Origin: Monocercomonoides exilis PA203
Lineage: Eukaryota > Protista > Preaxostyla
NCBI GenBank assembly: GCA_001643675.2
Contig: LSRY02000005.1
Span: 744,001 to 808,000 of the forward strand
Length of the DNA stretch: 64,000 nucleotides
Direction: 5' to 3'
Made by a program: the position numbers and the translations under genes. Below are positions 1-64,000 of the stretch, one piece after another. The stretch's first letter is position 1, and every line of letters starts with the position of its first letter. The notes under the pieces are model-generated. The model was given only the letters and a program-made list of their open reading frames with translations. It had not been told where the DNA came from and did not search any database.

Positions 1-2640
<2,640 letters not shown>

Positions 2641-2713
2641 TTTCACAAAATATGATCACATCCCATCAATTAGTAAGTTAAATCTCAAATACTTGAAAAA
2701 ATTGAATAAAAAA
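2641..2713. promoter_or_regulatory. Putative bidirectional promoter (73 bp between divergent ATGs) containing TATGATCACATCCCATCAA
   Basis: CDC5L ATG at 2640 (-) and pseudokinase ATG at 2714 (+); GATC at 2654-2657. Confidence 0.55.
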
Positions 2714-4072
2714 ATGATCTCCACAATGGACAACGATCCTAGGGATTGTTTGCTTTAATTAACTATGTTCAATATTTGTGAGATTATTACAATTTTCTGC
2801 TTTTTTAGATGAATATTTGGATTTAGATTGGGTAGACTCATTATCTGGATATAAACTTGCTGTTAATGTTAGAACAAAAGAAAAGTATCTTTGTAAAATA
2901 TTGTCAATATTTTCAACAGAACTGGAACACGGCAAACCAATAGAAGCTCTGAATCAAGAAAAAGTTGCTTCTTCCCATGTTCTACATTTATTTAAGATAA
3001 TGTCTGATGAGGCAAACTTTTATTTACTTATGGAGAATGCTTCAACTACACTCGAAAACCTTATTCAGCAGCGCCATAAGTTATCATTACAGTTTTCTGA
3101 AGAGGTTTGCGAAAATTGATAAGTTTATCACATAAAAATTCTTCAGGAAACTTACAAATTTTTACATGAAATTTCATCAGCACTTTCGCACTGCCAAGAA
3201 AACAAAATTGTTCACAGAAACGTCCATCCGAACAATATTTTTGTTACTAGTTCTGGATATAAATTGGGTTTGTCTAAATAGAAAATGATAAAATTTTGAT
3301 TCATTTTCTTTTTTTGAAGGAGGATTTGGAAACTCACAAGATCTGGATTCGCCAATGCAAAGCAATCTTCCATTGATGAATTTTTCAAAGTACACAAGTC
3401 CGAATGCTTCTGAAAGCAAGATGTTTGCAATACTTTTTATTCATTTCCTTTTCTTTTACACTTTTTCAAATAATTTTTATAAATTTTCTTTTCTTTCTTT
3501 TTGTTGAGCAGCGCAACAGAAGCAGATGATGTGTACAGTCTTGGAGCTATCGCTTTGGAAATGCGTTCGTTTCGCCCCTTAAAAACATTCAGCAAGCCCA
3601 AAGGAATTGAAACAACAGACGAAAAATTCCTTCCAGAGTTTCCACTTTTGTATAAGTCTTCATTGGATGAACAACTCGCTATTATGTGCGAACCAGTTTG
3701 TTTTTTTTCTTATTTCTTTTTCTTTTTGAGGAATTCGATCTTTTTTTTCCCTTTTCATCTCATTTTTGAACAATATATTTTGAAATGCACTTATGAACAT
3801 TTCTTTCCCATAAAAATAAACACATTCATTCATTTCCCTCTTCCCCTTTTCTCAGGATCCTGACAAGCGCCCCAGCGCTAAAGTTCTACAAGCAGTCATG
3901 AACATTTGTTCGCTATCAGCTCGTTTCAGTTCTCGTCTTCCTTTTCCTTCCTCTCCAAAGTGGACAGGCTCTGATGATTTTGAACATCGACGCTCGCTCA
4001 ATTCAATGGTCAGTTTGAAAGACAAGTCGCAACATTCGAACAAATCAAATGATTCGTATCATTCTCCAACAG

Positions 4073-4115
<43 letters not shown>

Positions 4116-4440
4116 TTCTTCTTCTTCTTCTTCTTCTTCTCCGGTTGCAGCATCTCCGAATTCTTCGCAAAAAAAAGATGGCCAATTCAAGTATTGGCAA
4201 CCTTCTTCTTCATATATCTCAAAATTTAAAGGAAAGTCACCTTCAACGCAATCTTCAACTCCATATTCGTCTTTAGAGAAACAACAGGCTGCTTCATCTT
4301 CTCATTCATTGTCCTCTTCCTCCAATAGATTTTCATTCACACCGAATTCAATGAAAACCAAGAGCTCCTCAGAAACTGTTGAACAGAAAAAGAAAAGCGA
4401 TAGCGAAAGCAAGTTTTATTGGAAAAGTCCGCAAGGATGA
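2714..4440 (+). CDS. Protein kinase-fold protein, probable pseudokinase (loosely NEK-like), 6 exons, Ser-rich tail
   Basis: Exons approx 2714-2747, 2809-3104, 3147-3267, 3320-3422, ~3512-3695, ~3856-4440 join in frame: YLCK, FYLLMENAS, IVHRNVHPNNIF, KLGGFG, DVYSLG, DPDKRPSA. HRD is HRN and DFG is GFG. Confidence 0.85.
4075..4140 (+). repeat. Compound microsatellite (TCA)13(TCT)9 encoding a poly-Ser tract
   Basis: Read directly from the sequence; in frame in the last pseudokinase exon. Confidence 0.95.
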
Positions 4441-5181
4441 TTAAACATTTATTGTTAAAGCATGCCAACTATCTGAGCAAAAAAGATAAAGGAAAAATTT
4501 TTTACAGGAGTTTAAAAAGAAAGAATGGAAAGCAAAGATGCAACATAATAAAACATACATCAAATAGTGAAAGATGAAAAAATAATGCATTTTAATCAGT
4601 TGAAAGCTGTTCGATTACTGCTTTGGATATCATTTAGTCAAGTTGCCATCTAAAAGCGGAACATTCTAATCGACTATTGTTGAAATATTCAATACGCACA
4701 AATTTTTTTAAAACAATTGATTTTTCACATCAGCTTCAAACATATGAAAGCAATAACAGATTTATAAAAAGAAAATAAAATTAATAGACAATGGAAAATT
4801 GAAATAATTACACTATTCAAGTTGAAGTGCACTTTTACCCACACAAAAAACAAAATGAAAAAAATTTTATTGCGACACATCAAAAAATTAACTCTTCTTG
4901 AAGAAATAATCATTCATTTCACATTCACGTTTTAATTGTTTCTTTTATGTAACTGAATAATTTTATTTGATATTATGCTTTTATATAGAAATATCATCTT
5001 GGAAATAATCAACACATTATCAAAAACAAAATCTTTCAAATCACTCAAAAAGAAATTTCCATTTTCAAATGTCATTCATTTTGTAAATAAAAATTCAATA
5101 TCAAGAATGCATTTTCCCTTTGAAACAAAGTATTATCCACAGAATTTTTCGTGAGAAAGATCTAAATTACCCACATTTCTT

Positions 5182-8100
5182 ATGTTATGCCAAAAAAACA
5201 ATTTTTCTCGTAAAAATCGTTCAAATTCATTTTTCATTCATCTCTCTGAATCACTTTATGTCCTTCACCAACAATTGGGGCTTTCTCCATCGGATGTGCT
5301 TCACAGACAGCATTTTTTATCGTATTTAGAATCAATATTTAAAAGGAAACTTCAGATGAAAGGCTTGCTTAAGATCCCATTTGGAATGATCTCAGGAGTA
5401 TCAGGCATAAATCAACAAATGCGTCCACCAGTCTTTCAAACATTTCAATGCCATTTATTTGGATCATCAATGACTCAACTTGGTTCTGTTTTGTGTGATT
5501 GCGACGTCTTTATTGAAGGTGGGCTGTCCTTTGAGGATCAAAGAAGAGATATAAAAGGGTGGTTACGCGGAATTCAAGAAAGGGAATCCATTTTGAAGGA
5601 AATGGTGATAAAAATGAGAAGAGAAGAGATTGAAAAAATGAAAAATGAAGAAAAGAAGAGAAACGAAGATAAAAATAACGATAAGAGGACTTTAAAAAAT
5701 GATGATGCAACTCAATTAAGCGAAAAGGAAAAAGATAAGATTGCTGAAAAATTTCAAATCAATAGTAATAAAGAAATTAATGAAAAATATACTTTGGATA
5801 CTTCTTCACAAAAGAGCACTGCAATATTTGAAGAAGAATATATTGCTCTTGATGGAGATTCTCGACAGTCGTTTCGCCAACCTACCAACAAAGGAAGTTC
5901 TTTCTTATCTTCAACACTCTCTCATCTTCTTACTGCACACTCATCTTCTCCGACACCTTCTTCTCATCATTTTTCGCCTCCTACTTCGCCTCAATCTCTT
6001 TTGCAGAAGTTGCGAACAAAACAAATGACACAATTGAAAATACAATCTTCTCAATCTATCGAACATGATTCAAAGGAATTAGCTTCTTCGGATTGCATTC
6101 CTCAGCCACTGATGTTAGATAACAACACACAATCTCCCCCAATTTCATCTCCATTAACAGACAAGTTTTTTGAAGCAAAAGCAGAAAACAATGAATTTGA
6201 TGAAGGGTTTATTCCACTGCTCGGTGAGTCTGACTCTTTGCAGCAATTTCAGAAGAAGTCAAATGATTCATTTTCTCCAGAGGATGACAAGTCGAAGCAG
6301 TCACAAATGCCATTCTCTTTACAAGCACAGAACTTAACTCCACAGACTCAGAAATCTATCGAAGCTTCTTCCCCAACGCAGTCACCATCATTCTCCCCTC
6401 TTGTGCGTGTGCCTTCAACCAACACACTCGCCCAGCCCATCCCTCTCTACATCCAGTCAGAATCGTCTGTATCCACACCTCTTCTGACACCTCAATCACC
6501 TTCTTCTCTCTCTGCTTCTCCTTCTCCTTCGCCTTCTCTCTCTCATTCTGAGTTCGACACACCGTCTGCGACGCCTTCGTCTGTTGATGAAGCCACTTCA
6601 GCCATTCCATCATATGCATTTCATTCACCTCCTCCTTTGGACCGTGCAGATAACAGCTCACTTGCCCTCAGCACTTCACCAGTTGCAACTTCTGCTTATT
6701 CTACTTCTCTTTCATCATCATCATCATCATCATCTTCTTCTTCTTCAATTAATTCACTTACAAGCGATACAAACAATGCATCACCTGCCAACAGAGTTCC
6801 TAACAAATCATCTTCTCTGTCTTTATCTCAAACACATCAAGTCCCTTCTCTGAACCCATCTGTCACATCGTCTGATCCTATTTCATCTTCTCAAGTTGCA
6901 TTTCCCCATAATTCTCTGGCTCAACAACTTTATATCATCAAACATCCACCAACAGCATCAGCATCAGCATCAATGTCAACCTTAGTGAGTAAACCATCTG
7001 AAACAGTCGCAACTGATAACTCATCTTCTGTTGCACGCTATATGTGCATCTCTCAACAGAACGAGAATTCCACTCTTTCCAATGAAACATCTTCAGCAAG
7101 TGTGAACACAGCAATTTCATTGCCATCTCCATCACCATCGCTCTCATCATCACCAACAGACACACCTTCTCATTTGCCAAACATCAATTCGAGCGAAACG
7201 CAAACACAATCTCTATCTCAATCACAAATGTCAACTTCTTCACAAAACAATCAACAGCTTCTTCAACAACAGCATTCTCAGCTCGAAACTTCTGCCTCTT
7301 CTTGGAGTCAGTCTCAACCGTCTCCTTTCCCTTCCTCTTCTCTTTCTTCTCCAACCACTTCTCCAAAGGCACCTTCATATCAGGCCAACAAACCCCCACT
7401 CACTTACATCCCTCCACAGCACAACCAGATCCAAAGCCAAAGCCAAAGTCAAACTCAAACACCTCCAAAAAGCTTCTCATTCAACCAGCCTTCTGTCATC
7501 AGCGCCTTCCCCACCCCTGTCTCAATCGGACAAGGATTATCCAAAAAAGCACCTTCACTCCAAAAAAGCCCAGCTCCTGCTCTTCCTTCACCCTTCGCTT
7601 CTTCAGTTCCCCCTTCTTCTTCTTCTTTCTCTTCCTCTTCCTCCTCCTCCTCTGTCTCATCCACTGCAGTCCACTTCCGAAAGACATACGACCACCATCT
7701 GTCTATCAAAGCGCTGAAGATGATGCGCTCTTCTCTCCCCAGCGTCGTCTACCGCCACCGCAGCTGGGTGAAGAAAGTGGAGCTGATACCAGCACGAGTG
7801 CCTATCTTGAGGTTTACTCCACCTCCGCCGTATTCGTCAGACACGACGATGGAGACGCTGAATAAGGACATGAGTGAAGGGTATGATGGATATGAGGGGA
7901 GTGGAGAGGATTATGATGATTATGAAGGATACGATGGGTATGATGAGAAGCCGCTGAATCAACAACAACGACGACAGCAATTGCAGCTGCAGATGCAGCA
8001 GTCAAACAGAGGCAGAGGCGCTGAGAAAGACAGAAGAGCTGCCAAAGGCACACGGATGCGCTTGTATGAGATCCAGCTTCCGTCGTCACCAGAGTTTCGT

Positions 8101-11100
8101 CTGCTGAAGCTGATTGTGAAAGGAGACGTGGTGCCTTCTTCGCAGCTTCTGAAGCAGACATCAGCGCATCAGCTGAGAGGGCGCATTCTTCCTCCTTCAA
8201 TCAGCCAGTGCGACATCAACGTGTCTTCACCCGACGGCCTCTCTTCTTCTGCTGCCATCATCCTCTGCATCAACGACGTCGCTCGCTTGCTCGCGCAGAT
8301 GGTGCCCGTGGAGTCAGTTTATTTGGGCGGCTCTTTCGCTGCTTCTTCTATATCTTCTTCTTCTGCTTCAACTTCTTCTTCTTCTTCTTTGTCTGCTTCT
8401 TCCTCTTTAACTTCCTCTTCCTCTTCTAATCCAACCGGCACATCATCACCACAACCCTTACCTGTCAATCTTCTCCCTTCACTCAATCTGTCATATGCTC
8501 TCTCCAATCCCTCGCGTAACATCTCTTCTTCTCCCACAATTGTGCATATCTTTCTGTTTGCACTGAAGCTGTGGCTGAAAGAAAGAGGCATCGGAAACGC
8601 ACAGTTTGGCTATCCTTCTTCGTATTACGTGTCGATCATGGGGCTTGCTTACATCCGCATTTGGATGCGAATGAAGAGGAGGAGCGAGACTTTTATTGCT
8701 CGAAGGCAGGAGATGGCATCAAATTCTGATGGGAATGGAAGTGAAAGAGGAGGAGAGAACAAAACAAAACAAAAAGAGGAGAAAAACGAGGAGAAAAAGG
8801 AAGAGAAGAAGGAGAAAGGGATTGGGCCATCGTTGCTGGGAAGGCTGCTGTATGGGTTTTTTGCATATTTTGGGTGTATTTATGACTATTTTGACAAGAG
8901 GAATGAGATCGATGCGAGAGAAGAGGAAGTGGTGATGGCTGAGAAGAGAGTGAGGGAGGAGGCAAAGAAAGTGAATGACAATCATCTGATCTTTGACTCT
9001 GAAGATGAAGATGAAGATGATGAAGACAATGAAGAAGATTATGAGGAGGAGGAAGAAGAAGATGAAGAAGACAGCAATGAAGAAGCAGATTCCGATAATA
9101 CCAATGGTAACAACAAAGACACATCAGAAGAATTGTTAGTGAGAAAGAAAAAAAGAAGCGAAACAGAAAGAAGGCGGAGCAACATCAAAGAAAGCGACGA
9201 GGTGTCGTTCAGTTTGGTTACACGGAGCAGCCAAGACTCAATTTTTGGTGCGAAACGAATGCCAATCTCAGACGAAAGTGCAGATGAAGCTGAAGCCAAA
9301 GGAATGAACATGCACAAAAATGAAAGAGGAGCAGGAGAGGAAGAGGAGGAAGTGGATGAAATTGATGCATTTGTGGATTCGCTTTCTAAGCAGTATCCTT
9401 CGATTCTGCCGAAGACGAAGCCAAATGGAGAGCCGAAGAGTCCGTTGCTTCCACAGCCATCTTCACAAACAAAACTTACTGAAACTTCAACAGCAAATGA
9501 TCAGAAGACTTTAGGAAATGTGTCTTCTTCATCATCAAAAAAACGGTATTCAAAAAAGAAAGCATCAAACACAACATCATCGCCATCATCCACATCTTAT
9601 TCCTATCTTGCTTCTGCATCATATCCATTCACATCCATTTCATCCTCTTTATTCTCTCTTTCATCATCCTCTTTTTCTTCCTCCTCCTCCTCTTATTCTT
9701 CATACAAGCGCAAGACCAAAAATTCCTCCACACACCTGCTGTTCCCCATCCTCAACATTGTCAGCATCGACAGCGGAGAAACGCTGAGGCCGATAACAGG
9801 AGAGCAACTGTGCACGTTTGTGGCTGAGTGCAGAAGAGCCGAACATCTTCTGTCGCAGGAGGAGCTGTACGAGGACGAGTGGCTGACAGAAGAGCAGATA
9901 CACGTGGTGCTGGAGATGAAGGACGAGGAGGAGATGCAGAAAATGAGGAAGAAGGGAGGAGGAGGAGGTGGTGGTGGGATGAAGAAGAACGGAGAAGGGA
10001 AGATGTTTGACAGAGAGGGTTCGTATGAAGACGAATGGGGAGAAGACGAGGTGGATGAGTATGGACTGAAAGGCGGGTGGATTGACAGGGCAATCAAAAG
10101 AGAGGAGAAAATGAAGAAGCTGAAGAAGAGAGGGAACTTGGTGCAGTGGAAGGAGAAGATGGAGATGCTCAATGATGAAAGGAAGAAGAGGATGTGGAGG
10201 AGGATTCTGGGGCTGCCAGAAAACGATGAAATGGATGAGGAAGAAGATGAAGAAGACAACACAGATCAAACAGCTAGTTCAGCTTCTTCTTCTGCTTCTT
10301 CTTCCGCTTCTTCATCTGCTTCAAACAAAAAGGACGGAAAAGGAACCAAAGGCAATTCCAATCTCAGTGCGAAAGAGGAAAAACAATGGGAGATGCTGAA
10401 GCAGCTGAAGTTTGTGGATGATCCACAGTTTCCTTCGCATCGCGTACCTTCTTCCCCAACTCATTCGAATTCCTCTCTGTCTTCTTCATCCACTCAGAAC
10501 TTGGATGTGCTGGAGAACATTCCATCAGAATGGACTAACGTCAAAACATCGCAGCTGCTTGAGATTCTTGTCTTCAACACACAAGTCACCCCTGATTCAG
10601 GTGCATCTCATCTGTCAGCCACTGAAAAGTTACTGACAGCGTCAAAACAAACCCCACAAACAATTAAAACTGATTTCTATGGAAGCAACCCGCAAACACA
10701 GAACTTGTCGTACTTGTACTCGCGCTTATCTGCTTCTCGTTCTTCGAATGCTCAATCGGCATCACAATCAGCATCTTCTTCTGCTCTGAGACAATCATCT
10801 GCTTCTGATATGTCATCACCAGCCAGCATTTCCTCAGACGCCAGCGACAGTTCTCCATCTGAGTCTTCCTTTTCATCTTCTCCTCGCTTGTCTGACACTG
10901 CCGATAGTGACGTTGTTGAGATGTCTTCTTCATTCCCGAAGAAGAAAGCGCTGGAGGCGAAAGAGGTTATTCTCATGCAGCGGCTGATGGAGAAGAAGAG
11001 GCAGCATCAGCAGCAACTGAGGCTCCAACAGCAGACACAGGCAGAGCTGAGGAGGAGGATGAATCTCCAACGAAGCCAAGCGAATGAGGTTGAATGGGAA

Positions 11101-12777
11101 GAGATCAGTGGAAGTGATGAAGAGAGTGCAGGAGAAGGAAGCGAGGAAGGAGCAGAAGGAGCAGCGAAAGAGGAAAGCAATGAAGAATTCGGAGCTGATG
11201 AAGATTCACACAGTCTTATTACAATCTCATCGAGCAGTGAAAGTGATATGCTTGACGAAGAGGAGGAAGGGAAAGAAGGAGAAGAAGATCAACAGAGCGA
11301 GTACATGCCAGATGAAAGCAATGAGGATGAGATGGATGACATTGATGATGTCAATGACGATGATTTCATTGCCAAAAAGGAAGCATACAAAACGAGGAAC
11401 AGAGAAAGGAAAAACAGAAAGAAGCTGAAACGGATGCATTCATCTTTTGAAAAGGAAGAAGAAGAAGATGACGATGATGAATCAAGCAATATCAGTTTGA
11501 CAGAATATTTGGGCGAATCTGAATCAGAAGACAGCCAGTCAATTCCACGTGGAATCAAAAAGAGAAAGCAAAATAACAAATTAAGCGATGATGAATTGGA
11601 AGATAATGACAATGACCTGTTTGAAAGGACAACATCAAAAGCTCATGGAAAGAAAGGAAAGAAGGAAAAGTCATTCGGAAATGAGAAGCAGAAGGAGCAA
11701 AAGAAATGGAAAGGGTTTGGGAAGAAAGGGGAAGATGAAATTGTCAATGACTTTATTGACGAAGAAGATAGCATTGAATTGGGAGCGGACCTTCCTGACT
11801 ATCAGGAAAGTTCTGATGAAGCCAACGAGTTCTCGTCAAACAGCACTGAAATATCAGAAAACGACTTCATTCCGCTGGAAAAGAAAGATGATAACAGCGT
11901 TTTCAACAGAGAACTGACACCTAAAAAGAAAAACATTATGAAGTTCATGGCTCAAAAGGCGACAGAAAGATCACGAAAGAGATGGCAGAAAAACAAAGAG
12001 TTTACAAAAAGCCCGAAAAAAGCTCAATTTTCGGGGAAAGGAAAAGATACGAAGAACGTATTTGTTCCGAAAAATGCTCAAATAACACAATATTTCCCTT
12101 GGCAGAGAGCTCAAAATGTTTCACAATTGAAAGGAAACGACAACATTTCATCGAAAGTTGACGGTCAAACGAATAGCTTTGATGAAACTTCAAGTGGCTC
12201 GTTTGTCAAAGGAAGAGGAGGTTCATATTGGCAAAGAGGATGGAATAGCGAGAGAGGGGGAGGAGGAAGAGGAAGAGGAGGAAGAGGAGGAAGTATGGGC
12301 AGAGGAAGTGAAAGAGGAGGAAGTATAAGCAGAGGAGGAGGAGGAATGGGAAGAGGCGGAGATGTCGTGGGAAGAGGAGGAGGAAGTGTCGGAAGAGGAA
12401 GCGAAAGAGGGGGAAGCAGAGGAAGAGGAGGAAGAGGAGGACAATGGAGAGGGAGTTACGGAAACAAAGTTGGGCAGAGCGAAGGAAAAGGAACAACAGG
12501 AGAAAGCGGAGAGGCCATTCCCAAAAAGAAAAAATGGGCAAAACGCAAAGCAAAAAATGCACAAAAAGCGAGTGGAGACAGCAGCAAAAAAGAAGAAGCA
12601 CCAAAAAACACAAATTTTGCGACTAAAAGCGAAGCGCAGAAGATGAATGCCAACCAAACATTGAGTGATAAACAGAAAGCGGAGAAAAAACTGAAGAAGC
12701 GTATGCAGAAGATGGAGAAACGAATAGCCAGAATGAAAAAAAGAATGCAAATGTTGAAAAAAATGAAGAAGTCTTGA
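5182..12777 (+). CDS. Non-canonical poly(A)/poly(U) polymerase (Trf4/Cid1/TENT-type Pol-beta nucleotidyltransferase), 2531 aa, single ORF with very large low-complexity inserts and a C-terminal RGG region
   Basis: LFGSSMTQLGSVLCDCDVFI (GS + DxD), IPARVPILRF, QCDINVS (third Asp), LKLWLKERGIGNAQFGYPSSYYVSIM, LGRLLYGFFAYFG (PAP-associated domain). Confidence 0.85.
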   Translation: MLCQKNNFSRKNRSNSFFIHLSESLYVLHQQLGLSPSDVLHRQHFLSYLESIFKRKLQMKGLLKIPFGMISGVSGINQQMRPPVFQTFQCHLFGSSMTQLGSVLCDCDVFIEGGLSFEDQRRDIKGWLRGIQERESILKEMVIKMRREEIEKMKNEEKKRNEDKNNDKRTLKNDDATQLSEKEKDKIAEKFQINSNKEINEKYTLDTSSQKSTAIFEEEYIALDGDSRQSFRQPTNKGSSFLSSTLSHLLTAHSSSPTPSSHHFSPPTSPQSLLQKLRTKQMTQLKIQSSQSIEHDSKELASSDCIPQPLMLDNNTQSPPISSPLTDKFFEAKAENNEFDEGFIPLLGESDSLQQFQKKSNDSFSPEDDKSKQSQMPFSLQAQNLTPQTQKSIEASSPTQSPSFSPLVRVPSTNTLAQPIPLYIQSESSVSTPLLTPQSPSSLSASPSPSPSLSHSEFDTPSATPSSVDEATSAIPSYAFHSPPPLDRADNSSLALSTSPVATSAYSTSLSSSSSSSSSSSSINSLTSDTNNASPANRVPNKSSSLSLSQTHQVPSLNPSVTSSDPISSSQVAFPHNSLAQQLYIIKHPPTASASASMSTLVSKPSETVATDNSSSVARYMCISQQNENSTLSNETSSASVNTAISLPSPSPSLSSSPTDTPSHLPNINSSETQTQSLSQSQMSTSSQNNQQLLQQQHSQLETSASSWSQSQPSPFPSSSLSSPTTSPKAPSYQANKPPLTYIPPQHNQIQSQSQSQTQTPPKSFSFNQPSVISAFPTPVSIGQGLSKKAPSLQKSPAPALPSPFASSVPPSSSSFSSSSSSSSVSSTAVHFRKTYDHHLSIKALKMMRSSLPSVVYRHRSWVKKVELIPARVPILRFTPPPPYSSDTTMETLNKDMSEGYDGYEGSGEDYDDYEGYDGYDEKPLNQQQRRQQLQLQMQQSNRGRGAEKDRRAAKGTRMRLYEIQLPSSPEFRLLKLIVKGDVVPSSQLLKQTSAHQLRGRILPPSISQCDINVSSPDGLSSSAAIILCINDVARLLAQMVPVESVYLGGSFAASSISSSSASTSSSSSLSASSSLTSSSSSNPTGTSSPQPLPVNLLPSLNLSYALSNPSRNISSSPTIVHIFLFALKLWLKERGIGNAQFGYPSSYYVSIMGLAYIRIWMRMKRRSETFIARRQEMASNSDGNGSERGGENKTKQKEEKNEEKKEEKKEKGIGPSLLGRLLYGFFAYFGCIYDYFDKRNEIDAREEEVVMAEKRVREEAKKVNDNHLIFDSEDEDEDDEDNEEDYEEEEEEDEEDSNEEADSDNTNGNNKDTSEELLVRKKKRSETERRRSNIKESDEVSFSLVTRSSQDSIFGAKRMPISDESADEAEAKGMNMHKNERGAGEEEEEVDEIDAFVDSLSKQYPSILPKTKPNGEPKSPLLPQPSSQTKLTETSTANDQKTLGNVSSSSSKKRYSKKKASNTTSSPSSTSYSYLASASYPFTSISSSLFSLSSSSFSSSSSSYSSYKRKTKNSSTHLLFPILNIVSIDSGETLRPITGEQLCTFVAECRRAEHLLSQEELYEDEWLTEEQIHVVLEMKDEEEMQKMRKKGGGGGGGGMKKNGEGKMFDREGSYEDEWGEDEVDEYGLKGGWIDRAIKREEKMKKLKKRGNLVQWKEKMEMLNDERKKRMWRRILGLPENDEMDEEEDEEDNTDQTASSASSSASSSASSSASNKKDGKGTKGNSNLSAKEEKQWEMLKQLKFVDDPQFPSHRVPSSPTHSNSSLSSSSTQNLDVLENIPSEWTNVKTSQLLEILVFNTQVTPDSGASHLSATEKLLTASKQTPQTIKTDFYGSNPQTQNLSYLYSRLSASRSSNAQSASQSASSSALRQSSASDMSSPASISSDASDSSPSESSFSSSPRLSDTADSDVVEMSSSFPKKKALEAKEVILMQRLMEKKRQHQQQLRLQQQTQAELRRRMNLQRSQANEVEWEEISGSDEESAGEGSEEGAEGAAKEESNEEFGADEDSHSLITISSSSESDMLDEEEEGKEGEEDQQSEYMPDESNEDEMDDIDDVNDDDFIAKKEAYKTRNRERKNRKKLKRMHSSFEKEEEEDDDDESSNISLTEYLGESESEDSQSIPRGIKKRKQNNKLSDDELEDNDNDLFERTTSKAHGKKGKKEKSFGNEKQKEQKKWKGFGKKGEDEIVNDFIDEEDSIELGADLPDYQESSDEANEFSSNSTEISENDFIPLEKKDDNSVFNRELTPKKKNIMKFMAQKATERSRKRWQKNKEFTKSPKKAQFSGKGKDTKNVFVPKNAQITQYFPWQRAQNVSQLKGNDNISSKVDGQTNSFDETSSGSFVKGRGGSYWQRGWNSERGGGGRGRGGRGGSMGRGSERGGSISRGGGGMGRGGDVVGRGGGSVGRGSERGGSRGRGGRGGQWRGSYGNKVGQSEGKGTTGESGEAIPKKKKWAKRKAKNAQKASGDSSKKEEAPKNTNFATKSEAQKMNANQTLSDKQKAEKKLKKRMQKMEKRIARMKKRMQMLKKMKKS
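12208..12452 (+). repeat. RGG/RG-box coding repeat (GGA/AGA-rich)
   Basis: Translates GRGGSYWQRG...RGGGGRGRGGRGGSMGRGSERGG...RGRGGRGGQWRG. Confidence 0.85.
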
Positions 12778-13968
12778 AAAAGAAAGAAAAAAAAAGCAAG
12801 AAAATAACAGATTCTATTTATTTTTTTCATAAATATGATTAATTCTTTCTTATCAGGTTTTGCGGCTGGCTCGCACCTGGATGACGAAAGGTTTGCCAAT
12901 ATACACACTTCACATGACTGCTTTTTTTAAGTATTTAAAAATTTCACTTCACGTAAAAGCTCATCAAAGAGCGACTCACAAATATAATGATGTATTCAAA
13001 ACTGATTTCTCATTTTCGATTTGTGTTCTGACTACGTGGCCTGTTTTTATCAGGATTATTTAAATGTGATAAAACAATAATTTGTTTAAAAAATAAAAAG
13101 ACAATAATAGAAATAAAAAAATAAACATGTAACAAAGAAAATTGTTTATTTTTGTGGAATAAAAATTTAAAAAACAATATTAAAACATAAAAAAAACATG
13201 AAAAGTGAATCAAAAGTGTTTTAAAAAAAAAAAAGAAAAATGAATGTAAGAACTTAAAAATAAAAAACCAGTACAACAGAATTGTTAAAGTTGTTCTAGT
13301 TAACATACAAACAAAACAGAAGTGCAAGAGCCATTACATGCAAATTGGTGTTTGATAAGGCGAAGTACGTTAAAAGCTCTTACAAGAAGTCACAACAACC
13401 AAATATCATCAACATATAAAGAAATCGAATAATGCCATTCATAGCTCCTGAAAGTATGGTTGAAAGCTCATAAACACACAGAAATGATTATTAAAAAAAC
13501 AACAAAATTTGAAAAGCCAAAGAAATAAAGAAATAAAAAATAATATAACAGCCTCACTTTGATTTAAAACAATCTCAATAAATAATAATAATAATAATAA
13601 AATATCACCACCAAATGACAATGCGCCGAGAGTGGCCAAAAAAGAAGATTTTTTTTTTCACAAAAATAAAAATAAAACTCACCTTCAAAACACCTCAATA
13701 CATATACTGGCATAACTAATTGGTAACTTCCTTACAGGGAATTGAAGATTTCAACAGAAAGTTACGCAAATAGAAAAACCCATTCAGACATTGAAACAAA
13801 ACATTTATGTACAAATGAAGAAATGACAACAAATAGAACGAAACTGAAAAATAGCATAAAGACATATGCTTTTGTAAGAAGAAGATTAATTGGAAAAAAA
13901 AAAATGAAATGATAGGAACGAAATAATATGACAAATAGAATTATTAATAAAATTTCTCAAAATCTTCG

Positions 13969-15639
13969 TCATTCTTCCAATGCCATGCAATCCATATCGT
14001 CTTCCTCGTCTCTGTACCCGTGGCATGTGCCAACATCATCCTTGCTATCTTCATCAGCATCCTCATCATCAAATGATGGGATGCTAATGTCAAACTCGAA
14101 GGTTACCTTGCCATCTTCCAGTGCATAACCATCTTCATCAGTGAAAAACTGCACAGGTTTCATAAAGTCATCCACGGGCAGCAGATTCGAGTCAGCCTTC
14201 TTTGAAAGAGACTCTGGCAGAACAGTCGAAGTGAAATCATAGTTTTCGTTTGGCAGTGCCTGAGTGAATGAGTGCATCGTGACAGGCACAACAGGAGCAC
14301 TAGGCGTGGCTTTCGTTCCAGACGGGATGGCAGGCGGCAGATAGAAGGTGACATGCGTTGCCTGCGCAACAACCTCAGGCGGAGGTCTGTGCGAGAGGAT
14401 GGGCGTGGAGAGGATGCTGTCGCGGTCTTTGCGATCACCGCTGCCTCCTTTTCCTGTGTCGTCATTTGGATCATTGGCTGATTTCTGTTTGTGGCTGATG
14501 CTGTGCTCAGTTCTGCTGGTCTGGCTGCCATTTGCTTTGATAGATCTTTTTTTGCTCTTCATAACAACATCCTTTAATTCAGATAAGGAGTTCTTTTCTT
14601 CCGTTTTTTCTCTTTGATGCTTTTCTGCTCTTTGAATCTTTTTAATTGAATTCATATGTTGAGAAGATAAATCTTGAGACATGCACTCATTTGCCAACTT
14701 TTCTTGCTTGGGATCATCACATTTGAAAGAAGGAGAAGGAACAGTATGAAATGAAATATCAGATAGACAATTTGCAATCGGAGTTCCACCGCATCGAGAT
14801 GCAGCTGCGCTTCTCAGAGTTGTGGTAGAATTTGCTGTAGGCGAAGAAGAGCGCAATGAAGTGGGAGTAAGTGGCGATGAATGATCAGTTGCATTTGGAG
14901 TAATTGATTTATCAGTACCTGACTCTTGATTCAAAGGATTTGTTGGAGAAACAGGTGGAAAAGGAGAAGTTTTTTTCGTAAACGATGAACTGTGAGAAGA
15001 AGAAGAGGAAATAGGTGAAGTGCTGTATATTGGTTTAAGTTTGCGTGGTGGTGTAACTATTGAGCGATCAATAGAATTTTTCGAAAACAATGGATATTGA
15101 AGATCATAAGAAAGTTGAGGAGATATTTCAGGGGCTTTAGTGTACATAAATGTCTGACATCTTTTAAGTTTAGGTGTTGGTCTTGACTGAAAACTTTTTC
15201 GAAGAGGATTTGCAGCTCCAAACTGAGGTTGCTTTTTCGGGCAAACAGTTATTCCTGAACGAGGGGTATCATCACGAGGAATGCAAAGTTCTCGAGACGT
15301 ACGTAATTCGTGAATTGATGCATCCGGATCTGAACTTGATTGATCCGCCCCTGAAAACGGCGAAGGCTTTTGATAACGAAACAGCAAAGATTGTCGATAA
15401 TGGCTGAAAGAATTCTGCTTAAAGTTCTCAACCGTTCGAGTTCTTGTTAATGATGGTTGTAAACCATGAACAGCAGGACGATATGTTAAACATTCACGTT
15501 CCATTCCAAGTTGTCTCAGGAAATAATCATTTGGCTTTTCAAGTCCTTTTGCTCCGGTTTTTTTCCTTGGGCTGCAAGGCTCAAAACACATAGAATTTCT
15601 TAGTTTTGGTACTTTTTCTAAATTGATTGCCTTTGACAT
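13969..15639 (-). CDS. Hypothetical protein, 556 aa, Ser/Pro-rich, no recognisable domain
   Basis: Long uninterrupted ORF with coding-like composition between AT-rich flanks; ends in TGA. Confidence 0.75.
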   Translation of the reverse strand: MSKAINLEKVPKLRNSMCFEPCSPRKKTGAKGLEKPNDYFLRQLGMERECLTYRPAVHGLQPSLTRTRTVENFKQNSFSHYRQSLLFRYQKPSPFSGADQSSSDPDASIHELRTSRELCIPRDDTPRSGITVCPKKQPQFGAANPLRKSFQSRPTPKLKRCQTFMYTKAPEISPQLSYDLQYPLFSKNSIDRSIVTPPRKLKPIYSTSPISSSSSHSSSFTKKTSPFPPVSPTNPLNQESGTDKSITPNATDHSSPLTPTSLRSSSPTANSTTTLRSAAASRCGGTPIANCLSDISFHTVPSPSFKCDDPKQEKLANECMSQDLSSQHMNSIKKIQRAEKHQREKTEEKNSLSELKDVVMKSKKRSIKANGSQTSRTEHSISHKQKSANDPNDDTGKGGSGDRKDRDSILSTPILSHRPPPEVVAQATHVTFYLPPAIPSGTKATPSAPVVPVTMHSFTQALPNENYDFTSTVLPESLSKKADSNLLPVDDFMKPVQFFTDEDGYALEDGKVTFEFDISIPSFDDEDADEDSKDDVGTCHGYRDEEDDMDCMALEE

Positions 15640-15752
15640 CTTATGATATTTCCAACCATAAGACTTCTTTGAAAGTTGAGGTAATGGTTCAAGATTAATT
15701 GAAATAAAAAAGGTAATTTAGATCAAAATTTTGCAAATTATTGACTAAGCTC

Positions 15753-17598
15753 ATGAGTCAGAAAAAAATTGAAGAAAATAAGGAAATAGAAAAAGAGGAA
15801 ATTGATGAGAAAACACAGGCCCAAGAAGTTGAGGAGTTTATAATTGAAAAGAACACTGAAGACTCTGATAATGAAAAAGAGGAAAGTTCCAATGATGATA
15901 GCGAAAAGAATTCCGAAAAAGAAGACGAGGAAGATGAAGATGAAGAAAGAGATATTGTGGACGATTCGTTATTCACTTTCGAACATGAAGGATCCGTTTT
16001 TTGCTGCGATTGGAATCCAAAAGACAAAAGATTGGTTGCAACAGGAGGCGAAGACGAAAAGGTTCGAGTATTTAATGTCATTACAAAAGAGTTGATTCTA
16101 TCAATCCCTGGTTTGCCTTTCCTGATTGATTGTTATTTATTTAAATTCATTTTTTAGAAAAGGGAAAAATTGGAGAATCAATTTCGATTATAAAGTGGTC
16201 GCCAGACGGTAACAAAATAGTCTTTTGCGCGATGAATGGAACAATTCAAGTTTGGGACATCACAAAGAAAACAAAATTAAGCGATCTTGAAGGATCAGAT
16301 TCTGAACTAAGCTTTCTTGAATGGGATTCAACAAGTCGTGGACTTTTTGGAGGAGACGACAGTGGTCTCGCATGGATATGGTCCGCAAGTACTGGAAATT
16401 GCAAGCTTTTGAGCGGTCATGCGGCTCCAGTAACTTGTGGATGCTTCGGGCCTGATGGTACGAAATTTTTGTAAAGAATAGCTTTTAATTTATTCTAAAA
16501 ATTCAACTCTGAATTTTAGGGCAATACGCTCTTACGGGTAGTGAAGATAGAACAATATGCATGTGGAGCATTCGCACAGGAGAAAAAACGGCTTCATTTA
16601 ATGGTATGCTTTTTTGCTCAGTATTTGTATTATTCAATATTGTTATACATATCTAAAACTCCTTTTTCCACTTTCATTTTTTGCAAATTTTTTCAACAGC
16701 CTTCCAGAAATCATCTTCTTCCAAGCCCAAGCAGGCAGATCCGATGGATGCAATCACATGCATTGCCTCTTCTCCTCGTTTTCCTCATCTTATTGCCTTT
16801 GGAAAAGCAAGCGGAGATTTGTGTTTTGCGACATATCCGAATCTAACCTTGTCACAGACCTTTAAGGGACTCTTCAACGATGCAGTGAACATCATTGAAT
16901 TCTGCCGAATGGATACCAGCGCTGCTGCAGGTGAGAAGGAGAAAGGAAGAAAAGACGACTCTCTTTCTCTGATTGCCGTGGCATCGCTCTCCGACTCCGG
17001 GGAGGTGATCCTCATCGAAGCCAAGCAATTCCGGCGGCGCGGGCAGCCGTTGAAGCACCCAGCAGTGGTGACGGCGATGCACTTCCACTCGACGCTCCCT
17101 CTTCTCTTCACAGCCTGCTGCGACGGCATTGTGCGGCTGTGGGATGTCCGCTCAGGGGAGCTGCTGAACTCGTTCACTGGACACTCAGATGCAGTGCTCT
17201 GCCTCTCTGTCTGTGAGAACATCCCAAGAGAGCTGTGCGAGGAAGGTGCAGCGAAGGAGAAGGAGCTCCAGGAGAAAGAAGAGAAGGAATTGAAAGAGAT
17301 GAAGGAGGCAGCAGGAGCAGCAGCTGAAGGAGAAGATGCAGAAGCACCAAGCTCTTCATCTGTTCCATCTTCATCATCGGATTCATCATCGACTTCTCCT
17401 TCTTCAGCCTCAGCCTCTACTTCTTCCTCTGCTTCTCCATCATCTTTGCCTTCAGCAATTGCACAAAAACTCGTCTCATCCCAGTTTTCACAAGTATTAA
17501 ATGGATTTGGCTTCATCAGCGGATCTGATGATGGCACAGCTAAGCTGTTTGTAATGGGAGAGGAAGAAGAAGAAGAAGATGCTTCGACTAAGAAATAA
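15753..17598 (+). CDS. AAMP: WD40 protein, AAMP/Sqt1-like (uL16 ribosomal protein chaperone), 4 exons
   Basis: Acidic N-terminus, then DDSLFTFEHEGSVFCCDWNP...VATGGEDEKV, LSGHAAPVTCGCFGPDG, TACCDGIVRLWD, FTGHSDAVL, ISGSDDGTAKLF. Introns start near 16111, 16458 and 16604. Confidence 0.8.
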
Positions 17599-17841
17599 GT
17601 GCAATACATTTTTTTTTTTAAAATACAGATTAAGTGATTAAGTTATAATGGTTATTGTTAGGTTGACACAGCATATTGCTGTGCTTATAGAATTAAATAT
17701 CAAAATTAGTAATTCATTTCATCACCACTCACATTCAATTTTTTTATAAGAACAGGGAAAATAAAAACCGAAGTAAATTCTAATGATATACAACAAAAAC
17801 TCTCATGTTTTCTGTTCTGTCAAAGTTTCATACAAACGCAG

Positions 17842-19071
17842 TCAATTTGCATGGGCGTGCTGTCTCACTTTCATCTCATCCTTTTCAACACATTTATTCT
17901 CCCATCTGTCAAACCAGAACTGCAAATACTTTACAAGCATCTCTTCATCAAAAGTCCACTTTGTATCAAACACCCCAAACATCCCCAAATGTGCACCTCC
18001 AGGTGAAACAATCGCTGCTACATTATCTCCTGCAGCTTCAATTTCCTTCTTTGGGAATGCTTTGTAGATGGATGCTGGATCGTTTTTTGTTGAAATGAAT
18101 AGCATTGGCACTTCAATCCCATCGAGATAGTGGCAGCTTGAGCTTTCATCATACATTGTGTCAGTATCAGGGAAGCCAAAGGTGTGAATTGTGAAGTAGT
18201 GATCAACAGCTGTTGAAGTGCGAAATGGCTGCTGAAGAAATTCCTTATAACGTGGACTTTCTGTTACGATTTTGCCTTGTTTTTGCAAAAGATGGAACAT
18301 TCGCGATCCAACAGGAGTCAGATGCCTTGGATGGACCAAATGGTCAACTGCTTTGAGATTAAACGGACAACAGATCGCAGCAGCACATAAAACATTTGGT
18401 GGAATAGGCTCTCCGGAAAGCAGATGAGCTGGCTTTCGTGATTGAATAAACTGACTTTTTCTTTCTCCCAAATACTTGGCAACAACATTTCCTCCCATTG
18501 AATAGCCAACAAGAGCTATTGGAGCATCTGGATATCTGGACTGTATTTCTTTCAATGCAATGTGCAAGTCATCTGTATATCCAGCGTAATAAGTTGTAGG
18601 AGTGGTTATTGTTGTTCCACAGCAAGATCTGAATATTACGCAAACTGCCCTCCAGCCAAGCTTGCGAACACACCTCAACGCGAATCTCTGAAGAGGTGGT
18701 TCACTGCTTCCTCCATTAATTCCATGTGAAAATATTACTATTGGAGCATTTTCTGGAAGATCTGTTTTATCTTTTGTTTGAAACCAATCAATGGCAAACT
18801 CGCCACCATCTGATCCAATAAGAACCTCTCTTTGTGGTCTGCTTTTATCTTTGTTACATTTGTAAGAAGCACCAGTATTTATGGCAGCTGATATGCCATA
18901 TTTCCAATGGGCAAAATAAAACATTGGCTTGCTTTGATTTGAAAGAAAGACCAGTGGCTTTCGTCCTTTTCCGACAAGGAGAATTCTTCCAGAATTACGA
19001 GCCCATGCAAATAGCCAAACAAACAAAACTATCAACCCGCACACAACGAAAGCTTTTGATAAATTGTTCAT
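17842..19071 (-). CDS. Alpha/beta-hydrolase of the ABHD1-3/YheT/Eht1 family with N-terminal membrane anchor, intronless
   Basis: DGGEFAIDW, HGINGGSSE, GYSMGG nucleophile elbow, KNDP Asp, GGAHLG His. Likely ATG at 19071 (MNNLSKAF), followed by a hydrophobic helix. Confidence 0.9.
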   Translation of the reverse strand: MNNLSKAFVVCGLIVLFVWLFAWARNSGRILLVGKGRKPLVFLSNQSKPMFYFAHWKYGISAAINTGASYKCNKDKSRPQREVLIGSDGGEFAIDWFQTKDKTDLPENAPIVIFSHGINGGSSEPPLQRFALRCVRKLGWRAVCVIFRSCCGTTITTPTTYYAGYTDDLHIALKEIQSRYPDAPIALVGYSMGGNVVAKYLGERKSQFIQSRKPAHLLSGEPIPPNVLCAAAICCPFNLKAVDHLVHPRHLTPVGSRMFHLLQKQGKIVTESPRYKEFLQQPFRTSTAVDHYFTIHTFGFPDTDTMYDESSSCHYLDGIEVPMLFISTKNDPASIYKAFPKKEIEAAGDNVAAIVSPGGAHLGMFGVFDTKWTFDEEMLVKYLQFWFDRWENKCVEKDEMKVRQHAHAN

Positions 19072-19436
19072 TAGAAAGATTAAAATAACAAGTATACTTC
19101 TCCAAAAAGAAAATCGAAAACAATTTCTCAATTTTTTTTCTTCACAAATTTTCATGCATTTCAAAGCATGCATTAATGAAATTCTAGAGTTGTTTTTTAT
19201 TTAAAAAGATAGTTTCCTTTTCACTTTCGAAAATGATAATTATTTTTTTTTCTAACAAAATAAATCCATTTTTCAATATTTCCATTCAGATGAAATTTTT
19301 AAATATAAAAGATATATTTGTAATTTTTTTATAGGTGTGTTTATCCCCTTGAAAATCATCACACTGCATTTTCTTTTCTCCAAAACGCGAAGTGAATTTT
19401 GAAATTAAAATTTGAAAAAATAATGCTCACGGACAT

Positions 19437-19820
19437 TTATTGCTTCTTCACCTTTTTCTGTTTCGAATTACTTTCTTTTTCTTGCTCTTTATCTTTATCA
19501 ATAAACAATGCATAAATGATATAGGCGATAAGAAACAGATTTACAATTCCGATCGTACAAAAAGCAGCATATTTAATGCTCGTATCTTTATCAAATTCTT
19601 TGTTTTAAAGCAATTACAAAAATATTTCAATTAATAAATATAATTTCAAAATATCAAGAAAAAATAATATACTTTTTAAAAAGAAGCTCTTGGAAATGAA
19701 GTAAGTTGCAAATGAGCTGATAAACATAATTATGGAGTAAATAATAAAACTTTTAAGAGATGACTGTTCTTCATTGTCAATAACTCTTGGTCGCTTTTCG
19801 GAATCTGAAGGAGATGACAT
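19437..19820 (-). CDS. VMA21: V-ATPase assembly factor VMA21, 2 exons
   Basis: Exon 19820-19673, intron 19672-19598, exon 19597-19437 give ~102 aa with two TM helices (SLKSFIIYSIIMFISSFATYFISKSFF; YAAFCTIGIVNLFLIAYIIYALF) and a C-terminal KVKKQ (KxKxx ER-retrieval) motif. Confidence 0.8.
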
Positions 19821-19916
19821 TAATATAATTAGTTGATGGGCAAGATCATAATTCTCGAAGTTGGAATATTGTTTAAAAATGTGATAATATTTAAGACAAA
19901 TCCAAAAAAGCTGATT

Positions 19917-22900
19917 TCATCTTTTTGTTTGCTTTATGAATCTCATATTTGACAATTGCCTGAATTTTGCCAGTGACTCAGAAACGTAAAAAGTTACATC
20001 ATTCACTGATCGAGAAGAAGTATCAACCACAAGATGGGAGATAGACTGAAAGAATGGGTCACAATTGTGAAGAATTTGATCGAGCATTCGCCTTGACGAT
20101 GGAGAACTCGAAATCATATGTCTATGAAGAGATGGAATGGTCGGGAAACTCAACATTGATGAAGATGAAGCTTGAATATCCTTCTCGTTTTTCGAATTCT
20201 CAGTTTTCTCAACATCTTTCTCTTGTTTTTCCTCATTCATCTGCAACTGCATTCTTTTCATCAAGCTTTCTCTCTCTCCCTTCAAATACACCACAGAGGC
20301 TTCAAACGGCTGCGGCATCAGCCCAATCATCGCTTCTCTCCCAACAGATGGCAGTTCTGCCGGAAACTCAGCAACACAACGCAGCTCTCCTTTCACAACA
20401 GAACTGATCACACTCTTCACATCATCACTCAGCGCACGAATGAGCCCGCCTTCGCCTGCTGCGAGTCGGATGGCGCTGATGGGATGCCCCATCCGCTGCT
20501 CTGTCAGCGACGCCACACACAAAAAGGGCAATCCCAATCTCGCTGCAAGTTGCTTCCCAACAGCCGTCTTGCCAACAAAAGGTGGGCCAACTAAGATGAC
20601 AGACGGATGAGTTGATGAGGCGTCATCGGGAAGAGAGAGAAAAGAAGGATTAGAAGAATATGAAGAAGAAGATGATGATGGCTGTGAACCAGAAAGAGAT
20701 GAAGGACGAGAACTAAATGAAAATGAAGGAGCCGAAGACGATGAATTGAAATTGCCTTCTTCCTTTGCGAACTTTCCACTCCCAGGCAACGTTGGAAGAG
20801 GAGCATTTGCAGGGCGATTTGAAATGTATGCGATTGGGTGCGGTGCAAGTGCTGCTCTTTGTGGTGAGGCAACAGGTGTGGATGACACAGAAGAAGTGGA
20901 TTGCTTCTGTGACTTTCCAAAAAACGATGGCAGACTTCTTGTTCCGCCTGCTCTTCCCTCTTCTTCTTCCTCAGCAGCTCTTCTTGTCTGCCTCGATGGC
21001 TGCTGCTGCTGTTGCTGCTGAGCGTCGTTTCTGTTCAGCAAACCAAAAGGAAAGTTGGCAATCGCAGCGACTTCGACAGGAATGCCAAGCACAGCTGCCA
21101 TCTGAGGCACAGCAGCCGACTGCTTCAGCCCCAGGAAGATTGCCAGCGCAGAGACACACGACAGCACCAGCCCAACCGCCAATGCTTTCAGGCCGAACGC
21201 ACCAAACATCACTTTTCCCAGGACAGAGCCAGCGCCAAAGGTAACAAGACCTCCAACAGTTGCAGCAAATGCCCTGAGTGAGAGAGACAGCCTGCGCGCA
21301 AAGCGATACACTGCGGTTCGTTTGGGCTCCATGTGCTGCATCATCTTCCGTCTTCGGAGAGAAACAGAAGAAGAAGATGATGATGAGGAGGACTTTGGCT
21401 GTTTGGAAGATAAGTCATTTGACATCATCTGCTGAGAAGAAGAAGAGTCTTCTCCAATCAAACTGTCAAGCATTTGAAGGCGCTGTGGATCTGATTGTGT
21501 TCTCAGGAAAGGAATCGAATGAAGATCATCAATGCATTCAAAAGCGACAGTCCATAGCTCATTCGCCCAGGGTGAGTCAAACAGCTCATTGAGCCGTGGA
21601 ATGGAAATGGCAAGCAACGACGGCTCTGACAAAGAAGAGCTGTCATCAAATGTTGTTGTGTTTGAATGAGTCTTAGATGGTTTCTGTGTTGTTTGCTGTT
21701 CATCTGAGTCTTGTGAAATGACATGCGGCAGACTAACAGCTTGGGAAAGGTGATGTGAGTGATGCGATGGTTGTGTGATTTTGAATGGCTGGATAACAGT
21801 TGAATCCTTTTCAGCGTTAGAAACACCTTTTGTGTATTTTTCATTCACAGAATCAGATGTTTGTCTAACCGATGCCATTGGCTCAAGAGGCTCGCGAAGC
21901 TGAGAAGGCTCAGAGATTGAATGTGAAATAAAGTTTGTTAAAGACTTTTCAGACGAATCCTGAAGTTCAACCATTTCCACTTGTGAAAACTCAATTTGAC
22001 TTGAAAATGAAGGTGACGAAGACATTGATAAAATAGAAGAGGAAGAGGAGGGAGAAGAAGAAAAAGAGTTTTGCAGAGTCGACGAATATGAGTTTCGCAA
22101 CGGAGCACTCAATAAATTGCTATCACTTCGATCAACAGCAGCAGGAAGTCTGGTGTTACAGAGTTTCAATGCTTCCTCGACTGAAATGCTTCGTGGAAGA
22201 AAAGGATTCGAATGCTCCACCATCACAAAGCCAAGCTGAACAGGCGGAACAATAATTGGTACGTGCTTGCGCCTTGTCACATTCAGAAGCAATCTCCATT
22301 GCTTTGATGGTAAAGTCGGAGTGCTATTTGGAGAAGCGGTGGTTGAAGCATTTTGAGTCAACGTCTGAGATGCAGAGGAAGAAGCGGAAGCTGATTTTTC
22401 TTGGGGCTCTGTGGATTCTTCAATCCATTTCAAATGTATCTTCACATTGATTCCTTCGTTCAGTCCGCCAACATCTGAATCATTCCATATTCTCCGAGTG
22501 TTGCTTGATTGCTGCAAAGCCTTTTTATTTTTCTTTGCTGAGCTTCCGAAGTCTTCATTCGAATCACTCGAATTGATTGGTAGGTGATAGCGATGGCCCA
22601 ACCAGTTCCAGCGCTTAATCATATACTGCACATCTTCCTCACATCGCCTTCTCCGCTCTTCAAACTGAGACGAGCAGCCACCTGGAATGCAGGCACACCC
22701 AGCATGCGTGAACACAACCATCGTGTTGGTACGCAGAATCCTCCCACCAAGAAGGAGAAGGAGAAGTGAAATGTGGTCGAGGAATAAGTTGTTGGCTATT
22801 TGAGTTGAAATGTGCAGAGCGGAAAGAAGCTGAGGTTTTGAGATGATTGTTGGTTGTGGAAGGAGAATAGATGAAGAAGACATTGGTGATAATGAACTTG

Positions 22901-23738
22901 TTGTGGAGGAGGAGGATGGAGAAGAAGAAATAGAAGCATCATCAGCAGAACATTGTGTTGATTGCAAATTCAGTTTTGATGTTGAAGAAGTGGCTGAAGA
23001 TGTGACATTTCCTCGATTTTGTGGTTGAAAGTTCGCCATTCTGTTCATCAGAAGGCGCCAGTGAGTTCCCATTAATTCAGAGACATAAAGAACAAGATGA
23101 AACGGGCCATTTGATCTTTCTCCTTCAAGAAGAGTGCGCTTATCAGACTCAGTTACAATATCGCGATGAACAAGTGGTTTCCACCCTGTTGATTCCTTTT
23201 CTTGCTCTGCTGCTTGCTTCATTTCAATTTGTCTTTTAATGAAATCCGTGAATGGAATTGGCAATTCGATAAATAATCGTTTACAAGCATCTCGAATTTC
23301 AGAGAGCCATTTGCTCGCAGAAGTGTTTTCTGTGAAGATTGTGGAATCCTCAGAGTTCAAAGAGAGAGAAAAAATTGGATCATCTGGTCGTAAAAGGGAT
23401 TCTTTTGGCACAGTTGCTTCAACAACACGAATAACAACGTCCCTGAGAATTATGCGGTAAACGCTAACATGTTGTGAAATCTTGAAAGAAACATGAGTTT
23501 CATCTGAATTGAAAACGCCATTTGATAAACTTGTTTCGTAACTTGGAATGGGTGCAAAGTACCGCTCCCAATTTTCAGCACTTGTTCCTAATGATGAACT
23601 TGCAATCCAGTCAGAAGGTATTCCAAGAAGAGAAGCAATTGTAAGTGATTTTCCGCATTGAGGAGTTCCTAAAACAAATATATTGATTCCAGCTATTCCC
23701 ATTTCTGAGAATTCCTTTACAAGCTTATCCTGCGCCAT
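19917..23738 (-). CDS. 1273-aa fusion: N-terminal Toc34/AIG1-like P-loop GTPase-like domain, hydrophobic TM segments, C-terminal shikimate-kinase-like domain
   Basis: INIFVLGTPQCGKSLTIASLLG, HLVLYVSEL, TMVVFTHAG, GFVMVEHS, PWANELW; hydrophobic block at ~21270-21035; VILVGPPFVGKTAVGKQLAARLGLPF...GEGG...VVYLKG...DPFFQSISHLVVDTSSRS. Confidence 0.7.
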   Translation of the reverse strand: MAQDKLVKEFSEMGIAGINIFVLGTPQCGKSLTIASLLGIPSDWIASSSLGTSAENWERYFAPIPSYETSLSNGVFNSDETHVSFKISQHVSVYRIILRDVVIRVVEATVPKESLLRPDDPIFSLSLNSEDSTIFTENTSASKWLSEIRDACKRLFIELPIPFTDFIKRQIEMKQAAEQEKESTGWKPLVHRDIVTESDKRTLLEGERSNGPFHLVLYVSELMGTHWRLLMNRMANFQPQNRGNVTSSATSSTSKLNLQSTQCSADDASISSSPSSSSTTSSLSPMSSSSILLPQPTIISKPQLLSALHISTQIANNLFLDHISLLLLLLGGRILRTNTMVVFTHAGCACIPGGCSSQFEERRRRCEEDVQYMIKRWNWLGHRYHLPINSSDSNEDFGSSAKKNKKALQQSSNTRRIWNDSDVGGLNEGINVKIHLKWIEESTEPQEKSASASSSASQTLTQNASTTASPNSTPTLPSKQWRLLLNVTRRKHVPIIVPPVQLGFVMVEHSNPFLPRSISVEEALKLCNTRLPAAVDRSDSNLLSAPLRNSYSSTLQNSFSSSPSSSSSILSMSSSPSFSSQIEFSQVEMVELQDSSEKSLTNFISHSISEPSQLREPLEPMASVRQTSDSVNEKYTKGVSNAEKDSTVIQPFKITQPSHHSHHLSQAVSLPHVISQDSDEQQTTQKPSKTHSNTTTFDDSSSLSEPSLLAISIPRLNELFDSPWANELWTVAFECIDDLHSIPFLRTQSDPQRLQMLDSLIGEDSSSSQQMMSNDLSSKQPKSSSSSSSSSVSLRRRKMMQHMEPKRTAVYRFARRLSLSLRAFAATVGGLVTFGAGSVLGKVMFGAFGLKALAVGLVLSCVSALAIFLGLKQSAAVPQMAAVLGIPVEVAAIANFPFGLLNRNDAQQQQQQQPSRQTRRAAEEEEEGRAGGTRSLPSFFGKSQKQSTSSVSSTPVASPQRAALAPHPIAYISNRPANAPLPTLPGSGKFAKEEGNFNSSSSAPSFSFSSRPSSLSGSQPSSSSSSYSSNPSFLSLPDDASSTHPSVILVGPPFVGKTAVGKQLAARLGLPFLCVASLTEQRMGHPISAIRLAAGEGGLIRALSDDVKSVISSVVKGELRCVAEFPAELPSVGREAMIGLMPQPFEASVVYLKGERESLMKRMQLQMNEEKQEKDVEKTENSKNEKDIQASSSSMLSFPTIPSLHRHMISSSPSSRRMLDQILHNCDPFFQSISHLVVDTSSRSVNDVTFYVSESLAKFRQLSNMRFIKQTKR

Positions 23739-24325
23739 TGTATTTATTTCACCTTATATTTCACAGTTTAAACAAAAATAAGTTCAAAATTAACGAAACA
23801 ATTCATTAAAACGAAAATACTTTGTTCGGTCGAATTAATTCGATAAACATTTGCTAATTGAGAATCTTGTGTGATAATACACCAGTCTTTATCAGCATTC
23901 TCTGAATTTTCATTTTCTTCCATCTATTTTCAGAGAAATCAAAAATTTACTAAGTCAGAAAAAGATAATGCCCATATCAAAAATATGAAAATTCAAAAAA
24001 CAAATTATTCAATTATATTGAACATATTAAAACTTGAAAAAGAATATGTTTTTGAGAACAAGAAAAAATAAAAAATTGATAAAGGGCACTGAAATAAAAA
24101 AATATTTCAGGTATTCTTGAGTTTTCATGAGTTTATTTGTTTTTATCTTTAATGTTTCGGAGAAATTAATAAAATGAAATTTGATTTTGATGGGTGCAAA
24201 TGCTTTTTAGAAAAGAAATATTTCATGATGTCATTTTTTTAATTACTTTATCTTTTCCTAAATATTATACAATATAAAATGGAAAATAGAAGAACCACAT
24301 AGTCACACTTCCATATCTGACATAT

Positions 24326-26627
24326 ATGCGAACAATGAAATCGTATGGACGTTTTTCTCAATTGAAGTCTGCTCCTGAAGAAAAATCGACAAAACTTTCG
24401 CGCAACTCAACAATATTACCATCAAACTCGAAAGACAATGCTTCAAATAACGAAAAAGTTGATCCTCGCCTTTCACCGAGATTTCATAGATTTACAAGAA
24501 CAAGAGTTTGCACAATTTTGCTGAATTACAAATAACAATATTTTTTTAATATTCTTAAACAACAATTTCCAAAGACACTAAGAACAATTTCCAGAATCAA
24601 CATATCACTGTCCGAGAGACTTTCATTTTTATTTTTTGTTCTATTTATGTGTGCAACGGAGTGGATATTTCTTTGTCGACCAAGTTGGCTCCCGATAGTT
24701 TACGTTCTAGTCATGATTCCAGTATGAGCATCGCTTTTTACTTTCAATTTTGTAATGTTGTTATTTTAATATCATCAATTCGTTCACGCTTGGCTTTCTG
24801 AACATTTGTCAATAAAAAATATATTTCAAATTTATTTTTCAGTTAGTCTTAGGAAGGATATTCTATTATCATCATAGAAAAGTGTGCAACATTTTGTTTA
24901 TAAACAGAAACTTAATTCATTTTATTCGACAAACCAAACTTCATTTGAAAATTTGCAATTAACATTAAAATAGGCACATTTTTATCTTTTGGATTATTGC
25001 TACTTCGGAAATGGAGTTCTGGTTTTCTTTTTATTCGTATTTCCGACATCCAGACTGCTTTGGGAATGTTGCTTTTTATCCGCATCTGGCCCTCTTCTTT
25101 CGGCCATTATAACTTGGAGAAATTCGCTGGTGTTCCATTCTTTTGACAAAATGATCTCTGGTTTGACATTCACATACCTTTTTTAAATATTAATATTTAT
25201 CAACCATTTATTTTTCCTTATTTAATGAATGATTTATGCCTTTTTTTAATTGTCATTCAAATTTTTTTGAACAGTTTGCCTTCACTTCTTCCCTCCGCTT
25301 GTTGTCTACTCACTCCGCTGGATCAACAAAGACTATGCTTCCATTACTCAGCCATTCACCCCATTCACTTCAGAAAACCAGCCTTTAACAGCTTCTTCCC
25401 TCCGCTCCGTCCTCTTTTATTCATTTAAGCATTCACCCCCGCTGCCAATGGAGTCTTCTTGCACATCGCCGCTTCCTTTCTCCATCTCTCTGCGTGGCTT
25501 CTTTCTCCACCTCCTCCTCTATTTTGTGTGGCAGATCTCTTATTACGTGAAGGTGATGCTGATCGATGCCAGATACCTCGAACAGCACCAGGAGTTCGTC
25601 TTTTCTGAGCGCAAACTCACAAACAGACTGAAAACAGGCTCTTTCTTGTACAAACTGTACTTTGAGTGGTCGCATTCACGCTGGGTGAAGGGAACGTGGT
25701 ACACATGTTTGATTCAGTTATTGCTTTTCTTATCAAGTTAAATATTGTTTCTTTCGTTGAAACAACTTTTCTTTCTTTCCTTCACATTTTTCTTCAATTT
25801 TGGCCTTTTTTATTCAAAACATTTTATCCTTTCATCTGTTAGTGTGCCAATTTGTGTTCACTTTTCTAACAACACTGCCTGGAATTCTGATGTTCCAGTC
25901 TTTCTTCTTCCACACGCTTGCTATTTTGTTTGGGTTGGCTGTGGCAACTTGGAATGGCGCAAACTTTTACATTGCAAGGATCATCAAGGCAAAAGCAGAC
26001 AAGCCGGCTTCATCGTCTTCTTCCACTGCAGCAACGTCTAGTTCACTGCCTTCGTCTTCCTCTTCAACATCTTCCTCCTCAGCAACAACTTCGCAACCGA
26101 CAGCTCTTCTTTCTTCTGCTTCTGTATCGACTGCTCATCCCATTCAGAGCAGAACAGATTCGAGTGCTGAAAGAGCAGCTTCAATGGACGCATCAACAGA
26201 CACATCCGACTTGGAGCTTCTATCTTCTCCTTCTTCCTCTCTTTCTCTTTCTTCCCCTTCACCTTCTCTTTCTCCTTCTCATGACACATCCAACCTTTAC
26301 GTCACATTCACTGCTGCTGATCATCCGCCATATTTGATGCCTTACCCTTTGTCTTCACTTCCCTTTGTGGGCAACAGCCTTTCGCCTGGTCTTGATGTGT
26401 TCCCAGCTGGTAGCACGGGGCAAGGAGAAGGCATGAGTGGATTAGCCAGATCGCAATACTACTTCTCTGCATATAGCGAAGATGACACAGACAGAAGCGA
26501 TGGGTTCAGTGACAATGAAGACACAGAGGCTACCAGAGACACAGAAACTGGATCAGAATTTGAGGAAGAGGAGCAGAAGACTGAACAAGATAAAAGCGAA
26601 GGAGAAATGAACACACAAAATGAATAA
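24326..26627 (+). CDS. GPC1: Glycerophosphocholine acyltransferase GPC1/GPCAT (DUF2838) multi-pass membrane protein, ~6 exons
   Basis: Spliced product contains HFYLLDYCYFGN, ASGPLLSAIITWRNSLVFHSFDKMIS, LHFFPP, YFVWQISYYV and ATWNGANFYI, all typical DUF2838 motifs. Confidence 0.85.
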
Positions 26628-27228
26628 TTTTATTCAATGTTAACAAAGTCAATTATGTTTTTATATTCACATACATTTTTTTGGCTGTTTGTTTGATTGT
26701 CAGTTTTTGATTTTTATTTGTTCTTATTTTTAATTTTCCTCTGTTAAAAATGTATCATGAGTTCTTGAAAACAGAAATTTGAGCATTTATTTATTTTTTT
26801 AAATATAAAATTGATAAAAATAAAAGAAGGCAAATTCTTTTTTAAAAAAAGAAATGAGAATTATTTTGTATCGTAAAAAGAGCAACATTGAAAACAAAAT
26901 GAATTGAAATTGCGATTGCCTTATTATTTTATTTTTTTTTTTTTCCTTTCAGGTTTATAGCATTTCATAAAGTCATTCACAGAAATGCCCTCAACAAAAA
27001 ACAATTACAGAAGATGAAATCAGAAAGAAATACTCCTCCATAATAGTTCAACAGAAGAATTTATAACAAAATAAAAATGCTTAATCCCCAAATACAGGCA
27101 AACTAAAAAACAAATGAAAATTTTTTCTCAACGTGTAAAAATTATTCATAAGCAGCCTTCTCAAATAAACAGCACTTGCATACTTAGCTGATATCCTTGT
27201 AACAAAGTTACAAGGAATTTATATGAAA

Positions 27229-28339
27229 TTATTTATTCTCTGCTTTTTCTTTCGCTTCCTGCTCTTTTGTATCCACAACTGTCCCAATCGGCCCGTCTGT
27301 CCCCGGTTCATTCAGCACAAACGAGAAAGATGCAAATTCCGGATTCCTCCGCTTCCACTCCTTCTCCGCCTGCACAATCACCCTCTTCTGCCTAATCGAC
27401 GCGATCTCCGACTCCTTGCAGAAGAGCGGGCAGCCCATGTCTGCAAAGTGCTGGTACGGATTCGGCAGCGGGCAAGCCTGCCCACACACATAGCAAAAAC
27501 ACACACGACACTCACACATCAGCCGGTTGCAGCCAGCCTTGTTGACTGCAGGCTTCTTGCAGTTCGGACAGCTCGGCTTCGCCACAAACGAGCGGAACTT
27601 GTTCTCCACTGCCTGGAAGAGCGAGCGCCTGGCCCAGTCATCCATCTCCTTGCAGTGGAGCGGCAGATGGCTGTCCTTTCGGCACTTCAGACAGGACACA
27701 CGCCGGCACGACGGATGAGCACAGCGCATCTCAATTCTCGACTCGTCGTCCACTTCGCACATGTAGTTGCAGAACGGACACTGCACAAGATTCGCTATTC
27801 CTGCCGCTCGCAGCTCGGCAGCCTGACGCAGCTGGCTCAGCGTCTCTACTTCGCTGCGAGGAAGGATCTCGCTGTAGAAATAGTCAGGGTATGTCCCACG
27901 GCACCGGATGAGGAGGCAGCTGTTGGAGGCAGGCAGGGAGGATGGTAAGGCGCTTGAAGACGAAGGGGTAGAAGAGGAAGAAGGAACAGAAGAGGAAGAA
28001 GGCACAGACGAAGAAGAAGCCCGTGCCTCGTCGTGCTCATTAGTCTGTGAAGTGATTGTGCGCACTGCCACTCTTGTCTCCTCGTCCTCTTCGCACTCCT
28101 CGTCCTTCGTTTCCTCTTCTTTGTCCACCCAGCACGAGCACCGCACGTCGCATGCCCCGCGGCGCAGGGCTATCCGGGCGCGCTTGATGGCACAGAACGG
28201 ACAGCCGAGATGCGAGTGGCGGTGGCAGAGGAGCATCTCTTCAGCATCCAGCTCGCTGTGGCAGCGAACACAGCATAGAGGATAATCAGATAGAATGCAC
28301 ATCGAGGAAGAAGAGGAAGAAGAAGATGAGCTTGAAGAA

Positions 28340-28371
<32 letters not shown>

Positions 28372-29454
28372 AGGAATGGTTTGCTCCGCATCTGTTGAAG
28401 AATGTTGGGCTTCATCATCTTTTTCTTTGTCTTCCTTTGGAGCCAAATCTTCTTCAATTGCACTTATTTCCTTTTCAACGCTTTCTGTTTCTTCTTTTTT
28501 GTCTTCTTTCCCATCTTTTGAAAGCTCTGTTGTTGTTGAATCTTTATTAGTTGTTGTATCATCTACCAACTGAACAGCCAGCAACTTTTGCTTTCGCTTC
28601 GTAAGGGCTTCAAGAATGGAATTGTTTATGTCAATTTGTCTCAGAACATATTTCATTTCTTCACCAAAAATCGGATCGGCAGCGACCTCGTTTTCGCTTG
28701 GTGGTTGATCATTGCGTGGAAGAGGAAGAATTGGAGAAGAATCTGCTTTTAGAGTCACTTTATCCAAGAAAAAAATCAAATTATCATCAAAATATTGCCA
28801 TGTAGGATAAAGATGAAATTTGAATTGTTGCAATGACTTCATTAAAAATGGAATTGGAATTCGCGGATAAATTGTAGAAATGAATCTTAAACATAACTGT
28901 TTGTATGATGGTTGGACATCTTCATCATAATTTGAAAAGTCCCTACTTGGTGGTGCTTCTTTTGGAGCTTCAAATACTTCTCGCGGATATTCTCCATTCA
29001 TTTCTATTATGCGTTCGATAAGTTCATCGGCTCTTTGAGGACGTGGTTTTTGCTTTTTCAATTCTTCGATAACAAACGATGTCGATACATCCCCAAAAAT
29101 AGAGCAAACAGTTTCTACATCTTTTTCCAGTTGTTGATCGTAATCTTCATTTGCTGGATTTTCTTCCTCATAAGTACCTAGAGACGCCATAATCGCTTGT
29201 TGAAGCATTTCTTCTTCTTCTTTGTCAATATCGCTTTGCGACTTTTTTTGAAGTTGCGCTGGAATGCCAGGTTTAAAAGTATGCAATGGAAGAGCGTTAT
29301 CATGATTTGGAATCTGAGGTAATGGATCATTTTGAGTTGTTTTGGAATGAATGTTTGGAGATAAATCATCTTTTAAATCAATCAAATCAGTTCCACTATC
29401 TGTAAACTCCTCTTCCATCTCGTCTTCATCATCAATATCAATATTTAGACTCAT
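27229..29454 (-). CDS. RBR E3 ubiquitin ligase, RNF216/TRIAD3-like, with UIM and CUE-like segments
   Basis: EEEMLQQAIMASL (UIM); RING1 CVRC..C.RHSH.GCPFC; IBR CPFCNY..CAHPSCRRVSCLKC..SH..LHC; RING2 CPNC....KAGCNRLMCECRVCFCYVC with the catalytic Cys. Confidence 0.9.
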
Positions 29455-29619
29455 TTATATCGAAAATATTCTCCAAGTATCACTAAAAAATATAATATGG
29501 TTACTAGAATTTTGCAACTGTGAACGTTTCCATAAAAGAAACGCCTTGAATAAATTAATAAGAAACAATAACAAAATGAATCTAAAATGATTTGATCGTT
29601 AATATAATATTTTTTTCAA

Positions 29620-30687
29620 ATGTCTGTCACTTCTTCTTCTGTTTTATCGACAGCGCATTTGTTGAAGTTGTCAACAAATGCTTTATTCCAACCAAATTTA
29701 GTTTCCAATATATTCGCCCCCAACGAAACCTTGTTTGCGTTCTTTGATTTTATTATTATTGTGAAAGACTTTTAATTACTTTTAATTGAAATCTAACAAA
29801 ATATTTTTAACTAATTTACATAAAGAGGAAACTTTCTAATAAAAAATAAAATTGAAGCCGATTATTCAGACGTTGTTGCTCCAGAACAGAATGAAAAAGC
29901 TCAGCAAACTTCGACTTCAATTGTGCTTGCCAGGTATTTCATCGTATTTGTTTCATGTAATTTTACAAAAATAAACCGTTTTCTATTTTTTTAATTTTAA
30001 TTCTGTTTTTCATTTTGAAGTTCAACTACATCTTCTCAATCAGCTGCTGATCATTCTCATCATTTTGATTCAAAAACTGCAATAGCCATAAGAGCAGCAA
30101 CAAAATCACTTTCATCTTCAAAAGTGGATCCACCTGTATTTCATCCTCATTGGAAACTTATCAGAGTTTTATCTGGCCATGATGGATGGGTTAGAACAGT
30201 AGCTGTTGAGCCAAACAATGAATGGTTTGCAACAGGATCAAACGATCGAGCAATAAAGATTTGGTCCATGACAACTGGAGTGCTGAAATTAACACTAGCG
30301 AATCATATATCAGCGGTAACAGGATTAGAAGTGTCAAGCCGTCATCCATATTTATTTTCTTGTGGAGAGGATAAAAAGGTTTTATGCTGGGATCTTGAGC
30401 AAAACAAAGTTGTGCGACATTACCATGGCCATCACAGCGGAGTGTTTTGTTTGAGTGTTCATCCATCTCTCGATTTGCTTGTTACCGGAGGAAGGGATTC
30501 AGCAGCACGTGTGTGGGATATAAGAACGAAAATGGAAGTTCTTCAACTTTCTGGTCATTCAAACACAGTGATGTCGCTAATCACACAGAATGCGTATGCG
30601 TACGAACTTGTTTTGAAAAACTTATTGAAAGAAAAATAAGTTTTAAGGGAAAGTTACAAAGAAGAGAACTCTTTTATTTATATTTGT

Positions 30688-30729
<42 letters not shown>

Positions 30730-31802
30730 AAAATGGTTATTTTTTGAAAATTCATTCTATTGTGAAATTAATGCAATTTTAAAATTTCATTTGCTTTTAT
30801 TTATATTATCACCACAAAAATTTATTTCAGATCGCCTCATGTTATCACAGGTGGAGCAGATTCAACAATTCGTCTCTGGGATTTGAGAAAGGCAGAACGC
30901 CCACTTGACCAACTGACATATCACAAGAAATCTGTAAGGTTTCTGTCTTGATTTATTGCCTAATTTTTATTCTTTCTTAACATTTTCAAAATTATATGCA
31001 TATTTTCATTCTTATAACCATTTTTATCTTCTGTTTTCAATGATATGATAAAATGCTTGCAACAAAATATTTGATGATTTCCAGAGCCTTGTGCCGTCAT
31101 CCATATCAATTCACGTTTGTTTCTGGCGGACAAGACAATGTGAAGAAGTATTCATTTGAAGGTCCAACGTTCCTCGGAAATTTGGACAATGCAGGAACAA
31201 GAATTAACAGTCTGTCGATTAATCCAGAACTGGAATCTATCACTTCAGCATCGCCTTCATCTGACTCGCTTTCTTCTGATTCTTCTTCTTCTTCTTCTTC
31301 TTCTTTGGAATTATCGTTAAAATCTTCTTCTGCATCAACTGTGGTGAGTGGAGGTGTACTCGCTGGTGGATGTTCTGATGGATCTGTCGCCTTTTGGGAT
31401 TGGAGAACTGGCTATCTCTTTCAGAAGATTCGTCCACCTGTTCAAGTTGGTTCATTGGAAAGTGAGGTTTGTAACATTAAGCAAAAATACATTGATATAT
31501 TTTTATATACTTAAACGATTCTCTATGATTTTATTTTTATGATTTTTGATTTTTCACATTGCATCTTTCATATGCATAAACTTCCGCTCATTCATATATC
31601 TGCGTTTCAATTTTTTTATCTGAATATATCCAACATTTGCGAATGAATTTTGCAGTATGGCGTTGAATGTGTCACTTTTGATAAGTCAGGAACAAGATTA
31701 ATTACTACCAATGATGATAAGACAATTAAGATCTTTGGAGAAGACCCTGATTCCAGCCCTGCTACTGATCCTATCACATGGACTCCTTCAAAGCCAAAAT
31801 GA
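29620..31802 (+). CDS. PLRG1: Pleiotropic regulator 1 / Prp46 (WD40, NTC splicing factor), ~6 exons
   Basis: [86 protein letters not shown]; stop TGA at 31800-31802. Confidence 0.95.
30689..30728 (+). repeat. Poly-T run (40 nt) inside a PLRG1 intron
   Basis: Read directly from the sequence. Confidence 0.95.
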
Positions 31803-32102
31803 TTGTTTTTTTCTAATCTTTTTTTCTTATTCTTATTCTTCTTATTCAAATTTGCTTTTTGATAGAATTCCTTTGGAGAAATGCTCATTTCACTTTTCTT
31901 TCACCTCATGTCAAAAAATTGAGATGCCAACAAAGCATCACACAAAAAATGAATATTGTTTTTGTTTGTAACAGGCATTTTTTTAAAATTTTTCACCGAA
32001 AAAAGCAAAATAATTAGAATACAAACAACTCAATAAGTTAATACTTAATTGAAGACTCGGGTATCAAAAAGTCAAATAAAAAGGTTATCAATAGCAACAC
32101 TA

Positions 32103-35100
32103 TCATTTCGAGCCTGCAATCATTTCTGATTCGATATCTTTTAGCCTCATAAGATTTGCAATTGAATCCGAAAAGCAGCTGTTTATTTTGAGTGTGGAGA
32201 TGCCCAAAGCATTGTGAAGGACAAAGAAGTCTGTAACAATCGAATGGAGTGAAGAAGAAGGGGAACGCGGTTTTGATTCGGGCGAATCTTTGTCCGATGC
32301 TTGGATAACAACAGAATGCGTAGTGCTTTGAGAAGAAGAAGAGGAGGAAGAAGAAGAATCTGAGTGAGTTACCAATAAAGTGAATGTCGCAGGTGCATTG
32401 ATTGTCAAAGTCTGCAAGGATGAGCACAACTGCCTTAGAGCATCGTTATCTAATGGCTGAAGAAGAATTCCAAAAAGAAGGGCCGTATAAGACGACAGAA
32501 CGCGTTCCTCTTCTCCAATTTCTTTTCCCTCAGGGCACAATGCAATTGAAGCCAACAACATTAAAAATGGATATGGCATGTGCAAATATGTTTCTTGGTC
32601 ATCATCATCAGTTGAACTGTTCTTTTTTCCTTTCTTGTAACCAGAATCGACATCACCATTCCCAAAATATGCCATCAGTTTTCTCAAATAATCTGAAATA
32701 GTTGCAATATTTATCAGAGCTGCAACAATGCTAATGCGAATATCAAATGATTGTGATAATTGAGAGCTTTGTTCTTTTTCTGTATTTGAATGCATTTTAT
32801 CTTGTTGAGAAGATCCCCAAAAAGATGAATCCGAAGTTAGACGCAAATGTGGAAGAGGAGATACAGGTGACAAATAATAAATGAAAAGCAAAAGAAGTAA
32901 TGAAGGCTGTGCATTTGCTGTATCCATTATTTTTCCTGATTTACCGTAAGGAATAAGTTCAGAATTGCAAATGGACAATTTATTGAAATACTGTAATTCT
33001 TTATTAAGAAGTGAATTTAGAGTTTTAGTGCCTTCTGAACTTTGACTCGAGAAAATGTGGATTAATGTTTGTTCATTCAATGAATGAGTCATGTTTACAA
33101 GCAAGCGCACTCCACACAAAACTGAGCTTAATGGAATAAAAGGAGTTTTTCCAGCCTTTCCGAATGAGCGCGAATCTGAAAGAACATTTTCATGTTCTTC
33201 CTTTGCTTTTGAATTGAGAACAGAGAAATTGAACGATTTCACTTTATCTTCTTTTTCACTCAATTTTTCATCTTCCTCGATTCGCATTCTTTTTTTTGAT
33301 CGAGACTTTGCTGTATCGGATGCTAATGGAAGCTGTTTAACTTCAACAATATCTGGACTTATGGATTCTGTGCTTGAACATGATTGTGACTGGCTTTCAT
33401 TTTCTGTCATTTCTTCAATCAAAATACTTGATTTTTGTTTTTTCGTTTCAGAATTTCGCGATTCATCATTTATAGAAGAATGAAAACGGATAAGTGACTT
33501 TTGAATAACAGCGGCTGAAAGAAGAAGAGATTCAACAAACGACGCACACGCAATCCATTTCCCAAGCTCAGTCTGATTAAAAGCTGTTGATGAACCACTG
33601 CTATGCAATTTGCTAAAAGAACTTTGATTTTTGTCAGGAGAACTCAGAGAATCTGAAGCATGCAAGATCCTACGCGCGTGAGAAGATAACATCAATTCGC
33701 AAACTTCAAACAGCATTTCAACCACAGAAAGATTTGACTGCTTAATAAAAGGAATCGAGCCTAATCCATAAATAGTTCGATATAAAGTCTGATTACTTCG
33801 TCTGTTGTATGCTGATAGCGAAAGCTGAAGCCAGTTCGAAGAAGAAAACGAAATGAATTGCTCTGACTCCACAACGATAGTTGCATTGCTCAGTAAAGGA
33901 TTTAGTAGAAATGACATATATTCAATAATGTTTTTGTGGACATGTGGCTCAATTAAAGCAGTGCCTGCTTCTGTTCTCTGAAGATCCGTCGAGTCGCTTT
34001 CGACTGCTCCATCATCTGGTGCCATCAAGCTCAAAAGGCGGAAGTCCGGCCTATCCAATCTCTGAGTGTATTCATACTGTGTTTGCGATTGCTCATCGAT
34101 TCCAGTTGATGGCATTAATTGCTGCTTCTTTTCTGAAACGACTGAAAGTGTTTGACAGCAAAGCAAAAATAAAGCAGAAAAGCCAGAAATGTCGCGTTCA
34201 TCATGTGAAATGTGCTGTTCGGACTGATTTTTACTCTTTTTCGGATTCTTTGTCTGTTTTATTGTTAGCTCCTGCTTTTGATGTAACACAGAAAATGATT
34301 TAGATTGAATCATCGGTCGTTTTTGTTCGGCTTTCTCTTTTTCTACCAGCAAAGAGACAAATGAGTTGAATGAAGTGGGAAACAGTGAAGAGAATGGAAG
34401 AGAATGAGATGGATTTGAAGTGATGGTGCGAATTGTCGGTTGTGAAGTGTTTAAAATGGAAGAAAGACGCTCAAAAGAAAGAAATGGGGTCGGTTTGGTT
34501 GAAGTGGTGACATGTTTTGGTGATGCTTCCAAAGATACAGCATCTTCGATGTGAATTTGAGAGACTAATGGATTGCAGAGGAGACGAAGAAGTGCATCAA
34601 CGATGTCGAATGAAGGTGGAACAGGTGAAGATGGTGGAGATCCAAAAGAAAGTACAGACGATGATTGTGCAGACGGGAAAAGAAGATATACAAACATGCT
34701 GTCCTGAGCTATAAAGAGAATGATCATCAAAGAAATTGCAAGAATTTCTCCGTCAATCTTGTTGCTCGGCTGCTTTTGTTGAACGCTGTCATCTTCTTTT
34801 TCTTTCTTGTTTTCCAATTGTATCGTACTGTTATTCATACAGTTTCTCTCTTCTTCCCAGCAATCCCACAGTCTTCGAATAATATTAATCGTTTCTGTAA
34901 GCATTTTTCTTCCTTTGAGCGCTGAATGATTATCGCTGCACAATAAAAATGACAGCAGATTTTTCCAACAGTTCCGCAGATGAGATTGAGAAAAAGAAGA
35001 AAATTTAAATGAATATGAAAATGAGGAGTCGAAAGAAAATGGTGATGAGGCTGGTGAAGGTTTTGGTGAATTCAGTCCAAAAGATGAGTTCGATTCAGAT

Positions 35101-36299
35101 GAATCGGAAGATGATGATGCACTCGAAGAACTATCACTTTCTGTAAATGATGATGAAATAGAATCGATAATAAATGTTATGTCCTCTGCTGCCACTGTTG
35201 ATGCACCTGATTGCTCTAGTGAATATCTCGAAGGCACCATCACTTTCCCTTCAAGCGCAGATGCATTAGCAGCTTTTTGCCTTCCTCTTTTCTTAGGCCC
35301 TTCAAGATTTGATGATTTCTTTTTGTTATTCTGTCCACTTTCTGCTGAAGCACTTTCAGTTTTGGTGCTTTCTTGTTCAAGTTGTGTTGCTGAAAAATCA
35401 TTCGAGTCAATGTTTAATTCGGCGTATCTATGCCAAACAGGAACACCTTCGCGGCTGCGTTTCACAGGTATTTTCTGCAAATTTTCATTTCTATTTTGCT
35501 CTAAACCAAACTTAGCGAATGATTGATCGCTGCGAAATCGTGTCTTTTCAGTTCGTTTGAATGCATTTGACGAGCATGGTTCAAACAGATCTCCTTTTTT
35601 ATCATCATTTTTGTTTTTTGACTGTTTTTGATTCGCTGAGAAAGGAGAAGAAATGTCTCTATTTGCAAAAATTGGAGGCAGAACTAAATCACCAATTGGA
35701 TCAAATTCGAATGAAATATTTCTTACAGAATCATCCTCTGAAGACAAAGCTTGGCTCGTATCTGGCCCATAAGTAGCCGTAGTGGAGTCGGCATTTTCAC
35801 TTTCTTCAGTCTGATTGCCATCGCTTCCAAATGAAAATAAATCAATTTCTTTCTTTGAATCACTTTTTGAAGAAGATTGCTGAACTAATTCCTTTTCTGC
35901 TTTTCCTTTTATCACATGTTTTTTCGATGATTTTTTGTAGGGCTCAGATGATTCATCTGTGGAATCTGAAATTGATGAAGACGAAAACAATCTATCAAGC
36001 TTTGTTATTTTATTTGTTGATGACTTTCTTTTAGGTGAAATCGATTGCTCATCTTTATCACACATTTGCTTTGAATTAGACTTTGTAATTTTGCTTGGTC
36101 GTGTAGGCTTTACCAAAATCTCAGTATTGAAAGATGTATCCAATATTGTTGGAGTGAACGTAAAGTCATCGGCAAGACTGTTACTGAGTTTTGCTTTACT
36201 TTTAACTTCCAAACTTGCGTTCGTTCTTGCTTCTTCCAACTCTTCGCGAATCTTTTCCCTGCTACTTCCATTTTGAGATTTCGTTTCTTTTTTTGACAT
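32103..36299 (-). CDS. WAPL: Wings apart-like (WAPL) cohesin release factor, divergent, 1398 aa
   Basis: Disordered N-terminus, then LEQSGASTVAAEDITFIIDSI, VRLLVNMTH, SFDIRISIVAALINIA and EERVLSSYTALLFGILL, matching WAPL blocks (DDIEYLL, LLNLTN, FDIRVLGLGLLINL, IVASYTALLLG). Start codon uncertain. Confidence 0.8.
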   Translation of the reverse strand: MSKKETKSQNGSSREKIREELEEARTNASLEVKSKAKLSNSLADDFTFTPTILDTSFNTEILVKPTRPSKITKSNSKQMCDKDEQSISPKRKSSTNKITKLDRLFSSSSISDSTDESSEPYKKSSKKHVIKGKAEKELVQQSSSKSDSKKEIDLFSFGSDGNQTEESENADSTTATYGPDTSQALSSEDDSVRNISFEFDPIGDLVLPPIFANRDISSPFSANQKQSKNKNDDKKGDLFEPCSSNAFKRTEKTRFRSDQSFAKFGLEQNRNENLQKIPVKRSREGVPVWHRYAELNIDSNDFSATQLEQESTKTESASAESGQNNKKKSSNLEGPKKRGRQKAANASALEGKVMVPSRYSLEQSGASTVAAEDITFIIDSISSSFTESDSSSSASSSSDSSESNSSFGLNSPKPSPASSPFSFDSSFSYSFKFSSFSQSHLRNCWKNLLSFLLCSDNHSALKGRKMLTETINIIRRLWDCWEEERNCMNNSTIQLENKKEKEDDSVQQKQPSNKIDGEILAISLMIILFIAQDSMFVYLLFPSAQSSSVLSFGSPPSSPVPPSFDIVDALLRLLCNPLVSQIHIEDAVSLEASPKHVTTSTKPTPFLSFERLSSILNTSQPTIRTITSNPSHSLPFSSLFPTSFNSFVSLLVEKEKAEQKRPMIQSKSFSVLHQKQELTIKQTKNPKKSKNQSEQHISHDERDISGFSALFLLCCQTLSVVSEKKQQLMPSTGIDEQSQTQYEYTQRLDRPDFRLLSLMAPDDGAVESDSTDLQRTEAGTALIEPHVHKNIIEYMSFLLNPLLSNATIVVESEQFISFSSSNWLQLSLSAYNRRSNQTLYRTIYGLGSIPFIKQSNLSVVEMLFEVCELMLSSHARRILHASDSLSSPDKNQSSFSKLHSSGSSTAFNQTELGKWIACASFVESLLLSAAVIQKSLIRFHSSINDESRNSETKKQKSSILIEEMTENESQSQSCSSTESISPDIVEVKQLPLASDTAKSRSKKRMRIEEDEKLSEKEDKVKSFNFSVLNSKAKEEHENVLSDSRSFGKAGKTPFIPLSSVLCGVRLLVNMTHSLNEQTLIHIFSSQSSEGTKTLNSLLNKELQYFNKLSICNSELIPYGKSGKIMDTANAQPSLLLLLFIYYLSPVSPLPHLRLTSDSSFWGSSQQDKMHSNTEKEQSSQLSQSFDIRISIVAALINIATISDYLRKLMAYFGNGDVDSGYKKGKKNSSTDDDDQETYLHMPYPFLMLLASIALCPEGKEIGEEERVLSSYTALLFGILLQPLDNDALRQLCSSLQTLTINAPATFTLLVTHSDSSSSSSSSSQSTTHSVVIQASDKDSPESKPRSPSSSLHSIVTDFFVLHNALGISTLKINSCFSDSIANLMRLKDIESEMIAGSK

Positions 36300-36473
36300 T
36301 GTTTTTGGAAAAGTAAATGCAGAAGCCGAGTTCTATATTAATGAATTTGAAATGTATGTTTTATAATTTTCTGATTGTTCTATTTTTCAATTTGCCTCTT
36401 CTTTTCAGAAAAGCGAAGAATTTGATTTGAGTTCTGGTATTATTTTGTTGCGGGTATATTTTGATCTTGGGAT

Positions 36474-39400
36474 ATGAGCGAAGGTTTTTCTGAGTTTAAC
36501 TAACATTTACACCTGTTTAAAATTTTATGATTGCAACCACTTTTCTTTAGGGGACTCTCCATTTGAGATATTTGACTATTCTAACAGTACAGAATTAGAA
36601 AAACTTGTTGCATCTCTTGAAGATCAACTATCTTTTTTAAAACTTGCTCATGGATGGGGTCAGACAACTTCGCTGGGAGTTCACTTAAAGACTATTGATT
36701 CTTATTTTGGAAAAATTGAATTTCGTTATATTCACAACCACGATTTCCCTCACATTATTCATGGTCTGTCAAACTGTAGCGCTCAACAAAACAAATTATC
36801 AAATTGCATTTTTATTATAAAATCTTTTAACTTGATTTTTTAGATGGAATTCCGTCTCCTCTTTTGTGTATTTCAGACAATATTCGGATGGATGATGTTT
36901 CATTTATTGAAAAATGGTACGGCGTCAAGGATTACATAGTTGCAAGGGCAAATGCTTCATATACTTCATCACTAGAAAGTCATGTGTTATTGGGAGCTAT
37001 TGCTGTTGCTCTTCGGAATATTGATTGGTTTTTAAATAAATATTAATTATAATTGATTTGTTTTGTTTTTGCAGTTGCATTCCTGTATTTGTTTCATTAC
37101 TACTAGATTCATCTGCGTGCACGTTTTATACAGCTTCTGATTCTCAATCCCCACCCCAGTTATCCGATTTAACGAAAGGCCTAAACAGTGCAATGGTCTT
37201 AGGAGTCTGTTCCGATGCGCATGGGATTCATGTCCAATTTCAAAGTGACAGAATTTCAATTCCTCATCATCCTCATCAAGACTCTCCATTTTCATATCAA
37301 CCACAAACAACGTCTTCTGCTGATTTGTCAGCAAAATCTAAATCGACAATGCTTCGCTCATTTTTCCCATTTCACATGAATTCTCCAAAATGCTTCACAT
37401 TTTTACAGCTTTGTGAAACTTTTCTTTCGCGAATTCCTCTTTCTTTTCCGACAATTCATTATCCTGACTCATTCTATCAAACGCCTCAATTTAACGACAT
37501 GAAACAGTCCACGCAACATTTTTCTCAGAGCAACGCCTGTTGCGATGCAAATCAGCAGCAGCTCACATTCTATCAGTCATTGGCGTGTGTGCCGCAGCCT
37601 TGTGCCCATCCGCTCTTCCCCTTTACCACCGCATCCATCCGTCATGTCTTTGTTCGGAAGAGAGATGCATTTGGCCTTGTGGAAAAACGGATGGGGCTTA
37701 TTTCACGCACAATCAATGAAAGAATTGCCGAGCTTCGTGTTTTAGTTGAAAAACGAATCAAAGAAACAAAGCAAAGCATTACAACTCTTGCCAAAAAGGA
37801 AGGCATTGATCCACTTGATTTTCTATTGTCATCTTTCTTGACTGAAGATTTGTCTGTTTCATCTCACTCATCTTCCTACTCAAGTTCACATCCTCTTCAC
37901 ATGACCACACTCCATTCGCTTTGCGAGTCTTCAGAACTCACCCCACTTTCGTACCCACAGCTCGTCAACTTCCTCAAAACAACAGCTGCTTCTTCGGCAG
38001 CAGACGAGGCAGTGTGGGCTTTTTATAACAAGAATCTTGTTCGTGGGTCAGGGAACGGGATTTTCCGGTTGGAAGTTCCATTGCCTCGAGCGGAGGATGC
38101 TGATGCGATGATGAATCGGATAGAGAAAATGCACGAAAAAACAGCTGCTGCTGCAGATGATGATGATGGCACGAGAGATGATGAGGCAGAGAAAGAAAAG
38201 CAAAAATTGGAGGCTATTGAAGAGCTGGAAAGAAAGAAGACGCGAAAGTATTTGGTCGCAGTGAAAGAATGGGAAGATTGTGCTAAAGCTAATCTGTCTC
38301 GAAAAAGGCGCATTACAAATTGGAAGATGCAGGACGACATTGCACGGAAAATTGAAAAAGAGAAGCAAGAAAAATCAAAAGCACAAAAAGGAGGGCAAAC
38401 AGGAAAGAATTCATCAGATAATGACGAAGAGGGACATAGCTTGACACCTTCTTCTGTTTCTCAATCACCTTTCCCTTCACCTTCGACTTCTCCTTCTCCA
38501 TCTCCTTCAAATGCTTCCTCACCCTCTTTGCAGTCATCGCCTCCAACTTATTCTTCTGATTTGTCTTCAATCAAAAAAGCGTTAACAGAAGCAGAATCAG
38601 CTTCTACGAACAATCAATCAGCTGAGCCATCTGCTGAACTCCTCCGCCTCCAACAGCAATACAAGTCTCTCTTGTCTTTGCAGTCCATTCTCGTTCTGCT
38701 GACTCCAATGCCCTCTTCTTCTGAGTACACACGCACACCTGCAGGCAGATTTGACATCAAATGGGGATTCGCTGGAACTGATGATCCAGTTAAAGGATTT
38801 GAGATTGACGTTCTGATGGAGAACATCGCTTTGGCAGACTGCTGCCACGAGGAGCTGCGAACCGACTGCGGAAAGGCGATGCTGGGCCTTATTGACCTGT
38901 CGGAAAACGAGAAAGAAGAAGAAAGAAAGAGCGAACGCCAGTCTGATAAGCTACGCAATGATGACTTCTCAACTGTTCTATTGAAAGATTTGTCTGGCGA
39001 GGTCACCAGCAAAGCAGAGGGCGGCCAAACAACCACAGACTCCACAAAACAAGAAGAGGAAGACGACCAAAGTGAGAGCTCTTCGCTCTGTTCTGACGAT
39101 GTGTCTCCGCTGTCTCTTCTGTTGAATCCACCTTCGACACATCCTTCCATTTGGAGGCTGCGCTGCTACAAGCCAGATATGAGCGTGACAATTCTTGGGA
39201 CGAAGACAAAGGAATTCCTCAGTCTGTGTGCCATGTGCATGTTGCTTGACTCGATACAGCCAGCGTACACAGCGTCGTATGCAGGGCAGGCAGGGAAAGT
39301 GCACGGAAAGGTGATGAAAGGTTTCGAAGAGACGATCTCACAGATTGACTTGAATTCAGCGTTTAAGCTGCTGTTTGCGTGGCCTCAGGAGAACAAGCAA

Positions 39401-42400
39401 GTAGAGAGTGGAGAAGAAGACCCGGAATATCATCACAGTGAAATAGAAGACGCTGCTAGCGATGAAGATGAAGATGACCGAGATGAAAGATATGAAAGGG
39501 ATGAGTCATCGAAAACAGAAGATTCCGACAGAAAGGAATCCGAAGAGAAAGAAGATAGCATAAAGGAGTCTGGGTCAGATAATGAAGACAGCGAAAATGA
39601 AAGTAAATCTGCATCATCGGGAAAAGATTCTCATAAAGAAGAAGAGAAAAGGGGAAGAGGCGTGAAAGATGCAGCGCAATCAGGCAAAGATTCAGTCAAT
39701 TCCTCTCCAACAGATCGATCAACAAAGGCAGCATCACCAACACTGCGCTCATCCAAAACACCTCCTTCTCCATCCTCCACAAAAGCATCATCTTCGACTT
39801 CCCCGCAAAAACCAGAAAAATCATTCAACACACACACAGACCAGTTCTTTAACGGATCCTCACCGTCGTGGTCGCTTCTCTCTCGCCTTGTGTCCTTCAT
39901 GTCGTCGACGCCGAAGCAGGCGATGAGAGAGGAAGTTCTGTTGTATTCGTGGCAGGTGTTTGTCACTTCGTGCTACAGCAGCTGGAAGGAGATGGCTCCG
40001 CTGCCTTTTCTGCGCTCGTCGCTGCTGCTGGACTTCGACGGAAAAGCAGAAAAGGAGGAGAGGAAGAGGAGAGAGAAAGAGAATAAAGAGCTGCTCAAAG
40101 TATCCAGACAGAAAATACAAGAGTTTGAAGAGAAAGTGAAGAGAGAGAAAATGGAAGAGCGCACAAGACTGGATAAAGAGAGCGTTGAGGCGACAGCAGA
40201 ATCTTCTTGTTTGAAGGAAAATTCTTCGACTGCTGGGACTGTTGCTTCGATTTCTTCAAAGTCAGAAAAAGAGCAGAAGAGCAATCAGCATAAATCGGTG
40301 CATGAAAGGAAAGAAGGGGTGCATTCGTTTGTTGATCACAGAGATTGCTTGATTCACCAGAAACTGGAAATGGTATGATGACTACTTGATGAAACACAAA
40401 GTGGAGAAAATGCAAATTTTATGATTTATGTTATTTATTTTGAATTTTTTTAGAATTTTTGCATTTTTTATAAATAATCATCAAATAACTTCAACTTTTG
40501 TCTTTCTTTAATATCAATCTTCTCTTATTGCACTTTCTAGCTGAACTATTGTATTTGTGAAAAGCGCCGCATGCAAAGAGCTGCTCTGGAAAAGGAGCGA
40601 ATAACAGAGCGAAGGGAATTTCGTGAAGAGCAAAGAAGACAAGAAAGAGAGGAGAGGAGGAGGAAAAGGAAAGAAAAGAAGCGAAAAGAAATTGAAAAGA
40701 GGATGAGAGAAGAAGAAGAAGAGAAAGAAAGAGAAAGATTGGAGCACGAGAGAAAGCTGAAGGAAGAATTAAAAAAACTCTTCTCGTCAGACGAAAGTTT
40801 AAGCGAAGCCAAAAACGAAAACGACGAAAACGAGTCAACTGGCGCTGAAGACAATGAAATAGACAAACTGGCTGAATCATATTTGTCAAAACATCCAAAG
40901 AGGAACAAATTAACTTCAACTTCTCAAACAGAATCCTCAGACAGAAAAGAAAGCGCTTCACCAAAAAGCCAGAAATCCAAAGCATCAGATTTACCCGATG
41001 AGAGTGCGCATTCAACCAACAAGCAGCACACTCCTCGTCTGCATATGCAGAACATCCGCATCCATCGCCACACACTTCCTCCGCCTCGTCTGTCCCACCA
41101 GACATACAACTATGGCAGAAAAGCTCCGATTGTCGGCCTTCAGCTCATTGGCGGTGGGCAAATGTGGGAGCCAGAAATGTTTGTTGCCCCGCCTTCCGCA
41201 GATGACGAGAGAGAGGCAAACACCACTCAGCAGATGGCACACCAAATGCTGAAGTCAGACATCGAGGCATTTAAGGCAGCGAATGAAGAAGCAACACTGG
41301 AGGATTTTGTGAGATGGTTCTCACCCCGCGATTGGGTGATCGAAGTTGTTTGTTGATGAATAGGATTATAGAAATGAAAACATTTGGTTGATAATTAATT
41401 TGAAAAAAAATACACTTTTTTGCAAACTTTTTTATCCGTAACATTTTATTTAATATTTTTAAATTGATTTTTTTTTTCCAATTATCTTATTATTCTTTCA
41501 GGGTGGCGTTGAAATCCAGTGCCCTGTCGAGTACACACGCGAGTATTTGGGTTGCACCCCGCGTCTTTCGCACCGGATGACGTTCAATCCCGACTGCAAC
41601 ACGTGGATGGAGATGTGGGCCTCAACAACGCCCAAGCGCATTGTCGATCAGCAGCCGCTGTTCAACCCAACCAAGCAGGCCGAGGCGATTCTGGACTATT
41701 TGCTCTATATGAAGCCTTCAGAGCTGTTCGAGCAGCTTTCGCGCGTCTGGCTGAACTTGGCGTTTTCTGCGCTTTTCTATTCCACTCCTCTGAACGCATA
41801 CCTTTCGCCGCCTTCTTTGGTGGTTGCGCTGCAAAAAATGAACGAAAATGGTGTGATGAGAATTTGACTATTTCGAAAGAGTAATTATTTTTCTTTTTTC
41901 TTTGAACGTTTTTTATTAAATAATTGTTTTGACTTATGCATTGACATTGATAAGTCTCTGACGGAAGCGCCAAAGTGCAAATGCCACCTCCTCTTAATCC
42001 TCTTCCTTATTTGTACAATTTGATGGATGCATTCAATCTGCAGTCGTGCATTCAGCAAACGCCAAAGTCCTATGGATCATCTCCCTCTGCATACGCCTCC
42101 TCTCCTCTGAGCTTCGTGACCAGACCTTCGTCGCTCATCAACATGATGCCCATCTCCGCCATTGCCAACAGCATCAACGTCTGCGAAAGCCAGGCCGCGA
42201 TTTTGGACTCGTTTGCTGGAAAGTTCCGCTTCTGCCCGAGCATCGTGCTGCCGCTCATCCAGTCAGCTACCGTCGAGCTTGAGAGAGAAAAACAGAAGAA
42301 AGCAGCGCTGCTTGTGATGGGCGAAGGGGAGAACGCAGTCGTGGCAGAGCCGGAATTTGTGCTTGAGAACGGCAAGTGGAGCATTGGTGATCAGCTTGCA

Positions 42401-43189
42401 CTTGTGTGGCCGAAGGAGTGGAAAGACGAGGCTGAAGATTGGAAGGCGAAGAAAGAGAGCATCCCAACTAAATACTCAATAGAAGGCACTCAACAACAAC
42501 ACAAGTTGTCCTCCTCTGAAACTTCTGGGTTTAACAATGTGCAAGCTTCATCGTCGTTCAATCAGAAAGTGGCTGAAGAAATGGATCTTTCTTCTTCGCT
42601 CTCCTTCTTCCCTTCCCTTCGTTCAGTGAGTGGCTCTTCAAAACAAGAGATTATTATCAGTGTTAACAAAGACTTGCACATTGAGACAGAAGAAGAAAAG
42701 TATGAAAAGGAAGAAAAAAAGAAGGAAAAACAGAAGGAAGCCCAAATGAAAAATGAAAGTGCAAAAATGGATGAAATTAAGCAAAATGAGAAATCAACTG
42801 ATCTTTCAAATCATCCAGAAGAAAGCCAACCTGAACTGCCTGTTGCTCCTGCAGAAAGCAGTAAAAGCGTTCTAAAGGGAAAGAAAAAGCGAGCATTTAT
42901 TATTGAAGATGACGATGGTGATGAAGATAAGGATATTCTTAACACTTCAAAAAAAATCGCTCAGTTATCCATATCTTCACCTGAACCTTCATCTTCTTCA
43001 CTGTCCACTTCATCTTCGAATCAAATAACGTCAACACAACCTTCATATCCAATCCATGCATCTCAGCCGGATGCTTGCACTTTAAATGATGGTCTTTGCT
43101 TAACTGAGGATCTTCCTCACAGGCTTTATGCACTTATCACTGAAAACTTAATTGAAGTTCATACTGCAATTTCTCAAGGAGTTGTGTGA
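36474..43189 (+). CDS. RAB3GAP1: Rab3 GTPase-activating protein catalytic subunit (Rab18 GEF subunit), ~7 exons
   Basis: ATG AGC GAA G|intron|GG GAC gives MSEGDSPFEIFDYSNSTELEKL; WYGVKDYIV; LLGAIAVAL..CCIPVFV; HQKLEMLNYCI; LKSDIEAFKAANEEATLEDFVRWFSPRDW; LSHRM..NTWMEMW..QQPLFNPTKQAEAILDYL. Confidence 0.93.
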
Positions 43190-43357
43190 AAAAATATATT
43201 ATTATGATTTTTATGTAAATGATTCTTCACTTCGATGTTTTTTCTTTTCTTTTTAACTTTTAAACAAAATTTATTTTATAAATCAACATTTGGAAGAAAT
43301 GTTTGTGAAAAAAAAGAAGGGTTATTTGATCAAGAATTATTTAAAAGGATATTCTAA

Positions 43358-46237
43358 ATGAATACTCCTATAAATTTCGATAAACAGCAAATATCTGTCA
43401 TTCCAACATCAATTAAAACACGATGGGATCGATTTTCAAAGGATATTGAAAAAGATATACCAAAAAAACGAAGAATGAATGAGACACTTTCTCTGCGTAA
43501 AAATCAACGATTTGGATCATTAAATTCGTTGCGTGATAATGAAAGCGAAGAAAAGGGATTGGGGCAAGTTGAGGTTGAATCTTATTTAATGTTCTTTTTT
43601 TGAAGATTAGCATATTGATTCAATTTTTTATTCAAATTTGTTTTTAATAAATCTATTTCTTATTCATGTATATTTTGTTTGAATGTGTACGGACTTGCAA
43701 AAGTAGTTGGACGAATGGCTGAAAAAGCCAAATTTTGTTGTTAGCGAGAATAAAGAAGATATTTACTCTTCAATTGACACTTTAGTTGGATTAATTTCAC
43801 ATTGTTTGCCAAACTGAATTTTTGTAATGTTTTTTTATATGTCTGCTTTATTTTTATGTTACATTCAAATTAGACAAAGATAACGCGAGCCTGAAGAGAA
43901 AAGTGAACGAGTTAAACTTCGTGATTCCACTTATGAGCATTTTAGAAAAAGAAAATAATACTGCCATACAGCATAGAATCATTTATATTTTAAATGTTAT
44001 AGGTTTGTAGTATTTATGATTTAGCATTTGAAGGTGGTGATATTAGCACTTATTTTTTAGATGAACCAGAGAGAATAACTTCATTGGGTTTTCTGACACA
44101 AGCAAGTTTTTTAATAAAATCGCCAAGCAATGATGTTGTTTCAATTGTTTGCTCATTTATTTGACTGCTGATGATTTCTTTAAATCACTATTTTCATTTA
44201 TGAAAAAGTAGGTTGGGCTAACTGTTGGTGCAATTGCTCGTGAAAATAGAGGATTGCGTAATATTTGTGTCCGCTCTGGAATTTCAAAGTTGATTATTGG
44301 AATTGTTGGAGACAATGCGAGAGAGGAAATGGTAAGACGAAGTTGTTTGAAGGGATTGGCACATCTCTGCCGTTGGAGTTGTTATGATGAAAGTGTTAGA
44401 GAAACAGTTGAAATTAAGACAATGGAGAAGATTTCACAGGAAATGAAGACAGAACTCAAAAATGAAGATAGTAGAATGGAAAAGGATGTTATTGATGTAA
44501 ATAAAGCTGAATCATCAAATCAATTAATTGATTCAGACAATCAAAAAGAAGAGCTTGATAGACTTGCTAAAGGAGAAATCGAGTTGTGCGAAAGTGTAAA
44601 GATGTTGTGCACATTAATCGAATCAGAAGATTTAGAAGTTCTTCGCTTTTCATTGATTGCTCTATCAAACATTACTACATATAATACAATTGCGGCCTTT
44701 GTATGTTTTTTTTAATAACATTCGTTAAATTTATGTGTTTTATTTTCTTGACTCGAAATATTCAAATTATTATTATCAAATAATTAGCTTGTTACACAAA
44801 ACAAAAAATTGAAAAGAATCAATAGATTGCTGCTTAGGGAAGATGTGAGCGTCATATTGAATAGCCTAATAATTGTAGATAATCTTGTATTCTGGTCAGA
44901 CATTGCAATGCAGGTTTGAGTAGTATAGTAACATTCCATTCACATTCTTCATTAATTTAAAATAATCTTTTTTGAATTTTTTTTTTTTTTGACTTCGAAT
45001 GAATTTTTTGAATCAGCTAGTGATTGACAGTGGGAGTGTGATTGTTTTGAAGCATCTTCTTGAAAGTGATATTGAAGAGGTAGCCATGACAGCTGCGCAT
45101 TGTTTGTCAAACATTGCCACAGGTTCTGCCACTCAGTGCGAAGAATTGTTTAACGAAGGCATTATGCAGCTTCTGCAGAAGCGGATATTTGACAGCGGGA
45201 GGAGATGCAAAGTGGAGATTGCTCACATTTATAGATCAGTTGCGGAGAAGAAAGAAAGCAGAAAAAGAATGATTGCGGGAGGGTATGTGGAAACTCTGTG
45301 TGAAGTGTTGAGGCGCAGCGGAGATGGAACTGTTTTGGAATTAACTTTGGAGACGTTGATCATTCTTGTTGAAGGAGAGGAGGAAGAAAAGCGGCTGAGA
45401 CTGGAAGAGAAGAGAAAGAGGTGGATGGAGGAAGAAATGGGAAATGAGGGAATAAGCATGCCAGAATCAAGCAAAATGATAGAAGAAACATCATTTGAAG
45501 GAAAAATGGATGTGTTTGGTGATCATCCGAAATTCAAAGAAAAAGACGATGAAGAAAGCGAATGGCTGATGAAAAGCACTAAAAATTGTCAAGAAACTCA
45601 GGGAGAATCAAATGAAAAAATGGATGGCAAAGATATCATAACACCGTCTGACACGGAGTGCGACTCTATCGTTGATGATGCAAATGCAGAAAACATTGTT
45701 TGTGTGTTGATTGAAGTAGCAAATGGGATACCTCTTTTGCGCACTTGGGAAAAGGAGGGGAATGAAAAGATAAAATCGCTGTGCAAACTGTTGCTGAATC
45801 ATTTTTATGAAGGAAGCGGGGAAATGGATGAAGAGCTGAAATCGAACACAGACTTTCAGAGTTCGTATCTAACAGATATAAACAGAGATGGAGAGCACAA
45901 AGATCAGTGGAGTGTCTTTACCCCGCAAGCATCCAGAGCGTTATCATCAAGTTTGCTTTCACCGCAATGTACATCCGGTTGCTCAACACCTTCGTCAGTT
46001 ATCATGCAAAGCCCTGTTTCCCAAAGCGAATGTCATATTTCATCAAGTAACTCTGGTGTTTCAAATGTTGTGTCAACGCCTATTCATAATAGAGCTGGCC
46101 AGTTTTCATTTCCTCAAACATCAACCCCTCCCGCACACAATCAGCCTTCAAACATCTTTTCTTCCGGGCTTTCGCCTTTTCCAGCAACTCCTGCCCCTCT
46201 ACCTAAAACGTTTTTTGACTTCTCCTTTCCAAAATGA
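43358..46237 (+). CDS. Importin-alpha-like armadillo-repeat protein, divergent, ~7 exons
   Basis: IBB-like KKRRMNETLSLRKNQRFGSLNSLR; ARM-like FSLIALSNIT, AAHCLSNIATGSATQCEELFNEGIM, GYVETLCEVL, IEVANGIPLL. Confidence 0.65.
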
Positions 46238-46805
46238 AGTTTGTTATGAAAGTTATGTTTAAGATTTTTTCTTAACGCCAAAAATGAACTTTTATCATTT
46301 AAAAAACGGTGAAATAATGCATTTTCCTTCTGGCTGTTTCCACTGTAAGAAAATATTAATATTGTTATTTCTTTCAGAAAGAGATAAAATGCTTTTGAAT
46401 ATTTTGAATGATTTTTTGATTATTGTTTAATGAAAGAAAAGTATCGATTTAAAATTTTATCGTTTTGAGTGATCTGGCATAATTATTTAATCTGCTTTGT
46501 TGAAACTGTTTTTATGGATATGCTTAACGTATAGAAAGATGACTTTAGCTTTAACAAGATTTTTTTATTTTTGGTTAACAATTTCAAACATTTAAATAGT
46601 TATGGGTATGTGGAATTGAAGTTGTATTTGTTTTTTTTTAAATAACTACAAAACTTTTTGAATATATTTAAACCAAAATCATGTTATGACTTATTGTTGA
46701 GCGTGTATTTTTGATGCTGCTGGAAGTACGAATGTTAGCAATTTTACGAATTTGTTTTTTATTTTTTCTGGAAATTTTCGTGCTTTTACAGATTTTAAAA
46801 GAAAA

Positions 46806-48545
46806 ATGGATGCTCAACATCATCGAACTGAAGAAATGAAAGATAATTCTAATTTTAATGAAATTGATGAAAAGATACAAAATGCGAAGTCGTGGAAAGA
46901 TAAAAGAGAAACTCACATGGAAGAATCAAAGAAGTTCTATTTAAAACCACAGCTTGTAAATGCAATACATGCAAGCCTTGTAAGTTCTTTTGAATCGAAT
47001 ATTGCTATTCCTGTTGACTATCGAAAGCAGCAACTTAAGCAGTTGCAAAAGATGCTTGATGAAAACAGTGATGAAATGATTCGAGTGCTTCACGAAGATT
47101 TAAAGAAAAATGAAGCAAGCTCTTTCATGATGGAATTATCTCTTATAAAAAATGAACTCGATACTGCACTTTCCAATTTGAATCAATGGATAAAGCAAGA
47201 AAGTTTGGAAACGCCTTGGCATCATATTAAAGGTGTAACAACAACAGCACTTTATCCTCAACCTATTGGTGTTGTGCTTATAGTATCACCTTGGAATTAT
47301 CCATTGTTGCTATCTCTTCAACCTCTTGTTGGAGCAATTGCTGCTGGATGTTGCGTTTGCATTAAGCCAAGTTCCGTAACATGCAATACTTCCCATCTAT
47401 TGGCAACACTAATTCCAAGGTATTTGGACAACAGATGCTATCGTGTTGTGGAAGGAGGGCATGATGTGTCTGATGCCTTGTTGGAGTTAAAATGGGACAA
47501 AATTTTCTTTACGGGGAGTGCATCGGTTGGACGAAGTATCTATCAAAAAGCAGCAAAATTTTTGACTCCGGTTATTCTTGAACTTGGAGGAAAATCTCCT
47601 GCTATCGTTGATTCAACAGCTGATCTTAAGATAACTTGCAGGCGTTTAACGTATGGAAAATTCATGAATTTAGGACAGACATGTATTGCGCCTGATTATG
47701 TTCTTGTTGATGAAACAGTGGCTGTGCCATTTGCTGAGATGATGATGCAAACAATTCGAGAATTTTATGGAGAGGATCCAAAGAAGAGTGAAGATTTATG
47801 CCGAATGGCCTCAAAGAAGCACTATGATCGACTTGTTGAAATACTGCAAAAAGATGCACAGAATGAAGAAGCGACGATATCTGAAACAGCCACAATGGAG
47901 AATAAGGAAACTGCTCAGTTGTCTTCTGATGCAACTGCTGGTGTTGTTCAGCAACCTTCAATTTCTGCTTCCGCTTCTTCTTCTTCTTCGGATATGCCAT
48001 CTTCTGATACAGTCATGTCAGGTCTTTCGCGACTTTTTAATCCTTCCCGCCATCAATCCGGACATATAGTGATTTATGGAGGTGGTGTAGATCCAGAAGA
48101 TTTATGGATTGAGCCAACTCTTGTTACAACAACAATGACAAGCACCACACGCCTAATGCAAGAAGAGATTTTTGGTCCGGTATTGCCTATTATATCTGTT
48201 AAGCATGAAACGTTCCTCGATGATTGTATTTCATTCATCAACAAACGCGAAAGACCTCTTTGTGTATACTTGTTTACTTCAGATTCTGATTCCAAAAATA
48301 GAATTTTGGAGGGGACTACATCCGGTGCAACCATTGTCAATGAATGTTTGATTCAGCTTAGCGCCGAGTCTCTTCCATTTGGAGGAGTTGGAGAAAGTGG
48401 AACTGGATGCTATCATGGGAAAAAGACATTTGATGCTTTTACACATCACAAAGCATATATGGATAAAGCAAAGATTATGGATTTAGATGTTCGCTATCCT
48501 CCATTTACAGAGAAGAAACTCAGCTCGTTGAAAAAAATTATGTAA
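46806..48545 (+). CDS. Aldehyde dehydrogenase family 3 (ALDH3-like), intronless
   Basis: IVSPWNYP, IKPS, FFTGS, LELGGKSP (catalytic Glu), GQTCIAPDY (catalytic Cys), EEIFGPVLP, PFGGVGESG, RYPPFT. Confidence 0.95.
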   Translation: MDAQHHRTEEMKDNSNFNEIDEKIQNAKSWKDKRETHMEESKKFYLKPQLVNAIHASLVSSFESNIAIPVDYRKQQLKQLQKMLDENSDEMIRVLHEDLKKNEASSFMMELSLIKNELDTALSNLNQWIKQESLETPWHHIKGVTTTALYPQPIGVVLIVSPWNYPLLLSLQPLVGAIAAGCCVCIKPSSVTCNTSHLLATLIPRYLDNRCYRVVEGGHDVSDALLELKWDKIFFTGSASVGRSIYQKAAKFLTPVILELGGKSPAIVDSTADLKITCRRLTYGKFMNLGQTCIAPDYVLVDETVAVPFAEMMMQTIREFYGEDPKKSEDLCRMASKKHYDRLVEILQKDAQNEEATISETATMENKETAQLSSDATAGVVQQPSISASASSSSSDMPSSDTVMSGLSRLFNPSRHQSGHIVIYGGGVDPEDLWIEPTLVTTTMTSTTRLMQEEIFGPVLPIISVKHETFLDDCISFINKRERPLCVYLFTSDSDSKNRILEGTTSGATIVNECLIQLSAESLPFGGVGESGTGCYHGKKTFDAFTHHKAYMDKAKIMDLDVRYPPFTEKKLSSLKKIM

Positions 48546-50001
48546 AATAAATGTATCTTCTAGTTTCAATTTTTAATTTTTCAATGAAATTTTTGAATAA
48601 TTTTTTATTTAAGTTATGACGAATATAAAAAATGGGCAAAAAGACCTCTTAGAATAGAGAGGAAAAAATCAAATTTTACAATTCTTTCGTATGTTTTCGA
48701 AAAAAGTCTTTTTTGTCAAATTAATTTATAATTCGAATTTTCTTTTTGCATTCAAGAATTGATCAGAATTTCGAAAGAAAAAACTATAATTATAATATTT
48801 TTCGTGTTATGATGGTGGTTTATGAGCCCGAACATTTTCGTAAGCCCGGGTATTTTTTTTTATTGTTGAAACAGAATAAATATAACATAAATATATTAAA
48901 ACCAAACTTATAATTGTTAATTTTACATTATCTTGGAAGGATAATTTTTTTTTTTTTGTTTCAATTTTTGTTTTTGATGAAAATCTAAAAATTTTTTAAT
49001 ATTTTTTTTTGATCATTTGTTTTGCTCGTCTTTAACCTACTCTCTTTTTTTGTTTTTTAAATTTCAAGATCATTAAACATACATAATGAAGTTTTATTGT
49101 TACAAATGAGTGATTATTTTTGAAATTATATTTTTCCATTCAAAAAAAATTTGGTTTGAAAATATCCCTTGAATATCAACAAAAGAATTCTGTAAAGTGA
49201 AAAAGCTTTTTAAGAAATATCGTTATCTTTATTTGGGCTTTAACATATGTTTTGTGAGTAGTTGTGATGTTTCAACATTTCAAACACAAAGTCTTTTCCC
49301 AACGACGAACAACGTTTGATAAATCGATACCCCGAAAAAAGTTATGATTTCAAAAATAATCGCCCATATCATTAAATAAAAGTTCAAAAAATTTTTATTT
49401 TTCAAATTTTTTGATGAAAGCAATGAAATGCGAAAAATTCGTGAAAAAACAAGATAAAGCACAAAAAATTTGAAATTAAAAAGATAATTTTGAATGATTC
49501 ATGGTCCAGTAGCTAAAAACAGACAGAAAATGAGAGTTGGTTTTAAACGAGCAAAACATATGATCAAAAATAAATTAAATATTTCTTCGATCTTCATCAA
49601 AAACTTAAATTGAAACAAAAAAATTCCGGCACTATCATTATGTTGTTGATAAAATTAATAAATGTTCGTCATTTTAATTTTTGCCATCTATTTTTTCGGT
49701 TTCAACGATCAAAATAATAACCAGGTTAATGAAAATGTTCCGGATCATTAACCACCATTTTGAATTAATATTCAAAACAAAATGATTCTTTTGGGTAATT
49801 GCTTTTTGAATCAATTTTTTTTTGAACAAAAATATCGGTTTGATAATTTAATTTTTTTTTCTTTTTTTCTTTCTTTCTTTTTTTTTTTATTAGTGAAAAC
49901 TGAAAAGCGAGAACTTTTTATGAAAACATCTCTGTCTTTTTTTCATTAAACATTTGCTTGTTAAGCGATTAAAATGAAATCCACATTTCAAAGAAAAAAT
50001 G

Positions 50002-50248
50002 ATATGTCTTTTTTTTTTGTAAAATTCCATTAGTTAAATTTTCAAAAAAAAAAAAATTTCATATTTCTATCAAATTTCCATTCCCACTCACCAAATTTTG
50101 CTTCCATTGAAACAAATCCTTGACAACATAATTTTATCCGTTTGTGTGTGGTTTCGTGAGCGAAAAAAGAAATTTGATAGAAATATGAAATTTTTTATTT
50201 TTTTGAAAATAAAACAAATGGTTCTCAACAAAAAAATTTAGACATATG
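50002..50248. repeat. Small foldback: ~41-bp near-perfect inverted arms (50038-50078 / 50169-50210) with degenerate outer extension
   Basis: attttcaaaa..aaatttcatatttctatcaaatttc versus gaaatttgatagaaatatgaaatttt..ttttgaaaat; outer atatgtct / agacatat. Confidence 0.8.
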
Positions 50249-50592
50249 TTTTTAATAATTAAAATAATAATTATCACCCACGAAAACAGTTGTGAATTTT
50301 TGAATAATCACCCATCTGCAAAATTTTGCAAAAAAATTTGAAGTTCAAAACAAATAAGACAATTTGAAAAATATTATTAATCAACTGTTATTGTTGAAAC
50401 GTACGTATTTACGAAACTCAGATTGAAGCAATACCGGGAAATACTCCTTGTCAACAATTAATATTCAAATTGAAAATAGTGGTGATATCTTTCGTTTTAA
50501 TTCACAAATAATTTCTGAATAGAGTCAACTTTTTAATGGGACATTTTTCCTTATTGGCACATTTTTGTTTTTGCTTGCCAAATGTAAAAAAG

Positions 50593-51725
50593 CGCTGTAT
50601 GACTTTCGGTACTTCATAAATCCTTTTTAACGAGTTTTATTCTTTTTATTTACTATCATATTATTTATTTTTGTTTTTCACACATCGAGAAATTACGTTT
50701 TTTTGCTTAATTAAATGGGACTTTTTCCAGCCAACCAGGCAACTCACAAGAATTTGATGAGTTGTTTTGAATAGCATAAACTATTATCAAACTATTTTTA
50801 AATCCTTTTTTTTCACAAACACTTTTTTCTTGTTTTTTTCACATTTCATTTGATATAACAACATGCAAGAACAAAACCGATTATTTCTTTATTAATATAA
50901 TGAAATGACATAAATAAAAATATGAAATAAAAACAAATACTTTAATAATAAAGTGTTGCAAAAATAAAAAATTGCAATTATCTATTTATCTTTTGGAGTC
51001 AAATGGCGCTAACTTTAATGATCAATGATCATGCTTTTGTGACAAAGTTAAATTCTTGACAAAAAAAAATTGTGGCAAAATATTGAGCTTCAGGCATTTT
51101 CATTTAAAAATTATGAACTTTTCATTGACTTTTTGAGATTAAAAAATTCAATAAAAATGAATCCATTTTTTGGCATTCGTGAAATGTCACAAAATTTTAT
51201 GTTTCTATTTCAACGATGCCTGTTTTCTGAAATGAAAATCAAATTTATTTTGAAATCTGGTTAAGTTTAAAAATGTTATGAGTGAAGCAATTTTTCAATT
51301 ACTTGTGCAAAAAAAGCTTGAAAGTCCGTATTTTCCCCCAATTAATGATATATTTTTATTACACTTCATTATAAAAGTATTTGTTTTTCATATTATATTT
51401 TTATTTATGTCATTTCATTATATTAATAAAGAAATAATCGGTTTTGTTCTTGCATGTTGTTATATCAAATGAAATGTGAAAAAAACAAGAAAAAAGTGTT
51501 TGTGAAAAAAAAGGATTTAAAAATAGTTTGATAATAGTTTATGCTATTCAAAACAACTCATCAAATTCTTGTGAGTTGCCTGGTTGGCTGGAAAAAGTCC
51601 CATTTAATTAAGCAAAAAAACGTAATTTCTCGATGTGTGAAAAACAAAAATAAATAATATGATAGTAAATAAAAAGAATAAAACTCGTTAAAAAGGATTT
51701 ATGAAGTACCGAAAGTCATACAGCG
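50593..51725. repeat. Long inverted repeat, arms 50593-50923 and 51395-51725 (331 bp each, apparently identical), ~470-bp spacer
   Basis: cgctgtatgactttcggtacttc...gacataaataaaaatat is the reverse complement of atatttttatttatgtc...gaagtaccgaaagtcatacagcg; ~40 bp of further imperfect similarity inward. Confidence 0.95.
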
Positions 51726-52270
51726 TTATTCATCGAATAAAAATTTTTGTTTCATACGATTCTTCCAAAAATGTTTATTAATTTTCATCATTTATCAAAT
51801 TATTTTTCACCTGAGAATGAAAGACTGATGATTATTTAGTGGAAGATAAAGTTTGAAACAAATTGTTGTGATTATTCATAAATGCAAGAATAAAACACGT
51901 TTTTTGCTTGATAATAAAACGCATTCGGTTTTTCAAAATAAAAATTGATTCAAATAATCCATATTATTGATTAAAAAAATTACGGAGATAATTTAACCTT
52001 TATTTAAAAACCTACTTTTCTTTCTATTTCTTTTTTTTGAAATAAAAGTGGATAATGAATAGAAAAAATAGTGCAAAGTTATAATTATTTATCGAGTTGT
52101 TATCAAACAAATATCTAATCGATGAAATGTTTGCAAAGGAGTTTCTTTTATTGAAACATCACGAATGCATTGAATGAGTTTTGATAGCTCTTTTATCTTA
52201 TTTTTTTGTAATTCATTTGACAATGATAATGAGAATTAAAAGTTGTTCAAAAAAATGAAATTGCTATCTA

Positions 52271-54276
52271 GGGTTATAATTTTATCTCGACCTTTTTTTT
52301 ATCTTGACCTTTTTTTTTAATAAATCATTAACTTTTCCCACAATTTCATATTTTTAAAGATTTTTAAGTATATATATGAATTCAATAGATTAAAATAAAT
52401 ACATTTTGAAACAAACCCAATTTCGCATGGGGGGGAGATGGGGGGGTTTAGCCCCTTCATTGAACTTCTGTGTGGAATTGGAGGGTTACATGGGGCATAA
52501 AACCTTTAGTTTGTTAAAAATGTTATTTTTCGATTTTTTTTTCATTTCATTTCAATTAAAAAAATAAAAAATTATTATGATCTTAAAAATATTATTAAAA
52601 AAATGAAAATATCAACAGAAATAAAATTAAAAGAAGGAAAGAAAAAACTGCAGCGCGCAATGTCATCACGCAAGTATAGAAAATACAACAGTCGGCTGGA
52701 GCGAATGGCTCACATCGTTGTTGATGGAGTTGTTCGCATGACGGATGCAATAAATTCAAAGGAATTCAGCCGCACAGGTATCAAAAATGCTGTGAGAGCT
52801 CTAAGAAAAGGAAGGCTGGTTGGAAAAGTTGGCAGGCCTGCAGCAGTGGTGGGCGAAAAGGAACAAAGAGTTATGGATATTATTCACATTGAAGCAAAGT
52901 CTGGAACATGTTTAACTTTGAAAAAAACAAGAGAATTGGTTTGTTTAATTTTTATTTATATGTTTTAATCATTTGTTTTTCAGATAGAAAATGTTATAAA
53001 CGACAACGATGATGAAGACGCACCATTTACTGAAGTTTCAATGTCTGCAACTTACGGCTTTGTCAAGCGTCATCCGGAGCTGAAGACTGGAACACCGAAG
53101 AATTTGGACATCAACAGACTGGCTGTTTCGTGCAGAAGTGTTTTAAAACCCTGGTTCAAAACACTCGACGAGCTGCACGAAAAATACAATTACAATCCAG
53201 CTTTAATTATAAACATTGACGAATCTTCAACGCGCGTTCCCACAGACTCCAAACAGCTTGTTGTGCATACAACAGACACAAAAGCAGGTTTTACGAAAGA
53301 ACCACCAAGAATGATTAATTCTACATTCGTGGCAGCTGTTGCAGCGGACGGATATGCCTTTCCTTCAGTCATTTTGTGGCCAAGTGCAAAGCTGCCAGAA
53401 GAGCTGAAAAGCCTGTTATCTCCAACGCTTGAGATATGGGCAAATGGAAGCGGCTGGATGGACAACGAGTGCTTTAAAAGGTATGCTCTCACCGTTCTTC
53501 TGCCTTCCATCATCGAAAGAAGAAAGCGCATGTCACTTGAAAACGAACACATTCTTCTCCTTCTTGATTCGCATGCATCTCGCGCAGATCCATCGATCTG
53601 GCGAGAATTCCAAAAACAACAAGTCGACGTTTTAACCTTCGTGCCACACAGCACACACCTATGTCAACCACTGGACAGAGGAGTGTTTGCTGTATTCAAA
53701 TCTGAACTGACAAACAGATTTGAGGCTCCATCTTCTTCTTCATCTTCCTCCAAACGAGCTGCAATTTCCGACGTTCTGCCTCAAGCCATCCACACTGCAT
53801 TGTCTCCTTCTGTAATTCAGAAAGCTTTTGTCTGCAGTGGTGTTCTTCACAATTCTTCTGGGCCAGTTCTTTTGAAACTGCCCGAATCTTCAATTTACCC
53901 TCTTCCATCCCGAAGAAACAGATTCAACTTTTATGGAAAAGTGATAACCGACGAAATTCTTTTAGAGAAATGGGAAAATCATTTGAAAATGAATATTGAA
54001 AGGAAAAATGAAATGGATGAAAAGGAGAAAGATGAAGTGAAAACTGTTGTGGATGAAAAGAAAAAAATAAAAAGAAGATTTTTTCATGTGAAAAACGATG
54101 ATTCTGATGAAGAAAAGAAAGATAATGCATTAAATCGAGGTGAAGGAAAAAGGAAAGTTATTAGAAGAATTAATTCTGATTTTGTTTTCTTTTAATCATG
54201 TTGTTTTTTTGAATTTTTTTCACTTCATTTTTTTGGGTCAGAATAAAGAAAAAGGGTTAAGATAAAATAATAACCC
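52271..54276 (+). mobile_element. pogo/Fot-like (DDxD, Tc1-mariner-related) DNA transposon, ~2.0 kb, imperfect ~40-bp TIRs, TA target-site duplication
   Basis: Left TA|GGGTTATAATTTTATCTCGACC..TTATCTTGACC; right end reverse complement TA|GGGTTATTATTTTATCTTAACC..TTATTCTGACC; encloses the DDE_1 transposase gene. Confidence 0.9.
52603..54195 (+). CDS. DD35D pogo/Fot-like transposase, ~515 aa, two exons (52603-52938, 52984-54195)
   Basis: A 45-nt gtttgt...cag phase-0 intron joins the two ORFs in frame; GRP motif, INIDES, GWMD, LLLLDSH, FVPHSTHLCQPLDRGVFAVFKS; 35 residues between the second and third Asp. Confidence 0.92.
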
Positions 54277-54944
54277 TATAATTTTAATCAATTATTCAAT
54301 TCTTCAATTGAAAAAAGAAAAGAAAAAGAAATGGTTTGTAGAGTTTTTCTCTTACAATAAATTCATCAAAAATGCATTATAAATAGGAATAACAAAGCTG
54401 ACAAGATCGAAACTTAAAGTCATAAATAAAAATATCATATTTGGAACTAATTGTTCAATTTCGATTGAATATGAATACAAAGATAAATATTGAAATAACT
54501 AAAACACATAAAAAAACGTGACTAGATAAGATAAGAAAAGTTGTTGAAAAAATAAAAAAAAGAAGCTTTGAAAGGAGAGACAATTCTGAAAATGAATTTT
54601 TTAACGTGTAATTCTTTCAAAATTTAGAATCATAAAGAAAGAAATCGAATATTTGGTGTTCGAAAAACAAAAAATTGAAATACATAGTCAGCGCATGATT
54701 GTAAAATTGCAAACGAACAGGGAAACTGGCATTGCACCGCAAATCTCCCAAAATTTGCAATCAAAATATTGATCAACAAGCAAATAACAAACAGAGGCCT
54801 ATAAAGTTTCAAATTGTCAGAATTTTCAAAAAATAAAAAACGAAAAAAAGTCAGAAATCAAATCGACAAAAATTCTCTTTCTTACTCAAACAAATGCATC
54901 TGAACAAAAAGGATGCACAATCAGTTCCATCGTCATTGTCATCA

Positions 54945-57900
54945 TCAGGACAAAATGTTTTCCACATTTTCGCTTCCATTTCCAATGCAAGACGAACCAC
55001 CTTCTTCGTTCCCATTTGAAGCATATTGAAGATCTATTGCATCTGAAACTGTCAGAATAGCTGCTCCTGGTGGAAAACGCCCAATAAGATAGCGCTTCAT
55101 ATCGGTGAGGCTCGGACGCTGCGATGAGTGGGACGAAATTGAGGCAGAGATCAACTGAGCGAAGAAGGGAGATGATGCATTAATTCCATCAAGATTTGGA
55201 GTTTCTCCTCGTTGAATCTTCTGCCCAGCAATTTCTGCTTCATATTCTCCAAACGGTATCTGGAGCGTCAGACACTCCCACAGCATCATCCCAATCGAGA
55301 AGACAACCGACTCCTTCGTTGCCCCCATCTTCTTGTTCATCAGCAACTCGGGCGCCTTCCATCTCATGCATTCTTTTTTGTAATAATCTTCATCCTCAAA
55401 TGCTGATGAAGGAAGAGAGTCATCCTCCTCCCCCTTATCATCATCACTTGCTGATGTCACAACTGTTGATGAAGAGATGGAGGATGAATCCGAATCATCA
55501 GAAGAAAGGAAGTCAGAATGCATCACAACGCAGATCACCATATGTTCTGAGAATAAAACAATGTGTGAGCTGAGATTGGTCAAAGACGGAAGTGGGTTGT
55601 CCATTTCATCAAATGAATGAAGAGCTCCATTCGCAACCCAGAACAAGATTTGGGCAGCTGTCTGCTCCCTCTCTTTCAATGAGCCAATCGCCATCTCTTT
55701 CTTCTCGTTCCTCCCATGCAACAACATGAACAGCGAATCCCTCAGATCCACAATCAGCTTCTCGTGTGGAGACGAGCAGGCCATTGCATCTACCAGATTC
55801 GACATGGATGAGGTGGTTGGACACATACTCTCTGGTCGGATAAAAGTTGAATCAGAATCTGTTGTTGAAGTGGATGAGATGGAAGGTGAAGGTATTCTTT
55901 TCCTTGTCTCTTCTTCTTCAACCTTTTCCAATGCCCATTTAGGAATCTTGTCTGAATCTTTCCCCAGAATGTATTCAGTGGAACCACTCTCAGATAGAAG
56001 ATGCTCTTCAGATTCCGAATGCACCATTGCCTTCTCATACACCCTCTTCTTTATCTTCTCTTCGTTTTTCTTCTCTGCTTCCTTCTCTGTTCTCCTCCAC
56101 TGCTCCTCGGGAGACATCTCCATCGTTACCATCTCAAATGCCTTAGGATCCTTCCTCACTGTGTCTTCCACAATGATTTCCAATTCCTCTGTTCTTCTCT
56201 TTTGCTTTCTCCATCGAACTGCCAAAACAACAGACACAATAAGCACAATCATGAGAATGATTGCCATGATGATCACAATGATCAGCCAAAATGATTTTTG
56301 TTCTTTTCCTCCTTCAACATTTCTTTCATCTCCTTTTGGTGGAGTGATGCTCGCATTCTTCAAAATGAATGACTGTGTTAAAGATGGAGATTCTGCGTTT
56401 CCAAACAAAACATGCACACTCACCTCGATTTCATCTCCACAGCTGCTGATGAGATCTTTTCCCACACTTCCTTCTGCTTCTCTTTCCGATAAGAATCCAT
56501 TTGAATCAAAATCATGTTTTTCAATCTCTTTCTCTTCTCCTTTCCTCTTCACAACTGAGAATGACAGATTGCATGGAACAAGAAGTATCCCTTTGAATGT
56601 CAGCTTCATTCTGTCTGTCTCTTCTTTTGCTTCCACACTCTCCAGAACAGGAATGAAGAATGATGAATCCCTTTCTGAAACAATCCCTTCAAAACTGCAC
56701 CCTTCATTCAACATCCACAATGACGAATTATCCTTCACTCCATCTCCTCCTTTCAAACTCATCACATTCAATGTTCCAGAATCAGAACAAATGATGTTTC
56801 TTCTCAGTGATGAATATCCATCGATTGAGGGATTATTGTTCTCAAATAACCCCATCTCAATTATCACATTTCCTCCGCTCATTGTTATTCCACCTTCAGC
56901 TGAATTTGAGATTGTTGTATCTTTCGTCAAAACAGAACTCTTCACAACATTCACAACAGATCCAGACCATCTGCACATCTCTTCTTCTGCATTCAAATAT
57001 TGTTCATTTCTTTCCTTTGAACTTCCATCAAATATGCAACTGTCCATTTTCACATCCAAACAATCCTCTAATTTCATCAATTTCCCTTTTGTGATCTTTG
57101 AACCGACCCCACCCATTGTGCAATTTGTCAATTGAATTGTCTTTTTCATTGAAAAGCATGATATCAATGATTCTTCATTTCCTTTAACTGTGATATTTTC
57201 TGTATTAATATTGATAAGTTCCAATCGACCACATTCATTAATATCTATCAGAGAAGTTTTAATTATTGAATTGCAGATCTCAAACAAATAAATCACTGAT
57301 GGAAGTGATGACGATAGATACATTGAAGATTTTTGAAGAATGAGATTTTTCACTTTGCATTCCATGAGTTGTAATTCTCCTTTTTCCATGTTTATTATGT
57401 GAAATGGTATGTTTGCAAATTCAACATTTCTTCCATCCTCCGATAGTTTTGAACTATATGTGCAATTCATTATCTCAAGAATTCCGCCTTCTGGAGATAT
57501 CAGTGATCCATGTTGAGAAATGAAATTTGAATCAAACACAAAGTTCACCCTCAACAATGAGACTGTTCCACATGTTGTGATCAAAGCATCTCTTGTTTTT
57601 TCAATGCTTGATTTCACTTCAACTTTGCACAAGCCTCTGCTCTTCGAACTCAAACTCATCTCTTTCAGATCCAATTCGCCTCTAATTTCACTCTCCTCAA
57701 CAATGAACATCAGACTTATGAAATCTGAAGTCAGATGCACCAGCCCATAATCAATTGAATGACACGGAAGTGCACTTGTACCACATTGCTTTTCATTTGA
57801 TCCATTCACGCTGCTCACAATGATTGTATCGCTCTGATGGACAGTCACAAATCCAATTAGATCTATGTCATTTGGATAATCACACTCATCTTTCCCATAT

Positions 57901-60900
57901 ATCGCATTAATTCGTGAGTAATGATTCTCTCGAAGATCAAACTGAAATTGACTTTCATTGATCTGCGATGTGATGTTGAAACATTCAATATAAATATCAT
58001 TCCCCACTCTTGCTGTGTTTGAACTGAATTTCATCCCCATAAATGTGAAATTCAAATCTCCTCTTTCTTTTGTTGCCAAATACACCCCTCCTCCTTTCCC
58101 ATTGATGCAACTGCAATGACTGATTTTTGAGTCAACCATCTTCATCGATCCTGAAGCACCCAATGTGAAGAATATTGCTCCTCCTTTTTCACTTGTTTCT
58201 GCTTTGCCTTCAGTTATGCTGCTCTCATTAACAGCCATACAAATCTTATTCTCACTCTTTGACTCCAAAATGCTCGCTCCATTGTCACTTCTCTTCACAC
58301 CAGAAAAAGATGATTTGTCAATTTGAAGGTTTATCCCTCCTTCACCTCCTTCATTTATCTTCAACCCTGCTTCAGATTTCTTGATTGATAAAATGCATCC
58401 TCCACTTTCATTCAACGATTCCACGCTGACATTCATCAAATTGCAAGTAATTCCAGAATCATGAATGACAAAAATACTGTTTCCAACATTGCATGATTCA
58501 ATCGACAAATCTTTCACTTCCACACTTCCTCCAATCGCATCCACAAATACACAATCAAATCCATTGTTCACTCCTGCTTCTGAATGGAAGGAACATCCAG
58601 TTATCACCAACTCACCAGCTGTATTTGAAATTATCGTTTTTGCTGAGTTGTCAAATCCAGATGCCAGTTGAAGTTGGATATTTGTCAATTCAAGATGTTC
58701 ATCATTTCCCATGAAATATTCCAGTTGATTTACAATTGCCTTTTCAAAATTTAATGTCGCTTTCACATTCTCTTCTCCCATTTTTGCACCCTTTTTGATC
58801 TGATAATTGGACATATTGAAAGAATCTTGAATGAATGTTGATCCTTCAATCTGAATTGTTTTCTTTTTTTCTCCATCCTTCATGTTCATCATCCCTTTCC
58901 ACATCGTGAAGCATGGCTCTTCCTCACTTCCACAACGCGCCACATCAAATCCTTCTGATGAGATAAATATCTCAAATGAGCTGAATGGAACCAAAAACAT
59001 AAACAAATCCTTTTCTTGATGATTATTATCATTCCCAACAAACAAAGTTTTATCATCCTTCATTGATGGATAATCAAACTTGAATGAGTCATTTGTCACA
59101 GAACTATTCAAATCCTTTCCCAAAATGAACATATTCTTTCCAATGGCCGCATTGTTATTCACAAAAGTAATTCCTGCATCAAAAACAAATGGCTTTTCAT
59201 TCAAGCAATTCTGACAATCCAAATACAAGAATCCTCCTTTTCCATTGTTCTTTAAAAGTGAACAAGACGACACATTTGTTGATTTCATCACCAATTCTTC
59301 TTCATTTTTTAATGTAACTTTCGCAACGCCACCTTCATCGCTTCCAGTGTTCGTTATGTTTGAAAAGTTGCTGTTTTCAAACAAAACAGAAGAAGCCATC
59401 ACCAGTGGTGAAATAGTAAATGAAGAATCTACCAAACTACATCCTTTCAATATGCAACTTCCACTGGTTGTGGCTATCAACGAGTATTGAACAGCTTTCA
59501 ATGATTTGATATCAAATAAACAGTTTTCGAGTTGAAGAACTCCACTCGATGAGATCAATGAATCCATATTTGGATCAAATTGATTTGGAATCTGCAACAT
59601 TAAAGATAACAAAATGAGCAAGTTGTTTGATGAAATAACAGATGTTGATGATTCAGAAACCCCATTGATTTTTTCATTAAATTGAACAGTCTTATATTGT
59701 TCTTCATCTCCCTTATTCACAAATCCTTCAATCACAAGTGCATCTGTGAGGTGATAAATATCTTCCATTGCCCCTTCATCCCTAACTTTCACTGTCCTTT
59801 CTCCTTCTGTCTCACTTCTGTCAACGTGATTAATTCCACTTTTCATCGATTGACATGGGAATATTTCACTTCCACAACCCAATGTGTCATGCCCATCTGT
59901 AGACACAGATACCTCCACCCATTTCAGAGAAACAAGAAACACTCGAAGATCCATTTCTCCATATTTCTCATCTTCTCCAATAAATGCATTCCCATCATCC
60001 ACGTAATCTGAGCAATCAAATGCAAACCGCTCAATATTCACACTATTCACCAGTTTCCCACTCTTCACAAACATGTTCTTCCCAATTGTTGCCCTGCATC
60101 CAGAAAACGATATCGATGAAAGCTGAAACCCTCCTTCATTCAAACCGCAATCCAGATATATCCCTCCACCTCTTCCTCCGAAACTTGCATCCTCGCTCAC
60201 ACAACAGCTGGAGAAAGTGGAATCACACACTGAAAACGAATTGGCAAAGGCAGAAGAAGCGAATGAGATGCACCCGCCATCTGTGGCAGTCTGTTGGCTC
60301 AACTGTTCTGAGTTGATGTTGGTGATAGTGCAGTTGGTGAGGGAGAGGGAGAGGACAGGGGAGGTGGCAGAGGAGAGGACACAGCTGGTGGGAGTGGCAG
60401 TGGAGGTGATGTGGGTGATGTTGGAGGAGTTGAGGGTGAGGGGTGCTGTGAGGGAGGTGAGGTGGAAGATGCTTTGACTGTTGAGGGCGAGACTGGTGAT
60501 TGCTGTGTGGTTGAGGGCGAGGGAGCCAGCAGTGAGGAAGAAGAGGGGTGTGGTGATTGATGATGAAGATGGGGTTGTTCCAGTGATGGTGGTTGTGTTA
60601 AGGTTGAGGGAAGGGGAGTTATTGGAGAGGTGAAAGAGGATGGGGGCGATGGGATTTGTGGAGTTGTGGGAGATGGTGAGGGCAGAGACTGTGAGAGTGC
60701 CTTGTGTTTGTTGGAAGAGAGCAGAAGAAGCAGACGGATCTGGTGAAGAGGAGGAAAATGAAGAGGATGGCTGAGGAATACCACTGGAGGCGATGGTTGT
60801 TGTGGATATTCCATTTCCAGTGATTTTTGTATTTGGGGCACGGAAGGTTAGTGTTTGAGCAGGAGCAAAAGTGGAGATGAGGAGAGTGAGGAAGGCATCA

Positions 60901-62778
60901 CTGAAGGGAGCAATGCATCTTAGGGCATACTTAATTGTGGCACATGGAGTCTGATCTGATCTGCCACAGGAATCGACATCACTTCCGCTGTTTGCAACAA
61001 TTTTGTTCTGGTTGATGATTGGAAGCCAGCCGTTGTACACACTGCTTACTGCAGTTCCGCAATTCCAGATTCTTTGTATGAGGGTTGTAGAGCCGCAATT
61101 CTCAAATGGAGATTGGGTGACGCTGCTTCCATTGAAGAACACATCGTTTCCTCTACCATTAGTGGCAGTGTTACCATCGAAGAAACAGAAAGTGATGAAT
61201 TTTGTCCCGCTCATCCAGGAATATGTTAAATGGCAATAAATACCAGCTCCCCCGTAAATTGACGATTTTGTCAATTTGTTGTTTATAAGCTGACACTCAT
61301 TAACTGAAAACTGTCTTGGCATTGCTGATGGAATTGAATAAAATGTTATAGCTCCGGATGAATCTTCGCCGGTATTTGAAATACAGTCGCACTTGGAAAA
61401 TAGGAAGTGGCCATTTGATTTTAAGTTACCGATCCCAAAATACCAACCAATTCCACACCAATCTGTTATTGAGCAGCTTTCCACTCTGTTTTCTGATATC
61501 GTGCAAGCAAAATTTGATTGTATATCTATTATTTCAGTAGCTCCTCCGTGTAACGCAGAGCAATTTGTGAAGTTAGATTTTGTAATTTTAACACTTAGAA
61601 TTTTTTGACAATAGATTGCACCCCCATTACCAGTACTTGATGAGCATTTGTTTATTAAAACAAGATGTAATTGTGAGATTTGCATTTGCACAAAAAACAA
61701 AAAGTGCACCACTTGAAGATCCACCATTTGAATTTTCCCATTCACACCACTCTAAACGATGATTATTCTCATCAAAAAAATCCAATCTTCCAGGTTTCTC
61801 TTTTTGGGATTCCGTTCCTACATGGATCACAGGGGCATTTGGTGAAGAGCGAGTTTGATAAGGGAAAGAGGTGTTGAAGGCAGAGAGAGAAGTGGAAGGG
61901 GTGTTGAGGGAAGGGAGAATGGCGCCATCAATGGGGTTGAAGGTGTGGAGGAAGATGGTTGAATGGATGAAAAGAGAGGAACGAAGAGATAAGAAGGGTA
62001 TTGTGTTTGTGTTTGTGGTGTTTGTGGTGGTGGTGAATGAGTTGTGTGTGTGTGTGGGTTTGGCAGGAATGGTGTGTGTGGATTGTGGTGCAGTGGTGAT
62101 GTTTGTGAAGAGTGTGTCCGAGAGATGGAGATCGAGATGGATTTGGAGATGGCGATGGAGAAGGGAAGAAGAAGAGGACACTAAAGGAGAAAAAAGGAAG
62201 GGATTGCAAATGGAGATGAAAGAGGAGAAAGAGGAATGTGAAATGGAGAAGGATGCAGGTATTGGGGAGTTGGCATTTGGAAGGAGATTTTGAGGAAGGG
62301 AGAAGAGGGGGAAGGAGATGATGGCTGGTTGAGGGATTGTGAGGGAGAAGTTGGCGAGAGAGAGGGAGCTGCGGGAAGAGAGGAAAAGTGGGTGGCTGGC
62401 ATCTGCGTGGATTCGGCAGGCAGAGGAGAAAATGGTGCACGATGAGTGATGCTGTGCAGAGAGGAATGCGCAGCCACCGAGAGGCTCCATGACGAGATCG
62501 CTCACACACAACGAGGCATTGACGATATTCAGACTTGTTCGAGCACAGCTGACACGATCGCCTGGCGAGAATACAGTTTTTGCTGTACATGTGCCATTTT
62601 TATTGTAGTATTTGTTGCTGTGTGTTTCAACGCTGATCGTGCTTACTGGCATCTCCCAACTCATTTCTTGTTGATTTCGTTTTTCTGCAATGCCTATTCC
62701 ATTGTCGCAATTTATAACAACAAATGCAAAAACAATTATATTGAGTGCAACTTTCGCGCAGGTTGAGAATCTCGCCAT
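54945..62778 (-). pseudogene. Giant type-I membrane surface protein (GGA(I/V) / right-handed beta-helix-like repeats, one TM, C-terminal kinase C-lobe remnant), broken by a frameshift near 61650; pseudogene or assembly error
   Basis: Signal-peptide ORF 62778-61627 and ORF 61745-54945 are out of frame at TTT AAT AAA CAA ATG. Repeated GGAIY/GGFLY/GGGVY and CG.....PC motifs, TM FWLIIVIIMAIILMIVLIVSVVLAV, RWKAPELL..VFSIGMMLWECLTLQIPF..QRPSL. Confidence 0.75.
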
Positions 62779-63107
62779 AAAAGAAGATGAAAGAAAAAAC
62801 TGAAAATAAAAATTCCTGCGCCCAAATTATTTTTCCTTTCAAGAAAAATAATTTTGTTAAAAGCAATTCTTGAATGTTCATCGTTTTAATAAAAACTTCA
62901 ACTTTTTAATAACTGTTTTTTGTGAAATATTAATAACATTTCTTTTCTTCTCTCTTTCTCTCTCTTTTTCAATCTCTTTATTTTTTTTTTTTTATTTTTT
63001 TTTTTTTTGTAAAAATTCAACTTTTTTCAAAAGAAATCAAATTAACTTGAATAAATATTTCACAAAAGTGTAAATGATTAATAACTTAACGATGAAGAAT
63101 AAATAAA

Positions 63108-64000
63108 TGGAATTTTTTGGCACCCATCATTTACTTGAGCATATGGATGAATTAAAAAAAAGAATTACAGCTTTTGGAGAGTAGTTTGATATTATAATTA
63201 TTATATGTTAACAATATTTAGTTATTCTAAATATGTTTCATTGAGTAGAAGCGGATTAAAAATTTTTGGACTTTGCGCAGATAATATTTGTGTGTATTTT
63301 TACTTGTATCACTTCATCCATTGCTATATTTTTCATAATGCAAGTAAAAACAAAAGAACTTGGCTGTGGAACTTTCATAGAGATGGATCCTTGTATTCGT
63401 TTGAAGTTTATGTAAATTATTTAGTAAATTTATCAATTTTCATTTGCATTTTATAAATTGTTCAAATTTAATATGTATATTCCAATAATTTTGTTTTGAT
63501 TAATCTTCAAACAGTGGAAAAGCAGATGGGAGAGCTTATAAATATTCTTCAAAAATGTGTCAAAAATAATTTTTTTCTGTACTCATTTTTATTGCTGTTA
63601 ACTGGATGCATCTTTTCGACACATCATTTAATATTAAGTGAAGGAAATTGCAGAACAAATATGTGATATTGCAGATTCGAGGAGAAGTCAGGCAAGAGAG
63701 AAAATATCACTTCAAGAGCAAGGATTGTTTGATGAAGCCTTTGAAAGAGAGAGTGTAGTTGTAGAAAATGAAATTGCAGCAGCTGAATGTATTTTGAATG
63801 ATTACTTATCAAAGGTTTGCCCTCATTTTGTTAAAAATTTACAGTTTATTGAATGATTCAATGCTTGACATTATTTAGATGAAGATATTTGAAGAACTAA
63901 AACCAGAATTAACCGAGAGGAAGGCATCAGAATTAAAGATCATGTGGGAAACATCTGGTTTTATTCCAGATGATCTTTTTGGAACATGAAGATGATGTAT
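63108..64000 (+). CDS. Multi-exon gene of unknown function, truncated at the window end; exon structure uncertain
   Basis: Coding-like blocks (EIAEQICDIADSRR...NDYLSK|gtttgc; MKIFEELKPELTERKASELKIMWETS|gtttta) are bounded by GT/AG sites; the start position is a guess. Confidence 0.45.

Follow-up and report, generated by a model that had tools for sequence, protein, structure and literature searches.

The 64,000-nucleotide stretch of Monocercomonoides exilis DNA analysed here (the window) carries MONOS_3166, a real, expressed gene whose product combines an N-terminal P-loop region, a hydrophobic anchor stretch and a C-terminal domain homologous to shikimate kinases (SK) that has lost the motifs of the active enzymes. 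We lean towards interpreting it as an endomembrane-anchored oxymonad protein with two decayed P-loop domains, namely a TRAFAC-type G domain nearest to Toc34/Toc33-AIG1 and a former shikimate kinase; it most likely is a membrane-anchored pseudo-NTPase scaffold.

Gene model and expression

The ORF lies on the minus strand (positions 19917-23738). As stated in an earlier note on this DNA, it has two P-loops and runs without interruption for 1273 aa, and both Walker A loops are found in it (aa 24-31 and aa 1051-1058). The ORF corresponds to MONOS_3166, annotated as an uncharacterized protein of 1312 aa whose residues 40-1312 are identical to the ORF product. The annotated coding sequence corrects that first reading, since it is longer than the ORF by an upstream exon of 34 codons located beyond a short intron:

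23821..23923, minus strand: annotated upstream exon, 34 codons plus 1 nt (tblastn of the MONOS_3166 N-terminus and sequence inspection; outside RNA contig coverage)
23753-23820, minus strand: intron, 68 nt, GT..AG (tblastn and sequence inspection; RNA contig end at the acceptor)
19917..23752, minus strand: main coding exon, ATG at 23738, stop TGA at 19917-19919 (ORF list and RNA contigs)

Contigs whose RNA origin is shown by a minus-strand GT..AG intron spliced out of them tile positions 19680-23752 colinearly with no internal introns. An intron also lies 3' of the stop codon. One of them stops precisely at the acceptor, position 23752, with six unaligned letters. The GC content of the ORF (40-52%) exceeds that of its flanks (26-32%).

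A family known so far from oxymonads only

The family has two gene copies in M. exilis, a single Blattamonas gene (BLNAU_20041) and a metagenome fragment, and is known so far from oxymonads only. The fusion of a P-loop domain, an anchor and a degenerate SK domain in one polypeptide, already proposed from the window alone, recurs in the M. exilis paralog (contig C23) and in BLNAU_20041. As the paralog contains an intron, its exons were searched and aligned separately and not as a joined product. A word-index protein search retrieved the query itself alone, two scans of JGI metagenome contigs yielded zero relatives, and neither 1.8 billion representative proteins nor the literature that was searched contained the architecture outside this family. 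A coral protein from the large profile search proved spurious, being a repeat protein whose common ground with the family is a short GP-x-HLV motif.

A divergent G-domain-like N-terminus

The N-terminal ~450 aa would constitute a highly divergent TRAFAC-type G domain, with a predicted fold nearest to the Toc34/Toc33-AIG1 (septin-like) clade. The elements relevant to this assignment, all on the minus strand, are:

22404..23738, minus strand: N-terminal G-domain-like region, aa 1-445, with Ser-rich inserts inside (homology to the Blattamonas N-terminus and ortholog model)
23646..23669, minus strand: Walker A / G1 loop GTPQCGKS, aa 24-31 (sequence)
23406..23438, minus strand: strand ending in Glu, VVIRVVEATVP, aa 101-111, at the expected place of the G3 DxxG (alignments; matches strand E107-115 of the ortholog model)
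22839..23033, minus strand: Ser-rich low-complexity insert, aa 236-300 (alignments; Blattamonas ortholog without the insert)
22698..22787, minus strand: block ending VVFTHAG, aa 318-347, putative helix 3 / strand 5 / G4 region (block profile against the PDB)

The N-terminus of the window protein is homologous to that of Blattamonas (profile search, E 1.6e-5). Its Walker A sequence, GTPQCGKS, conforms to the GxxxxGK[ST] pattern of the AIG1/Toc34 G1 and has counterparts in the paralog (GPPGSGKS) and the metagenome fragment (GPPHSGKS); the Blattamonas ortholog, with GTTMESLS at this position, has lost the motif, including its Lys. No Gly of a G3 DxxG follows strand 3 in the M. exilis copies (VVEATVP and IVEVTLP) or in Blattamonas (ILFILLP), which bears out the previous remark that G3 is replaced in VVEATVP, and a Glu occupies the site in the M. 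exilis copies only. In M. exilis the putative G domain retains the Walker A and has strand 3 ending in an acidic residue, but it is without the G3 glycine and a conserved G4. A profile of the THAG block had a single match in the PDB, residues 398-429 of Toc120/Toc90 (..VLTHAH.., the G4 region), with a non-significant E of 0.36, and THAG is not kept in the relatives (SFAN in the paralog, within FSFAN; GADL in the ortholog, within LGADL). More generally, neither the paralog nor the ortholog conserves the motif pairs from which the Toc34/AIG1 likeness had been read (THA, VEHS, LVLYV). Both M. exilis copies contain NGPFHLV.. where a box between G3 and G4 is expected, and GPFHLV.. may resemble the GIMAP conserved box.

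Sequence searches with the N-terminus against Pfam, the PDB and, by profile, 1.8 billion proteins gave no significant match to any GTPase family. N-terminal pieces of 240, 540 and 500 aa and three family profiles compared with Pfam, NCBIfam and the PDB recovered P-loop-level ATPase noise or nothing. AIG1 (PF04548) had no Pfam match even at E <= 10 in the window protein, the paralog or the ortholog, and MONOS_3166 is not among the loose PF04548 candidates of the genome. A language-model feature search pointed to G-domain families for the window protein (0.92) and to AAA fragments for the paralog (0.87), a disagreement for which we treat it as uninformative. We rejected the possibility that duplication of the SK-like domain gave rise to the N-terminal one, as hhalign aligned the P-loop alone, with a probability of 7%.

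The structural case for the N-terminus consists of one medium-quality AF2 model, that of the compact Blattamonas ortholog and not of the window protein (pLDDT 60-89 over residues ~25-180, pTM 0.49, mean pLDDT 49); for aa 1-520 of MONOS_3166 itself, AF2 with an alignment of three rows reached a pLDDT of 33 and gave no usable model. An exhaustive structural search with the ortholog model placed atToc33 first among 48,161 chains (Z 8.6, 189 residues aligned), the top 50 being GTPases nearly throughout. A second comparison, also made with this model of moderate quality, had Toc34/Toc33 at ranks 1-4 (Z 8.6-9.2, rmsd ~4 Å, 179-189 residues), although a Z of 9.2 is only ~1 above other GTPases and close to the background of 7-8 stated for the tool. 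GIMAP2, 4, 5 and 7 scored Z 6.2-6.9. Among the weak top rows of Foldseek, mostly septins, those of Toc34 (3bb1) had the highest probability and TM-score, with rows of the phosphatase PTP1B interspersed and nothing at E <= 0.001; an atlas structural search gave no match. Support for a Toc34/AIG1-like N-terminus, as the earlier note had put it, is moderate: the ortholog model does resemble Toc34/Toc33 best, whereas no AIG1, Toc or septin profile matches the sequence.

The N-terminus might instead be a GTPase-fold P-loop domain from outside the AIG1/Toc/septin-like clade, for example a dynamin-superfamily fusogen (atlastin, Sey1 or mitofusin type) that has degenerated, but we consider this unlikely. 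Rag, HflX, Arf, LeoA, BDLP and Sey1 come within 1-3 units of Toc34 (Z 6.2-8.0), the succession of GTPase, helical region, transmembrane hairpin and C-terminal tail found in fusogens resembles that of MONOS_3166, and a profile of the N-terminus weakly matches the dynamin-like IniA in the PDB (E 0.96). However, the Toc34/Toc33 alignments are not only the best ranked but also the longest, with other GTPases covering ~150 residues, the G4 block has its sole sequence match in the Toc159 family, and family members show no Pfam signal for dynamin, GBP or RHD3. That the N-terminus is no NTPase domain at all, but a lineage-specific fold with a P-loop relic or chance motif, likened to G domains only because a generic alpha/beta sandwich was weakly modelled, would suit the uniformly negative sequence searches, the low mean pLDDT, the Foldseek and atlas results and the missing Walker A lysine of Blattamonas, but it is improbable, given that the Walker A is kept in three of the four sequences and sits in the model precisely where strand 1 gives way to helix 1, and that the top-50 structural list is overwhelmingly made of GTPases and not of assorted Rossmann folds.

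Linker block and membrane anchor

After the putative G domain, the protein appears to continue with long Ser-rich linkers, a conserved helical block and a Gly/Ala-rich transmembrane hairpin:

21459..21575, minus strand: most conserved family block, WxNELW..AFE..D, aa 722-760, directly N-terminal to the anchor (alignment, 14 invariant columns)
21036..21281, minus strand: Gly/Ala/Ser-rich hydrophobic membrane anchor, aa 820-901 (Kyte-Doolittle scan)

Two or three hydrophobic segments had been noticed before, and the Kyte-Doolittle scan resolves the stretch (aa ~820-901) into a strong transmembrane segment (aa ~850-872) accompanied by two of lesser strength, with equivalent hydrophobic segments in the paralog and the Blattamonas ortholog. 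The anchor is probably a two-segment transmembrane hairpin with an Arg/Lys-rich flank ahead of it, and the predicted topology would most likely leave both P-loop domains facing the cytosol. The sole PDB match of the WxNELW block, G-alpha-13 (E 0.23), was judged to be at chance level.

A C-terminal domain descended from shikimate kinase

Judged from its sequence, the C-terminal domain is a dead shikimate kinase:

19920..20612, minus strand: SK-derived P-loop domain, aa 1043-1273, catalytically degenerate (Pfam SKI, PDB matches, family profile, motif losses)
20565-20588, minus strand: C-terminal Walker A GPPFVGKT, aa 1051-1058 (sequence)

The Pfam SKI profile (PF01202; cut-off 22.1 bits) scores 27.8 bits with the whole window protein and 35.5 bits with its C-terminal piece, 43.2 bits with the ortholog (over profile positions 1-151 of 159) and 21.2 bits, just under the cut-off, with the paralog. 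Shikimate kinases are also the top PDB matches, and the C-terminal family profile, searched in 5.8e9 sequences, drew 30 matches, every one of them a PF01202 protein (best E 1.1e-8). Identity to the best matches, which come from a word-biased search, is 25-29%. The domain has a fold homologous to that of AroK/AroL (PF01202), including the Walker A, and its N-terminal 65 aa and C-terminal DP-x-F..VVD segment can be aligned to AroK. In contrast with these enzymes, its shikimate-binding and catalytic residues are all replaced, the P-loop core alone persists, and a long insert occupies the LID. Aligned with seven real shikimate kinases, each of the three oxymonad members has other residues in place of the second Asp of DxD, the GGG loop, the LID Arg and the Arg of RxPxY. 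This confirms the losses in DxD, GGG and RxPxY described in the earlier note. Also unlike AroK/AroL, it is part of a fusion protein, C-terminal to a membrane anchor, in an organism where no shikimate pathway enzymes were found, the search of the 82-Mb genome having detected no chorismate synthase, EPSP synthase or second SKI domain.

We regard it as scarcely more probable than the non-NTPase reading of the N-terminus that the C-terminal domain was neofunctionalised and is active as a P-loop kinase or ATPase on a non-shikimate substrate, under the control of the N-terminal domain. Such an enzyme would account for the intact Walker A of both M. exilis copies, the conserved family-specific motifs EFPxEL and SH-hVVD and the TE-x-R-x-G element that has been kept; against it, every member has lost the LID Arg as well as the catalytic/substrate Asp, Blattamonas has GKH where GK[ST] is expected, and in M. 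exilis a long low-complexity insert takes the place of the LID.

Comparison with known systems and possible role

Like Toc34/Toc33, which with the Toc159 family are GTPases serving as receptors for chloroplast import, MONOS_3166 would have a cytosol-type G domain followed C-terminally by a membrane anchor. It differs from Toc34/Toc159 by lacking a PF04548 match, the G3 DxxG and a conserved G4, as well as by the Walker A loss in Blattamonas, and from Toc34, which has a simple tail anchor, by its large Ser-rich inserts, its transmembrane hairpin and its extra C-terminal domain. Plastid import is impossible as a function since M. exilis has no plastid. The GIMAP/IAN (AIG1) proteins have a septin-like G domain with a helical extension, some members carry C-terminal transmembrane anchors on organelle membranes, and their activity is governed by dimerisation (PMC8201404). 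AIG1 proteins are defined by G1-G4, G5/IAN and the conserved box (PMC7053062), whereas in MONOS_3166, which has no Pfam match to them, G1 alone is clear.

On the pattern of Toc34 and GIMAP proteins, which are membrane-anchored too, the pseudo-NTPase scaffold that we favour may dimerise on an organelle membrane and serve there as a receptor or scaffold, binding nucleotide but not hydrolysing it. Nucleotide binding may not be a conserved function of the family because in Blattamonas the N-terminal Walker A Lys is lost and the C-terminal motif is GKH. A bolder version, in which the family is the sole surviving, extremely diverged member of the AIG1/Toc receptor clade in oxymonads, working as a Toc34-style nucleotide-gated receptor on an endomembrane compartment of the amitochondriate cell (e.g., in protein targeting or organelle contact) with the dead SK domain as a second nucleotide-sensing or docking module, is very improbable. 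Lateral transfer of the SK domain, metabolite sensing and a relevance to plastids are unsupported. The presence of such a GTPase had been called striking for a plastid-less lineage, but the argument does not hold, since GTPases of the AIG1 clade are common well beyond plastid import (PMC12845241, PMC8201404). MONOS_3166 is no sign of a hidden plastid and has no bearing on hidden plastids or mitochondria.

The gene is an undescribed curiosity, and its family a lineage-restricted oxymonad invention in which a membrane anchor separates what appear to be two decayed nucleotide-binding folds. Oxymonads include the first eukaryote shown to lack mitochondria, and MONOS_3166 may offer a handle on a membrane compartment of these protists. 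If the Toc34/AIG1-like assignment is true, membrane-anchored septin-like G domains have been recruited independently of plastids and immunity. The plant SKL1 and SKL2 proteins are likewise derived from shikimate kinase and recruited to other roles after losing SK residues; they are soluble and plastid-targeted, and have shikimate-kinase ancestry in common with the MONOS_3166 domain, which provides a clean case of a metabolic kinase fold that would have outlived its pathway as a pseudoenzyme.

Gene structure, transcription and architecture of MONOS_3166

The 1273-aa ORF, which the earlier note had correctly read as uninterrupted and as containing two P-loops, stands out by its GC content (40–52%, versus 26–32% in flanking DNA), and its product is 100% identical to residues 40–1312 of the GenBank "uncharacterized protein MONOS_3166" of M. 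exilis. The 39 extra residues are encoded by an annotated upstream exon together with 14 nt at the start of the main exon, which begins at 23752, after a 68-nt GT..AG intron. The protein consists of two degenerate P-loop domains with a membrane anchor between them (aa numbering counts from the ORF ATG at 23738):

19917-23738, minus strand: 1273-aa ORF without interruption (from the ORF list)
23821-23923, minus strand: annotated upstream exon
19598-19672, minus strand: 75-nt GT..AG intron, removed in RNA contigs of three runs, ~245 nt 3' of the stop codon
aa 24-31: N-terminal P-loop, GTPQCGKS (from sequence)
aa ~820-901: hydrophobic Gly/Ala/Ser-rich stretch, preceded by an Arg/Lys-rich flank
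aa 1051-1058: C-terminal P-loop, GPPFVGKT (from sequence)

The hydrophobic stretch comprises a strong transmembrane segment (~850–872), with a weaker Gly-rich one on its N-terminal side and a marginal one on its C-terminal side. With positive charge on its N-terminal flank and the membrane crossed twice, the anchor would place both P-loop domains on the cytosolic side.

Transcription was examined in four RNA-seq runs of a single study (X1–X4), analysed as assembled contigs. One X1 contig (19680–21398) takes in the shikimate kinase-like domain, the linker and the membrane anchor, and a second, longer one (21469–23752), corresponding to aa 1–756, stops exactly at the annotated splice acceptor; both show zero differences and zero gaps, and the 70-nt break between them is closed by X2 and X3 contigs. 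No well-supported joint was found inside the ORF in the contigs of the four runs, the numerous 20–21-letter "joints" being rejected as GAA-repeat chimeras. GAA/GAG-rich coding repeats (Glu/Lys/Ser tracts at 20650–20680, 21366–21390 and 22749–22770) draw such chimeric joints and the loose ends of unrelated transcripts, and local depth spikes are artefacts. An X4 contig links 19597 to 19673 with CT..AC on the plus strand, that is, GT..AG on the minus strand; the RNA material is therefore spliced and of the gene's own strand. This 75-nt intron either belongs to the 3' UTR or joins the transcript to the 5' end of the next same-strand gene. The colinear contigs support a single transcript but do not prove it, because none of them covers the gene from end to end. 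One polypeptide is argued for more strongly by the conservation of the whole architecture across its relatives.

A family so far restricted to oxymonads

The M. exilis assembly (82.3 Mb, 101 contigs; the window is C47:744001–808000) contains exactly one paralog, on contig C23 at about 850.8–856.0 kb (locus L006), with the same block order and ~36–37% identity to the window protein in each terminal domain. A short, phase-2 GT..AG intron (L006 about 7290–7345) lies between its first ~230 codons (~232) and a second exon of 1479 codons; the two exons were handled separately in every search and not built into a joined product. The paralog was found in neither protein library searched, so its gene model may be absent or split.

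An exhaustive HMM search of 1.84 billion representative proteins with the N-terminal block as query returned four matches only: the query itself, BLNAU_20041 (1007 aa, E 1.6e-5) from the oxymonad Blattamonas nauphoetae, a 96-aa fragment derived from an ENA metagenome assembly, and a coral repeat protein that we regard as spurious. Word-index protein searches and two metagenome scans added no further relatives, and the family as known so far is restricted to oxymonads. BLNAU_20041 carries every family block, the membrane anchor and the C-terminal shikimate kinase-like domain, which bears out the proposed fusion in one protein. The annotated start of its gene is too far downstream: ahead of the ATG, 33 in-frame codons (L009:5902–6000, in JARBJD010000275.1) align to the family N-terminus and include a degenerate P-loop, GTTMESLS. 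Stop codons occur beyond these 33, so the gene probably has another 5' exon that is missing from the annotation. The searched literature mentions neither MONOS_3166 nor any shikimate kinase in Monocercomonoides; the protein is an undescribed variant assembled from known folds.

The C-terminal domain derives from shikimate kinase

Homology of the C-terminal domain to shikimate kinase is secure because Pfam, PDB and family-profile matches agree. The Pfam SKI model (PF01202) scores the window protein above cut-off (27.8 bits for the whole protein, 35.5 bits on the domain piece), Blattamonas at 43.2 bits over nearly the full profile length, and the C23 paralog at 21.2 bits, slightly under cut-off. 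Shikimate kinases were also the top PDB sequence matches, and a profile built from the three oxymonad domains matched 30 proteins among 5.8 billion sequences (best E 1.1e-8), all 30 with PF01202. In an alignment of these three domains with seven shikimate kinases from the profile matches, Walker A (GKT and GKS in the M. exilis copies, GKH in Blattamonas) and the TE-x-R-x-G element are retained. None of the three preserves the second Asp of DxD, the GGG loop, the LID Arg that precedes the conserved Pro or the RxPxY Arg, as befits the degenerate kinase originally proposed. The M. exilis domains have a family motif, EFPxEL, in place of the GGG loop and a long low-complexity insert in the LID. Six-frame searches of the genome detected no further SKI domain, chorismate synthase or EPSP synthase; the same searches were positive in 14 of 14 control genomes. 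The domain is a pseudoenzyme derived from shikimate kinase that at most still binds nucleotide. Its lateral transfer stays speculation, as 25–29% identity is too low to resolve its origin, and neither this nor metabolite sensing is supported.

The N-terminal domain resembles Toc34-type GTPases in the predicted structure of the ortholog

According to hhalign, the N-terminal domain did not arise as a duplicate of the C-terminal domain. Pfam and NCBIfam gave no match to the N-terminus of the window protein, paralog or ortholog, or only Walker A-level ATPase noise, and PDB sequence and profile searches with the first block recovered just ClpX and PilT P-loops (E above 0.1). The AIG1 and septin Pfam models missed the gene even at loose candidate level, and in a six-frame search they had no member above cut-off in the whole genome. 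Language-model feature searches had differing outcomes for the two M. exilis paralogs.

Motifs of the N-terminal domain in family members
G1: window protein GTPQCGKS; paralog C23 GPPGSGKS; Blattamonas GTTMESLS (lost); metagenome fragment P0003 GPPHSGKS
G3 position: window protein VVEATVP; paralog C23 IVEVTLP; Blattamonas ILFILLP; P0003 –
THA-type G4: window protein FTHAG; paralog C23 FSFAN; Blattamonas LGADL; P0003 –

The replacement of the G3 DxxG, already noticed in the window protein, extends to every member aligned (window protein, paralog and Blattamonas), all lacking the glycine. The likeness to Toc34 earlier seen in LVLYV, VEHS and WANELW does not extend to the relatives: these fall in family-conserved hydrophobic blocks, but the Toc34-resembling residues themselves vary among members. 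The THA-type G4 is limited to the window protein. When the block that ends in VVFTHAG (aa 318–347) was used as a profile, the single PDB match at E <= 10 was the Toc159-family GTPase Toc120/Toc90, on its ..VLTHAH.. G4 region (E 0.36, alone not significant; 2.6 with a longer profile).

AlphaFold gave no usable fold for aa 1–520 of the window protein (pLDDT 33). The Blattamonas ortholog is without Ser-rich inserts, and its N-terminal 453 aa, modelled from an alignment of family members only, reached pTM 0.49, with pLDDT 60–89 over residues ~25–180. The model shows the order strand 1, Walker A, helix 1, and a beta hairpin ahead of the expected G3 place, as in TRAFAC GTPases. Exhaustive comparison with 48,161 PDB representatives placed Arabidopsis Toc33 first (2j3e, Z 8.6, rmsd 4.1 Å, 189 residues), in a top 50 composed almost entirely of GTPases (Rag, HflX, Arf, LeoA, a septin, GIMAP4/7, Sey1). 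Foldseek itself returned zero matches at E <= 0.001; among its best weak rows septins predominated, those with the highest probability and TM-score were Toc34 (3bb1), and tyrosine-phosphatase rows were taken as noise. Upon rescoring of the Foldseek candidates, pea Toc34 and Arabidopsis Toc33 occupied the first four places (Z 9.2, 8.8, 8.6 and 8.6; 179–189 residues), followed by RagD (Z 8.0, 154 residues). On this one medium-quality model of the ortholog, a G-domain fold of the N-terminus is probable, and a specific kinship with the Toc34/AIG1/septin-like clade is plausible.

A motif NGPFHLV.. occupies the position of the AIG1 "conserved box", between G3 and G4, and its letters may resemble that box. 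The AIG1 domain is defined by G1–G4, G5/IAN and the conserved box (PMC7053062). Because both the profile match and the G3 glycine are missing, the domain falls outside the AIG1 family, but it is probably built on the same fold; "Toc34/AIG1-like", as first suggested, is a reasonable but unproven fold assignment.

Possible function and genomic neighbourhood

In Toc34 and several GIMAPs, G domains are tethered to organelle membranes by C-terminal anchors and work via nucleotide-dependent dimerisation (PMC8201404, PMC12845241). The MONOS_3166 protein, with its G domain-like N-terminus similarly held by a membrane anchor, might by analogy dimerise and serve as a receptor or scaffold, with nucleotide binding at most. 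Hydrolysis is probably dispensable for the conserved function, since in Blattamonas the lysine of the N-terminal Walker A is gone and the C-terminal loop reads GKH. As AIG1-clade proteins have other roles in animals, plants and protists (PMC12845241, PMC7053062), no plastid or mitochondrial remnant is implied, and the protein is less striking in a plastid-less lineage than had been thought.

Two further ORFs of the window:

17842-19173, minus strand: 443-aa ORF just downstream of the gene, with an N-terminal hydrophobic segment and GYSMGG
25800-26627, plus strand: 275-aa ORF with N-terminal hydrophobic segments, then long Ser-rich and acidic low-complexity tracts

The GYSMGG of the 443-aa ORF is typical of the nucleophile elbow of alpha/beta-hydrolases.
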